A stretch of DNA of 63,126 bases, the filler included, from Octopus bimaculoides (taxonomy: Eukaryota): assembly GCF_001194135.2 (NCBI RefSeq). It is 7 parts of 7 records of this genome, joined end to end, with 100 filler letters (N's around TTAATTAATTAA, not from the genome) between each part and the next. Parts side by side here need not be neighbours in the genome. Positions count along the whole stretch, not along the records: positions 31,641 to 41,864 come from NC_068988.1; 6 more parts are not named here. One strand, 5' to 3'. The notes beneath the pieces are model-generated. The model was given only the letters and a program-made list of their open reading frames with translations. It did not search any database and was not told where the DNA came from. Below are positions 1 to 63,126 of the stretch, piece by piece. Every line of letters starts with the position of its first letter. Positions within the stretch are counted from its first letter, which is position 1. The position numbers and the translations under genes were made by a program.

Positions 1-20
1 ATATATATATATATATATAT

Positions 21-360
21 AGGATCGCGGTTTCGATTCCCAGACCGGCCGTTGTTAGTGTTTATTGAGCGAAAACTCCTAAAGCTCCACACAGCTCCGG
101 CAGGGGATGATGGCGAACCCTTCTGTACTCTTTCACCACAACTTTCTCTGTCTTTTTTCATCCTGTTTCTGTTGTGCCTGTAATTCAAAGGGTCAGCCTT
201 GTCACACAGTGTCACGCTGAATATCCCCGAGAACTACGTTAAGGGTACACGTGTCTGTGGAGTGCTCAGCCACTTGCAAGTTAATTTCACGAGCAGGCTG
301 TTCCGTTGAACGGATCAACTGGAACCCTCGACGTTGTAAGCGGCGGAGTGCCAACAACAA
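21..360 (+). mobile_element. tRNA-headed SINE, family A
   Basis: B-box-like GTTTCGATTCC; body and tail (tgtaattcaaagggtcagccttgtcac...ggaaccctcgacgttgtaagcggcggagtgcc) homologous to copies at 47074, 48280, 52665, 53478. Confidence 0.85.
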
Positions 361-705
361 TGTACATATATATATAAATATAATATATGTATAACATATA
401 TATACATATACATATATATACACATACACGCACACACACACACACGTATTATATGTATGTATACATATTTCGCTTATGGATTGCGAAACTAAAAGCCTGG
501 TGTAGAGCTCTATATAGCCATGTCTCAGAACAAAGGATTAGGATGAGTATAGAGCGGTAATAAAGAAACAAGAAAAACAGAGACCATCAGGAAAAATAAT
601 CGTCATGTTATGAATTTCATTAACTTACAGCTGTTTCTTCTATGAGATTCTGTAGACCCTTAGTTGAATGCCTGAATAACATGTTATAGCTCGATGTGTG
701 TGTGT

Positions 706-747
<42 letters not shown>

Positions 748-1197
748 NNNNNNNNNNNNNNNNNNNNNNNNNNNNNNNNNNNNNNNNNNNNNNNNNNNNN
801 NNNNNNNNNNNNNNNNNNNNNNNNNNNNNNNNNNNNNNNNNNNNNNNNNNNNNNNNNNNNNNNNNNNNNNNNNNNNNNNNNNNNNNNNNNNNNNNNNNNN
901 NNNNNNNNNNNNNNNNNNNNNNNNNNNNNNNNNNNNNNNNNNNNNNNNNNNNNNNNNNNNNNNNNNNNNNNNNNNNNNNNNNNNNNNNNNNNNNNNNNNN
1001 NNNNNNNNNNNNNNNNNNNNNNNNNNNNNNNNNNNNNNNNNNNNNNNNNNNNNNNNNNNNNNNNNNNNNNNNNNNNNNNNNNNNNNNNNNNNNNNNNNNN
1101 NNNNNNNNNNNNNNNNNNNNNNNNNNNNNNNNNNNNNNNNNNNNNNNNNNNNNNNNNNNNNNNNNNNNNNNNNNNNNNNNNNNNNNNNNNNNNNNNN

Positions 1198-1210
1198 TAT
1201 ATATATATAC

Positions 1211-1283
<73 letters not shown>

Positions 1284-1290
1284 TATATAC
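1198..1290. repeat. (TA)n/(GATA)n microsatellite
   Basis: direct tandem units. Confidence 0.95.
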
Positions 1291-1559
1291 AGCATGTATG
1301 TGTGTCAATGCATATATATCATATGACAAACATCAGAAGAAATTGCGGTATTTTCTTAGCAAATTATTATATTTAATAACTTGATTAACCATCAAATGTT
1401 CCAGATGGAATTCTCATTGGAAACCAAACCGTTTCTAACAAGAAAAGCCATTTCTGAAGGCTGTGAAGTGCCCAATGGTGTCGGTGTTGAAGAGAGAGAT
1501 TTCTCACTGTACCGCGTACCCTCTTCTGCTGTGGGAAATAAATTATTATGAATGTCGAT

Positions 1560-1561
1560 AA

Positions 1562-1600
<39 letters not shown>

Positions 1601-1891
1601 TAATGTATATGCATATATTTATGTAAATAAATACACATACACATATACATTTGTACATTAATACACACAAACACACGCACACACACACACACACACACAC
1701 ACGCGCGCGGATATATACACATAAAAATGTATATATTTGTATGACTTTTACGAATATGAAATACATGTGTATAAAATAAATATGTATAAATACATACACA
1801 CGCATATATATATGCATATATACATTATATATATATATATGTATATATATATATAATTATATATAATTATATACATATATTTATAGGTATG

Positions 1892-1929
<38 letters not shown>

Positions 1930-2796
1930 AACATATATATATATATATACACACACACATATATATTTATATCTCCCTATCTATCTCCCTATCTATATAT
2001 ATATATATAAATATATTTATATCTCTGTATGTGTATATATATCAAAATATACATCCGTACATATAGGTGTTCATATATATTATAAGTGTGTGCTTGTGTG
2101 AATGTATGTAACTGTTCGCGTGCGCACTTTGTTGCCGTATTTTCTAAATTTATCATTTCTATTAAATCTTTTGACATCAATCCGCCCTAGACCACTTCTG
2201 TTTCTTCTGTACAAATATCCCATTTTAAAACTGTCTAAATTAAATTTTCCTGTGAAAATCTCATGCTATGTTAAAAAAATCAATTTCATAATGACAAATC
2301 ATTTTAATGTATTTGTCATTATCTTTTATGTTATTTGAAATAGAATGTGTATGGCAAAAGAAATTTGGTAGCAAAACGTTGCTTTATGAGTAATATCCCT
2401 TTTTAAGTGTTGTCTCATTGTTGTTGAAAATTTTTAAAAAATCTATTCTATTGTTCAGTACTGCACTGAAAAAATGTCTTAAAATACTAGTTGTTCTTGT
2501 ATACACATTTATATACATACATAGAGACAGACTCTCTCTCTCGATTTCTATCTCACACACACAGACATATACACACACACACTCATATCCAGTCATCCAG
2601 TCATTCAACTATGCATATATATATACGCGCATGTCTGTATGTATGCACGTATGTATGTTTGTATGTACGCATGTGTGTATGTATGTATATACATACGCAC
2701 ACATACACACATATGTATATATATATATATGCATATATATAGACAGAGATATGGGAAAAAATATACGTACATAGATCCATAAATACATACACAAAC

Positions 2797-2831
<35 letters not shown>

Positions 2832-3201
2832 CATANNNNNNNNNNNNNNNNNNNNNNNNNNNNNNNNNNNNNNNNNNNNNNNNNNNNNNNNNNNNNNNNN
2901 NNNNNNNNNNNNNNNNNNNNNNNNNNNNNNNNNNNNNNNNNNNNNNNNNNNNNNNNNNNNNNNNNNNNNNNNNNNNNNNNNNNNNNNNNNNNNATATATG
3001 TATATATATATGTATATATATATATGTATATATATATGTATATATATATGTATATATATATGTATATATATATGTATATATATATACGTATATATATATG
3101 TATATATATACGTATATATATATATATATATATATGCATATATATAGACAGAGATATGGGAAAAAATATACGTACATAGATCCATAAATACATACACAAA
3201 C

Positions 3202-3236
<35 letters not shown>

Positions 3237-3735
3237 CATATATATATACATATATATTTATATATACATATATATATACATATATATTTATATATACATA
3301 TATACGTATATATATATATATACACATATATAGATACACACACATATATATATATGTCAAATTCTCTTATACACCAGATGTGCCATCAAAACTCTTGATT
3401 GGACTCTATCAGGTGCAGGAGAAGAGCCATTCAAGGAACGTGAAGAGAGAAAAGCATAAAGATAGAAAATCACGGTGGTGCTCCAGCATGACCACAGCCA
3501 CTTGGCTGAAACCCATAAATAAATAAATAAATACATATATATATATATATATATATATATTACATATATACATACATATATATATATTATACATACATAT
3601 ACATATATACATACATACATACATATATATACATATATACACATATATACATACATACATATATATATACATATATGCACATATGCGTATACGCACATAT
3701 ACATATATAGATACACACACACACATGTATATAGT
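1560..3735. repeat. Compound (CA)n/(TA)n/(TACA)n microsatellite fields with short unique interruptions
   Basis: direct tandem units; source of many spurious Y/I/H/T-rich ORFs. Confidence 0.9.
3365..3535 (+). mobile_element. Probable LINE 3' end sharing its tail with SINE family C
   Basis: ends ggtggtgctccagcatgaccacagccacttggctgaaaccc then (TAAA)n; upstream part is not SINE C sequence. Confidence 0.4.
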
Positions 3736-3869
3736 GTGTGTTTTTGCTATATATTCTGGTCCTTTTTTCTTTTCCAAATTTTATTCTATATTTACATAGG
3801 AAAAAACTTGAGCTAAATAGTTTCTACATGGTTTTTTGACTTGCTTATGTTTAGCAGTATAGTATATCT

Positions 3870-3934
<65 letters not shown>

Positions 3935-4169
3935 TTATATATATTCATTTTAATGCTACCCATGAAATATATCAATCATAATGTTATATGCTCAGGGTAC
4001 TTAATATAGTGGTGTTTAGATCCGATGTCATTAGTTACACTAGTCTATAACATGGCCGTTGGTCGATCTCTGTCTTACTCTATTAACTCTGTTGTATCTC
4101 ATCCGTTCTTCTATACATTGATGGCTTTCAAAAATTCTTATATCTAACCAGTTGTCAAGAGCAGAAACT

Positions 4170-4420
4170 CCGAAAAACTCCAAAGCAGTTACGACGACCT
4201 AGTCTCCTTCAACAACTTACACATGATCTATATAGCTTACATTTATAAGGAGGAAGACTTGTACTCCACATTTCGTTACACACGAGGAACACTAATCTAA
4301 ATCTTTTCAAACTGTTATATACATTAGCAATTGATCACAAACTATTTGTGAAAAGAGCACCCAGAAAGCTTGGATTCTTGTCCTGGCCAAGAAAATACTT
4401 CAACTCTGATCTTAAATGTG
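4170..4420 (+). mobile_element. Highly decayed CR1/L2-like C-terminal fragment
   Basis: broken frame SYDDLVSF...FRYTRG loosely resembling the CR1 post-RT region. Confidence 0.25.
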
Positions 4421-6579
4421 TTTCATTGCTACAACCCACAAACTGAAGAAACCTTTCCAGAAATGTAAAATTGTTTGTTTTTCTTTCTGTTACCCATGTT
4501 GAGCATGCAAAAACTGTATATACATTATTTTCTTACCTCTTCGTCGGATTAAGCAATAAAAGAAAGATTTATCTTAAGCTGAAGGTAACCGCTAATATAT
4601 TTTGAATCAACTATTATACTACAAGGGGGTAAAGAGTCTAGAAATTTATGGGAAAACAGTGAAAGCTTTTCAGCTGAGAGTGGTTTGGAAAATAATAAAA
4701 CCACGTACTTCTGACCAGACTGCAATCCATCAAATATCTTGGTCGTGTGTAATTCAAAGACACATAGAATGCCGGATTTTAGGCGAAATCGAATGCCAAC
4801 GAATGGAAAAAATTGACGACTAATAAACATGATGCATGTTAAGGTTGTTTGTGAGAAAAAAGAATATTTCATGTTTCGGTTTGAGTTTTTTTAATGGAGT
4901 GTATAAATACAAGAAATTTCATCTTTGTCATATTTGGCTAGCTAGATTTCTTTCTTCTTACATGCAGCAGAACGGTTTGAAAAGCAGTTTCATCGAACTT
5001 GGAGTTAGATGCAAAAGTTAATAGCAGGTAATGCAGAGAATAATAGAATAAAGAATGAGAGAATAGAAAATTAGGGAGATAGCCGGAATAAACAGAGTGA
5101 AGGCAGAGTGAGATTTAATTTTTACTCTATTGATTCTTTTAAATACAAGTCTCTACTGTAAGCTTCGCTGGAAAGATTTGACAAAATTCAAGCGGAATTC
5201 ATAAACCATTGAGCAATTGTGTTATGGATGGTTGTGTTTAACCCCAGGTCATTGCACACCGAGCAAACTAATGATCAAAAGTGCTTACTCCATGGTAGCA
5301 GTGTTCTTCTCTTGGTCAATGCAAACTAGAACTATATTATCCAATGTGTCTTTCCTTTTTAACTTTTCGCAACTGTAAAGTGTAATTTGAGAGAAAGTTG
5401 ACAGCTATTTCTAACAGTTCGAGTAACCTCATAAAGACTCCCTTATTGCTTCACTGTGGGGACAAACAAAGTAAGTGACTGCGAATAGGGTTTATAATTC
5501 AGTAAAGGAGACGCAGGAATATTGGACGCCTTCGTTAAAAGGAATTCTCAATGAATGCATATAATGTCCTGCTCGGCAGACATGCAAGTGATGAAAGGAT
5601 ATTCATGTCAAGTTTGCGTGTGTATGAGTGTGCACGTGTGTATGTGTGTGTATGCATGTGTTGAGAGAGAGAGAGAGAGAGACTGAAAGAGAAACGGTAA
5701 GTTGGATGGACACAAAGGTGTTTGGAGCGTGCAATATGTATAGAAGGAAATAAAAGTGAAAGTGGCGTGTCGAGAGGGCAACTCCGAGGTGTGAATGGAT
5801 CCGGTCTGTGTGGAACTGGGAGATAAAAGAAACAACAATGTCCTGTTAAAAGGGAAGCAGAAAATGCCATGCTCGACGTAAGGGATGATATGGAGCTTAG
5901 TGAGAGAGAGAGAGAGAGAGAGAGAATTGGGTGGATGTAGGAGAGGGGAATTAATGATGCGTGGAAGGAAATCTGGTGAGCTTTGGGATGGATACTGCAA
6001 GGGAACACAAAGGAACTAGGGCTTTAGAAGTATAACAATAAAATTTTCTGTGGATGGCTAAGCTAAGCTGTAACATGCATTCTAAGCAAAATTTGTTCCA
6101 TCATTAACATGCAGAAACAAATATGTATGTTTGTGTGTGGCTCTGTGTGTGTGTATGTGAGAGTGTGTTATAGAGACTGGATGAAGTTAAGAAAAATGAA
6201 AGTGATATCAGATGTATGCAGGCTTAAGGAAAGAAGACAAAGGACGAGAAGAACAGTTTAGCCTTCGCTGTCTGGGTGTAAAATACTTGCTGGGGAAATC
6301 AAAAATCAAAAAAAGGCCTAACAATAAACCGATGGTCATAAGCATCAATATGACAACAAATCAAGGAGAGACTTGAGAATGGGAAATGCGATGTAATAGA
6401 AATAAAACCAGATGGGGCAAAAATAAAAAGAAAAAAAATTAGAAAAGGAAAATGGCTGTTATTGAAAATAGAAAAAGAATGCAATGAGCTGGGATTCCAA
6501 ATATCATAGAAGATAAAAAGAAAAATTGTCATTGCTTGGAAAGTTATATATATATATGTATGTATGTATGTATGTATGA

Positions 6580-6659
<80 letters not shown>

Positions 6660-6989
6660 TAGAAAGTGAAGGACCGTGAGAATTAAGGATTACGAAGAGA
6701 CTGACGAAGCATGGAATGTGAGCAGTTGAAAGGCTCAGTTTTCTGCAAAAGAGAAATAATGTTGAGAAAGGTTGTGTCCAGAGCTCCTGTCCAAATAGAA
6801 CCATCTTTCCATGTTCGTTTTTTTATTTTTTTATATTATTATTTTTTTTTTTACAAGCCTTTCTTTAAATTCCACACATGTACTGCTTTACTTCCTGTAC
6901 CTATTACAGCATCTCCTCGCCTTCCTCCTCCTCCTGTTACTAATAATAATGTTTCTTTCTACTGTTAGTATAAGGCCTAAAATAAACTA

Positions 6990-7770
6990 AGTATCAGTAC
7001 TCAACTGCTACTTATTTTATCGACCCCAAAAGATTAAAAAGGCAAAATCAGCCACAGCAGAATTTGAACGCAGAATACAAAAATGGACAAAATTCTCCCC
7101 AGTATTATGTCTTGTGCTGTAACGATTCTGCCAGCCCGCTACCTTCTTTCTACTAAATTTGACTTCGGCGGGTTTTTGGACTAAGCGTGTAAAGAGCTGG
7201 AACAAATACCGCAAAGTAACTTTATCCGACGCTCAAACGATTGTTCCAATCTTACGCCATTTTGTTTTTTCTAATACAAGTACAACGCCTGAAATTTTGT
7301 GGGTGGGAAATAGTCGATTATATGGACCCTAGTACTTGACTGGTACTTTACTTTATTGACACTAGAGCAGTGCTCCGCAACCAGTATGCTGCGGCACACC
7401 GGTGTGTCACGAGACGATGCTAGGTGCGCCGCAGTGTTACCTGAATATAATTTTTTCCACTATACTTTTAGTTATATCTTTAGTTCGGGTGTGCCGCCGA
7501 ATTTTGAAAAGAATATAAGTATGCCACAAGTGAAAAAAGGTTGTGGAGCACTGCATTAGAGGCAAAGCTGACTATGATGTGATTTGAACTCAGTTCGTAA
7601 GAAACAGGAAAAAATATCGCAAGACAATTTTGCCTGATGCTCTAACGATTCTGCTAATTAAGAATAATAATTAAATGGCTATATATTCTAAATTTCTAAC
7701 ATAGTGTCAAATTTGAGGGGAGGAGTACAACGAATTCAATCAGCCACAGAACATGACTAGTGCTTGGTGG
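6990..7770 (-). mobile_element. Cluster of 3-4 same-orientation SINE family D copies (Nin/Deu-like domain)
   Basis: repeated tggtacttattttatcgacccc...ggcaaagtcgac...atttgaactcag motif; A/B boxes on minus strand. Confidence 0.8.
7368..7553. mobile_element. hAT (Charlie-like) MITE inside a SINE D copy
   Basis: TIR CAGTGCTCCGCAACC / GGTTGTGGAGCACTG (14/15); 8-bp TSD CACTAGAG / CATTAGAG. Confidence 0.9.
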
Positions 7771-7812
7771 TATCGATTTTAGAATAATGAGTTGGGCATG
7801 TATGTATGTATG

Positions 7813-7918
7813 CATGTTTTATGTATGTATTCTCATGCATATAGTTACATATCTAGACATGCTCATATATATTTAAATGATAATCTGGAAAGTTTTACAG
7901 ATTTTTACAGTCCCAGTA
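7813..7918 (-). mobile_element. Short 3' fragment of the RLE retrotransposon family seen at 35754
   Basis: reverse complement matches ~36215-36320; flanked both sides by (TATG)n. Confidence 0.8.
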
Positions 7919-8054
7919 GTATGTATGTATGTATGTATGTATGTATAGGTACCCTAATACGGATCCCTAGATCCAATCTCAGCTGTGAACTTGGAACCTA
8001 ACGGACGACCAGCTGTAATACTTACACAGCATGAACTAGACCTCTCATATTCCT

Positions 8055-8094
<40 letters not shown>

Positions 8095-9149
8095 CATATG
8101 TGCATGTATGTATGTATATGACGAGAAGGAAACAGCATTGACGATATCGCTGTATTTTCTGAGTGGATAAAAAAAAAAAATGAGATACTTCTCGAAGTAC
8201 AAGGGATGAAACGGCAAAAATTCTAAGCGATTCGGTTTTTGTAGAACTTTGAAGTCAGTGGTTCAGAGATTGAGTCGTCGTTTGAGGCAGCGCTGGTTGT
8301 TTGTGATTGAATCCAATGCCATGAATATAAATGGCAGCCAAAGATACGCTGCTTGAACACAGAGGAATCGGCTCAAAGACTAACTGAATTGAATATCTGA
8401 AAGTCTGTTTGTGTATGTATATATGTATGCATCGTATGTATGTATGTATGTATGTGTGTGTGTGTGTGTGTGTGTCTGCGTGTGTATGCATATGTAGGTG
8501 TGTGCGTGTGTTTCTCTGTGTGTCTGTCCGAGAGAGAGGGAGAGAGAGGGGAGAGAAGAGAAGAAAGGAAAACGTGACAACGCTATACTATATGAATGCT
8601 TGCATATATCATACGCATATATATATATAAAATATAATACATACATATATATATGTATATATACATACATATATATATATATACATATATGTATATACAT
8701 ATACATACACATATATACATATATATATTTTGTAAGTATGTATATATGTATGTATGTGTCTATCTTTCTATATGTATCTATATGGATATAGATATGCAAA
8801 CATATACACATATAGTAAATAATTTTAAATGTATATATTTAATAAACATACATTTAATATCGCAGTGTCTGTCAAGAGGAGGAATGGCTAAAATGCTAGG
8901 CTCTCCCTCCTTCTTCCTTCTCACTCTCTCTCTCTCTCTCTCTCTCTCTTTTATTTTCTCTCTCTTTCTATCTCTCACTCTCTGTCTCTCTCTGCTCAAC
9001 GGAATAGGGAAATGCTCTACAAGAGCAGTTTCGTCCGGTTTTTAGTGACTTCTTAAGATTTCCTGGCCCTTGCTGCCGCATAGAGGTAATGAGAGCTAAT
9101 AAGCACTTATCAAAATCTTATAAAGGACATTCATCGCATTGATTTCATT

Positions 9150-9320
9150 CAGTTGCATATATTCATTCTCTTTTTTATTTTCTCTTATTCCTTTCTGCTA
9201 AAGAGCGTAGGCTCGAAACGTAAAAGGCTTTCTCACTTTCCCGAGCGTCAGACTGATACACCTGCATTTTGTTCATACACCTACCTTCGTCTTTTGTCTT
9301 TCTGTAAATTTCAAGTACAC
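9150..9320 (+). mobile_element. Penelope-like pLTR remnant, copy 1 of 3
   Basis: homologous to 55340-55505 and 61262-61435(-); contains hammerhead-like motif; ends in (CA)n. Confidence 0.7.
9190..9227 (+). ncRNA. Minimal type I hammerhead-like motif, variant core
   Basis: CCTTT-CTGCTAA-A-GAGC gtag GCTC-GAAA-CG-TA-AAAGG: 5-bp helix I, 4-bp helix II, core deviates at positions 6 and 8. Confidence 0.5.
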
Positions 9321-9322
9321 AT

Positions 9323-9361
<39 letters not shown>

Positions 9362-9890
9362 CACATATATATATATATTTGTATACACACACACACACAC
9401 GTAACATATACATATATACATACTGATTTGGAGCAATGGATCTATCACACAATTGTTTTTACTGTTACTACAATTATAGCCCTCCCCTCCACTACTATAA
9501 CCACCACCACCACCTCTACTACTACTACCTCTACTACTGCTGCTGCTGCTGCTGCTGCTGTTACCACTGCTGCTGTCACTGCCGCTGCTGTTGCACAAGC
9601 ATTATGACATTACCAATATTACAACTGCTTCTACAACAATTGTTGTTGTTGGCTATGATGACGATGATTCTACTCACACACACACACACACACACACACA
9701 GGCACACACAAACACACACACAGATATACAATTTCTTTTTGGAATTGTGAATCTCGAAGCAGATAAAGCTACAAATAATAGCGTGTAAGTATTGGGTTAA
9801 AAAAAAAACCTTTGGAGAGAAAAGTCAAAGGCTGCATGCATACATACATACATGTGTTTGTGTGTGAGTGTGTGTGTATATATACAAATA

Positions 9891-9921
<31 letters not shown>

Positions 9922-10171
9922 TAATGTCACCACTATTGCTATTGATGAAGATAAGAAACCTTTGATCACACATTTCCTATTGTCTCCACCCTGATACTAT
10001 TTCACACAATACTTCCAGTGCCATTCCCCTCTCTGAAATATCACCGGAATTATCTCCTTTCATTTCAAAGTAATCCATTTTTACCATTTCCTCTGACTTC
10101 TTCCCTCTTGACTGACCCTAAATGGTTACACTATCTGCTAAATAATAACAGCTACATCTCCAATTTTTACG

Positions 10172-10212
<41 letters not shown>

Positions 10213-10234
10213 TCACATTAGTCCGTAATATTAT

Positions 10235-10760
10235 TTTCTACTCTAGACACAAAGCTCGAAATTTTGGGGTAGGTGGCCAGTCGATTAGATCGACCCCAGT
10301 ACGACCTCGAAAGGATGAAAGGCAAAGTCGACCTCGGCTGAATTTGAACTCAGAACATAAAGACAGACGAAATACCGCTAAGCATTTCACCCGGCGTGCT
10401 AACGTTTCGGCCAGTTCGCCACCTTGTTAGTCCATGATATTCTATGAGATCACACAGTCTTGTTTGGAACATCTCTTTTCAAAGATCCGCTCCATGAGGA
10501 TTGACTCAGAGTTGAGGTGGGTGTACACAACAGCAATAATAACAACGGTTTAAATGTTTGGCACAAGGCCAGCAATTTCGGGGGGGGGGGGGCTAAGTCA
10601 ATTAGATCGACCTCAGTGTTCATCTGGTACTATTTTATGAACCCCGAAACGATGAAATGCAAAGTCGATCTCAGCGGAATTTGAGCTCACAACATAAAGA
10701 TGGATGAAATGCCGTTATTCATTTTGCTCGGCGTACTAGCGATTATGCTAGCTCATCCTC
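10235..10760 (-). mobile_element. Two tandem SINE family D copies
   Basis: gatcgaccccagt...gaaaggatgaaaggcaaagtcgacctcggc...tttgaactcagaac occurs twice. Confidence 0.85.
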
Positions 10761-12174
10761 TTCACAATAGTAATAATAATAATTATAACAATGAGGCGGC
10801 AATCATGTGGTTTCTCTATCTCCTAGAAATAATAGTGAAATCTCTTTAAATTACATACATGTGCCCTCTCGAAGAAGACGGCGCGTTGATGAACTAGAAT
10901 CTAAAGGACAGCTTGTTCATAGGCGATCTTCAATAGCATAGGCATAAAGGCCACAAATCAAAGCACAAACTACATGTGCCCAAATATAGCAGTTATTAGC
11001 TTGGCAGTATTATCAACTTCATTAGTCCTTTACGAACACAGGGAAACCAATCAAGCACTTAGCGGAAGTTATGTTCTTCATCGATCACCGGTGGATGATT
11101 ATGATGATGATGATAATGATGATGATGATGATATATATACATAAGTACGGCTTTATATCAAACATAAGTAGACAGACACTTTTTTAATTTGTACTTATGA
11201 GATAAAATACAAACGTACACACAAAAATATTCTTAAGTTATACGCTTTAGATATTTTAACGGTTTATTCCCAAGAAATAAACGAAAATCAATTTAACGAC
11301 TTTTTTCCCGAAATGGTTTAAATGGCCCTCTGACGATGCTATAACTTTAGATCCAGCTCAGTTACAGATCATGTCATTTGCCAAATAAACACAACTCCGT
11401 AACTCTATATATTTTCTGTGTCATATACATTCATTAATTGCATTATAAATGAACAGTGTTATGTTTCATGTATAGTTTATCTGAAAGAAGATATACACAT
11501 TTGTTTGAAACAAGATATACTACATCGCAGTTCTCATATATATTAACGTATGTGGACGTGTATGTATATAGATTAGTACATACATACATACATACATACA
11601 TTATATATATATATATATATATATATGCACGTAAATACACATACACATAACTGATAAATTCATTGTCATTTCTTTTATAAAAATCCATTTGATGTGTGCT
11701 AAGTTTAACAACAGCAAGAGATGCAGATGTAACCCATAATTTCTGTTTTCTGGGTGATCTGAAGATCTGAACTGAAAATATTTACAATACTTTAAAGCAA
11801 CTGAATTTAAGCTTTCAGCTGATAAAGAGGTGAATTTGGGTGTCCACAATGTTCATATTTGATAACTGAACATAGAAAACGGAGAAAAAGCTATTTCCCA
11901 AATCGAAAACCTTTACACCATTTATCTTTCTGTCAACCTTACTCCCCATAGTTTGTGCTACACATACACTAGTGTATGTAGTATGGTATACATACTACAC
12001 ATACAAGAGATGTATTGCACAAAGGCGCTGTGAACAAAGAGTAACCAATGAATATTATATCAAACTTTATATGAAATATGCCAGAGCTATCCTCTTACAA
12101 CAGGACAATATCCCCAACTGCACTTGAAGAAATAGTTTTGATATACATACAAAAAATTCGCTCCGTAGACATTC

Positions 12175-12305
12175 CTTTCTACTTTACGCAGATGGCCTGA
12201 AAAGGTGAAGGGCAAAGTCGACCCGGCAGAATTTGAACCTCGAACATAAAGACTGACGAAATGCCGCTCAGCGGTTTATCCTGCGTGCTAACGATTCTGC
12301 CATTA
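12175..12305 (-). mobile_element. SINE family D 5' part
   Basis: ggcaaagtcgacccggcagaatttgaacc...tgctaacgattctgcc. Confidence 0.8.
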
Positions 12306-12807
12306 AAGAATATAAAGTTCGCACACCAACTAGAAGCCTCCATGGAAATAGTGAAATTGATAGAAAATAGGGAGAAATATCAGTGCAGACAACCTTTAAG
12401 TACCGTATGGTATAAAACTTGTTAAACTTAGTAGCAAAAACAAATATAAGCCGGTGGTGAACTCTCCAAAAAGTATTCATTTCTTTTTGAATCTCCATGC
12501 ACTCTCAGAATCGTTGCTCAACTAAAACTCAACAAAAACCTTGATAAGAGATGCTCTGTATGCCATGACAAAAGTTATGCATGGGTTTGCTTCTAAAATT
12601 GACACGAAGTGTAGCTTCTTTTGAACTCTCGACTGTTATATGCGACGTCATATTTCGAAGTTGGTGCTTTTGCAAATTAAGGACAAGAGATAATTACAAA
12701 ATATCTGTTGAACAAAAGTAACAGAGAAGTCTTTAAATCCATTAATATGCGACAGAATACAGAGATTATCAGAAACACATACACAAACATATGTATGTTG
12801 GTATATT

Positions 12808-12839
<32 letters not shown>

Positions 12840-14865
12840 TGTATGTATGCATGCATGCATGTTTGTATGTGTGTGTGTATATGTGTGTGTGGATATGTGT
12901 GTGTGGATATGTATATATATATTTCACAGACCTTTCAAAAACTAGTAATCAATATCTCAGCGTTGTCTAAGTCTAATCAGGTTATGTATGAAGAAATCCA
13001 AACAAATCCAAAGTAAGCGATCCCCGCAAGATGTGAAACTACAAACACTTTCCATAACCCAGAATATATATATATATATATATATATGCATACATAAATA
13101 TATATACATATCCACACACGCACGCACGCACATGTAGATATGTATCCGTGTGTGTGTACATGTGCGTGAGAGCGCGTGTGTGTGTGTCTGTACGTGAGAT
13201 AGGTCACATGTACGCTATGATGTTCCGTGCATTGAATGTATGACTACTCTGTGATAGTGAGAATATGAAGCAAGTGTACCGGCTGGCCAGTTCAATGGTT
13301 AAATGTTGTTGATCGATATTGATTTATTTGATCTATTTTTGCATAAGCACGTGATCGGTTTTGTGACAGAATGGATAGTACAATCGATTGAATGTTATCT
13401 AAGTATCAGGTCATCCCATAAGTTCTGTTCGAATTCTGAATAAAGAAAACAAGTGATCAAATGTTATATTTAATTCAAATTTAATCATCAATGTACCTTT
13501 CCTGATTATCTATGACTTCCTTCCATCTATTTACAAACTTTAAGGACAATATATATATATATATANNNNNNNNNNNNNNNNNNNNNNNNNNNNNNNNNNN
13601 NNNNNNNNNNNNNNNNNNNNNNNNNNNNNNNNNNNNNNNNNNNNNNNNNNNNNNNNNNNNNNNNNNNNNNNNNNNNNNNNNNNNNNNNNNNNNNNNNNNN
13701 NNNNNNNNNNNNNNNNNNNNNNNNNNNNNNNNNNNNNNNNNNNNNNNNNNNNNNNNNNNNNNNNNNNNNNNNNNNNNNNNNNNNNNNNNNNNNNNNNNNN
13801 NNNNNNNNNNNNNNNNNNNNNNNNNNNNNNNNNNNNNNNNNNNNNNNNNNNNNNNNNNNNNNNNNNNNNNNNNNNNNNNNNNNNNNNNNNNNNNNNNNNN
13901 NNNNNNNNNNNNNNNNNNNNNNNNNNNNNNNNNNNNNNNNNNNNNNNNNNNNNNNNNNNNNNNNNNNNNNNNNNNNNNNNNNNNNNNNNNNNNAGGTAAC
14001 TCCTCCTGAAGATATAGAGTCAAAATTAAAAGAAGAGTGCCATTTGCTATCTTGTGAACAATATTTCGACATCTCGCGTGTCTTCCACTGGTTCAAAAAA
14101 TAAATTTGTCGATCTACTTCATTTTGCTTAATATAGAAAGGATTGAGGTAACTCCTCCTGAAATAAGTACCATCTAAACAACGGGGTTGATATAATCGGC
14201 TAATTTCCTTATCCCAAATTTCTGGCCATGTGCGTTTAGTAGAAACCATTTTCTTTTTGCAAAAAAAAAACAAAAAAAAAAAAAACGACGTCGACGCCTG
14301 AAGTTCTGGGTTCAAACATCACAGCGATCACCTTTACTTTTCATGCTTCTGAGAATGAAGGTACATTACTTTAAGTGGTATTTTACTTTCAGTGCAAACT
14401 CCAATAAGCATCTTCCCTAAAATTACTGGTCTTGTGACTAAATTAGAAACGATTATTGAGAAAGGGTTAGTATGTGATTTGAGGCATATTTCTCGGTTAT
14501 TCTTAGGAGGCGGAAACTCACTTTGACTCTCATTTATTGACTTAATGAAAACGCCGTTTCTTTACTATTCATTTCTTTTTCGAAGCGATAACACAAAATA
14601 AAAACCTACTAAAAACATCTTATATATCTACTGGAGTGGTGGTGGTGGTTATAGTTGTTGTACAGAGGTAGGTGTGCCATGATGGTGTTCGAATTTTCCG
14701 CTGTGTAGCTTTCTAAGGGGATTGTGATTTGAGGAAAATTTGATCGCTATATCTAAGTAAATCAAGTAAGCAGGTAGATGAATCCTCATTTAATCATATG
14801 ATGTGGGTGATGAAGTAGGATGTGGCCGTTAATATAGTACCACACACACATACACACACGTATAT

Positions 14866-15024
14866 ACAACTGGCTTCTTTCAGTTTCCGTCTACCAAATT
14901 CACTCAAAAGGGTTTGGTCAGCCTGAGGCTACAGCAAAAGACACTTGACCAAGGTGCCACGCAGTAGGGGGTAAACCCAGAACCATGTGGTGGGGAAGCA
15001 AACTTCTTACCACATAGTCACGCC
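14866..15024 (-). mobile_element. SINE family C 5' half
   Basis: ttcagtttccgtctaccaaattcactc...caaggtgccacgcagt...cttcttaccacatagtcacgcc, abutting a CA/TA tract. Confidence 0.85.
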
Positions 15025-15062
15025 TATATATATATATATATTTCTGCTGCTTTTAAATAAAG

Positions 15063-15091
<29 letters not shown>

Positions 15092-15094
<3 letters not shown>

Positions 15095-15298
15095 TAGTTT
15101 TAGGGAAAAGAACCAAGGTTCATGAACTCATCGATGAAAATCCACTGTCACCGAGGACTTCATGAACATTGATTCTTTTCCCTAAAACTATATATTTATA
15201 TATATTTTATACTGTGAAACTTAATTTAATTTCAATTTTTAATAAATTGATTTTAATTGAGTTTTTACTTGTAATTTTGAATTTTATCCCTAATATAT
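15092..15298. mobile_element. AT-rich repeat with partial inverted duplication (Penelope-like)
   Basis: 35-bp arms 15092-15126 / 15159-15193 (2 mismatches); colinear copy at 42055-42212. Confidence 0.55.
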
Positions 15299-15399
15299 AN
15301 NNNNNNNNNNNNNNNNNNNNNNNNNNNNNNNNNNNNNNNNNNNTTAATTAATTAANNNNNNNNNNNNNNNNNNNNNNNNNNNNNNNNNNNNNNNNNNNN

Positions 15400-15441
<42 letters not shown>

Positions 15442-16302
15442 AATGTGTGTGTGTGTGTACAGACAGAGACATATAAGAAGAGAGATTAATAATTAGAACA
15501 CCGAAAGCAAATGGCACAATTCTATATAAAATACAAATATATTTACATACGTTTGGAACTCACCATACATAATTCATTACTTTCTCAAATAACCGAGACA
15601 GACATTGAATAAATATATGGATGATACTTATCTCTTACACATGGAGGAAAGCCCCAGCGTCATGAGACGATTGATAAACACGTTAAACATATGAGTTTTG
15701 ATTTACTAAAAATGCTGTGCTGGGATTGGAAGAAATATCCCGCCTCAAAATTTTGTCAATTTATGAAAATCTATTGCTCTTCACTGTAGCTAAGTAACAT
15801 GCAGGAAGTTTCCAAGATCATCCGACGTTGGAAAACGGCTAGCTTTCTCTTTTTACATTCGTATCACATGACGATGGAATGTACAAGAATATTCTGGTGT
15901 TTTTTTTTCTTTTTTTGTACAGGATATTGCACACTGACTAGCTGTTAACATTAAATAAATTTGTAATAGGGTTTATTTAAATCAATGAATATCTAACAAT
16001 ATATAAAAGCGTTAGTTAACCTGATATATCTTGTCTATGTTAAAGAAGACTAAGGTCTCATTGCAATATATAAATATATGTGTAATTTTAAATTTAAAAA
16101 ACCCAGTTTATAACAGAAAGAGCAACAGAGTGAGAAGAAAGCACAACGAATAGGATAATAGTTTATCCCTTGAAAAAAAAAACGCTTCAGTTATTAGTCT
16201 TTCTTCAGAAGACAAAAGGGAAACACTGGGAGAAGGCAACTGAGAAAGAGTACGAGTGCCAAAAAAAAAAATGCCATTTTTAATCAATAGTAAGAAAATG
16301 CG

Positions 16303-16823
16303 GAAGAATTGCAGATAAGAACATGTGAAGGTGCTGTACGTGAGAAAGAACTGTATGGAAGGATACGTGAATTAATTGCGGATAAGAAGGCGCTGTAAGA
16401 ACATTGAAAGAATTGTTCGTAAGTACAGGGGAAGTGAACTGAAGGAACTATTGGTAAGAACGCGAGAGAACTATTAGTAAGAACGGGAAAGAAATGTTCG
16501 TAAAGACATGTGAATAAACCCTAAGTGAGAACATGCAGAAGAACAGAAGGCAGAGGCATGTGAAGTTAATGTTGGTAACGACATGTTGAAAACTGTAGGT
16601 GCGAAAGCACTGTAAGGAACAACATGTCGATAAACTGGATAAAAAAGGATTCTATCTAAAAGCATTGAAAGAGTTGTTGGTAGGAACGAAGTGTTGATAA
16701 GTTGAGAATGAGCTGTAGGTAAGAACGGTTTCAATACGTAAAATATCAATAAGAACATCTGAATAAACTGTAGATAAGACGGAAGTTATATGTAAGAGTA
16801 TGGAAAGAATTGCGGTTATAAAC
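16303..16823. repeat. Cryptic ~25-bp minisatellite, consensus ~GAAAGAACTGTTGGTAAGAACATGT
   Basis: about 20 highly diverged units read by eye. Confidence 0.65.
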
Positions 16824-17109
16824 GCTAGTTTGTTATTTTGTGCTTCTAAGATTTATCATAAAATCAGTAATCATGTGATTAAAGAAAAAAAATATGGAAC
16901 GTCAAGATGGATGACAATGGAATAATACAATGAATGATGAGGTTTGTTAATTTTGTGTGGGGCGGGGGATGGGGTTGAAGTGAAGTAGTCAGGGTACTGG
17001 AGGGGTAGGTGGGGCGATGGATGAAGAATGGGGTGAAGGAATGAGGAGGATGGAGCGGTGTATTGACATTAATTGGCTTTCTAATGATGAAGATAGCAAA
17101 AATGATAGC

Positions 17110-17136
17110 GATAACAACGACGAGGACGACGACGAC

Positions 17137-17221
<85 letters not shown>

Positions 17222-17490
17222 CGACAATGACGCTGATGACGATGACGGCAACGATGCTGCTGCTGCCTCTCCTAATGACAGCGATGATGACGATGATGAT
17301 GATGATGATGATGATGATCATGAGGAGGAGGAGGCAACGATTATGATTACAAGAGACACAGCGACGAGGAAAACGATAATGATGATGTTGAGGATTATGA
17401 AGATTATGGTGGTGGTGGTGTCGTTGATCATCGTCATCAGCATCCGCATCTCCATGTTCATCGTTGTTGTTGCCATCGTCATCATCATCA
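17110..17490. repeat. (GAT)n/(GAC)n trinucleotide tract
   Basis: long pure (GAT)n core with decayed flanks. Confidence 0.95.
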
Positions 17491-18574
17491 TCGTGGTAGG
17501 CGAACGAGTGTTTCCTTAAGACGAAACATTAATCTTTCTCGGAGATAAATGCCAGTTGTAAGAGAGTGTTTTACTGGTTACAGTGACATCGGTTTGTGGA
17601 ATAATTGGATAAAATGTAACGGATTGACGGATACACGAGAGAGAGAGAGAGAGAGAGAGTGGGGAGGAAGAGATGTTTATATGGGCTTAAGCTTAATTAG
17701 AAAGACAAGTGGAATAAGAGAACGAAGAAGAGAGGAAAGAGAGAAAGGGAGAGAAAAAGAAACAGGTAGAGAGTAATTGAGTTGAGTGGGTGGGGAAAGG
17801 CTGAGAAAGAATCGGAGAAAATTTAAATTGATTTAAATTTAGACAGTTTTGTACAGAAACATATCCAGGTACAAGTAATAGAATTTATTTATACACGCAT
17901 AAAATGGATCTCGTATCGATTTCAACGAAAGTGTGTTCCGGTTGTCCAGTGGTCAACTAAAGTACCAGTTCATTGAATTAGCGCTTAAGGGGTTAAGAAT
18001 TATGAGACAGGCTCCTCTAAAGCCACCCACCACCACCACCACCATTCGTTTTCATTAACCTTGTTCATCGCAGTTTACCCTTGGATTGATAGTTAACTAT
18101 TAATCCAATAGTTTGCTATTATTACTTCGTTTTGGGATTTGGTTTGCAAGATTCTTTGTGAGTTCGTGCATTGAAGCATATTATGTTGTGTCTGGAGCGA
18201 GTCATTGTCTTTTAGTGCCTTATAATTTAACACACTCACCAGTAAAGTTTCCACCCATTTACTTATTTATTTTTCCTAAACTTTTCGTTGCGTCTTGCAA
18301 CAATTTCAATAGTCGTTGACTGTCCGTTATTCCTGTAATAATATTACCTGTTGTTGCAGGACAGTTCGTCTTCTCTGATGACCTGAAGTCGACTCAGCGT
18401 CGCATAATATGTGACAAAGATGAACCCTAAGATTAGTGGATAAGTGTTCTGAGACAGCTTATTCCTACCACACAAACATGCGCGCGCGCGCAAACATACA
18501 TAGCCCAGTTACTGTGTAGCAGTATGTAATGAGGCAATACTTTTGGATAAATTGTTGAGTATTACAGGACAGTT

Positions 18575-18735
18575 AGAGGCGTGTGGCTTAGTGGTTAGGG
18601 TGTTGCACTCATGATTGTAAGATTGTGGTTTCGATTCCTGGACTAGGCAATGCGTTGTGTTCTTGAGCGAAACACTTTATTTCACGCTGCTCCAGTCCAC
18701 TCAGCTACCAAAAATTAGCAGCCTTGCCACATACC
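18575..18735 (+). mobile_element. SINE family A/B head fragment
   Basis: gtggcttagtggttagg (A box), ggtttcgattcc (B box), ttcttgagcgaaacactttatttcacg. Confidence 0.8.
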
Positions 18736-18752
18736 GGCGTCCGCTCCAATGG

Positions 18753-18968
18753 ACAGATATTACAAAATGCATATGTAGTCTGATCAATACGTATCCGGAC
18801 TGTTGCCATATTAACGAAACTAAAGTACGCAGAGTAAAGCTGCTTGGCCTAAATTGACCTTGCACTATCTTTTGTATGCGCAGTAAGTTTTAACGATCTA
18901 GCTCACTTCTGCTGCTTACAGCAGTGCTTGGAAATAACGTGTGTAGCGTAAGCTTGTTGCATTAACTA
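18753..18968 (+). mobile_element. Mariner 5' end, local duplicate of 19940-20155
   Basis: 216-bp colinear match including ~20 bp of flank outside the TIR. Confidence 0.8.
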
Positions 18969-19960
18969 TATATACTCTTCAGAATTCGAGAAACCGGCCA
19001 TAAGAGCCTACAGGTGAGGAAATGACTTTTGATCCTATAATTACAACACATTCCCTCCCCTACGTCCGCTGTCCTCCAGCGTGAGACACAATGGGACAAA
19101 ACTGCACCCTGCGTATTTCACAACTGTGTTCCCCGCTGTTGTACTCAATCCGTCTCAGTATGACACAGTATTAACCGCTAAACACGTAACTGGCTATTAA
19201 AACATAAGCCGCCTTTCTCCGTGTTGTTTTCAAACTGACTCAGCGTGGCTCAGTATTGACCTCTTGATTAGTAACTGAGTACTATAGGACCCATCTTTCA
19301 TCATGCTGGGCTCAAGTTGAATCAGCAGAGCTCAGTATATGGTACGTACTCTGGTATTAGTAGCTGAGCATGACAGGACAATCTCTGCATGTTATCCCCT
19401 GAATGGAGCGCCTGGGTGTGGTTATGACATGATTATTGAAAAACTCGAAACAGTAAATGAATTCTGAAAACTTCGTGCAGGATTATGTATGGAAAGATTT
19501 CTAACACAAGTCTCCACCAGCTTCCTTGGAGCCAGGACACTGGCTATCAGCTAAAACCCAGTTAAACAAAAGAGACAGCCAATCTTCCACCTCTGAGGCA
19601 AGACCAAGAATGTCCATTCCAAGAGAATTCTGGAGAAAACATTATACATGAGAGCAGCAGCTGCCACTGAATAAGAATATATTAAGATATTGCTTTCATA
19701 TGCAATAATATCCGTAGGAACCGCGTGTGTGTGTGTAAATGTGAGTATATATATTTATGTACTTGTAAGATGTGTGTGTATGAAATGCAAGCGAGTGTAT
19801 TTGATTGTATATGTATATGCTTATATGTAAGTGCGTTATCGTATATCAGTTTGTGTGAGTGTACGTGTGTGCGTGTGCATGTACGATTTTGCATGTGGGT
19901 ATGTGTAGTTACTTGTGTGCGTTTAATATGAATATCTGTACAGATATTACAAAATGAATA

Positions 19961-20810
19961 TGTAGTCTGCTCAATAAGTATCCGGACTGTTGCAATATTA
20001 ACGAGGCTATAGTACGCAGAGTAAAGCCGCTTGGCATAAATTGACCTTTAACTTTCTTTTGTATGCGCAGTAAGTATTAACGTTCTAGTTCGCTTCTGCT
20101 GGTTACAGCAGTGCTTGGAAGTAACGTGTGTAGCGTAAGCTTGTTGCATTAACTATTACAGAGAAAATTGAGCAGATAATCTGCATCAGCTTTTCCAAAA
20201 GCTTGGCGATCCCTGCTCAGAGGCCTACGCAAAGTTTTAAAACGTTTTCATCGTTCTTGACACAATAAGGATCTTGTGCAACTGAAACCCAGGTGTTGTT
20301 TTGGTCAGCTGAAAGCAATTTTGGCACAAACTTGGCAGACATGTGTCTCATACCCAAATCTTCAGTGATAATGGACTGAACTGAGCGGTAACTAATCTGG
20401 ACATCCTCTGCTAACTCACGGATGGTGATTCGATGATTTGTCCTCACAGCTGCATGCACATCTGCGATATTTTTCTCAGTTTTGCTAGTCGCGGGTCTTT
20501 CAAATTGTTTGTTAATATCGACATTTTTTCGGCCATCTTGGAAACGTCTGAAGCACTGGTACACTTGTGTGCGACTCACACACTCCTCACCATACACTTT
20601 CTGCAACTTTGCGGAGGCCTCTGAGCGGGTATCGCCATGGAAACTTTCTTTCCAAGCACTGCTGTAAACAGCGAAAGTGAACTGGGAATGTCAAAACTTA
20701 GTGCACATGTACAGCAGAGTTCAAGGTCAATCTTTGCCAAGCGGTTTCAATCTGCATGCCCCAGCTTCGTTACTGTGACAACAGTCCGGATACTTATTGA
20801 TCAGATCTCT
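19961..20810. mobile_element. Mariner element made of two convergent 5' halves
   Basis: 32-bp TIRs (27/32, inner 22 identical) flanked by TA; minus-strand HTH transposase ORF 20217-20606 (..MSAKFVPKLL..); plus-strand N-terminus ~20157-20236. Confidence 0.85.
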
Positions 20811-21027
20811 TATGTGACTATATAGCTATGTAAGCATGTTGGTATGTATATATATGTATGTATGTATACGCATTAGTGTATTTAAGTTTGTCTAAGAGTA
20901 TGTTTGTCTGTGTGGTTCTTTTGGCGTGCGTATATATGTGTGTGTATGTGAGTGTATGATTTTGTGTGTGGATATGTGTAATTATGCGTGCGTGTGTACA
21001 TTTTCGTTACAGATATGATAAAATGCA

Positions 21028-21081
<54 letters not shown>

Positions 21082-21213
21082 GCATCTTTATTCTTAAGTG
21101 AAAGTGATATACGTATGAAAGTATGTATGTATATAGGTGTGTATGTACGCGTGTATGTGTGTATGTTTATATGTATATGCCATAGTGTATGAGATCCTAC
21201 GCTCACGCGCACA

Positions 21214-21248
<35 letters not shown>

Positions 21249-21807
21249 TTATGATGTGTGTCTTCTTTTATTCTTTTACTTGTTTCAGTCATTTGACTGC
21301 TGCCATGCTGGANNNNNNNNNNAACTTAGTGCACATGTACAGCAGAGTTCAAGGTCAATCTTTGCCAAGCGGTTTCAATCTGCATGCCCCAGCTTCGTTA
21401 CTGTGACAACAGTCCGGATACTTATTGATCAGATCTCTTATGTGACTATATAGCTATGTAAGCATGTTGGTATGTATATATATGTATGTATGTATACGCA
21501 TTAGTGTATTTAAGTTTGTCTAAGAGTATGTTTGTCTGTGTGGTTCTTTTGGCGTGCGTATATATGTGTGTGTATGTGAGTGTATNNNNNNNNNNNNNNN
21601 NNNNNNNNNNNNNNNNNNNNNNNNNNNNNNNNNNNNNNNNNNNNNNNNNNNNNNNNNNNNNNNNNNNNNNNNNNNNNNNNNNNNNNNNNNNNNNNNNNNN
21701 NNNNNNNNNNNNNNNNNNNNNNNNNNNNNNNNNNNNNNNNNNNNNNNNNNNNNNNNNNNNNNNNNNNNNNNNNNNNNNNNNNNATATATATATATATATA
21801 TATATAC

Positions 21808-21965
21808 GACGGACTTTTTTTCAGTTTCCGTCTACCAAATCAACTCACAAGGCTTTGGTCGGCCCGTGGCTTATAGTAGAAGACATTCGCCCAAGGTGCT
21901 ACGCAGTGGGACTGAACCCGGAACCATGTGGTTGAGAAGCAAGCTGCTTACCTCAGAGCCACGCC
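21808..21965 (-). mobile_element. SINE family C 5' half
   Basis: head plus ccaaggtg motif, ends in (TA)n at a gap; matching tail piece at 21270-21312. Confidence 0.85.
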
Positions 21966-22129
21966 TGTATGCTAGTGAAAAATTTTAATAATTGTGTATG
22001 CGCAGATATCTAAGCGAACACCAACTATTTCTGAGAGTGCCTATGCACGCAAGAGCATGCAGTCATATATGAGCCTTTGGAGGTGAACGTGTGCATTTGT
22101 GTGTTATATCATGCATGCGGTTTTGCGTG

Positions 22130-23180
22130 AGTACCTGTATGAATAATTGTATTCAGTATGTGCTTATGTTTGCATCTGTGTATGGATATTTGTGCACATA
22201 CGCATGTATATGTGGCTAAATGAATATATTTCTCTCTCACTCTCTCTCTCACTTTCTCTGCACGTGTGTATATGTATGTGTATGTGATGTGTGTGTATAC
22301 ATATATTTCAGTGTCTACATGCATGTATATGTATGTTTGTGTATGTTTATTTATGTGTATATATGAGTATGCATATATGTATACGTATATATATATATAT
22401 ATGCATATGTGTATATGCACATATGTGTATATGCACATATGTGTATGATTGTGCATGTATGTGCAATGCGTACATTTGTGTTTAAATTTATGTTTGCATG
22501 TATGTATGCATGTGCCTATGTGCATGTTTCTATGTGTGTGTGTATGCATGTGCTTTATACATACATGTGTATGTGCACATCTGTGTATATTTAGGTGTGT
22601 GTGTCTGCACGTTCATATCTATGTATGTCAACGTGTGTAAGTCACACACAGTGTACACAATCATATGTAAGTGTATGAAAATACACATATTTTAAATTAT
22701 GCGCTGTGTACGTGTGTGATTGAGTGCATGCGTATGTCTGCGCGTGTGTAGCGTGAGTGGAGAGGTTTAAGTTCATTTAGGTCCATATTCATCCGCGAAT
22801 GTGCGCATACACGTGCACTTCTTTCTAGACGTGTGTTAGTATACGTGCTAAAATGCTGATGCACATGTTTTTGCAGCTGTGTGATATACTTGTACGTTTG
22901 AGTCCTATATTGTGTCTGCATATGTATAAATATGTGTGCGTGTATATATATTTGTGCATTTGGATCTGTATGTGTCTACGGGTACATGCTTGTGTATGCA
23001 TACGTATATGCGTAGGTATATATGCGCAGTTGGATCTGTATGTGTTTGTGAGTATACGCATGCTTGTACAGGCACATCTAGACATGTGTTGCTATATGTA
23101 CATTTATGCTCGCACACACGTTTGAGCACGCGCGCGTATGTGTTTGCATGTCTCCATCTCAGTATGTACGTCTGTATGTG
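22130..23180. repeat. Decayed (TG)/(TA)-derived low-complexity field
   Basis: purine-pyrimidine alternation throughout. Confidence 0.85.
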
Positions 23181-23739
23181 TATTGATTTTCTTGAAGCCA
23201 TATAAAGAAAAGCCGCGTAACCAATCCTATAATCTACGAGGTAACTACGATAGTATTGTAGCAGCCGTGTTAATCCAAACAGCATTTTCAACAAATGCTA
23301 TTGGACATTTTTATTAAATGTGGCAGATAGGGCGCCCTCTTTCTTCCTGAGGCCGGTTAATGGCGTAGGGTAACGTATAATGAGAGCGAGGTGACAGTTA
23401 ATAACGAGCAGTAACGAGCGGTGACGGACGAACGAGTGGTGGAGTATGGTAGCCAGAACTAACGAGCTAATGTTGTTGTTGTTGTTGTTCTTGTTCTTTG
23501 TTCTCTTGTTTTTGTCCTTGTTCTTGTTGTCCTCGTTTAGCCCCAGGTCAGCTCTAGTCAATCAAGACTGGTGCACAAAAGCATGGTAATCGCGATCAGC
23601 TCTTCTTATATGGAAAGGATTCTAGAATTTAATTATCCACCGTGCTTTGTTTTGCTTCATTTATGGCTTCTTTTTTACCCTTTTTTTTCCTCCTTCCTTA
23701 GACATTAACGTGAGATTAGAAGATTTGATTACTACTTTA

Positions 23740-24990
23740 AGAGATAAAGCTACAGAACGGCGATGGCGAATAGTGATGAGAATGATCGATAATAAAGAAT
23801 GACGAGTAATGAAGAATGATAAGTGGTGACAAATAGTGACGAATGGTAACGAATACAGATGAGTGGTAATGATCAATGACAAATGGTGGTGATGGGTGAC
23901 GAATGGTGACGCGTAGTGACGAGCGGTGGCGAGTGGTGGCGAGTGGTAACGAGCAGTTATGCACGGTAACGAGAGGTGATGTGTGGTGAGAAAGAGTATT
24001 GAATGCCGACAAGTTGTGACGATCGTTGACGAATGGTGACATCTGGTGACGAATGGTGATATGTGGTGATGGGTGATGACAAATGGCGAATACTAGAGAC
24101 GAATGGTGAAGAGTTGTGGCGAGTGGTGACAAGTGGACGAGTTGTAACGTCTGGTGACGAGTAGTGATGAGGCGTAATGAATGGGGACGAATGGTGACGA
24201 ACAGTGACGAATAGTGACGGACAATGACGATTGGTGCCAAGCAGTGACGATTAGTAACGAGCAATAACGAAGGATGATGAGTGATGATGAACGAATGGTG
24301 ACGAAGAGTGAGGCTGAGAGGTGACGAGAGGTGACGAAGGGTGACGAAAGGTGACGAAGGGTGACGAGAGGTGACGAAGGGTGACGAGAGGTGACGAGAG
24401 GTGACGAGAGGTGACGAAGGGTGACGAGAGGTGACGAAGGGTGACGAAGGGTGACGAAGGGTGACGAGAGGTGACGAGGGGTGACGAGGGGTGACGAAGG
24501 GTGACGAGAGGTGACGANNNNNNNNNNNNNNNNNNNNNNNNNNNNNNNNNNNNNNNNNNNNNNNNNNNNNNNNNNNNNNNNNNNNNNNNNNNNNNNNNNN
24601 NNNNNNNNNNNNNNNNNNNNNNNNNNNNNNNNNNNNNNNNNNNNNNNNNNNNNNNNNNNNNNNNNNNNNNNNNNNNNNNNNNNNNNNNGACGAGAGGTGA
24701 CGAGGGGTGACGAGAGGTGACGAGAGGTGACGAGAGGTGACGAGAGGTGACGAGGGGTGACGAGGGGTGACGAGGGGTGACGAAAGGTGACGAGAGGTGA
24801 CGAGAGGTGACGAGAGGTGGTGAGAGGTGACGAGTAGTGAGGCGAGTGACGATCAGTGACAGATAAGGACCCGTAGTTACGATGTGTGACTCAGGTGATA
24901 ACAAATAGTGATGATGCTGGCCATTAACGATTTGTGAGGTGCCAGAGGTGAAATGTAGTTGTAAGATGTGACGAGTGAGGATGAAAACAC
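23740..24990. repeat. 10-bp satellite GTGACGAGAG / GTGACGAAGG
   Basis: near-perfect units 24320-24830 (gap 24518-24688), increasingly diverged units outward. Confidence 0.95.
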
Positions 24991-25153
24991 TAACGAGTGG
25001 TGACTTCCAGCAACGACTATTGAAGAGTAAATGGTATAAAGTTGTGACTAGTTTTGGCCAAAGATGACATAAAGTGAGTATTACGACGCCCTCAGGACTT
25101 GTTACTTAATCTATCAACCTGATAGGGGACAAGGGTGGAACCTTAGGTTAGAT

Positions 25154-25433
25154 CAGGGGCTTTCAAACTGTGGTCCACGGACCACAGGGGGTCAGCAAGG
25201 ACAAGACAGGGGGTCCGGGGACAGCAAATACTTTTTTATGGGCAATTTGATTTTATATATGTTTTTTAATCGAAATCTTTTAATTGACAACAAACCTATT
25301 TGTTAAATACTGTTAAATAAATAAATGTAAACATATATGTTATTTTAAGCAAATATTTATGTATAAATTTGATAAGCGTTTATAAGGTAAAGCCTGAAAT
25401 ATAAAGGGGTCCGCAAGTCATTGAAAACCCCTG
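25154..25433. mobile_element. hAT (Charlie-like) MITE
   Basis: TIR CAGGGGCTTTCAA / TTGAAAACCCCTG (12/13); perfect 8-bp TSD GGTTAGAT. Confidence 0.93.
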
Positions 25434-26381
25434 GGTTAGATTATTAGTCCTGCTGCGTTTCTAGCACTGATAGAGTTAGGCAGATTGTAATAATGTTCTT
25501 AAGTAGGTAAGGTTTCACCGTTGTATTTTAGCTACCATCATGGTTTGAATAAGTGCGCACTGCGCGTTTGCTATTCAAACGTTTGTCAACACGTAAAATA
25601 TGGGACGTTTTCTGTTGCATCCTGTAATATGTCGAAAGGTAGAGATTTAAATAAAATGAAAACATTAACCCAAGACTAATTAAATTTTAATTATTTCATC
25701 AAACACGGCAGATAATTCTGGACTTAGTTTTTGTCTTATGATATTTAGACATGACACTAGAACGATAAGCAGTGCTCGGCAGATTTTAAGCTAACGCTGT
25801 TAAAGACTAAATCCTAAAGATTACATTTACATGAAGAAAACGTTGTTGTCAGTAAAAGCTTTCAAAGAAACTCTTTTCTTTCTTCTTTTGTTTATTTTCT
25901 TTTTAATCCAATGACTAGATTGTAGAAACGTAATTGAAGGACAGAACACCAAGAAAAATTATGTGTTTTTAATCCAACACGTCAACTGAACATTTGGATG
26001 CAACATAACAATGTGTGCGTGTGTATATGTGTGTACTGTGGGAAGTATATGTATATATGCATATGCATGTGTATACATATATGTATATATAAATATCTAA
26101 TGTGTATGCATACATATCCTTACATGTATACACATCTGTCTATATGTATAGATATATACGCATATATGTATCTACATATATATATGCATATGTATGTGTG
26201 TGTATATATATATAAACATGTATATATATATATGGGTGTGTGTGTGTGTGCGTATACACATGCATCTAGATATGCATACATACATTTACATGCACACATA
26301 CTTGTCTGCATGTATGCATACGCGATGAAATTATGCAGGTACGTATGGACGTATGCATATAGGCGTGTTTAGGTATTTATC

Positions 26382-26482
<101 letters not shown>

Positions 26483-26705
26483 TAATACACGGTGATAATA
26501 CATTTATCAATATATCTTGCTGTTTCTACTTCAATAAACGGCATGAATATGGCGACGACGACGGCCACAACCACTACCACAGCCACAACGGCTTAGCAAT
26601 ACGGTAGTTTCATGAGCTAAGCAACTAAGTACTTTCGTCCACGTGATGTTAGACACAAAGACCAAACTCCGGAAGTATAGAAATATTAAAAAAATATTAA
26701 ATATT

Positions 26706-26838
26706 GGCGCAGGCATTGCTGTGAGACCAAGAAACTCGCTTTGCAACCACGTGGTTTCGCTAAGTTACGGGGACGTAAACACACCAGCATCGGTTGTCAA
26801 GCGATGTTGGGGGGACAAACACAGACACACAAACATAT

Positions 26839-26850
<12 letters not shown>
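26706..26850. mobile_element. SINE family C pieces: + head fused to a minus-strand internal segment
   Basis: ggcgcagg...gcaaccacgtggtttc joined to gctaagttacggggacgtaaac...gggggacaaac. Confidence 0.6.
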
Positions 26851-26921
<71 letters not shown>

Positions 26922-26958
26922 AAAGTAAAGTTGTAAGGTACCGCACGAGTGGAAATAT

Positions 26959-27428
26959 ATATGAATGAAGGCTTGAAAATGCAATTTTAAAGATGTTTAT
27001 TCACATGACCGGATTCACTTTTTTAGAAAAAGATTGTCAAAAGTAAAATGTAAAGCTTTGTATGAACTTTGTTAATTATTCGTTATCACAAAAGTATTAA
27101 AAGACATATATACATTCTTTGATAATGTTAAAAACAGTTTAATGGAAATGTTAAAAACAGTTTACAAGAAAGTATTTAAGAAAGGAATCAGAACGGGACT
27201 CCAAAAAGCATTTTGAGTTCAATAAAAATCATGTTTGTTTTGTAGTATATATGTATTTTGTATATATATGTAGCATATATGCATTTTAATACTTTTGTGA
27301 CAACCAGTACTTAACACAACAAAGCTCATACAAAGCTTTACGTTTAACTTTTGACAATCTTTTTCTAAAAACGTGAAACCTTTCAAGTGAATAAACATCT
27401 TTAAAATTGCATTTTCAAACCTTCTTTC

Positions 27429-27432
<4 letters not shown>
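26959..27432. mobile_element. Foldback-type non-autonomous element with ~155-bp TIRs
   Basis: arms 26959-27111 and 27275-27432 are reverse complements (estimated 85-90% identical); ~160-bp spacer with an 18-bp direct repeat. Confidence 0.85.
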
Positions 27433-27466
<34 letters not shown>

Positions 27467-27565
27467 ATATTTATATATATAGATAGATAGAGAGAGAGAG
27501 AAGGAAAGAGTGAAAGAAAGAAATACAGAGATGGAAAGTGAAATTAAAGAGAAACNNNNNNNNNN

Positions 27566-27808
27566 GTGTGTGTACTATTTACATTATTTACATTTGACGG
27601 ATATTTGTCCTCATCTTGTTTGTTAACACAACGTTTCGGCTGATATACCCTCCAGCCTTCATCAGGTGTCTTGGGGGGAATTTCGAACCTGGATTTTCTT
27701 TCCTAAGGTATTTTTCGATGTTGTTGTTGTTGTTATTATTATTATTCGATTCCAGGCAGTGACTTGAACAATAATAATAATAATAACAACAGCAACATCG
27801 AAAAATAC
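27566..27808 (-). mobile_element. Penelope-like pLTR remnant with terminal inverted segment
   Basis: canonical hammerhead core plus 39-bp inverted repeat 27708-27746 / 27770-27808. Confidence 0.7.
27625..27670 (-). ncRNA. Minimal type I hammerhead ribozyme
   Basis: GACAC-CTGATGA-A-GGCTG gagggtatat CAGCC-GAAA-CG-TT-GTGTT: intact core, 5-bp helices I and II, loopless palindromic helix III. Confidence 0.8.
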
Positions 27809-27830
27809 AGCAAACTGTAAATTAAGCATT

Positions 27831-29129
27831 ATGGTGTGAAGTACATATTTGGTAATTTAATAAAATGGCTTTTATCCAGAAAATAATAATAATAATAAAT
27901 TGTGTAGATATTCTTAATAAGCTTCCTTATAAGATAATTCTATGAATCAGCCATCAAATTTGATGACTGCTACAATAGGAGACCGGAGTCATTCACTTAC
28001 CTGCACTAAATGGTTCTTATTAATATTAGGACATCACCTACATCACAATGGTTTTCAGTGAAGTTATTGCATTGTGTGGATGCCGATTAGTCTCCCTTCC
28101 AAGAACTCTCCAAAAGTAGATTTCCATAGGATCTAAATCTGGTGAGTTTATAGGCCGCAAGTTCGGTGTTAAATGACCGTAAATATTATCTGGCATCTAT
28201 TTTTGAGTGATGCAGGCTTTATGAGAAGGTTGTAAGTCTTGTTGAAACACATATGGCCTTCCGTTGCGTACTTCATCTATCCCAGCACCTCAACGTATCC
28301 AGCGGCATTAATTCGACTTTTAATTTTAGTTAACTTTTTTCTCACCAGGGACAAACCAAATCATGTCATGTTCGTAAGAGGCTTCAATCCTGTTGTAGAT
28401 GTTTGGTACGGATCAAACACTTTTCCTGTATCTTGGCAAACATGAATTGGTCGCTACCCTACACATACGACTTGTACTGAATTTCTTCTTTCTTTCTTTA
28501 TTGCCCACAAGGGGTTAAACATAGAGGGGACAAACAAGGACAGGCAAATGGATTGAGTCGATTATATCGACCCCAGTGCGTAACTGGTACTTATTTAATC
28601 TACCCCGAAAGGATGAAAGGCAAAGTCGACCTCGGCGGAATTTGAACTCAGAACGTAGCGGCAGACGAAATACCACTAAGCATTTCGCCCAGCGTGCTAA
28701 CGTTTCTGCCAACTCGCCGCCGTATTGAATTTCTTGGTACACCACAGTTCCAATAATCCTCTGACATCTGAATTCTTTGGTGACGGCTGCCATCGATTTT
28801 CGTAAACCATCACCGATATTTTGAGCCTGTTGAGCGAACTGCAGTGTCCTTATCATACACGAGCAATTAGAATGTTTTCTTTTTCTTTCTGAATACTGTT
28901 GAAACATCCCAGGCACAGGCTTCCAATTTCATCAGAACTTTCTGAACAAAACATATTGCAACATTTAAAAAGTTGACAATTTCTAAATCGCTCTGTGGCA
29001 ACAATGGCTGCGCGTCTTTCCATATCATTTTGTTAGCATCTTATCTGCCATTGGGGAGCCGTAAGATTTAATTGCTCTAAAGAGAGTAATATACTGACAA
29101 TTAAGTGTCCTCAAATACCTTCGCACCAT
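27831..29129 (-). pseudogene. Decayed Tc1/mariner (maT/DD37D-like) transposon
   Basis: ATG 29023 MERRAAIV..; INAAGYVEVL, YVFQQD..P.HK, NSPDLDPME..FW motifs; short imperfect TIRs ATGGTG(T/C)GAAG; stops, frameshifts and an internal deletion. Confidence 0.8.
28488..28721 (-). mobile_element. Full-length SINE family D (tail type 1) in the maT transposase
   Basis: 14-bp TSD GTA(C/T)TGAATTTCTT at 28474-28487 and 28722-28735. Confidence 0.92.
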
Positions 29130-29443
29130 GTGTGTGTATAACTATATACATATGTATATATATATATGCAAATATATGTATATATACACATGTGTATTTA
29201 CATATATATATATATATATACATATATCTCTCAATATATATATATATATAGATATATATATATATATATATAAATACATATATAATGTATACATATACAT
29301 TTATATATATATATACATATATATATATACATATACATACGTATACATATAGTTATATATACATGTGTGTATATATATGTATGTATACGAATATGTATGT
29401 CTATAAATATATATTACAGATATATATACAAGCATATATATGC

Positions 29444-29493
<50 letters not shown>

Positions 29494-29889
29494 ATATACA
29501 CACACACACTCACACACACATGCGTATATCTATCAGCAAAGTACCCTTACAATGAAAAACTTCCAGATGTCATGATAATACAGCGAAGAAAATTAAACTT
29601 TACACTAAATTAGACGAAGCAGACATTTAATTAACAATACATCTGCTCAGTATATTATCTTACATGAATACTATGTGAGTCTTTCATTGGCAAATTAATT
29701 TAAGACATTTCACATTAATTACTTGTTGCATTGTGATAATACAACAATCACGTGATAATTAATTTGAGGTGCAAGTGTCTTAAACATAGACATACCGTTG
29801 CTTCGGAATCAACAACGACAACAGGAACAATATCAGTGCCACTTGTGTCTCTACCAGCGAACTGCTGGTAAATGCTTCATCCCTGTTTT

Positions 29890-30100
29890 GTTCTTTTTTC
29901 ATTTAGCTGCGGCCATGCTGTGGAACCGGCTTGAAGTCTTTTCTCCAGTACTTAAGTATTTATAGTCGAACAAACTGATCCCATTACTTTTTATTCTATC
30001 ATTTGTCTTTTGATGAACTGCTAACTAATGGAAATATAAACAAACCAATAACGGTTGTCAAACGGTGGTTGGGGACAAGCACAAACTCAAAGAAATACAC
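29890..30100 (-). mobile_element. SINE family C 3' half (old)
   Basis: gctgcggccatgctg tail and ggttgtcaa...ggggacaa segment. Confidence 0.7.
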
Positions 30101-30159
30101 ACATACATATACATGAATACATTCATGTATAAATATATGTGTGGGGGGTGTATGAATGC

Positions 30160-30430
30160 GCATGGCCCATTGGTTCGAGCGTCGGGCTCACAATCACATG
30201 GCAGTGAGTTCGATTCCCGGACCGGGCTGCGTATAGCGTTCTTGAGCAAGACACTTTATTTCACGTTGTTCCAGTTCATTCGGCCGTAGAAATGAGTTGC
30301 AATGTCAAAAGTGCCAAGCAGTATCAACCTTTGCTCTTTCCCTTGGATAACACTGGTGGCATGGAGAGGAGAGGCTTGTATGCATGAGTGACTGCTGGTC
30401 ATCCTTAAACAACCTTGCCCGGACTTGTTC
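30160..30430 (+). mobile_element. SINE family B
   Basis: homologous to 61945-62277; gagttcgattcc B box. Confidence 0.85.
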
Positions 30431-30526
30431 AGCTTCGGTGAAATTCGACCCTGCTTTCGATAAACTTCATTATTCGGTATCGTCTGCTCAGTATTTTTCA
30501 TAAAATCAAATGAAAACAGAAAGATG

Positions 30527-30603
<77 letters not shown>

Positions 30604-30724
30604 ACGACGAGAAAAATAAAATATTTAAGAAAATCTATTAAATATTCTGTTGCTTCTGTAGAATTTTCAATGAATTTTATATTTCTTATTTTTCTTATTA
30701 GTTCTCTTATTATTCTCCTTCCAG

Positions 30725-30832
30725 ATTGTTCTTATGTTGATGATGATTCTAGCGGCTTTTGTTATTTGCTGGCTGCCTTATCAAATCTCCATTCTATATT
30801 CAGAGTACAGATCTGCAGGAGTAGCTACACCG
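30725..30832 (+). CDS. Internal exon of a rhodopsin-family (class A) GPCR, TM6 and ECL3, probably a neuropeptide receptor
   Basis: IVLMLMMILAAFVICWLPYQISILYSEYRSAGVATP with CWxP motif; long polypyrimidine tract plus CAG acceptor; GTAACA donor; phase 0/0, 108 nt. Confidence 0.9.
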
Positions 30833-31757
30833 GTAACATATGGCTTTACTTAACTATTTCGTTGACATGTGTGTGTGTGTGTGTATATATATGTGTGTGT
30901 GCGTAGGTATCATAGAGGGAGTGTATGCAAGTGAATGTGTGCATTAGTGTGTGCGTGTGTGAATGTTTGACAGGTTATAAAGTGAAATAGGTTGGTTTTT
31001 TTTGCTTTACAAAATTCACAATAAATTTTGAGCTAAATTCAATTTATTGTATTGTTTTAGTGTCGACAAAGGAATAAACAAAAAAAATAGAATTAAGTCA
31101 TTTCAATTGTATTCGCCGTGGGTCACTCACAGCAGTCATTTCAAATTGTTTAGCCAGAGATTTCAACAAATGTAAGCAAATACACACACACACACACACA
31201 TATATAAGTATTCATATATGTATATGTACGTATGTATATACACATTTACATATATACACACATTTGTGTATATATACATGGATGTATACAAACACATATA
31301 TACATGTGTGGATATTTATGTACATATATATATATATATATATATATGTAATATACATATAGGTGTATATGTATATGCAAATATATATACGTATATATAT
31401 ATATATATGTGTGTGTGTATATATATATATATACATATGTGTGTGTGTGTATATATATATATATATACATATGTGTGTGTGTATATATATATATATATAT
31501 ACATATGTGTGTGTGTATATATATATATATACATATGTGTNNNNNNNNNNNNNNNNNNNNNNNNNNNNNNNNNNNNNNNNNNNNTTAATTAATTAANNNN
31601 NNNNNNNNNNNNNNNNNNNNNNNNNNNNNNNNNNNNNNNNTAATACATACATCCAGCAAAGCCTTTATAAATGTAATGGAACAGAAAGTAAATAAAGGTA
31701 AAAAAATACCACACCTTTGGTTAATGACAATGTAATAAATATTTCTGCTTGTGAATG

Positions 31758-31821
<64 letters not shown>

Positions 31822-32182
31822 TGTGTATTTGTATTTGTGTGTGAGTGATTTCATATGTATATATGTTTGTTATTTTTTAATCTTTTTAGATATTCACACA
31901 GTCTTGGTGAACCATCAGCCAACATTGTTGATTTTCTGTGCTAATCATGAAACAAGAGCTAAATAGTCAAGTCTAAATATTTAACTAAATGCACTCACAC
32001 ATACACACGTGCACACACACCCACAAACCCACACACATTTCAAGAAAGATTTTCTTAAAATAGAAATTATTAATTATATAAAAATATCTTGAAAAAAAAA
32101 AAAATAGAGAATGACATGAACTGCCTGAAAGGAAGTTTTAGAAAATCTAAGAAAGTCTTTTTTAATTATTGTGACTATAGGC

Positions 32183-32285
32183 ACAGGAGTGGCTGTGTGG
32201 TAAGTAGCTTGCTTCCCAACCTCATGGTTCTGGGTTTAGTCCCACTGCATGACACCTTGGGCAAATCTCTTCTACTATAGCCTCC
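32183..32285 (+). mobile_element. SINE family C head
   Basis: ggagtggctgtgtggtaagtagcttgcttcccaac...caccttgggcaaatctcttctactatagcc. Confidence 0.85.
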
Positions 32286-32549
32286 ACTATATATCAATCA
32301 ACTACTTGGTGACTTCTTCTGCCCTCTTTGTTTGAAGAAGACAGAAGTCACCACATTCGAAGAGGTCTTAAAACTACAAATTTCGTTAAGCGGTCTTAGT
32401 AAACTAAAATACATTTATAGTGTCCATCAGGCTTGGAAAATGGACATTAAATGATGAAGATGATATATCCTGAGGTAAGAATGAGTCTGTGTAGGGCCAG
32501 CACTCCTACATAGAACAAAAAATGCAAAGTTCAAAGGCATTAATGACAA

Positions 32550-32960
32550 TTCAAAACCAACAAGACCTGGTAGAAGACAGCCCAGAATCAAGAACAGTGG
32601 AGTAAAGTTGTTGATAGCTTATGTTCCATAGACAGTGGAGGTGGATGATTTTGGCAAGGCCAAGAGCTGCACCAGGTTCCATTGTCTGTTTTTGGCATGG
32701 TTTCTGTGGCCTAATACGCTTCCTAATGCCAATCACTTTACAGAGTGTACTAGATGCTTTGTATGTGGCATCTGCACCAGTACTTTTTACATGGCTTCAT
32801 CACCAGCGTTTTTTATGTGATGCCAACACCAACAGGATTACCATCCATTTTAGTTTGATCTCTATCCTTTGACCTGTCTAGAATGGGAGGCCTTCAGGAG
32901 CTTGTGCTCAGGGTCATTACAGCACACAAACCACCACAGTGTAACAAGGACTGGAACTTG
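32550..32960. mobile_element. Mixed RTE fragments
   Basis: + strand C-terminus AQNQEQWSKVVDSLCS; minus-strand copy of the 3' UTR seen at 40230-40330. Confidence 0.55.
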
Positions 32961-33199
32961 TGGTGATCAATGCTGTTTAGTTTCACACTACATGTGATCC
33001 TTCAAGTAACTGTATGTAAAACTAGTAACTTTTCAATAGAAAGATTTGGTTTTTATTTTGTTGGTATTATAGGAAAGTGGGTTATACATCATTAGATGTA
33101 TACCTGACTTTCCTATATAATATTAAGAATATAACGGAACGCTGAACTCCAGACTATCAACTTAAACACAACATTTATTTAAGGTGGAATATATATATA

Positions 33200-33425
33200 C
33201 ATCTTTAGCTCTTGTTTGTTGAGACGTCTTCTGTGTGTGTGAGCATGGTTGTTGGGACGTTGGTATGTAGATGTGAGCGAGCTGTCTAGCGTAAGTTCGA
33301 AAGATGGAGAGAGACAGCTAAACACGTCCTTGCTCAATCGCTGGCCAGCAAGAAAGAGACAGAATGAAGCGGGAAAGCTTGGTTGTTGAATTCCACGCAT
33401 GCGTGAGACTACGCATGCGCACAGC
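33200..33425. promoter_or_regulatory. Candidate promoter: CpG-retaining island with two NRF1-type palindromes
   Basis: ACGCATGCGT 33395-33404 and ACGCATGCGCA 33411-33421; many CG dinucleotides in CG-poor surroundings. Confidence 0.5.
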
Positions 33426-33776
33426 ATTACTACAGTATTACCAAATGTATTGTTTAGTATTAGCCCTTTGTAGAAGATGTAATTTGTGAAGAGATTACTA
33501 ATTAATTAATGATTAATCCTCCTCTTTAATAAGATTAGCAGCTGACTATTGTTTGTTAAAAGCTGGTTATGTAAGATCTAAATTAATCACTAAGATTTAT
33601 TATGTTTTAACAATTTTAATTTGCTAGAATTGCAACTTCTAAAAGAAAATCTGCTGCTAGAACATTTAAATTTAAGGATAACACACACACAGACACACAC
33701 ACAAACAAACATTTCAGGCACCCTCCCAATTTTGCTCTTAGAAGAATTACTTTGCCTGCACCCAACCATGTCTTAA

Positions 33777-33955
33777 TCCTTTAGCATTAAGGTTTCTCTG
33801 TCAAGGGTAATTACCTTGCAGCTTTGAAATTTTGATGATGTGATTGTTCGTTTTTAGAATGACATAGTAGGGTAGGTATGAGAGGTCAGATCTGGCTGGA
33901 TTGAACACAAAACAGAATATTTTGGCTGGATACGGCTGGTTTAAATGCTAAAGAG
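33777..33955 (+). mobile_element. piggyBac-like MITE
   Basis: TTAA on both sides; TIR tcctttagcatt / aatgctaaagag; homolog at 37436. Confidence 0.75.
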
Positions 33956-34599
33956 TTAAGCAGTGATGTTGTCCACATGTAAACCCCCATACTTCAATGA
34001 TTAAACAACACTAATAATCACAAAGTGCTAGATTGGTTGTCACTGATTTATTGCCACAACTTGACCCAAACTGACCGACGGAAGTTAAATTTCTCTGTAA
34101 TAAAGAAACCATTTTGTTTTTTTCCCCTTCACTTTACTTCTGGGTGTATGATGACCTGGGTGTGTTTTTAAATTCACAAAGCTTTAAAAAACATTAGGTG
34201 CTGAGTCAACCTGTTACTCAATAAATACAACTTCAGTTATAAGTGTTGAGTGCTATATTCCATCAACCATACCTTTTCTATTCTCTACCCCCATTTCTAA
34301 CCATCTGTCTGTATCCTCTCTTATATTCATCTTCATGTTTCCTGAGAGTTTGCTCTTACACTGCATCACTATCATCTTTATTCCCTCCTGACTACTGCAG
34401 CTCACCCTTATATAATGTGTGACAGCCATATGGCCCTTATGTAGCCAGGTACCTATGCTTGTCTCTCTATCATACATTGGCCTTGGCGTAAAGCCATGTC
34501 CCTGCTTTGAATATTCCCCCTTATTTAGTAGAGGAAACTTTTTTCTTCTTCCCTATTCTCTCTTCCTGTCTTACATGTTACCTGGCAGCCTCTCTAGTA

Positions 34600-34765
34600 C
34601 ACACTGCAAAGTGGTTGGTGTTAGGAAAGGGCATCCAGCTGTAGAAACCATGCCAAAGCTGACACTGGAGTTCAGCATAACCCTGCAGCTAGCCCAATCC
34701 TACCAAACTGTCCAACCCATTCCAGCATGGAAAAAAAAATGTTAAATAACGGTGATGATGAATGT
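34600..34765 (+). mobile_element. RTE-type 3' tail
   Basis: ggttggtgttaggaaagggcatccagctgtagaaac...ccagcatgg...gatgatg, as at 40245-40400. Confidence 0.75.
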
Positions 34766-34799
34766 AGATGTAGAAATATGTGCATGTGTGTATGTGTGT

Positions 34800-34944
34800 C
34801 ACATAAAATGCACTCAGTCTTCTCTGGAAAGTGGTTGGCTTTAAGAAGGACAACCAGAGCTTTTCCATCCTTTAAATCAAGCTTGATCAATCTATTTTGG
34901 GAAGTGGGCCACATACGACATGACTCATCATCAGGCAGATCACC
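34800..34944 (-). CDS. Tentative exon of an unidentified protein
   Basis: T-rich acceptor ttttttagtag|GGT; open frame GDLPDDESCRMWPTSQNRLIKLDLKDGKALVVLLKANHFPEKTE; donor unclear. Confidence 0.3.
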
Positions 34945-35753
34945 CTACTAAAAAAAAATTCAAGGTAATTTTTCATTAAGCATGCATTTCAAAAAGTCTT
35001 ACAGATTGCAGTTTGCCCATGATTGCAGTAAACCAAATACATTTCAGCATTTCTTAGAATATGGCTATTAAAGTTGTGCTCACTAATATACTTGTAGTAT
35101 AGATATATTTCTTTGTCAATGAAATTATGGTTATGATTGAGCAAGTTTGAGTTTGCTTAATCAAAAATAGTGTAATAAGTTTGAAGGCTTTTATGTGGAG
35201 AAATTTCATAAAATGATATATTTATACCGAGAAGAGTTTCACCTTATTGGTCAAATATTATATGTCTTGGTCGATGGGATTTTTATATTTCGTCAGCTGA
35301 GACTCCTATATTTAAATCTTAGTATATAGTTTTCTTGTTAGTTGTTAAATCAGTGTGATTTTTAAAATAGGGTTGGCCTTCAGTTTATGCTTTATAACTT
35401 CCTATCTATTTCTGTTTTGTCATTACGAAGCACATTACATTCATGTTAATAATAAAGAGTGGGTTTTGCTATGGTAGAGTGACGTTAATAAATTTTGAAA
35501 ATGACATAAATTTTTGTTGATTTTAAAAGTGACATTCACATCCACACCTGTTTCTTTGCAAATACCTAAGCCTTTGCATAGAACAATCGGAGATATAGGT
35601 GTGTACACCCCACCCCCCCACATACATATGCAAAGGCACACATACAGAAGCACACACAGATACTCAGAGGCACACAGACCTACACACACAAATATTTACT
35701 TCAGCATATATCATACAAACACGTACACACATGCACACACACACACACACACA

Positions 35754-36460
35754 CACAATGTTGTAGTTAGAACACTATATAATGAAATCTGTGAGAAGGA
35801 TAACCCTGAAGACAATGAAATAAGAACTCACAGTATGGTGGAAGCCATAACCACTCATAATAAAAAGGAATACTGGTGGAATGTCCCAGTGAAAACCTCA
35901 ATGAAATGTAAATACAATAGACCTGATATAATGGTTTGGGATAGAGAAGAGAAATTGTGAACAATTGTGGAAATTAGCTGCCCAACAGATGTTAACATAA
36001 AGCTGAAGATCAGTGAAAAGGTGAATATCTACGTTGAACTATTGAGAAATCTGCAGATACTGTATCCAGATTACAAGTTCAGGTTTATACTTGTAATTAT
36101 TGGAATGCTGGGATGTGTAACACACTGCCTAAATACCAATCATGAGAAATTAGGCTTCTCAAAACCAGAAAGGAGAAAGTTGATTTGAAGACTACAGATC
36201 CAATCCATCACAGGAACTGTAAATATCTGTAAAACTTTCCAGAAGTTTATTATTTGAGTATATATGAGCATGTCTGGATATGCAACTATATACATGAGAA
36301 TACATACATAAAATAAAACATATAAAATCTGCATGTATACAAACATACATACACACAAAAATACCTTGTTGTTGATGCTGAAATTCCAATGAAGGATCCT
36401 TGGATCTAGCCTAGAAACCAGCTCTTTCTCTATTGAAATCTTGAAATAAAACTGAATAAA
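35754..36460 (+). mobile_element. 5'-truncated RLE non-LTR retrotransposon (R4/Dong-like) in CA/CATA repeats
   Basis: HN..YWWNVPV..RPDIMVWD..VEISCP..EK..IY..LQ..G (PD-(D/E)xK nuclease); two in-frame TGA, no frameshift, ORF end 36257; (CA)n 5', (CATA)n 3'. Confidence 0.88.
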
Positions 36461-36609
36461 GACATACACACATGCATGCATACATACATACATACATTGC
36501 CATTTGCATTTTTGTTCTTAAAATAGGTATACCATATCATTGCCCACTAAATGTCAGAGTTTATAGGAACACATAAAGAAAGAAAGTTTTATTAGAAATA
36601 TCAGAACAC

Positions 36610-36707
36610 TTCCGCATGGTTTCCATTGGCTGCATGTAATCTGTTGGATTATCCATATATTTTCTTTCTCTCAGTGTTTCAGGTTGTAAAGGTAATTCAT
36701 GGACACC
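36610..36707 (-). CDS. Tentative exon of an unidentified protein
   Basis: acceptor tttctacag|GGT; GVHELPLQPETLRERKYMDNPTDYMQPMETMR; phase 0 start matches exon 38089-38218; donor weak (or terminal exon to TAA 36561). Confidence 0.4.
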
Positions 36708-37435
36708 CTGTAGAAACAATAATCTTTTCCTCGTGGGGTATATAATAGGCAAATAAAACAAGAAACAAAATTATCCAGCATTTATTTAAAGGACCCAGTT
36801 GTTCTTCCACCTATGCATTATGGCTATAATGCCCGTGCGTGTGTCATCTGCTTCATGATATATTTATACTAATCCCTGTTCTTATCACCCTGTGTATGTA
36901 AGTGAAAACAGGGTATTGTAAATACCCATCTTTGTTTGTGTGTTTGCAAAACTACTGGAAAACGGGCGAATGGATTTTCACCGAATTTGGCAGAAATACA
37001 CATTGGGTGAGTGGCTCGAACTCATTATTTTGGATTGATTATCTTCAAAACTGGAGGACGAGTAAAGCAAAATGTTTTTTTTCTTTATTACATATGTATA
37101 AACGATAAGCAGGGGAAATAACTCTTGATGTCATTTTGATGACATGAATTCGTAGGAATATATTTAAATTAAATTTTTATCCTTGTGTGCGCGCAGGGTA
37201 TGCATCGCCCCTCCCATGCCCTTTTTTTTCTCATTATTAGCTTCTTTTATTTTTATAGTACAAAGTTTTTCTAATAGTTTTTTTTTCTTTTACTAAATTT
37301 GGATAAACCTGAAGCACACAAACACATACATAAATGATCAGATTACGCTATATTCCTTTTTCTTATATAATACTCCAATTGTATACCAATTGCCTGAGGT
37401 CACCCCAGGTTATATGACACAAACTTCCCGTTTAA

Positions 37436-37649
37436 CTCTTTAGCAATCAAACCGGCCGTATCCTACCAACATGTTCTACCCGTATTGTGTTCAAAGCAGC
37501 CAGATCTAGTTTCTTACACCTATCTTACAATGTTGTTATAAAAATAAACAATCACATCATTGAAATCTCAAAGATAATACCTGATTAATTCAAACAATGT
37601 GAATAAATAAGCATTACATTTGACAGAGTAATATCTGAATGCTAAAAGG
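37436..37649 (-). mobile_element. piggyBac-like MITE
   Basis: TTAA at 37432-37435 and 37650-37653; TIR ctctttagca / tgctaaaagg. Confidence 0.75.
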
Positions 37650-38088
37650 TTAAAGTAATCTAAATTAAAACTCTTCATTAAAAGTTCATGTTAATTTATA
37701 TCCTAAATACCATTGTAATAATGCCAGAATTTAAAAAAAATTGATTGAAATAAAACCAGTGTATTTCAACAGAAATATGGTGATGAAAAGGCTTAAGTTT
37801 CATTGTTTCTATCAGTGCAATTTTGGGATTTAAACTTAGTAAAGAATTCTATTTGTTCAGCATCAAGCTAGACACTTCCTTATCCATGCGTAAAGTGATC
37901 TGCTAATTGGCCAATTGGAAATGTCTCTAATTTACTAGTTTACAATTTACTAGTTACAATATAAAGTAAAAGATGAGTTGAGTGGGTGAAGTATCCCCTA
38001 CCCCTATTGCTTTAAGTTTCTTTCCCTTTTCATAGACCATCAGCATGGTTCCAGTAACATCAGATCAATTGGACATCTGCTGTCTTAC

Positions 38089-38218
38089 GTTATGCTGCAG
38101 TAGTTTCCCACCCACCAGAAATAAGCTGAAAGCAAAGTTCTTGCTTTTGTTATCAACAAAACCATCAACTGCATCTAAGATAAGCATCACCCCTAGCCCG
38201 CCCATGGGTTTACTCCAT
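38089..38218 (-). CDS. Tentative exon of an unidentified protein
   Basis: ctaac branch-like motif, CAG acceptor, GTAAGA donor; 130 nt open: WSKPMGGLGVMLILDAVDGFVDNKSKNFAFSLFLVGGKLLQHN. Confidence 0.45.
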
Positions 38219-38644
38219 CTGTTATTCACTTAATCAGAAATTTTGTGTTAGTTCACTGCATCATACCCCCCCCCCATCAACAAGGCTCTCTCTGTCCCAC
38301 ATTCTAGCATTTCTGAGGCACCTCAAACATGTTTTTTGTTTTCCACATAGTTCTTTCTACACATTAATCAGATTCTCACATTTTTTTTTCTAACTACATA
38401 GGTTCTTCTACACCTTCCTGGATCTGCATCTCTTTGGAAGCCATCCTTCTGATCATGTTTTCTCCAGGGGCATAAACATAAAAATTCAGAAATTCAAATT
38501 AAATATTAACCACATTGATTTCATTGATCTTAGATGGTTTGTACAAAAAACCAATGAAACCGCCTCACATATACATTTACTGCATCCAAGCCCCTCTTTC
38601 ATTTATTTCTGCATTGTTTCACTACACAATCAACAAACCACTGC

Positions 38645-38830
38645 TTTCATCATCATCATCATCATCATCATCACCATCATCAATAGCAGTAGTAGCGGCA
38701 GCAGCATTTTAATGTCCACTTTGCTATGTTTACATGGGTGAGATAGAGTTTACCGAGGCAGACTTTCTATGGATGGATGCCCTTCCAGTTACCAACCCTC
38801 AACTGTGTCCAAACAATATAATATTTTCCC
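38645..38830 (-). mobile_element. RTE-type 3' tail
   Basis: reverse complement of ggttggtaactggaagggcatcc...catg...ttaaa followed by (GAT)n. Confidence 0.65.
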
Positions 38831-39344
38831 ATAATTCTTTGAGAGGATTCCAGATATATAATCAGGTATTCTTTAATCTTTAGCGTGCTGTAGAGGCATG
38901 AAGTTGATGTATGAGTTTTCTCATTTGTAGTTGCAGGCGCACTTTCTTGCATTGAGATGCTTAAAATAAATAAATACTTCGCAAAATTTATTTCTGCTAT
39001 TTCAAGCTGGAAGCAGCCGTCTTTCTATTCAGAACAAGGTTAAACTTCTGTTTTCCGTTGCCATTTCACTTGACACAAGATACAGAATCTTTCAGATTGC
39101 ACTTTGTTTTTAAAGAAATTTTTTTCTGGACTAAAATGGTCGCTCTTCTATTTATGCAGAAAAGATACAAGAAATATCTAGAAGTATGATAGATAAAACT
39201 AAAAGAAAATAGTAAAAAAATACGATTAATCTTCAAAATACTAATATAACCAAGGGAAGCAACTATTAGAAAGTAAAGAATAATAATGTAAGGGACGGAA
39301 ATTGCACATGGAGGTAACTTACCATGGGAGATAACTCCTAAGTT

Positions 39345-39483
39345 CATAAGTGATCATTTTTATTTATCAGTTATGAAGAGCAAAGTCGACCCCGGCAGAA
39401 TTTGAACTCGAGAGACGTAACGACAGACGAAATACCATCCGGCGTGCTAACAATTCTACCAGCTCGCCACCCTGATAATAAAC

Positions 39484-39516
<33 letters not shown>

Positions 39517-39980
39517 GGGATGATGAAGATGATGATAATAATTAGTAATGGTAGTTTCAAATTTTGGCACAAGGCCTGCAATTTCAGGGGAGCGGTATAA
39601 TTGATTATATCAACTCCAGTGCTCGATTGGTACTTATTTTATCAACCATGAAAAGATGGAAGGCAAAGTTGACCTTGGCAGAATTTGAACTCAGAATGTA
39701 AAGGTAGGCAAAAATGTTACTAAACATTTTACCTGGCTTGCCAACTATTCTGTCAGTTTGTCACCCTAATCCTTTCAAATATTAGCACAAGGCCAGCAGC
39801 TTTTGAGGGGAGGAAGTCAGTTGATTACACCAACTCCAGTAATTGGTTGGTATTTATTTTATTAACCCCAAGACGATGAGAGGTAAATTTGACCTTGGTA
39901 GGATTTGAACTCAGAATGTAAAGAATAGGATCAAATATTGCAAAGTATTTTTCCCAGTGCTCTGATATTTTTGCTTGTTC
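39345..39980 (-). mobile_element. Three tandem SINE family D copies, the first two separated by (TAA)n
   Basis: core motif occurs three times; copies 2 and 3 show CpG decay. Confidence 0.85.
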
Positions 39981-39981
39981 A

Positions 39982-40400
39982 CCAGTGCTGGCTGACAGGT
40001 CCCATGCCAGTGGCACATAAAAAGCACCATTCTAGCATAGTTGTTGCCAGTGCTACCTGACTAGCTCCCATTCTGGTGGCACATAAAAAGCACCATTCTA
40101 GCATGGTCGTTGCCAGTGTCGCCTGACTCACTCCCATGACCGTGGCACATTAAAAAGCACTATCCAAGCGTGGTTGATGCCAGTGCTGCCTGAGAGGCCC
40201 TCGTGCCGGTGGCATGTAAAAAGCACCTACTACACTCTCAGAGTGGTTGGCATTAGGAAGGGCATCCAGCTGTAGAAACTCTGACAAATCAGATTGGAGC
40301 CTGGTGCAGCCTTCTGGCTTGCCAGTCCTCAGTCAAACCGTCTAACCCATGCCAGCATGGAAAGCGGATGTTAAACGACAACGATGATGATGATGATGAC
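39982..40400 (+). mobile_element. RTE-type 3' UTR with ~66-bp tandem units and (GAT)n tail
   Basis: units start 39982, 40047, 40113, 40180; then the ggaagggcatccagctgtagaaac tail. Confidence 0.8.
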
Positions 40401-41301
40401 CACCTTGATAGAGAAGAACAATAATAGGTGTGATGTAGATATTGTTCAGGCTAAATAACCTGCAGTCAGTTGTGATGGTTAGCTCCACCTCTTTTTCAGA
40501 AGTAACCTATTAGATGCTATGCAGTGACCCATAAAGTATCCTGACCAGACATGCTCTTGTGATGAAGATAGAGATACAGACATGAAGACAGGTGATGATG
40601 ATAGGATTACAATTTCATAATTATAGATTTCTTTCTTAGCTACTTTCATTATCAGGGTGAGTGAAACAATAAAATATCTTGGCTGCAATATAGTATAGAT
40701 ATTTCTTTTATCAGAATCAAACTGATTAATAGCAAGTTTAACAACATGATGGTTTTCAAAATCAAGACATATGCAGCATAAAAACAGAAAGTTGTGTCTG
40801 GGATTTGTATATTTGTATTAGTTTTCACATAACTTATCATTATAGATTGCTAAGCAGCTTATTAATAATCCAGATCAAATTAACTATAATGTTGATCCAA
40901 TGAAATTATAACCATAATAAGAAGAAAATTCATAAGCACTAACGAAAGTTATTCGCAAAAGTGCAAAGAAGTGTTCTCCCCAAATTTCATCAATCCTAAA
41001 ATAGAAGTAGAAATACAATTTGGGATATGTCTTGGTCTTATAGGATCTTCTCAACAAAACAGTCTACCCAAAGCTTCCTGATCTCACATCAACTTAAAGA
41101 GTATATACTGTGTTGGAGAGGAAATAATTCATAGATTAGGTAGATTAATAGATTCATTACAATGTTAGATGAATTATCTTGTGAGTTTTATTCTAGAACC
41201 TTGGATTTTATGTTCAAATCCCACCGGAATCAACTTTACCTTTCATTCTTCCAAGGTTAATAACTAAAATGCTAAATGATGGTGTTGTGTGTGTGTGTAT
41301 G

Positions 41302-41350
<49 letters not shown>

Positions 41351-41504
41351 CAAATGGATGTGTTATAATACTATTCCACAGCCATACCAACAATCCAACA
41401 TACGTCCATCATCAGCTGCCCCACGGATATCATTATGGTTTCGACACCTGGGCAGTGCCATTCAATCCAGCAGTGTCAACAGCACTGAAATAAGTATTGT
41501 TTGA

Positions 41505-41635
41505 GATTCCTGGCACGCTAGAAAGAACAGCCAAAATCCAAACCACTATTAGGGATTTTTATTTTTCATTCCCTTCGAAGTTTATCCCTAATAGCGGTTT
41601 GGATTTTGGCTGTTCCTTCTAGCATGTCAGGAATC
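41505..41635. repeat. 52-bp inverted repeat, 27-nt loop
   Basis: arms 41505-41556 / 41584-41635, 48/52 complementary. Confidence 0.95.
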
Positions 41636-41769
41636 CTATGATGGATACCTCTTATGTGTTTAAGAATGTACACTATTTATATGAATAATATATAATCTAT
41701 TGACTAATTTTTCTACACGCTAGGCCATTGATAGTAAAAATTTCTAAAATTTTTATTACCTTGATATTA

Positions 41770-41811
<42 letters not shown>

Positions 41812-42054
41812 ACTTGGGGATGGTCATATTGCCAGTTTAGCCAATAAAAACACACGCACTGTATNNNNNNNNNNNNNNNNNNNNNNNNNNNNNNNNNNNN
41901 NNNNNNNNTTAATTAATTAANNNNNNNNNNNNNNNNNNNNNNNNNNNNNNNNNNNNNNNNNNNNCATTATATTATATTTATCTTATGATATTTACTTTAC
42001 TTTATATTATACTCATTTATTGTGCTTTTAATTATTAATTTTTCTATATGTGAT

Positions 42055-42212
42055 AGTGGATTTTCATCGATGAGTTCTTGAAACTTGGTTATTTTCCCTA
42101 AAACCATATATTTTATATATATTTTATCTATAAAGCTTAATTTAATTTTAATTTTTTATAAATTGATTTAAATTGAGTTTTTACCTGTAATTTTGGATTT
42201 TGTCCCTAATAT
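42055..42212 (+). mobile_element. AT-rich repeat homologous to 15092-15298
   Basis: colinear ttttccctaaaac...ttgagtttttacctgtaatttt...ccctaat. Confidence 0.7.
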
Positions 42213-42247
42213 TATTATATATGTATATATATATATATATATATATC

Positions 42248-42285
<38 letters not shown>

Positions 42286-42475
42286 GATAGGCTAATATCA
42301 AACAGTGAGAATGAGTGTCCCCCACCGCATTGGTTTGATAAATATTCTTCATTCGTGGGTCAATATGGCTTCCATGCACCGTCTTCAAACACCCGCAACC
42401 GAGATGTGTCTTACAATGCTGCAACACATATCTTTGTCCTCCATTAGCATTTCAACAGCCTCACTTTCATATTCT

Positions 42476-42512
<37 letters not shown>

Positions 42513-42574
42513 TCTCTCTCTCTCTGCAGTTCGCTTTGTCATCGGCCTTGTTTGGGTTACATTCTTTTGCATTT

Positions 42575-43024
42575 TCTTACTTGCTTCAGTCATTTGAGTG
42601 CCTTTAGTTGAAGAAGTCGATCCCAAGACTTATTCTTTGTAAGCCGAGTAATTAGTCTATCGTCACTTTTTGACGAACCGCTAAGTTTCGGGGACGTAAA
42701 CATACCAACGTCGGTTGTCAAGCGATGGCGGAGGGACATGCACAGACACACAAACACACACACATATATATACACNNNNNNNNNNNNNNNNNNNNNNNNN
42801 NNNNNNNNNNNNNNNNNNNNNNNNNNNNNNNNNNNNNNNNNNNNNATATATATATATATATATATACGACGGGCTTCTTTCAGTTTTCGTCTACCAAATC
42901 CACTCTCAAGGCTTTGATCGGCCTGAGGCTATAGTAGAAGACACTTGCCCAAGGTGCCAAGCAGTGGGACTGAACCCAAAACCATGTGGTTGGGAAGCAA
43001 TCTTCTTACCACACAGCCACGCCG
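42575..43024 (-). mobile_element. Full-length SINE family C with internal microsatellite (gapped)
   Basis: head, internal (TA)/(TG) tract containing the N gap, tail. Confidence 0.88.
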
Positions 43025-43074
43025 GCGGGTTGCGGAAGTCCTTGTAATATAACCCCTAGCATGACTCCTGTTTT

Positions 43075-43945
43075 TTCAGCATGATAGCAGTGGTCAGCAA
43101 AACCTGCAATAATAGTAGTATATACATATATGGCGACACAATCAGTACTCAGAAGACAGAAGTCATGCACCAACCAGCCCTCCAGCCACAGAAACTGTAT
43201 GTAACACTAACTATCACTGTCGAGAGGGAACCCTAAATGTTGTGAATAAGTTCACCTATCTCGGCAACTCCAGATCTGTGAAAATTGACGACGAAGTCAA
43301 CGCATACATCGCAAAGGGAAGCTCGGCATTCGGGCGACTACGTGAATTAATGTGGGAGATGAGAGGCTGGCCACCAAGTTGTACCAAGCAGTTGTATTGA
43401 CTAAATTACTGTATGCCTGCGAGACCTGGACAGTTTAACAACATCACGCCAAAGCTGAGAAAGCTGTTGAAAATTACCTGACAAGACAAGGTCCCAGACA
43501 CGGAGTTCCTCTCGCGCGCTGAGGAGAGAACAGGTCAGGTGGACAAGCCACCTTGTTCGAATCCCTAACATACGACGATCCAAAAGAGTGTTTTACAGTG
43601 AATTGGCACAGGCAAGCGCACACATTCACAGATATTCTGAAGTGCTTTCAGATCAACCCCGACATCTGGGAAATGCAAACACACGACCACGCTATCTGAC
43701 GTAACTGCATCAACAGAGGTGCCACTTCCTACGAACCGAAATGAATTGCAGGAACACAAAGAAAACCTGAGCTGCTCAGGTCAAGAGCCAACTCCCTACT
43801 TTCATTTCCAGTAGATCGCCAGTGCCAGATCCATCGTAGAACCTCCAGAGCACGCATCGGCCTGATCAACCACAGCCGGTGTACCGTGACCCATCTTCTT
43901 TTCCCATGTGCTGTCCTGGTCATCGTCGACAACAACGGAAGAACA
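43075..43945 (+). pseudogene. RTE (BovB-like) LINE 3' fragment
   Basis: STQKTEVMHQP, VNKFTYLG, IAKGSSAFGRL, LLYACETW, RWTSHLVR motifs, zinc-knuckle-like end, gtcatcgtcgacaacaacgga 3' end. Confidence 0.88.
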
Positions 43946-45202
43946 TTTGTATTGTTATTACAGAGGAGTATGTATATATGTATCCATATATATGCGTGTG
44001 TGGCTGTATATATGTGTGTGTGTACACACATACACACACGCACATTGAAGCCCACTGAGAAAATATCTGCTTTGTTGCTCGACTCGCAAGAAATGATAAC
44101 AAAATCTCCCTCACTATCACACACTGGCATCTAAAAATAAAAGCTAGAGGAAAACAATGACAGTATGCTTTAGATCCCAGATCAGCTCGATCGCTCGATC
44201 ATGCTTGTTGTAGAGTCAATCACGAATAGCATTTTCACGCATGCAGTCATGATATTGCGCTCGCGCGCACGTTAACAACTGCAAGAAATACTTCATGAAA
44301 AGAATTATGTCGGACGCGGTCCGTATGTTTTTGAATATACCTCAACTGCGGACTCTCAAGTTGTCATCGTTGCCAACAAAAGACCAGCAGGAGAAGATGT
44401 CCGTCAATTTAATGCTCCTGAACTTAATGAAGTGGCAATTATTCTGGTTGGAAAAGGACATGGCAAACGAGATATTGTTTTCAAGCATCATGACAGTAAC
44501 AACCAGTTTAATAAATGAAATTTATTGTTCACACGATGTTTTATAATATCCTTCGCCTTTTGTTAAGGAAGAAATGGATATCACTTCGGTATACCACTAG
44601 CTTAAGAAATCACTTCAAAGAAAAGAAAAAGAAAAGATAAAGAAAAAAGGAAAGAAATGAAAACTGTATCCTGTATGGATGAATTATTATGTTTCTCGAT
44701 TGATTATTCTAAGTAATGCGTCTAATTCATTAGACGAATTAATTCATTACTGCTAATCTCTTTTCCCTCCGTATATTGTTGATATTTATGCTAAAATAGA
44801 ACCAGAATGGCTGTTTTTCATTAAAACAGAATCAAAGAGAATTGCATAATGATTCGTAAATGCATTTACAAAATGGCGTTAACAACGATATTGCTAGGAC
44901 AGAGCTTGAACAACTTTGTATTCTTCCATCCAATTTTATAGGAAGCCCAAGATATATGCATGAGAGGATGCATGATGCCATGACTCATCTACGAAATTAT
45001 AAGCACCATGATCCTCTCATCACTTATTTACAATGCTAAATCAGACGAAATCCACGCAGATTTTTTCCAAAGCAATTACACACCGACAGATATGACATAA
45101 TTGCAAACGTTCTTCATCTCAAAGTTTCCAAGGTTTGGACCAAATAACTAACCTTTACATATTTTGACCAGTGCGTTGCTACACGTACTGTATATTATTG
45201 GA

Positions 45203-45410
45203 ATCAAATTTTGACACAAAGCCAGCAATTTGGGAGAGGCCGTAAGTCGATTACATCTGCCCCATCGCTCGACTGGTACTTATTTTATCGACCTCGGAAG
45301 GATGAAAGACAAAGTCGACCTCAGTGGAGTTTGAACTCAGAACGTAAAGACGGACGAAATGCCGCTAAGCATTTTGCCCGGTATGCTAGCGTTTCTACCA
45401 GCTTGTCACC

Positions 45411-45411
<1 letters not shown>
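45203..45411 (-). mobile_element. SINE family D (tail type 2)
   Basis: caaattttgacacaaagccagcaattt tail, core, head abutting (TAA)n. Confidence 0.88.
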
Positions 45412-45463
<52 letters not shown>

Positions 45464-45464
<1 letters not shown>

Positions 45465-45801
45465 TACCTATTGTCATAGGTGCCCTGGCAATGACAGCGA
45501 AACGGGCTGATTACTACCTAGATCAGATACCAGGAAACCCCAAAATGGCTGAAGTTCAAAAGATAGTGCTCATGGGAACTGCCCATATCCTACGTAAAAT
45601 ACTGTCTATGTGATCGCAAATTTTAAAGCAAACACATAATTTTCTTATGGTTTCTTAAACATTCACTTGAACAAGACTGTACAAATCCAAATATATGGTA
45701 CCCTAGGCATAACACCTACATGAACTTCTAACTTGTTGTCTTTTGAGGTCTCTGGGTGAGACTTGGATTCAACTTGTACAAATGCAAAACAAAAGTCAAA
45801 C

Positions 45802-45803
<2 letters not shown>
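45464..45803 (+). mobile_element. 5'-truncated Dong/R4-like RLE retrotransposon in (TAA)n
   Basis: IPIVIGAL..EVQKIVLMGTAHILRKILSM*; 3' UTR; (TAA)n at 45412-45463 and 45805-45843. Confidence 0.9.
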
Positions 45804-45832
<29 letters not shown>

Positions 45833-46333
45833 AATAATAATAACAACAACAGCAACAACAACAACAACAATGGACTTCATAAAATTAAAATCAAACATGG
45901 TTCAGGGTTTATGTGATGACCTCGATCCAATTGCTCAATGGACAAATATTTCAGAAATTTCACTAAAGTAACGCAAAGACGTTATGATGGATATCCATCA
46001 TACGAAAGAAGAACACAAAATGGAGATATTTGAAACAAAAATTGGTCAGCATATAATTGGTAATCAATAGGCAGTGCTTTATTTTAACTCTTTTGACTGC
46101 CACATAAGCGTAGGATACTGTAATTCCATGAAGTCAATCAAGCGCATTCGCAAGTATGCTAACAAGGGTTCTAACACGCAATGATCACTCTCCAACACCA
46201 GACATTTCAAGATGAAGTTACACAGTTCCAGATGGAATGGTATATTTGTAGCAAAGAGTTTTTCGGAGAATATTTGGCTTCTCCAATACTACAACAATAT
46301 TCTCTAATACAACAACTGGTTCTTCATTTAGAG

Positions 46334-46937
46334 CAATGTTTCTCAGCAGGGACCCATATGACTTGTGGGGCCCACATAAGATTTTGTTATTAAAATTTAT
46401 CTGCAATAAATTACTTATACTTCTTTCTTTTCTTTTTTTCTTTAATCCTCTAACGCGGAGTATAGGTCACTTATAATTGAATTCCATGTCGCATAATTTT
46501 TCGCTTCTGTACTTATACTCTGCCATGAATGTCCCCCTTTCTCCAGTTCCTTTTGTGTTGATCTACGCCACGAGTTCTTAGGCCTACCCCTCTTTCTATA
46601 TCCATCCGGATTCCACTGTAAAGCACTTTTCGCTACATTTGGTGTGTCTTTTCTAATTGTGCTACCAATCCACTTCCACTTTTTCTTAAATATTTGCTCC
46701 CTAATCGAAACTTGATTCGTTCTTTACCATATTGCTTATGTGTTCGGGCCATCTGATTTTAAGTATGCTTATACTTCTATAACAGAAAAAATGTCTTAAT
46801 TTTTTTTATACAATTTCTATTTAATTATAAAAATAGATTTTTTTTTAATGCATCGGTTGATTATTGATTATGTGGGTCCAGTAAAGTAAAACATGAATCA
46901 AAGTGATCCACAGGCAATAAATGGCTGAGAACCATTG
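46334..46937. mobile_element. hAT (Charlie-like) MITE in the Helitron
   Basis: TIR CAATGTTTCTCAGC / GCTGAGAACCATTG (13/14); perfect TSD ATTTAGAG; removal restores HLENGQRIYF. Confidence 0.93.
46425..46767 (-). mobile_element. RTE 3' fragment inside the hAT MITE
   Basis: ILKIRWP..KWKWIG..ALQWNPDGYRKRGRPKNSWRR; 11-bp TSD CTTATACTTCT at 46414-46424 and 46768-46778. Confidence 0.9.
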
Positions 46938-47073
46938 ATTTAGAGAATGGACAAAGAATATATTTTACAAAAGAAATTACTACTCAGTAGCTCCTAGCTT
47001 CAACAGAAATTGCATTAGCAACGTTTTTCAGACTTTGACAGAAAGTCTCTTTCGCTAAAACCATGTTATACTA

Positions 47074-47401
47074 AAGGAGCACTCCGTCGGTTACGACGAC
47101 GAGGGTCCCAGCTGATCCGATCAACAGAACATCTTGCTCGTGAAATTAACGTCCAAGTGACTGAGCATTCCACAGACACGTGTACCCCTAACGTAGTTCT
47201 CAGGGAGACTCAGCGTGACACAGAGTGTGACAAGGCTGGCCCTTTGAATTACAGGTACTACTCATTTTTGCCAGCTGAGTAGACTAGAGCAACGTGAAAT
47301 AAAGTGTCTTGCTCAAGGACACAACGCGTCGCAGGGAATCGAACTCACGACTGTACAATCATGAGCCGAATGCCCTAACCACTAAGCCACGCACCTTCAC
47401 T
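47074..47401 (-). mobile_element. Full-length SINE family A in the Helitron
   Basis: 11-bp TSD ATGTTATACTA at 47063-47073 and 47402-47412. Confidence 0.93.
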
Positions 47402-48279
47402 ATGTTATACTATCAATTACAGTAATAGACATGAATCAACAAATAATGGAATCACAGAAAAAGAGGCGCTGAAGCTCAAGATTATCCTGATATCTGATTC
47501 GAAAATGTTCTGGGCAGAGATTATACTGTGCATCCAACTCTGCAAGAATGCTTTTACTTTAGGCTACTTCTTCATAAAATCCATGGTACCACATTCTTTC
47601 TCATCCTTTGAAACGTTGATGACTCTGCCTGTTCTACCTATAAGGACGCTTCTTTTAGCGTAGGATTGCTACAGGACAATATGCATTTAATGGCAGCTAT
47701 GTCAGAGACTTCTGTGTGTAGCATAAGAAGAATTTTGAGAACACTGTTTGCAATTCTACTTAAAAATCGTGATTTATCAATATGGCTAAGAGATAGTCTT
47801 AATCTTGCAGAAGACTACAAATACCAGATACAATGTCCTGGCAGGAAAATAGAATACAATGGTGAAACCTACAATGCAGAATTAATTGCTATAGAAAACA
47901 AAGTTGTTTCTATGACGGTGAATGAATTGCATGCGTATGGGTTTCCAAATACCAATCGTTCTGAAGTCGATAGTTTTACAAAGCTATTAAAAGAAGCTTT
48001 CTAAAGCACTGAAGACCTCTCAAGATATGTTTGTGAAAATTAACCAAATTGCTGCCTGAACAGAAACTAGTCTACGATACTATGCTAGAAATGATTTTTA
48101 TTTTTATCGAAAGGGCGCAGGGTATTTTTCTTAATACAAAACTTTTGTCTCTAAGCTCTTGCTTTCCAAAACTGTGACAATTAAAAAAAGTAGCTTTGGC
48201 CGTTGCTTCTTCAGTTATTGCTGCCACAGAGGAAGAACAATCAGCTCTAAATTCAACTTAGCTACTTGGCACTATGTCT

Positions 48280-48542
48280 GTTACGACGACAAGGGTTCCA
48301 GTTGATCCGATCAACAGAACAGCCTGCTCGTGAAAATTAACGTGCAAGTGGCTGAGCACTCCACAGCTCTCAGAGAGATTCAGCGTGACATAAGATGTGG
48401 CAAGGCTGGCCCTTTGAAATACAGTTACTACTCATTTTTCCAGCTGAGTGAACTGGTGCACTGTAAAATAAAGTGTCGAGTATCGAACTCAAGACTTTAC
48501 GATTATGAGCCAAATACCCTAACCGCTAAACCACGTGCCTTC
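48280..48542 (-). mobile_element. SINE family A (internally deleted)
   Basis: homology to 47074-47401. Confidence 0.85.
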
Positions 48543-48839
48543 ATTTAGCTAACACCGTTTTATAGTACGAGTGAAACATCTGTGATAACACAACTACCAA
48601 AGAGGTGTCATCTCATTACTTGGATGAGAGCACGACGACAAACAAAAAGTGTTTGGAAGGCCTGAATTGAAGCCTTCAAGATTTAAGAAATTCTGAAGCA
48701 TAAACGGATGGCGTTAGCACTGCACTATCAGATTTCACCAGATAATACCAAAAGGTATTAAAGCAGATGAGTTGATAGCTTACTTGAAATCATCTTATTT
48801 GTGAAGACAAACAACAAGAATGAACCTAAGAATCTACGT

Positions 48840-49499
48840 GAAAACAGTTTGGATGCTCGCTATGCAATGAAGTTTTGCGTTAAACTAGGCAAAAGCGGCT
48901 ACAGAAATTTATGAAAAGATCTAGGCTGCTTATGGATTAACTTTTTCGTTGGCACAAAAGAAATAAGGAGAGTAGAGAGAAGGAGAGAGACGATGAGAGG
49001 TGTGGAAGGGAGAGAGAGGTCGGAACATCAGAGTTGATTGAGAAAATTCGCAATTTTCTATCAAGACAATAAGCATGAATTTTTGATTTGATGTGGCAAC
49101 TGTACACAGAATTATCCCTGAAGATCTGAACATGCACGAAATTTGTGCAAAGTTTGTTCCCAGAATGTTCAGCGACGAGCATCTTGGTAACCAACTACTT
49201 GACAGAGATGGGCATCAAAACCGTCCCTCACACTCTCTACAGCCCAGGCCTTGCTCCTTGTGATTTTTGGTTGTTCCTCTAGCCTAAAGAAACACCAGAT
49301 GAAAGAGACTGCGACAGGGGCCTGGACACCTTCACTTTCAAAGACTTCCACGGGGCCTTCACAAAGTGGCTGGAGCGCTACAACAAATGCATTGAAGTTA
49401 GAGGATCCATCTTTGAAGGAGATATGAGTTTTGTCCTTATTTGAAATTAATAAATGCCTCTTCCGAAAAAGTCTCAAAACTTCTAGAATGCACCTTGTA
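48840..49499 (+). pseudogene. Internally deleted mariner
   Basis: YAMKFCVKLGKS, ICAKFVPR, YSPGLAPCDF (49238-49267), KWLERYNKCIE; right TIR ending caccttgTA. Confidence 0.88.
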
Positions 49500-49544
49500 T
49501 TTTAGATAATCGTATCCTATTGCTTAGGCCTCCATTTTATAGTA

Positions 49545-49682
49545 CTATGAACTCTTGTTTTATATTACTTGGAACTATGAACTGCAGTTTTATATTACTT
49601 TGTACTGCTGCTTTATATTACTTGGAAATGCACCTACGTGTGTGTATACATACAAACATACATACATACAAACAAACATACA

Positions 49683-49715
<33 letters not shown>

Positions 49716-50805
49716 TGTTTTGAACTTATATTACTTTCAACTACAACTCTATTACTTTGAACCACAGTATTATCCTGCTTTGAACTGACGTTTTATATTT
49801 CTTTGAACCGCCTTTAGATATAACTTGAAGCCTCTGCCGCTGTCAGATCAGCGTGGAGGTCACTCACCTAACGGGCAACAGCTTTCTTAGAAGAGGACCA
49901 GCGACAGCAGCGTCTCGCTACTGCAAGGCGTCACAGGGCAGCGTCCTCTATAATCTAGAGAACAGACTATCGTTATGGCACTCGTGGGCGCCTGTGTGCT
50001 TCCAGCTTTTGACTGCGTTGTCACATGCACCATCATCGCTGAGAACAGACTCTGCCATCATCGGACACCGATGGACTACCAACACACAGACACACACACA
50101 CACAGTGACATATCACCCATGCATACCAGCCTCCCCTCTCCACACCACTGATGTTATCCAAGGGAAAGGCAAAGGCCGATATAGCTTGGAACCAATGACA
50201 TCATAACTCATTCCTACAGCTGAGTAACTGAAATAACATGAAATAAAGTGTCTTGCTCAAGAACACAACACACAGCCCAATTGGGGAATCGAACTCACCA
50301 CCTTACGATTGTGAGCCCGATGCTCTAACCACTGAGCCATGTGTCTTATGTTTCTGCATAAAGTCAGAAGGTTTGAAGTTGAATATACGTTCATTTATTT
50401 AACCACGTGACAGCCATATTATTTTTCTGTTAATAATAATACAATATATCGTGACTAGGTTACTTATCTTTTACTGACAAAATCAAAGAAATTTTGTCTG
50501 GTTACGGACTTCCATTCATTGTGTATATAAGGTGTGAATTTTGTGTGTACATTTAGAGTTGAATTGTTTGTGTAACTATGATATTCCAGTGATCTGATGA
50601 GCTAGCTTTCTTTATTTGCATTAACCTGTGAATATACAATTGAATTGTATAATACTGGGCATATATATTAATGCAAACATGAACGCATAAGTTCTTGAAC
50701 TCTGAAATTAAATATTACACGAAGAAAGTTGCGAAACGGCTATAATAATGAAGAAATCACGTAGTTAAGTAAACATATATTCAACTCTAAAACCTCCTGA
50801 CTTTA

Positions 50806-50873
<68 letters not shown>

Positions 50874-51245
50874 TGCGTGCGTGCGCGTGTGCATGCGCGT
50901 GTGCGTGCGCGTGTGCGTGCGCGTGTCTATGTGTGTGCGTGTGTGCGTGTGTGTCTATGTTACTTTGAATTGCCGTTTTGTATTACTTAGAACTGCTGTA
51001 CTATATTATTTCCTGGTGCTGTTTATATTACTTTAAACAATCGTTTTATATTACTTTCAACTCATGCTTCATATCATCTCGATTTGTACCATATTACTTT
51101 GAGCTGCTGTTTTTATATTGCTTTGCACTGGGCTTTATATCAATCAGAAGTTCTGCTGCATATTACACACGCAGTATATATTTGCACTATCTTTTTCTAT
51201 TACTTTGCACTGCCGTTTTATACTTCATTGAACTACTACTACATA
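49545..51245. repeat. Two patches (49545-49830, 50960-51245) of a diverged ~23-bp minisatellite TTTTATATTACTTTGAACTGCTG
   Basis: recurrent tatattactttgaac units in both patches. Confidence 0.7.
50110..50345 (-). mobile_element. SINE family B
   Basis: reverse complement of the 61945-62180 portion. Confidence 0.85.
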
Positions 51246-51289
51246 ATTTTTCAGTTGCTATATCCGATGACTTTGGTGAGGGGATTTTA

Positions 51290-51817
51290 ATGAACTGCAT
51301 ATTTGGTATTATATGCTTTACAAATTTTGTAAGAGCAGCGCTAAAACATGTGTACACAGTATAGTGTGAATGTTCGAAAATGCCAAAGATGGTTTAACGA
51401 ATTCAAACGTGGTTAATTCGACCTTTTGGATGCGTATCGGTCAAGGAGACTGACTGTTCTCAATAATGATGTTGTGAAAACAGCAATTAAAGGGGATCTG
51501 CGTCAGACTATCGGAAACTTGTCCCAAAGACTTAATAAAGCTTGTTTCACTGTACAAGATCATTTCAAACAGATTGGGGAAAGTGTGCGAGGAAGAGAAG
51601 TGGGTACCTCATGAGCTGTCCCCCGACAATAATGCAGTGCATTCAACAAGATATTTTAGGGTAAGATAAATTCATTAGGCTGCTAAACTCTGCCTCACCA
51701 GATTCGGCACCATCAGATTTCCGCTTATTCACGTCACTTGAACACTCTACCAGTGGAAAAACAATTCAGAGACGATGTCGAAACGGCAGTCCAAAGATTT
51801 TTCTATTCTAAAGAACT

Positions 51818-51854
<37 letters not shown>

Positions 51855-51930
51855 TTCTGAGAAACCAAAGCAACAGGTTTCGAGAAGGAGAAATAATATT
51901 GCTAACGATGACAATTATACTTTGAGGGAA
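51290..51930 (+). pseudogene. Internally deleted mariner (second subfamily)
   Basis: CQRWF..FK.G, WVPHEL (51601-51618), PDSAPSDFRLF (from 51698). Confidence 0.88.
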
Positions 51931-52002
51931 TAAACAGATTTACGAATAGGTTTTGTTTATGCACGTACATATGTACATACTTATATATACACACACATAT
52001 TC

Positions 52003-52409
52003 TTTTATTCTTTTTCTTTTTTCTTGTTTCAGACTGCGGCCATGCTGGGGCAGTGCTTTAAAGAAGTTTTAGTCAAATGAATCGACCTCAGTACTTACTT
52101 TTTTTAAGCTTGGTACTTATTCTATCGGTATCTTATGCCGAATCGCTAAGTTACAGGGACATAAACACACCAACACCGGTTGTCAAGTGGTGAGTGTGTG
52201 TGTGTGTGTGGCGGGAGTGGGCAAATACAGACGCAAAACACTCATACTCACGCGGCGGGCTTTCTTCAGTTTCCGTCTACCAGATCCACTCACAAGGCTT
52301 TGGTTGGCTTGAGGCTATAGTAGAAGATACTTACCCAAGGGGCCATGCAGTGGGACTGAACCTGGAACCATGTGGCTGGGAAGCAAGCTTCTTACCACAT
52401 AGCCATGCC
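52003..52409 (-). mobile_element. Full-length SINE family C
   Basis: head, internal CA/TG tract, tail ending (AAAAG)-like. Confidence 0.88.
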
Positions 52410-52664
52410 TATGGATATAAATGTATGCATTTGCGTAAAATTAAATTGTGAGGTTATCTGTTCAAAGAAACATAGTAAGCCACTGTGACGAAAGTGCTCA
52501 AATATTAATAATGAGCAGCCCATAAGATACTTGATACACAACACAACAAACATCACAACACACTTTGCGCCATGCACACCATACAGCTCTTAACAAATCG
52601 TACGACGAAGCACACATGTCCCTAGCAAAACACCAATAAACCTAGGGTCATACGTAAGTCCATA

Positions 52665-52865
52665 ACTGGAACGCCATCGATTACGACGATGAAGGTTCCT
52701 GATGATCCGATCAACGGATCAATCTGCTCGTGATATTAATGTGCAAGTGGTTGAGCACTCCACACACATACACGTATCCTTAACGTAGTACTCAGGGAGA
52801 TTCAGCGTGCCACAGTATGTGACATGGTTGGCCCTTCGAATTACGGGTACACCTCATCTTTGTCA
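52665..52865 (-). mobile_element. SINE family A 3' part
   Basis: gatccgatcaacgg...gagcactccac...gggagattcagcgtg. Confidence 0.8.
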
Positions 52866-52936
52866 GCAGATATGCCTACTATAAGAGATTATCACGTCTT
52901 TAATACAAAGGAAGCTGGAATTAGCAACTACAGCAG

Positions 52937-52971
<35 letters not shown>

Positions 52972-52975
<4 letters not shown>

Positions 52976-53073
52976 GTGAAAAACTAGAGGTAGTCGATAG
53001 CTTCCGCTATCTGGGCGACCAAGTTAGTAGTGGGGGTGGGTGCGCTGAAAGTGTAGCTGCTAGAATAAGAATA
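52972..53073 (+). mobile_element. RTE-type RT fragment between (TA)n and a gap
   Basis: EKLEVVDSFRYLGDQVSSGGGCAESVAARIR. Confidence 0.8.
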
Positions 53074-53387
53074 NNNNNNNNNNNNNNNNNNNNNNNNNNN
53101 NNNNNNNNNNNNNNNNNNNNNNNNNNNNNNNNNNNNNNNNNNNNNNNNNNNNNNNNNNNNNNNNNNNNNNNNNNNNNNNNNNNNNNNNNNNNNNNNNNNN
53201 NNNNNNNNNNNNNNNNNNNNNNNNNNNNNNNNNNNNNNNNNNNNNNNNNNNNNNNNNNNNNNNNNNNNNNNNNNNNNNNNNNNNNNNNNNNNNNNNNNNN
53301 NNNNNNNNNNNNNNNNNNNNNNNNNNNNNNNNNNNNNNNNNNNNNNNNNNNNNNNNNNNNNNNNNNNNNNNNNNNNNNNNNNATATA

Positions 53388-53418
<31 letters not shown>

Positions 53419-53477
53419 TTGTGTGATTGTATATATGTATACACACAGACACAGGCATGTGTGAGTGTGTGTGTGGC

Positions 53478-53782
53478 CTAGTACTCAGTCGGTTACGACA
53501 AGTTTTCCAGTTGATTCGATCAATGGAACAGCCAGCTGGTGGTATTGACGCACAAGTGCCTGAGCACTCCACAGACACACCTTCTCTTGACGTAGTTCTC
53601 AGAGAGATTCCGCGTGACACCCAGAATGTGGTGCAAGGCCGGCCCTTTTGAATTACAAGTACAATTCATTTTTACCGGCTGAATAGACTGGATAAACGTA
53701 AAATAAAGTGTCTTCGCCAGGAACCGAACTCACGACCTTACAATCGTAAACCGAGTGCCCCTAACCACTAAGCCACGCGCAC
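53478..53782 (-). mobile_element. SINE family A
   Basis: tail, body and head (cctaaccactaagccacgcgc). Confidence 0.85.
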
Positions 53783-54456
53783 CGGATAAGGCGTGTATTT
53801 GTGTCATCCGCCCGGCTGACATTATTTTTCACTTTCGGTAACCTTAATTGTGTTTTGTAATTAACTTTTTCTCTCCCAGTTTGATTCCTAATGATGTCAC
53901 GCTGCGACTCTATCTATTGATCTATCAGTTTTTTCCAATATAGGTCAGGTCAGAGAATTATATTCAATTCTAATGTGTTCTTTCGCCTGCCCTACTTTCT
54001 GTTGTCTCTCGCTTTCTCTCTCTCTCTTTCTCTTCACTCCCCCTCTCACTCTTTCCCGTCACTTCCCCTTGCTTTCTCTTTACTTCTCACTCTCTCTCTC
54101 TCTCTCTCTGAATCTATTCTTCGCCCTTACCTCGTACATTCAAGCACACACGCACACACACACACACACATACATATACATATACACATTCGCATGTACT
54201 TACACACATACATACACACACACACACACACACGCACAAGCACATTTACAAGTAGCAGCACAGGCACACACACACACATTATACAGATAAATGCACAGCT
54301 GTCCACACATATATACATGCAACTATACACACACATACATACACATCTGCGTGCGTTTGTGCGTGCGTGTATGTGTTTTTTATACTTACACATACATACA
54401 CAAACATATACATTCATGCATACATAAATAAATATATACATAGATACAGACAAACA

Positions 54457-54493
<37 letters not shown>

Positions 54494-54593
54494 NNNNNNN
54501 NNNNNNNNNNNNNNNNNNNNNNNNNNNNNNNNNNNNNTTAATTAATTAANNNNNNNNNNNNNNNNNNNNNNNNNNNNNNNNNNNNNNNNNNNN

Positions 54594-54905
54594 GTAGTAC
54601 TGTAGCGGTGTGGTGAAGGGAGTGGTGGACGACGTTGTATGATGGTGACTGTCGTGTGACGATCGTAGTGATGTGGTAGCGGTAATACTGGTGCTGGTGC
54701 TTATAAATCCGTGGTGGTGGTGTCAACGGCAGCGCTGGAGACGACGATGATGATGCTGCCGTTGTAATGGTGGTGGTGGTGGTGGTTTTGGCGGCGGTGA
54801 CGACAGTGGTGTTGGTGATGGTGGTGACGGTATCTGCGTCTGATGATGATGATGATGACGACGACGACGACGACGATGATGATGACAATGATGACGATGA
54901 TGATG
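54594..54905. repeat. Decayed GGT/GAT/GAC trinucleotide field
   Basis: period-3 low complexity. Confidence 0.85.
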
Positions 54906-55339
54906 ACTACATGTATGTCAGATTGACCACAAATATCAACAGCTTCTTTTAAAATCCATTCGCACAGACATGAACTGTCTTCTAGTTCGTTGGGCGACAC
55001 GTGACTTTCTAATAACATCGTTATTACTTAAGCTAACTTCTGCAATGCCCGTTTCCTTTTTCTGCAGATCATTTCTTCCCTAAAGCGTAACTTTGGTACG
55101 CATCACATATTGCCTCAACTTCACAACGTGGATACGAATAAGATATGAGTTGAAATAGAACTATGTAATTTCAAAAGCTACAGAACAACAGCAATTAACT
55201 TGGCATCTTCTTGTAAGAAGCATTCTACTACTGTCTACTTTCCCAATAACTTAGCAATGGAGAATACAAAACCTTGAGAGGTACCACCTATGTCCAGGCA
55301 GTTGGTCAGTAGGTTATTTTGGAAACCACACTTCAATTG

Positions 55340-55505
55340 CTTCCGTTCTATATAAATGTTCTCCTTGTTTCTTTCCTTGTTTCTTTCTGTGTTCCTTTCT
55401 GTAGAAGAGCGTAGGCTCGAAACGTTAAAGACTTTTTCAGTTCCGGAGCGTTATACTAATATATCTATTTGTTTTCTACACCACCTGTCTTCGTCTGTTG
55501 TCTTC
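55340..55505 (+). mobile_element. Penelope-like pLTR remnant, copy 2 of 3
   Basis: homology to 9150-9320; followed by (TA)n. Confidence 0.7.
55395..55430 (+). ncRNA. Minimal type I hammerhead-like motif, U at core position 6
   Basis: CTTT-CTGTAGA-A-GAGC gtag GCTC-GAAA-CG-TT-AAAG. Confidence 0.6.
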
Positions 55506-56174
55506 TTTTTGTGAATTTTCCCTATATATATATATATATATNNNNNNNNNNNNNNNNNNNNNNNNNNNNNNNNNNNNNNNNNNNNNNNNNNNNNNNNNNN
55601 NNNNNNNNNNNNNNNNNNNNNNNNNNNNNATATATATAGGGTGTGGTAGAAAAATCCTTCTATATTTTACACGATCATTGGTGTGGCCTGAGTAACAATC
55701 TGAAATAGCTTGGATTTTCAGAAGAAGTCGTCAGCAAGCTGACATGCACTTTACAAATACAATCCGTAATACAATCCGTAACATTAAAAATATACAAAAC
55801 TTTTCTCAAGTTCAACAATGCTTTTGCTACTTGGTGCCTAACAACGGCGCTTCGTATGCTAGAAACAACTGCGTCCTTACAGAAAAATCTCAAATAGTTA
55901 TAAATTGAAGAGAACATTTATATAAATAGATACGTATATTTTGTATATTTTGTGTAGAGGGTGTCTATATGTGTGTTATTGAAAAGGCACCTCTTCGTGC
56001 AGCTAATTTTTTGATGAAGCTTATCCCAAACTCTTGGACTTTCTTATATATTTGTTCACATAGCAAAAACGTTACTATCAAATTTGCAGGAAAAGAATTG
56101 ACATCGAACATAGCGACTTTATGCATGGTTGATGATAGCTAAAACCAAATCTATCGATTCAATACATAACGGCC

Positions 56175-56400
56175 AACTGGCAGAGTGGTTTAGGCGTCGA
56201 TCAGAATGTTTCGAGGTATTTATTCCGACTCTACCGACTCTCTAGGTTCAAATACAGTCGAAGCCAACTTTGCCTTTCACTCTTTCGGGGTCGATAAATA
56301 AAGTACCAATCCAAGGCGGTGGCTTGACCGAATTATAAGAATGTCATACCGGATGCCTTGCGATATTCGTTCCGACTCTTTATGTTCTGAGTTCAAATCC
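56175..56400 (+). mobile_element. Two tandem old SINE family D copies
   Basis: aactttgcctttcactctttcggggtcgataaataaagtacc, then a second head with gagttcaaatcc. Confidence 0.7.
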
Positions 56401-56868
56401 ACATTCAAGTCTACATGGGTGTTAGACTTAATTTATCGCTCGCTTCAACGCTTCAGCCTGACATCATGAATACCTTTGGCAGAGTCCACTCTATCATCAA
56501 GCATTCGGGTCACGTCGTCGCCTTCAAGATACCTTTCTCCCTCACAATGACCAGTCTCGGAAACCTTCTAAAGGGTCATGAGCGTTGCCTTCCCCCTTGA
56601 CCCCCCAAAAACGATAATATATTCTGTGTCCTGGTTATCTATCTATATATATATATATACACACACACATATATATACACATATATACATACACATATAT
56701 ATACATATACATATATATACACATATATACACACACACACATATATATATACATATACATATATATACACGTATATATACACATATATATATACACATAT
56801 ATATACACACACATATATATACATATATACTTACATATATATACACATATATACATATATACACATAT

Positions 56869-56899
<31 letters not shown>

Positions 56900-57050
56900 T
56901 ATACATATATATATGCACATATATATATATACGTACATATATATATATGCNNNNNNNNNNNNNNNNNNNNNNNNNNNNNNNNNNNNNNNNNNNNTTAATT
57001 AATTAANNNNNNNNNNNNNNNNNNNNNNNNNNNNNNNNNNNNNNNNNNNN

Positions 57051-57199
57051 TCTTGAATTTTTCGTCTACCTAATCCACTCACAAGGCATTGCTTGGTCCG
57101 AAGCTATAGCAGAAGACACTTACCAAAGGACCGACGCAGTGGGACTGAACCTGAAACTATGCGGTTGGGAAGCAAACTTCTTACCACACCGCCACGCCT
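57051..57199 (-). mobile_element. SINE family C 5' half
   Basis: homology to 42870-43024. Confidence 0.85.
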
Positions 57200-57804
57200 G
57201 CGCATCACTTTCTCTCTCTCTCTCTCTCTCTCCCTCTCAGTCTATGCAACATCTCTGTGCTTATATCATACCCTTCTCTCTTCCTCCCTCAGTCTAGTCT
57301 ATGGTTTTTTTCTCACCCCTTCTCGCACTATATACCTTTCTGTCTGACTCCCTTTTTCACCCACTATATTACATGACTCTGTTTCTTTAGTCTGTTCTGT
57401 CCCCCACCTCACGCACTTTCATTACACTTTTTCTTCATTTTATCTAGTTTCAGCTCATGAGCTGTGGCCATGCTGGGGCACCGCCATTTTCCAGGTTCGA
57501 ACCCAGGACAGGACACTTCAGAATGTCACCCTCACCTGGCTCATCTGCACTCACCTTTACCACCGGTCCTTTCTTTCTTTCTTTCTTTCTTTCTTTTCTT
57601 CATTTATTATCTTCTATTCCTTTCTTCTCTTTCTCTTCATTTCTCGTACATTTTTCTCCCTCAGACCTCTTTTTTCCTACAGAATCTCACGTTTTGTTTC
57701 TCTCTCTCTGTCTCTCTGTCTCTCTCTCTCTTTCTCTTATACACACACATCTCTCTTTCTCTCTCTCTCTCTCTCACACACACACACGTACATGTCTCTT
57801 TCTT

Positions 57805-58024
57805 ATTTCTTTATTGCCCACAAGGGGCTAAACATAGAGGGGGACAAACAAGGACAGACAAAGAGATTAAGTCGATTACATCGACCCCAGTGCGTAACTG
57901 GTACTTAATTTATCGACCCCGAAAGGATGAAAGGCAAAGTCGACCTTGGCGGGATTTGAACACAGAACGTAGCGGCAGACGAAATACCTTTAAGCATTTC
58001 GCCCGGCGTGCTAACGTTTCTGCC
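57805..58024 (-). mobile_element. SINE family D (tail type 1), young
   Basis: closely matches 28488-28721. Confidence 0.9.
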
Positions 58025-58424
58025 NNNNNNNNNNNNNNNNNNNNNNNNNNNNNNNNNNNNNNNNNNNNNNNNNNNNNNNNNNNNNNNNNNNNNNNNNNNN
58101 NNNNNNNNNNNNNNNNNNNNNNNNNNNNNNNNNNNNNNNNNNNNNNNNNNNNNNNNNNNNNNNNNNNNNNNNNNNNNNNNNNNNNNNNNNNNNNNNNNNN
58201 NNNNNNNNNNNNNNNNNNNNNNNNNNNNNNNNNNNNNNNNNNNNNNNNNNNNNNNNNNNNNNNNNNNNNNNNNNNNNNNNNNNNNNNNNNNNNNNNNNNN
58301 NNNNNNNNNNNNNNNNNNNNNNNNNNNNNNNNNNNNNNNNNNNNNNNNNNNNNNNNNNNNNNNNNNNNNNNNNNNNNNNNNNNNNNNNNNNNNNNNNNNN
58401 NNNNNNNNNNNNNNNNNNNNNNNN

Positions 58425-58631
58425 CACACACACACACTATTCCTCCCCTCTCTCTCTTTCTCTCTCTCACACCTCTGTATTTCTCTGTTTCCTCTTTCCC
58501 TCTTAATTCATTCCTCTCAATCTTTTTCTCTTTTTTCCACATTCACATCCTCCTCCTATATTTCCCTCTCTCACAACGACACACTTTATTCCTTTTCCTC
58601 ATTCCCTCTCTTTTACAATCATACTCTGACT

Positions 58632-58677
<46 letters not shown>

Positions 58678-59063
58678 CAGTCACAGATTCTGTTTCTCTC
58701 TTTGTCTCTCACTCTCTTTGTCTCTCTCTCTCTTTGTATCTCTCTCTCTTTGTCTCTCTCTCTCTCTTTGTGTCTCTCTCTCTTTGTCTCTCTCTCTCTT
58801 TGTCTCTCTCTCTCTTTGTCTCTCTCTCTCTCTCTCGCACAGTCACAAACTCTGTTTCTCCGTCTTAACACACATACACACACGCGGTCATTTTCTCTCC
58901 CTTTCACCCTCTAACACACTCTCACTTTCTCTCACAATCACACACTCCCAATTACCTCTCTTTCTATCTCTCCATATCACAATCACCATCACACACACAC
59001 ACACGCACACTTACACACACATACGCGCACGCACACACACAGTCACAGTAATATAGTCTACTC

Positions 59064-59094
<31 letters not shown>

Positions 59095-59361
59095 ATATAC
59101 TCCATTTCTCTCTCTCTCTCTCTTTGTCACATACTCCATTTCTCTCTCTCTCCTTCCCGCCCACTCTCTGCCTCTTACTCTCTCTCTTCCTCCCTCTCTC
59201 TCCCCCTCTCTCTCCCTCTCTCTCCCTCTCTCTTTCTGATACTAACTCATTTCCCCCTTTCTTCACAGTTGTTACGTTTCTGTTTCCCCTCTATTTCATT
59301 TCTAATCGCTTTTCTTTAGCTCTCATTGCTACCGTTCATAATTCCTCCCCGCACCTCCTCC
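58425..59361. repeat. (CT)n/(CA)n-rich low-complexity field with ~14-bp TCTCTCTCTCTTTG units
   Basis: direct tandem units. Confidence 0.85.
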
Positions 59362-59569
59362 NNNNNNNNNNNNNNNNNNNNNNNNNNNNNNNNNNNNNNN
59401 NNNNNNNNNNNNNNNNNNNNNNNNNNNNNNNNNNNNNNNNNNNNNNNNNNNNNNNNNNNNNNNNNNNNNNNNNNNNNNNNNNNNNNNNNNNNNNNNNNNN
59501 NNNNNNNNNNNNNNNNNNNNNNNNNNNNNNNNNNNNNNNNNNNNNNNNNNNNNNNNNNNNNNNNNAGTT

Positions 59570-60046
59570 CAATGTTTCCCAATTATCTTCCCCCAAGGCC
59601 CCACATGACTTATCAGTAAAATGTATGCCCCACTAGTGGTTGGGAAAAAATAACTTTATTTTTTATATTTAATCACAATTATTTAATATAAAAGAATCTG
59701 CCGGTAACTCTTTTAGCAAGTACTGAGTACAAGAAAGGAAGTACGTTATTGACTAAGAAATAAAAAAAAAATGTGAATCACTTTAATGAAAACTTTGTGC
59801 TTGGTGACTCTGGCAGATTTCTTTAATTCGAGGAGAGAATTTTGTTAGCGTTAGCTGTAAATCACTATTTCTTGTAATTGCAAGTCTGCTTCTCTTGGCC
59901 AGAAGCAAATCGTCAACAGCACTAAAGCCACACTCAACCAAATAAAACTAAAACTAAAAGAAAAAAAAAACTTTGGGATCTCACGTCACACCACAATTTT
60001 CCCAGCCACCACCAGTGGGACGTATGCCCCACGTTGGGAATCACTG
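59570..60046. mobile_element. hAT-like MITE
   Basis: TIR CAATGTTTCCCAA / TTGGGAATCACTG (11/13); left TSD half lost in gap. Confidence 0.6.
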
Positions 60047-60417
60047 GACCAGCTGTTTACAGAATTTCAGATATTTTCAGTGACATGGCTTATATTCTTG
60101 TATTTTGGTGTTTTTGTACAACTTAACATGTAACCATTTTTGTAAAAGAAATGACAGCAGTTCTTGGGACAAAGTAAGCAGAAACACCAACAATTTCCTC
60201 AGAATATTCCCTTTGAAACATTCCTAATAATGGAAGCATTTGTTATGCTTCCATTGACAAAGTTAAGGACTATTAATTACCAGGTACTTGCAAGAACTTT
60301 TAAGGGCAATAAATGGGGCAGGAACTATTATTGCTAAATTACTACCTTGTTGGACTCACAATAAAACTGGAAAGAACTATATCAACAATTTGTGTACAAA
60401 ATATTCACGCACGACCA

Positions 60418-60581
60418 TAGTGGCTTACGTGCAGACATGATTTCTCGGCAACCACTTGGATTTGGGCCAGACCCACTGCATGCAAACCTGGACATGTCTC
60501 TTTTACTAATAGCGTCAGGCCGACCAATGCCTTCTAATTGAATTAGACGGTAACTCTGTGGAAACCTGTTGGATATATGTA

Positions 60582-60590
<9 letters not shown>
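60418..60590 (+). mobile_element. Old SINE family C 5' half; matching 3' half at ~61085-61245
   Basis: cccactgc...caggccgaccaatgcc...agacggtaact followed by (TA)n. Confidence 0.6.
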
Positions 60591-60617
<27 letters not shown>

Positions 60618-61261
60618 NNNNNNNNNNNNNNNNNNNNNNNNNNNNNNNNNNNNNNNNNNNNTTAATTAATTAANNNNNNNNNNNNNNNNNNNNNNNNNNN
60701 NNNNNNNNNNNNNNNNNCGCAAATTTTTCTCTTCATATTTGTTTTCTACACATTTTTTTTTATATCTATTACACATTTTTTTTTGTTTTGTTTTGGTGAC
60801 CGGAAGTTAAATTAAACATTAATCTACTTCAGAAAGATTTTGGTTTTGGCCGTTCTTGGATTTTTTTAACGTTTACACAAACATCATTTCGTTATTTCCA
60901 TTCCAGTTTTTCATTTTACCTTCACCTCACTTTTTCCATAGTCACGTAGACCACATTGACACGTAGATTAGGATTACAATTTTTTGATATAGCCATCTGC
61001 GTCTCATACTAAATGTATACGAAACCAAGAAAAATAGACTGGTGGGTTTTATCTGAGAGGATATTTGTTTTTATTCACCCAACCAGCGCGTGACAACCGG
61101 TGTTGGATTGTTTACGCCCCTATACCTTAACGGCTCGGCGAAAGACACCGTTAAAATAAATACCCGACTTAAAAAAAAAAATTAATAAATACGTACTTGA
61201 ATAACCCCAGGATGGCCGCTGTCCATAAGTGAAACAAGTAAAAGGTTGTATTATAAGCACA

Positions 61262-61435
61262 GTGTGTGTGTGTAGCTCAAGTTTACAGAAAACGAAAGAC
61301 GGAGACAGGTGAGGGAACAACAATCAGGTCTATTTGTTTGACGCTCAGGAAGAATGGAAAAGTCTTTGACGCTTCGAGCCTACGCTCTTCCACAGAAAGG
61401 AATGAGAATTAAAAAAACGGAGAGAGAAAATTGTG
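61262..61435 (-). mobile_element. Penelope-like pLTR remnant, copy 3 of 3
   Basis: reverse-complement homology to 9150-9320 and 55340-55505. Confidence 0.7.
61364..61399 (-). ncRNA. Minimal type I hammerhead-like motif, U at core position 6
   Basis: CTTT-CTGTGGA-A-GAGC gtag GCTC-GAAG-CG-TC-AAAG (also A15.1 to G). Confidence 0.5.
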
Positions 61436-61944
61436 TAGGGATTAACGGTTTAACATGATATATGTGCGCGCGTATGTGTGCAAGCTTATTACAACAAACC
61501 CAATTAAAAGCCCCAACCGAAGCGGAGCAGCCCATTTCTCCCCATCCCCACCCTTGCTACGCTAATACGCTACTGCCAATTGAGACCTAAATCTAGACTT
61601 ATCAGCTTCCCATGTAATCCAGAAATCTTTGCTGATGGAAATCAACTTAAAGTAGCGAAGGATTCTGTTGAAGCACAAAGGAGCGAAATCTGAAGATGTG
61701 TTTAATGAATAAACTTGTTACTTCCGTCACAAAATCTGCGGTTGAACGTGGTTCTAGGAGAATTTTTTGTGTTTAGGGCTTCAAACTCTTTGAGGACATT
61801 CGTATTGAGATATTTGTGGAGGAAAAAAGAGAAAGGGGGATATACTAAAAGGACCCATATAAATTACCTTATAACCTTTTTCTTTCCTCTTTTGTTTTAT
61901 TTACTGTAGTTTCAAATACACACACACAGACACACACACACATT

Positions 61945-62277
61945 TATATGGCTCAGTGGTTAAAGAGTCGGACTCACAAACATGAGGTTGTGAATTCGAT
62001 TCCAGGACCGGGCTGTGCATTGTGTTCTTGAGCAAGATATTTTATTTCATGTTGCTCCAGTTCACTCAGCTGTAGAAATGAGTTGCGACGTCACTGGTGC
62101 CAAGCTGTATCGGCCCCTTTGCCTTTCCCTTGGATAACACTGGTGGCGTGGAGAGGGGAGGCTGGTATGCATGGGCGACTGCTGGTCTTCCATAAACAAC
62201 CTTGCCCAGACTTGTGCATCGGAGGGGAACTTTCTAGGTGCAATCCCACGATCAGTCATGACTGAAGGGGGTCTTTA
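61945..62277 (+). mobile_element. Full-length SINE family B
   Basis: A box ggctcagtggttaaag, B box gaattcgattcc, complete tail. Confidence 0.9.
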
Positions 62278-62386
62278 TTTTTTACTTTATATAATTGTTT
62301 GTATATTCCAACAGAACATCCACGTTTAAGTGAGGATAAATATTACCTCTCGATATTATATTAATACTGCCACTGTCGCTAATATT

Positions 62387-62442
<56 letters not shown>

Positions 62443-62883
62443 ACTAGCTAATTGCAACATCAATGCCTGTTTTATCACTGTTACTCTATATATCGTTGGA
62501 GGGAAGATGAATCGTTGCTATCTCTCGTAGTCAAGCGTCTATCATTGATGAGGCCAAGGAAGGTCGAAATTACGTGATCTGGTAGTCTGGTCGTCTTGAT
62601 GCTGGAGATGATGGGGGATTTATCTCCCACTTCGGCGATATATACGAAAGTGAATTTTACACCAAGAGCCCATATGAGAGTTTCTCTCATGCTAACTACA
62701 GCAGTATAGTTGTATAGTTTGTTCTAACAGAACATTCACGCTTCAGTGGCGATAAATATTACCTCTCTGCATGCATATTATGTCAGGTCACTCTTAATGC
62801 TGTTGGTAACATGTAACCCAGTATAACCAATCTCATGGTTGGGCGTCGGCAACTCAACCGGTAACCCTGCCAAACCTACTTGA

Positions 62884-63118
62884 TATATCCCTCGCGATAT
62901 CGCGGTTTATCATTCAATCTCTCACCATATCGCGGTTTAGTATTTAAGCTTACGTCGATTCCTCCGCGGTGTTCTTTTGCATTTATAATAAAATAAATAT
63001 ATACAAATTATAAAAATAATGAAAAAATATACGGTACAGTAGTGTTTCTACAGCGCAGATTTTCACCTGCCGCGGGTTTTTTTGGAACATAACACTCACG
63101 ATAGTCGAGGGATTACTG
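62884..63118. mobile_element. pogo/Tigger-like MITE
   Basis: right TIR reverse complement CAGTAATCCCTCGACTATCGTG vs left atccctcgcgatatcgcg. Confidence 0.6.
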
Positions 63119-63126
63119 TGCATGTG

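What the first reader, a model, noticed from the sequence alone, without database searches (positions are those of the whole stretch)
35734..36495. RLE retrotransposon family that appears to target (CA)n/(CATA)n microsatellites
Seen: a 5'-truncated PD-(D/E)xK endonuclease-coding end starts exactly in a (CA)n tract (CAC AAT = His-Asn of the RHN motif) and ends before (CATA)n. A second ~100-bp copy at 7813-7918 (-) is flanked on both sides by (CATA)n in element sense. Known: R4/Dong-clade elements use RLE nucleases; Dong targets (TAA)n; ACAY targeting is known for APE-type Waldo elements. Inference: an RLE family with ACAY specificity, two of two copies here. I cannot tell if it is already catalogued.
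Basis: partly seen in the sequence, partly recalled or inferred. Interest (0 to 1): 0.72.

Follow-up and report, generated by a model that had tools for sequence, protein, structure and literature searches.

The report
Microsatellite-homing retrotransposon remnant in octopus DNA
This is a dead, front-truncated copy of a jumping gene (an R2-like LINE with a restriction-enzyme-like nuclease) sitting inside a CA/ACAT simple repeat, and its relatives elsewhere are bounded by ACAT repeats on both sides almost without exception, so the group most likely homes to that repeat.

Summary
Window 35754-36257 (+) is the last 167 codons of a non-LTR retrotransposon ORF with two in-frame TGA stops. It begins inside a (CA)n tract. 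After a ~205-bp 3'UTR the element ends at ~36460, directly before (ACAT)n. The ORF is a real PD-(D/E)xK restriction-like endonuclease (RLE): a profile matches the R2 CCHC+RLE domain, and the AlphaFold model matches R2 RLE best.

The targeting inference is supported, mostly by relatives. An independent Octopus vulgaris copy, truncated elsewhere, also starts right after (CCAT)n(CATA)n. In four 20-kb loci from two unidentified eukaryotes, families 40-52% identical in the RLE region are bounded by sense-strand (ACAT)n. This applies to truncated copies, full-length copies and two non-coding partner repeats, which together form head-to-tail arrays. There are 22 (ACAT)n tracts on the element strand and 1 on the other.

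Caveats:
- Only 2 of 4 readable octopus 5' junctions lie in a repeat.
- The octopus 3'UTR has its own internal ACAY run, which can mimic a 5' target repeat.
- Clade (Dong/R4, HERO or Togen-like) could not be tested.

Microsatellite-specific RLE LINEs are already known (Dong, Togen, some HERO), so I class this as a new member of that kind.

The parts
35590..35757 (+). 5' flank. A degenerate ACAY/CA-rich tract ending in a near-perfect (CA)n run at 35725-35757. I take it to be the upstream half of the target microsatellite.
   Evidence: Sequence read. TRF row 35725-35757, period 2, 16.5 copies. ACAY-run scan.
35754..36257 (+). 5'-truncated ORF remnant: 167 codons plus the stop, encoding the restriction-like (PD-(D/E)xK) endonuclease domain. 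Motifs: (R)HN at 35754-59, RPD with D58 at 35925-27, E73 of VEIS at 35970-72, K89 of EK at 36018-20. The copy is dead, with in-frame TGA at 35958-60 and 36186-88.
   Evidence: Translation. Homologs at 74-83% identity in O. bimaculoides and O. vulgaris. 1035 hits in the representative library. Profile match to R2 CCHC+RLE. AF2 model with pLDDT 88. Foldseek top hits are R2 RLE.
36258..36295 (+). Proximal 3'UTR (gtatatatgagcatgtctggatatgcaactatatacatgag...), conserved among octopus copies.
   Evidence: Alignment A3 of the window, L001, L011 and L008.
36296..36362 (+). Internal ACAY-rich run inside the 3'UTR. Its length varies between copies. It belongs to the element and is not target DNA.
   Evidence: Present at the same place in L001, L011 and the more distant L008. 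Alignment A3.
36363..36460 (+). Conserved ~100-nt terminal 3'UTR domain (…gctgaaattccaatgaagga…ctttctctattg…aaataaaactgaataaagac). The element's 3' end is at about 36460-36463.
   Evidence: 82% identity to L001 5470-5579. Recognisable in L008. No significant RNA fold.
36461..36497 (+). (ACAT)n run (atacacacatgcatgcatacatacatacatacat). This is the element tail and/or the downstream half of the target microsatellite; the two cannot be told apart.
   Evidence: TRF row 36462-36497, period 4, 9 copies. Relatives all end in sense (ACAT)n.

Best explanation
**What it is.** The feature is a dead, 5'-truncated insertion (~35754-36460, + strand) of a single-ORF non-LTR retrotransposon of the R2-like, RLE-bearing group. 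Full-length relatives have this layout: an N-terminal three-helix domain without zinc fingers, then RT, a CCHC knuckle and a PD-(D/E)xK nuclease, in about 1080-1140 aa and ~4 kb. The genome appears to be an octopus genome.

**How it most likely works.** The clade it belongs to integrates specifically into ACAY-type, chiefly (ACAT)n, microsatellites by target-primed reverse transcription:
- The protein nicks the repeat.
- The RNA ends in (ACAU)n just downstream of a family-specific 3'UTR. It can pair with the nicked (ATGT)n strand to prime cDNA synthesis.
- The new copy therefore ends up with (ACAT)n on both sides in its own orientation.
- Its tail becomes a target for the next insertion, which produces head-to-tail arrays.
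- Incomplete reverse transcription, followed by joining at CA microhomology, gives 5'-truncated copies such as this one.

**Shown here:**
- the RLE and RT identity;
- the junction anatomy in the window, in one O. vulgaris copy and in roughly 15 related copies;
- the strand bias of the repeats;
- the non-coding partner repeats that share the same ends.

**Inferred:** that the nuclease itself reads ACAT, that tail-target pairing primes synthesis, and which strand is cut first.
For: **RLE and R2-like architecture**
- Searches support this. The full-length relative P0187 models at pLDDT 86 and matches R2 structures at E 4.6e-36, ahead of LINE-1 ORF2p.
- Pfam finds RVT_1 and no APE domain.

**Octopus junctions**
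- The window copy starts in (CA)n and ends before (ACAT)n.
- The O. vulgaris copy L001 starts at a different codon, directly after ...ccatccatccatacatacatac.
- The chance expectation is about 0.85% per junction.

**Peptide evidence.** N-terminal extensions of 5'-truncated relatives encode sense (CATA)n, giving HTYIHTYI, in P0003, P0036, P0066, P0082 and P0107.

**DNA of relatives**
- L016 holds the closest full-length relative (52% aa identity). It was chosen blind to its flanks. The element spans 8768-12672, with (ACAT)n(CCAT)n(ACAT)n at 8505-8767 on the 5' side and (ACAT)n at 12673-12765 on the 3' side.
- L013 carries nine fragments and L014 about six elements. All are on one strand.
- Every ORF end is followed, after a 127-330-bp 3'UTR, by (ACAT)n or by a partner repeat that itself ends in (ACAT)n. 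One L013 fragment (ORF end 10474) is an exception: it is fused to a second fragment that ends in (ACAT)n.
- The 5' ends of truncated and full-length copies lie 0-13 bp after (ACAT)n.

**Strand bias.** (ACAT)n tracts of 12 bp or more: 22 on the element strand and 1 on the other strand, in 83 kb.

**Partner repeats.** Two non-coding repeats (~690 bp and ~1.26 kb) lie in the same orientation with the same (ACAT)n ends.
Against: **Thin direct evidence in octopus**
- The O. bimaculoides copy L003 starts inside a C2H2 zinc-finger pseudo-array at '...attcacaca|aatacacaag'.
- The Logan copy L004 has no long repeat at its 5' end.
- L001's 3' end is followed only by 'tgacatatatat'.

**Selection bias**
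- L013-L015 were picked by me because of their (CATA)n-encoded peptides. The other copies in those loci, and L016, were not selected this way.

**Exception among relatives.** One relative (P0079) has a (CTTG/CTTA)n-encoded extension instead.

**Gaps**
- No nicking or TPRT data exist.
- The relatives come from unidentified organisms, and their RLE regions are only 40-52% identical to the window copy.
Confidence: 0.8

Rival explanations
1. Tail homing without nuclease specificity. (ACAT)n is simply the element's own 3' tail. New copies land in older copies' tails, or in any ACAT repeat, because the RNA tail anneals to breaks or nicks there. The nuclease has little sequence preference. The outcome looks the same but the mechanism differs.
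For: Every copy carries the tail, and arrays are built element-tail-element. The non-coding partners share only the tail and not the rest of the 3'UTR. One L013 LINE 3'UTR (copy ending 8536) and one in L014 (ORF end 9488) are joined directly to a partner repeat without an intervening tail, as template switching would produce.
Against: Several 5' flanks are long repeats not preceded by any recognisable family 3'UTR. Examples are the window's 170-bp ACAY tract, L016's 260-bp (ACAT)n(CCAT)n(ACAT)n and L001's (CCAT)n. Known RLE elements are mostly site-specific through protein-DNA recognition (PMC4640811).
Confidence: 0.12
2. Coincidence or passive accumulation. The octopus genome is rich in CA/ACAT repeats, and this dead fragment merely lies next to two of them. 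Alternatively, such elements survive preferentially in repeat-rich, low-recombination DNA, as was proposed for Drosophila Waldo-A and Waldo-B near CA repeats.
For: The piece has other (AC)n runs unrelated to the element, at 31761-31818, 31992-32037 and 33681-33711. Two of the four octopus 5' junctions are not in a repeat. Passive accumulation is discussed in PMC3812793.
Against: The expected chance per junction is about 0.85%. The junctions are exact, at 0-2 bp. Orientation is always sense. The same holds for about 15 related copies and for full-length 5' ends.
Confidence: 0.04
3. Repeat born after insertion. The flanking repeats grew by slippage out of A/C-rich element or flank sequence once the copy was in place.
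For: Microsatellites do expand inside these elements. L008 has an (ATGT)n expansion inside the ORF at the codons for NIYAEL. The internal 3'UTR ACAY run varies in length between copies.
Against: 5' junctions at many different truncation points and at the true 5' ends all abut the same repeat in the same orientation. The element sequence at those points is unrelated to ACAT.
Confidence: 0.04

Closest known systems
Dong (R4 clade; Bombyx, Anopheles, and the snail Biomphalaria as DongBg)
   Same: An RLE-type single-ORF LINE that inserts specifically into a microsatellite and is known in a mollusc (PMC3812793, PMC4640811). 'Dong-R4' LINEs are reported as abundant and recently active in octopus (PMC13282606, PMC8967140).
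   Different: Dong's target is (TAA)n, whereas here it is (ACAT)n/(CA)n. Whether this family falls in the R4/Dong clade was not testable, because no reference sequences were available.
Togen (fish; related to NeSL/HERO)
   Same: RLE-type LINEs specific for the (TG)n dinucleotide repeat, which is the complement of the (CA)n seen at the window's 5' junction (PMC4640811).
   Different: Togen is described only from fish and targets a dinucleotide. Here the consistent repeat is the tetranucleotide (ACAT)n on the sense strand. The relationship between the two was not tested.
HERO clade families from the leech Helobdella (Repbase Reports 2014, cited in PMC4640811)
   Same: RLE LINEs of a lophotrochozoan with reported microsatellite specificity. 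'Hero' families are annotated in O. vulgaris (PMC13282606).
   Different: The cited source is not held in the library, so which repeat those families target is unknown to me. Most HERO families are non-specific.
Waldo (R1 clade; WaldoAg1/2, WaldoFs1)
   Same: Same target class: ACAY microsatellites (PMC3812793).
   Different: Waldo uses an N-terminal APE-type endonuclease. The present clade has no APE domain and has a C-terminal RLE. The shared target would be convergent.
R2 (28S rDNA-specific; solved structures 8gh6, 9dou, 9nl2, 9nl3)
   Same: Best sequence and structural match for the RT, CCHC and RLE parts. R2 is also the mechanistic model for TPRT by an RLE element.
   Different: R2 targets one site in 28S rDNA and has N-terminal zinc finger(s) plus a Myb domain. 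Here the N-terminus is a three-helix domain with no Cys/His finger, and the target is a microsatellite.

Membership tests
RLE-bearing (R2-group) non-LTR retrotransposons | PD-(D/E)xK restriction-like endonuclease at the C-terminus of the ORF | tested here: met
   Profile A2 aligns with R2 CCHC+RLE, including the RH(D/N), (K/R)PD, acidic-x-S/T and EK..KY motifs, at E 2.5e-6. The AF2 model of the window ORF (pLDDT 88) matches R2 RLE first, then cap-snatching PD-(D/E)xK nucleases.
RLE-bearing (R2-group) non-LTR retrotransposons | Non-LTR-type reverse transcriptase upstream in the same ORF, with a CCHC knuckle between RT and RLE | tested here: met
   Absent from the window copy, which is truncated. 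Present in relatives: RVT_1 at E 1e-24 to 1e-27. The nearest PDB sequences are R2. CRLC..ED..H....C lies upstream of RHD in P0131 (O. bimaculoides), P0042 and P0186. The full-length model matches R2 at E 4.6e-36.
RLE-bearing (R2-group) non-LTR retrotransposons | No APE-type endonuclease | tested here: met
   Pfam scan of six full-length relatives found only RVT_1, plus a weak zf-RVT hit.
Microsatellite-specific LINEs (behaviour, as in Dong, Togen, Waldo) | Independent copies bounded 5' and 3' by the same repeat in one orientation, including full-length copies | tested here: met
   Met for related families in L013-L016. Only partly met for the octopus family itself: the window and L001 fit, L003 and L004 do not.
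R4/Dong clade | RT-domain phylogeny grouping with R4/Dong reference elements | not testable with these tools
   No Repbase or GenBank reference sequences could be fetched. The only lead is that RepeatMasker-style 'Dong-R4' LINEs of ~4.2 kb are common in octopus (PMC13282606).
R4/Dong clade | (TAA)n target (Dong proper) | tested here: not met
   Flanks are (ACAT)n, (CA)n or (CCAT)n and never (TAA)n.
HERO clade | RT-domain phylogeny grouping with HERO reference elements | not testable with these tools
   No reference sequences available.
Togen | (TG)n-specific insertion and relatedness to fish Togen RT | tested here: inconclusive
   The window's 5' flank is (CA)n on the sense strand, but relatives consistently show the tetranucleotide (ACAT)n. 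No Togen sequence was available for comparison (PMC4640811).
Waldo (R1 clade) | N-terminal APE endonuclease and R1-clade RT | tested here: not met
   No APE domain, and an RLE is present instead.

The most novel reading that the evidence does not exclude
These sequences may represent an undescribed, widespread clade of RLE-type LINEs in cephalopods and other marine invertebrates, with strict (ACAT)n specificity. The clade would have its own non-coding partner elements, would build head-to-tail arrays, and would seed much of the (ACAT)n repeat content of those genomes. Its target would be convergent with APE-type Waldo. It would offer a second natural RLE system, besides R2, with a simple and abundant DNA target.
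Probability: 0.35. Interest if true: 0.6.

Novelty: new member of a known kind. Interest (0 to 1): 0.5.

Why it matters
Site-specific RLE retrotransposons are the model for target-primed reverse transcription. R2 is also being developed for programmed DNA insertion (PMC13586686, PMC13580325). A clade that reads a four-base repeat would add a new specificity to compare with R2, Dong and Togen. It would be a case of convergence with the APE-type Waldo elements, and it would help explain where (ACAT)n repeats and LINE arrays in cephalopod-like genomes come from.

For genome annotation the practical points are these:
- The ACAT runs next to these LINEs belong to the insertion event.
- The internal ACAY run in the octopus 3'UTR can split one element into two repeat calls.

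Tried and rejected
- No genome-wide read pile-up of junctions was possible.
- **Pfam.** It gives nothing for the window ORF or for the conserved N-terminal motif W..EL..D....Y......GYM.RL...W...P of full-length relatives.
- **P0001.** The O. bimaculoides protein is not on record for a locus look-up.
- **Last word-indexed homolog search.** The search with alignment A1 was swamped by words from the long protein P0042. It returned few octopus proteins.
- **P0145.** Its N-terminal MYVCMY looked like an antisense (ATGT)n 5' flank. The DNA shows an internal repeat expansion inside the ORF, not a junction.
- **Uninformative octopus contigs.** L009 is 3'-deleted, and L011 ends inside the internal 3'UTR repeat.
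- **RNA structure in the ~100-nt terminal 3'UTR domain.** MFE is -11 kcal/mol with z = +0.8, and there is no useful covariation in three sequences. The idea is not supported.
- **HDV-like ribozyme or other Rfam family at full-length 5' ends.** None found. The only hits are low-complexity 'mir-297' matches to (ACAT)n itself.
- **tRNA-like end of partner repeat B.** The last ~75 nt looked to me like an antisense tRNA. Neither ARAGORN nor Rfam supports this.
- **Literature.** Searches for an (ACAT)n-specific RLE element found none. Repbase Reports and Kapitonov 2009 are not held.
- **O. vulgaris repeat paper.** Its supplement holds no consensus library.

Full report
**1. What is in the window**

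The piece (31641-41864) is AT-rich eukaryotic DNA at 30-44% GC. The closest protein matches to the feature come from Octopus bimaculoides (P0001, 74% identity) and O. vulgaris (P0003, 83% over part of the query). From this I infer an octopus-like genome.

Reading 35754-36257 on the + strand gives 167 codons:
- The sequence is HNVVVRTLYNE...YNRPDIMVWDREEKL*TIVEISCPTDVNIKLKISEKVNIY...GTVNICKTFQKFII.
- Two in-frame TGA stops lie at 35958 and 36186. The natural stop is at 36255.
- The first codon, CAC, is the last unit of a (CA)n run at 35725-35757 (TRF).
- That run ends a ~170-bp degenerate ACAY tract.

**2. Where the element ends**

An independent O. vulgaris copy (L001, OX597824.1) aligns with the window at 82% identity. 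The aligned spans are window 36011-36463 and L001 5150-5579. This fixes the 3' end at about 36460-36463.

The 3'UTR has three parts:
- a proximal conserved stretch (36258-36295);
- an internal ACAY-rich run of variable length (36296-36362);
- a conserved ~100-nt terminal domain (36363-36460).

The same three-part layout is seen in L001, in L011 and in a more distant family, L008. (ACAT)n follows at 36462-36497.

There is one caution. A short copy made only of the terminal domain would look 'flanked by CATA on both sides' simply because of the internal run.

**3. It is an RLE element**

- Pfam alone is silent for the window ORF.
- An exhaustive HMMER search finds 1035 relatives. Many sit at the C-terminus of ORFs of about 1080-1140 aa that carry RVT_1.
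- A profile of the domain (A2) matches the CCHC+RLE region of solved R2 proteins (9nl3, 9dou) at E 2.5e-6. The CxxC...H...C, RH(D/N), (K/R)PD, acidic and EK..KY motifs align.
- The AlphaFold model of the window ORF (pLDDT 88.1, pTM 0.83) hits the R2 RLE domains first, with probability 1.0 and TMq 0.62-0.69. Viral cap-snatching PD-(D/E)xK nucleases come next.
- A full-length relative (P0187, model pLDDT 86) matches whole R2 structures at E 4.6e-36, better than LINE-1 ORF2p.
- No APE domain is present.
- The N-terminus of several full-length relatives shows a conserved Trp-spaced motif, modelled in P0187 as three helices (residues 22-76). It has no Cys/His finger and no Pfam match. I propose, by inference only, that this is the DNA-binding part.

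**4. Does it target ACAY repeats? Octopus evidence**

- L001 is truncated at a different codon (…SENENTYAELL). It starts immediately after ...ccatccatccatccatacatacatac.
- In ~40.7 kb of octopus DNA held here, ACAY-type runs of 12 bp or more occur about once per 2.7 kb per strand. A random junction abuts one in a given orientation about 0.85% of the time.
- Two other octopus copies do not fit. L003 (O. bimaculoides) begins inside a C2H2 zinc-finger pseudo-array at 'attcacaca|aatacacaag' and is also 3'-deleted. L004-L007 show no long repeat at the 5' end.
- L001's 3' end is followed only by 'tgacatatatat'.
- Taken alone, the octopus evidence is suggestive and not conclusive.

**5. Evidence from relatives**

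*Peptides.* Gene callers often read into the 5' flank of truncated copies. Five predicted proteins carry HTYIHTYI-type peptides directly before the element: P0003, P0036, P0066, P0082 and P0107. This peptide is the sense-strand translation of (CATA)n, a repeat that contains no start codon. One protein, P0079, has a (CTTG/CTTA)n-type extension instead.

*DNA.* The DNA confirms the peptide reading and extends it.
- **L016** holds P0186, the closest full-length relative, 52% identical to the window RLE. I chose it without knowing its flanks.
  - The element spans 8768-12672.
  - It lies between (ACAT)n(CCAT)n(ACAT)n at 8505-8767 and (ACAT)n at 12673-12765.
- **L013** contains nine fragments and **L014** about six elements. 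All are on one strand, head to tail.
- Each ORF end is followed by a 127-330-bp 3'UTR and then (ACAT)n. In one L013 case and one L014 case a non-coding partner repeat that itself ends in (ACAT)n intervenes; one further L013 fragment (ORF end 10474) is fused directly to another LINE fragment that ends in (ACAT)n.
- Truncated copies start 0-13 bp after (ACAT)n.
- Full-length copies start at a defined 5' end 0-3 bp after (ACAT)n. An example is 'cctagaggtcagacgtg...', which occurs twice in L014.
- (ACAT)n tracts of 12 bp or more number 22 on the element strand and 1 on the other, in 83 kb.
- Two non-coding repeats (~690 bp and ~1.26 kb) occur in the same orientation with the same ends. This is what non-autonomous partners would look like.
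- These loci come from two ENA long-read assemblies, ERZ25878582 and ERZ25878469. The organisms are not identified.

**6. Mechanism**

The best-supported reading is site-specific TPRT into (ACAT)n. The RNA's (ACAU)n tail is able to pair with the nicked strand, and each new tail offers a fresh target. This explains the arrays.

The data cannot separate nuclease or DNA-binding specificity from tail-guided homing. I give that variant 0.12. Chance or passive accumulation, and repeat birth after insertion, are each unlikely at about 0.04, given the exact and oriented junctions at many different truncation points.

No stable RNA fold was found in the octopus terminal 3'UTR domain. No HDV-like ribozyme was found at the full-length 5' ends.

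**7. Comparison with what is known**

- RLE clades are mostly target-specific.
- Dong inserts in (TAA)n, including in a snail.
- Togen in fish inserts in (TG)n.
- Some leech HERO families insert in microsatellites (PMC4640811, PMC3812793).
- ACAY targeting is described for APE-type Waldo (PMC3812793).
- Octopus genomes are annotated with Dong-R4, Hero and R2 LINEs. Dong-R4 has 1129 recent insertions of about 4.2 kb (PMC13282606; also PMC8967140).
- I found no paper describing an (ACAT)n-specific RLE element. Repbase itself could not be consulted, and the clade could not be placed.

I therefore file this as a new member of a known kind: microsatellite-specific RLE LINEs with a different repeat as target.

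**8. Verdict**

- Confidence in the main explanation is 0.8.
- Interest is 0.5.

Noticed in passing
window 39982-40227: A 66-bp unit repeated 3.7 times in tandem with 78% matches (TRF score 280). ORFs on the minus strand read through it with a repeating peptide.
   Followed up: no
window 32176-32290: The stretch 'ggcacaggagtggctgtgtggtaagtagcttgcttcccaacc...' looks by eye like an octopus SINE. A similar motif occurs in L001 around 2530-2570. No Rfam or tRNA hit anywhere in the piece.
   Followed up: partly
L008 207-263: An (ATGT)n microsatellite has expanded inside the RLE ORF of a related element, at the codons for NIYAEL. It created the spurious start MYVCMY of predicted protein P0145.
   Followed up: yes
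L013 9392-10081, 15199-15654, 16480-16935; L015 10020-10106, 10684-10769: A non-coding repeat of ~690 bp, often 5'-truncated down to ~85 bp. It always lies in the same orientation as the LINEs and always ends in (CATA)n. It is a candidate non-autonomous partner.
   Followed up: partly
L014 3383-4646, 9680-10292; L013 8797-9378, 16957-17569; L015 9381-9994: A second non-coding repeat of ~1.26 kb, with a shorter ~620-bp form, ending in (ACAT)n. In one L013 copy and one L014 copy it is fused directly to a LINE 3'UTR without an intervening tail. Its last ~75 nt looked to me like an antisense tRNA, but ARAGORN and Rfam do not support that.
   Followed up: partly
L014 10290-10605 and 10606-10921: A tandem duplication of ~316 bp inside the RLE-coding part of one 5'-truncated element.
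   Followed up: no
L013 15184-16480: A ~1.3-kb block (LINE 3' fragment, (ACAT)4 and a truncated 690-bp repeat) is present twice in tandem with near-identical sequence. This is a segmental duplication within the array.
   Followed up: no
L003 9600-9910: The O. bimaculoides copy is inserted in an array of degenerate C2H2 zinc-finger repeats (HKRIHTGEKPY-coding units). The copy is also cut off at L003 10866.
   Followed up: no
L013, L014, L016 (several places): Rfam 'mir-297' matches below the gathering score fall exactly on the (ACAT)n runs. They are low-complexity artefacts and not miRNA genes.
   Followed up: yes
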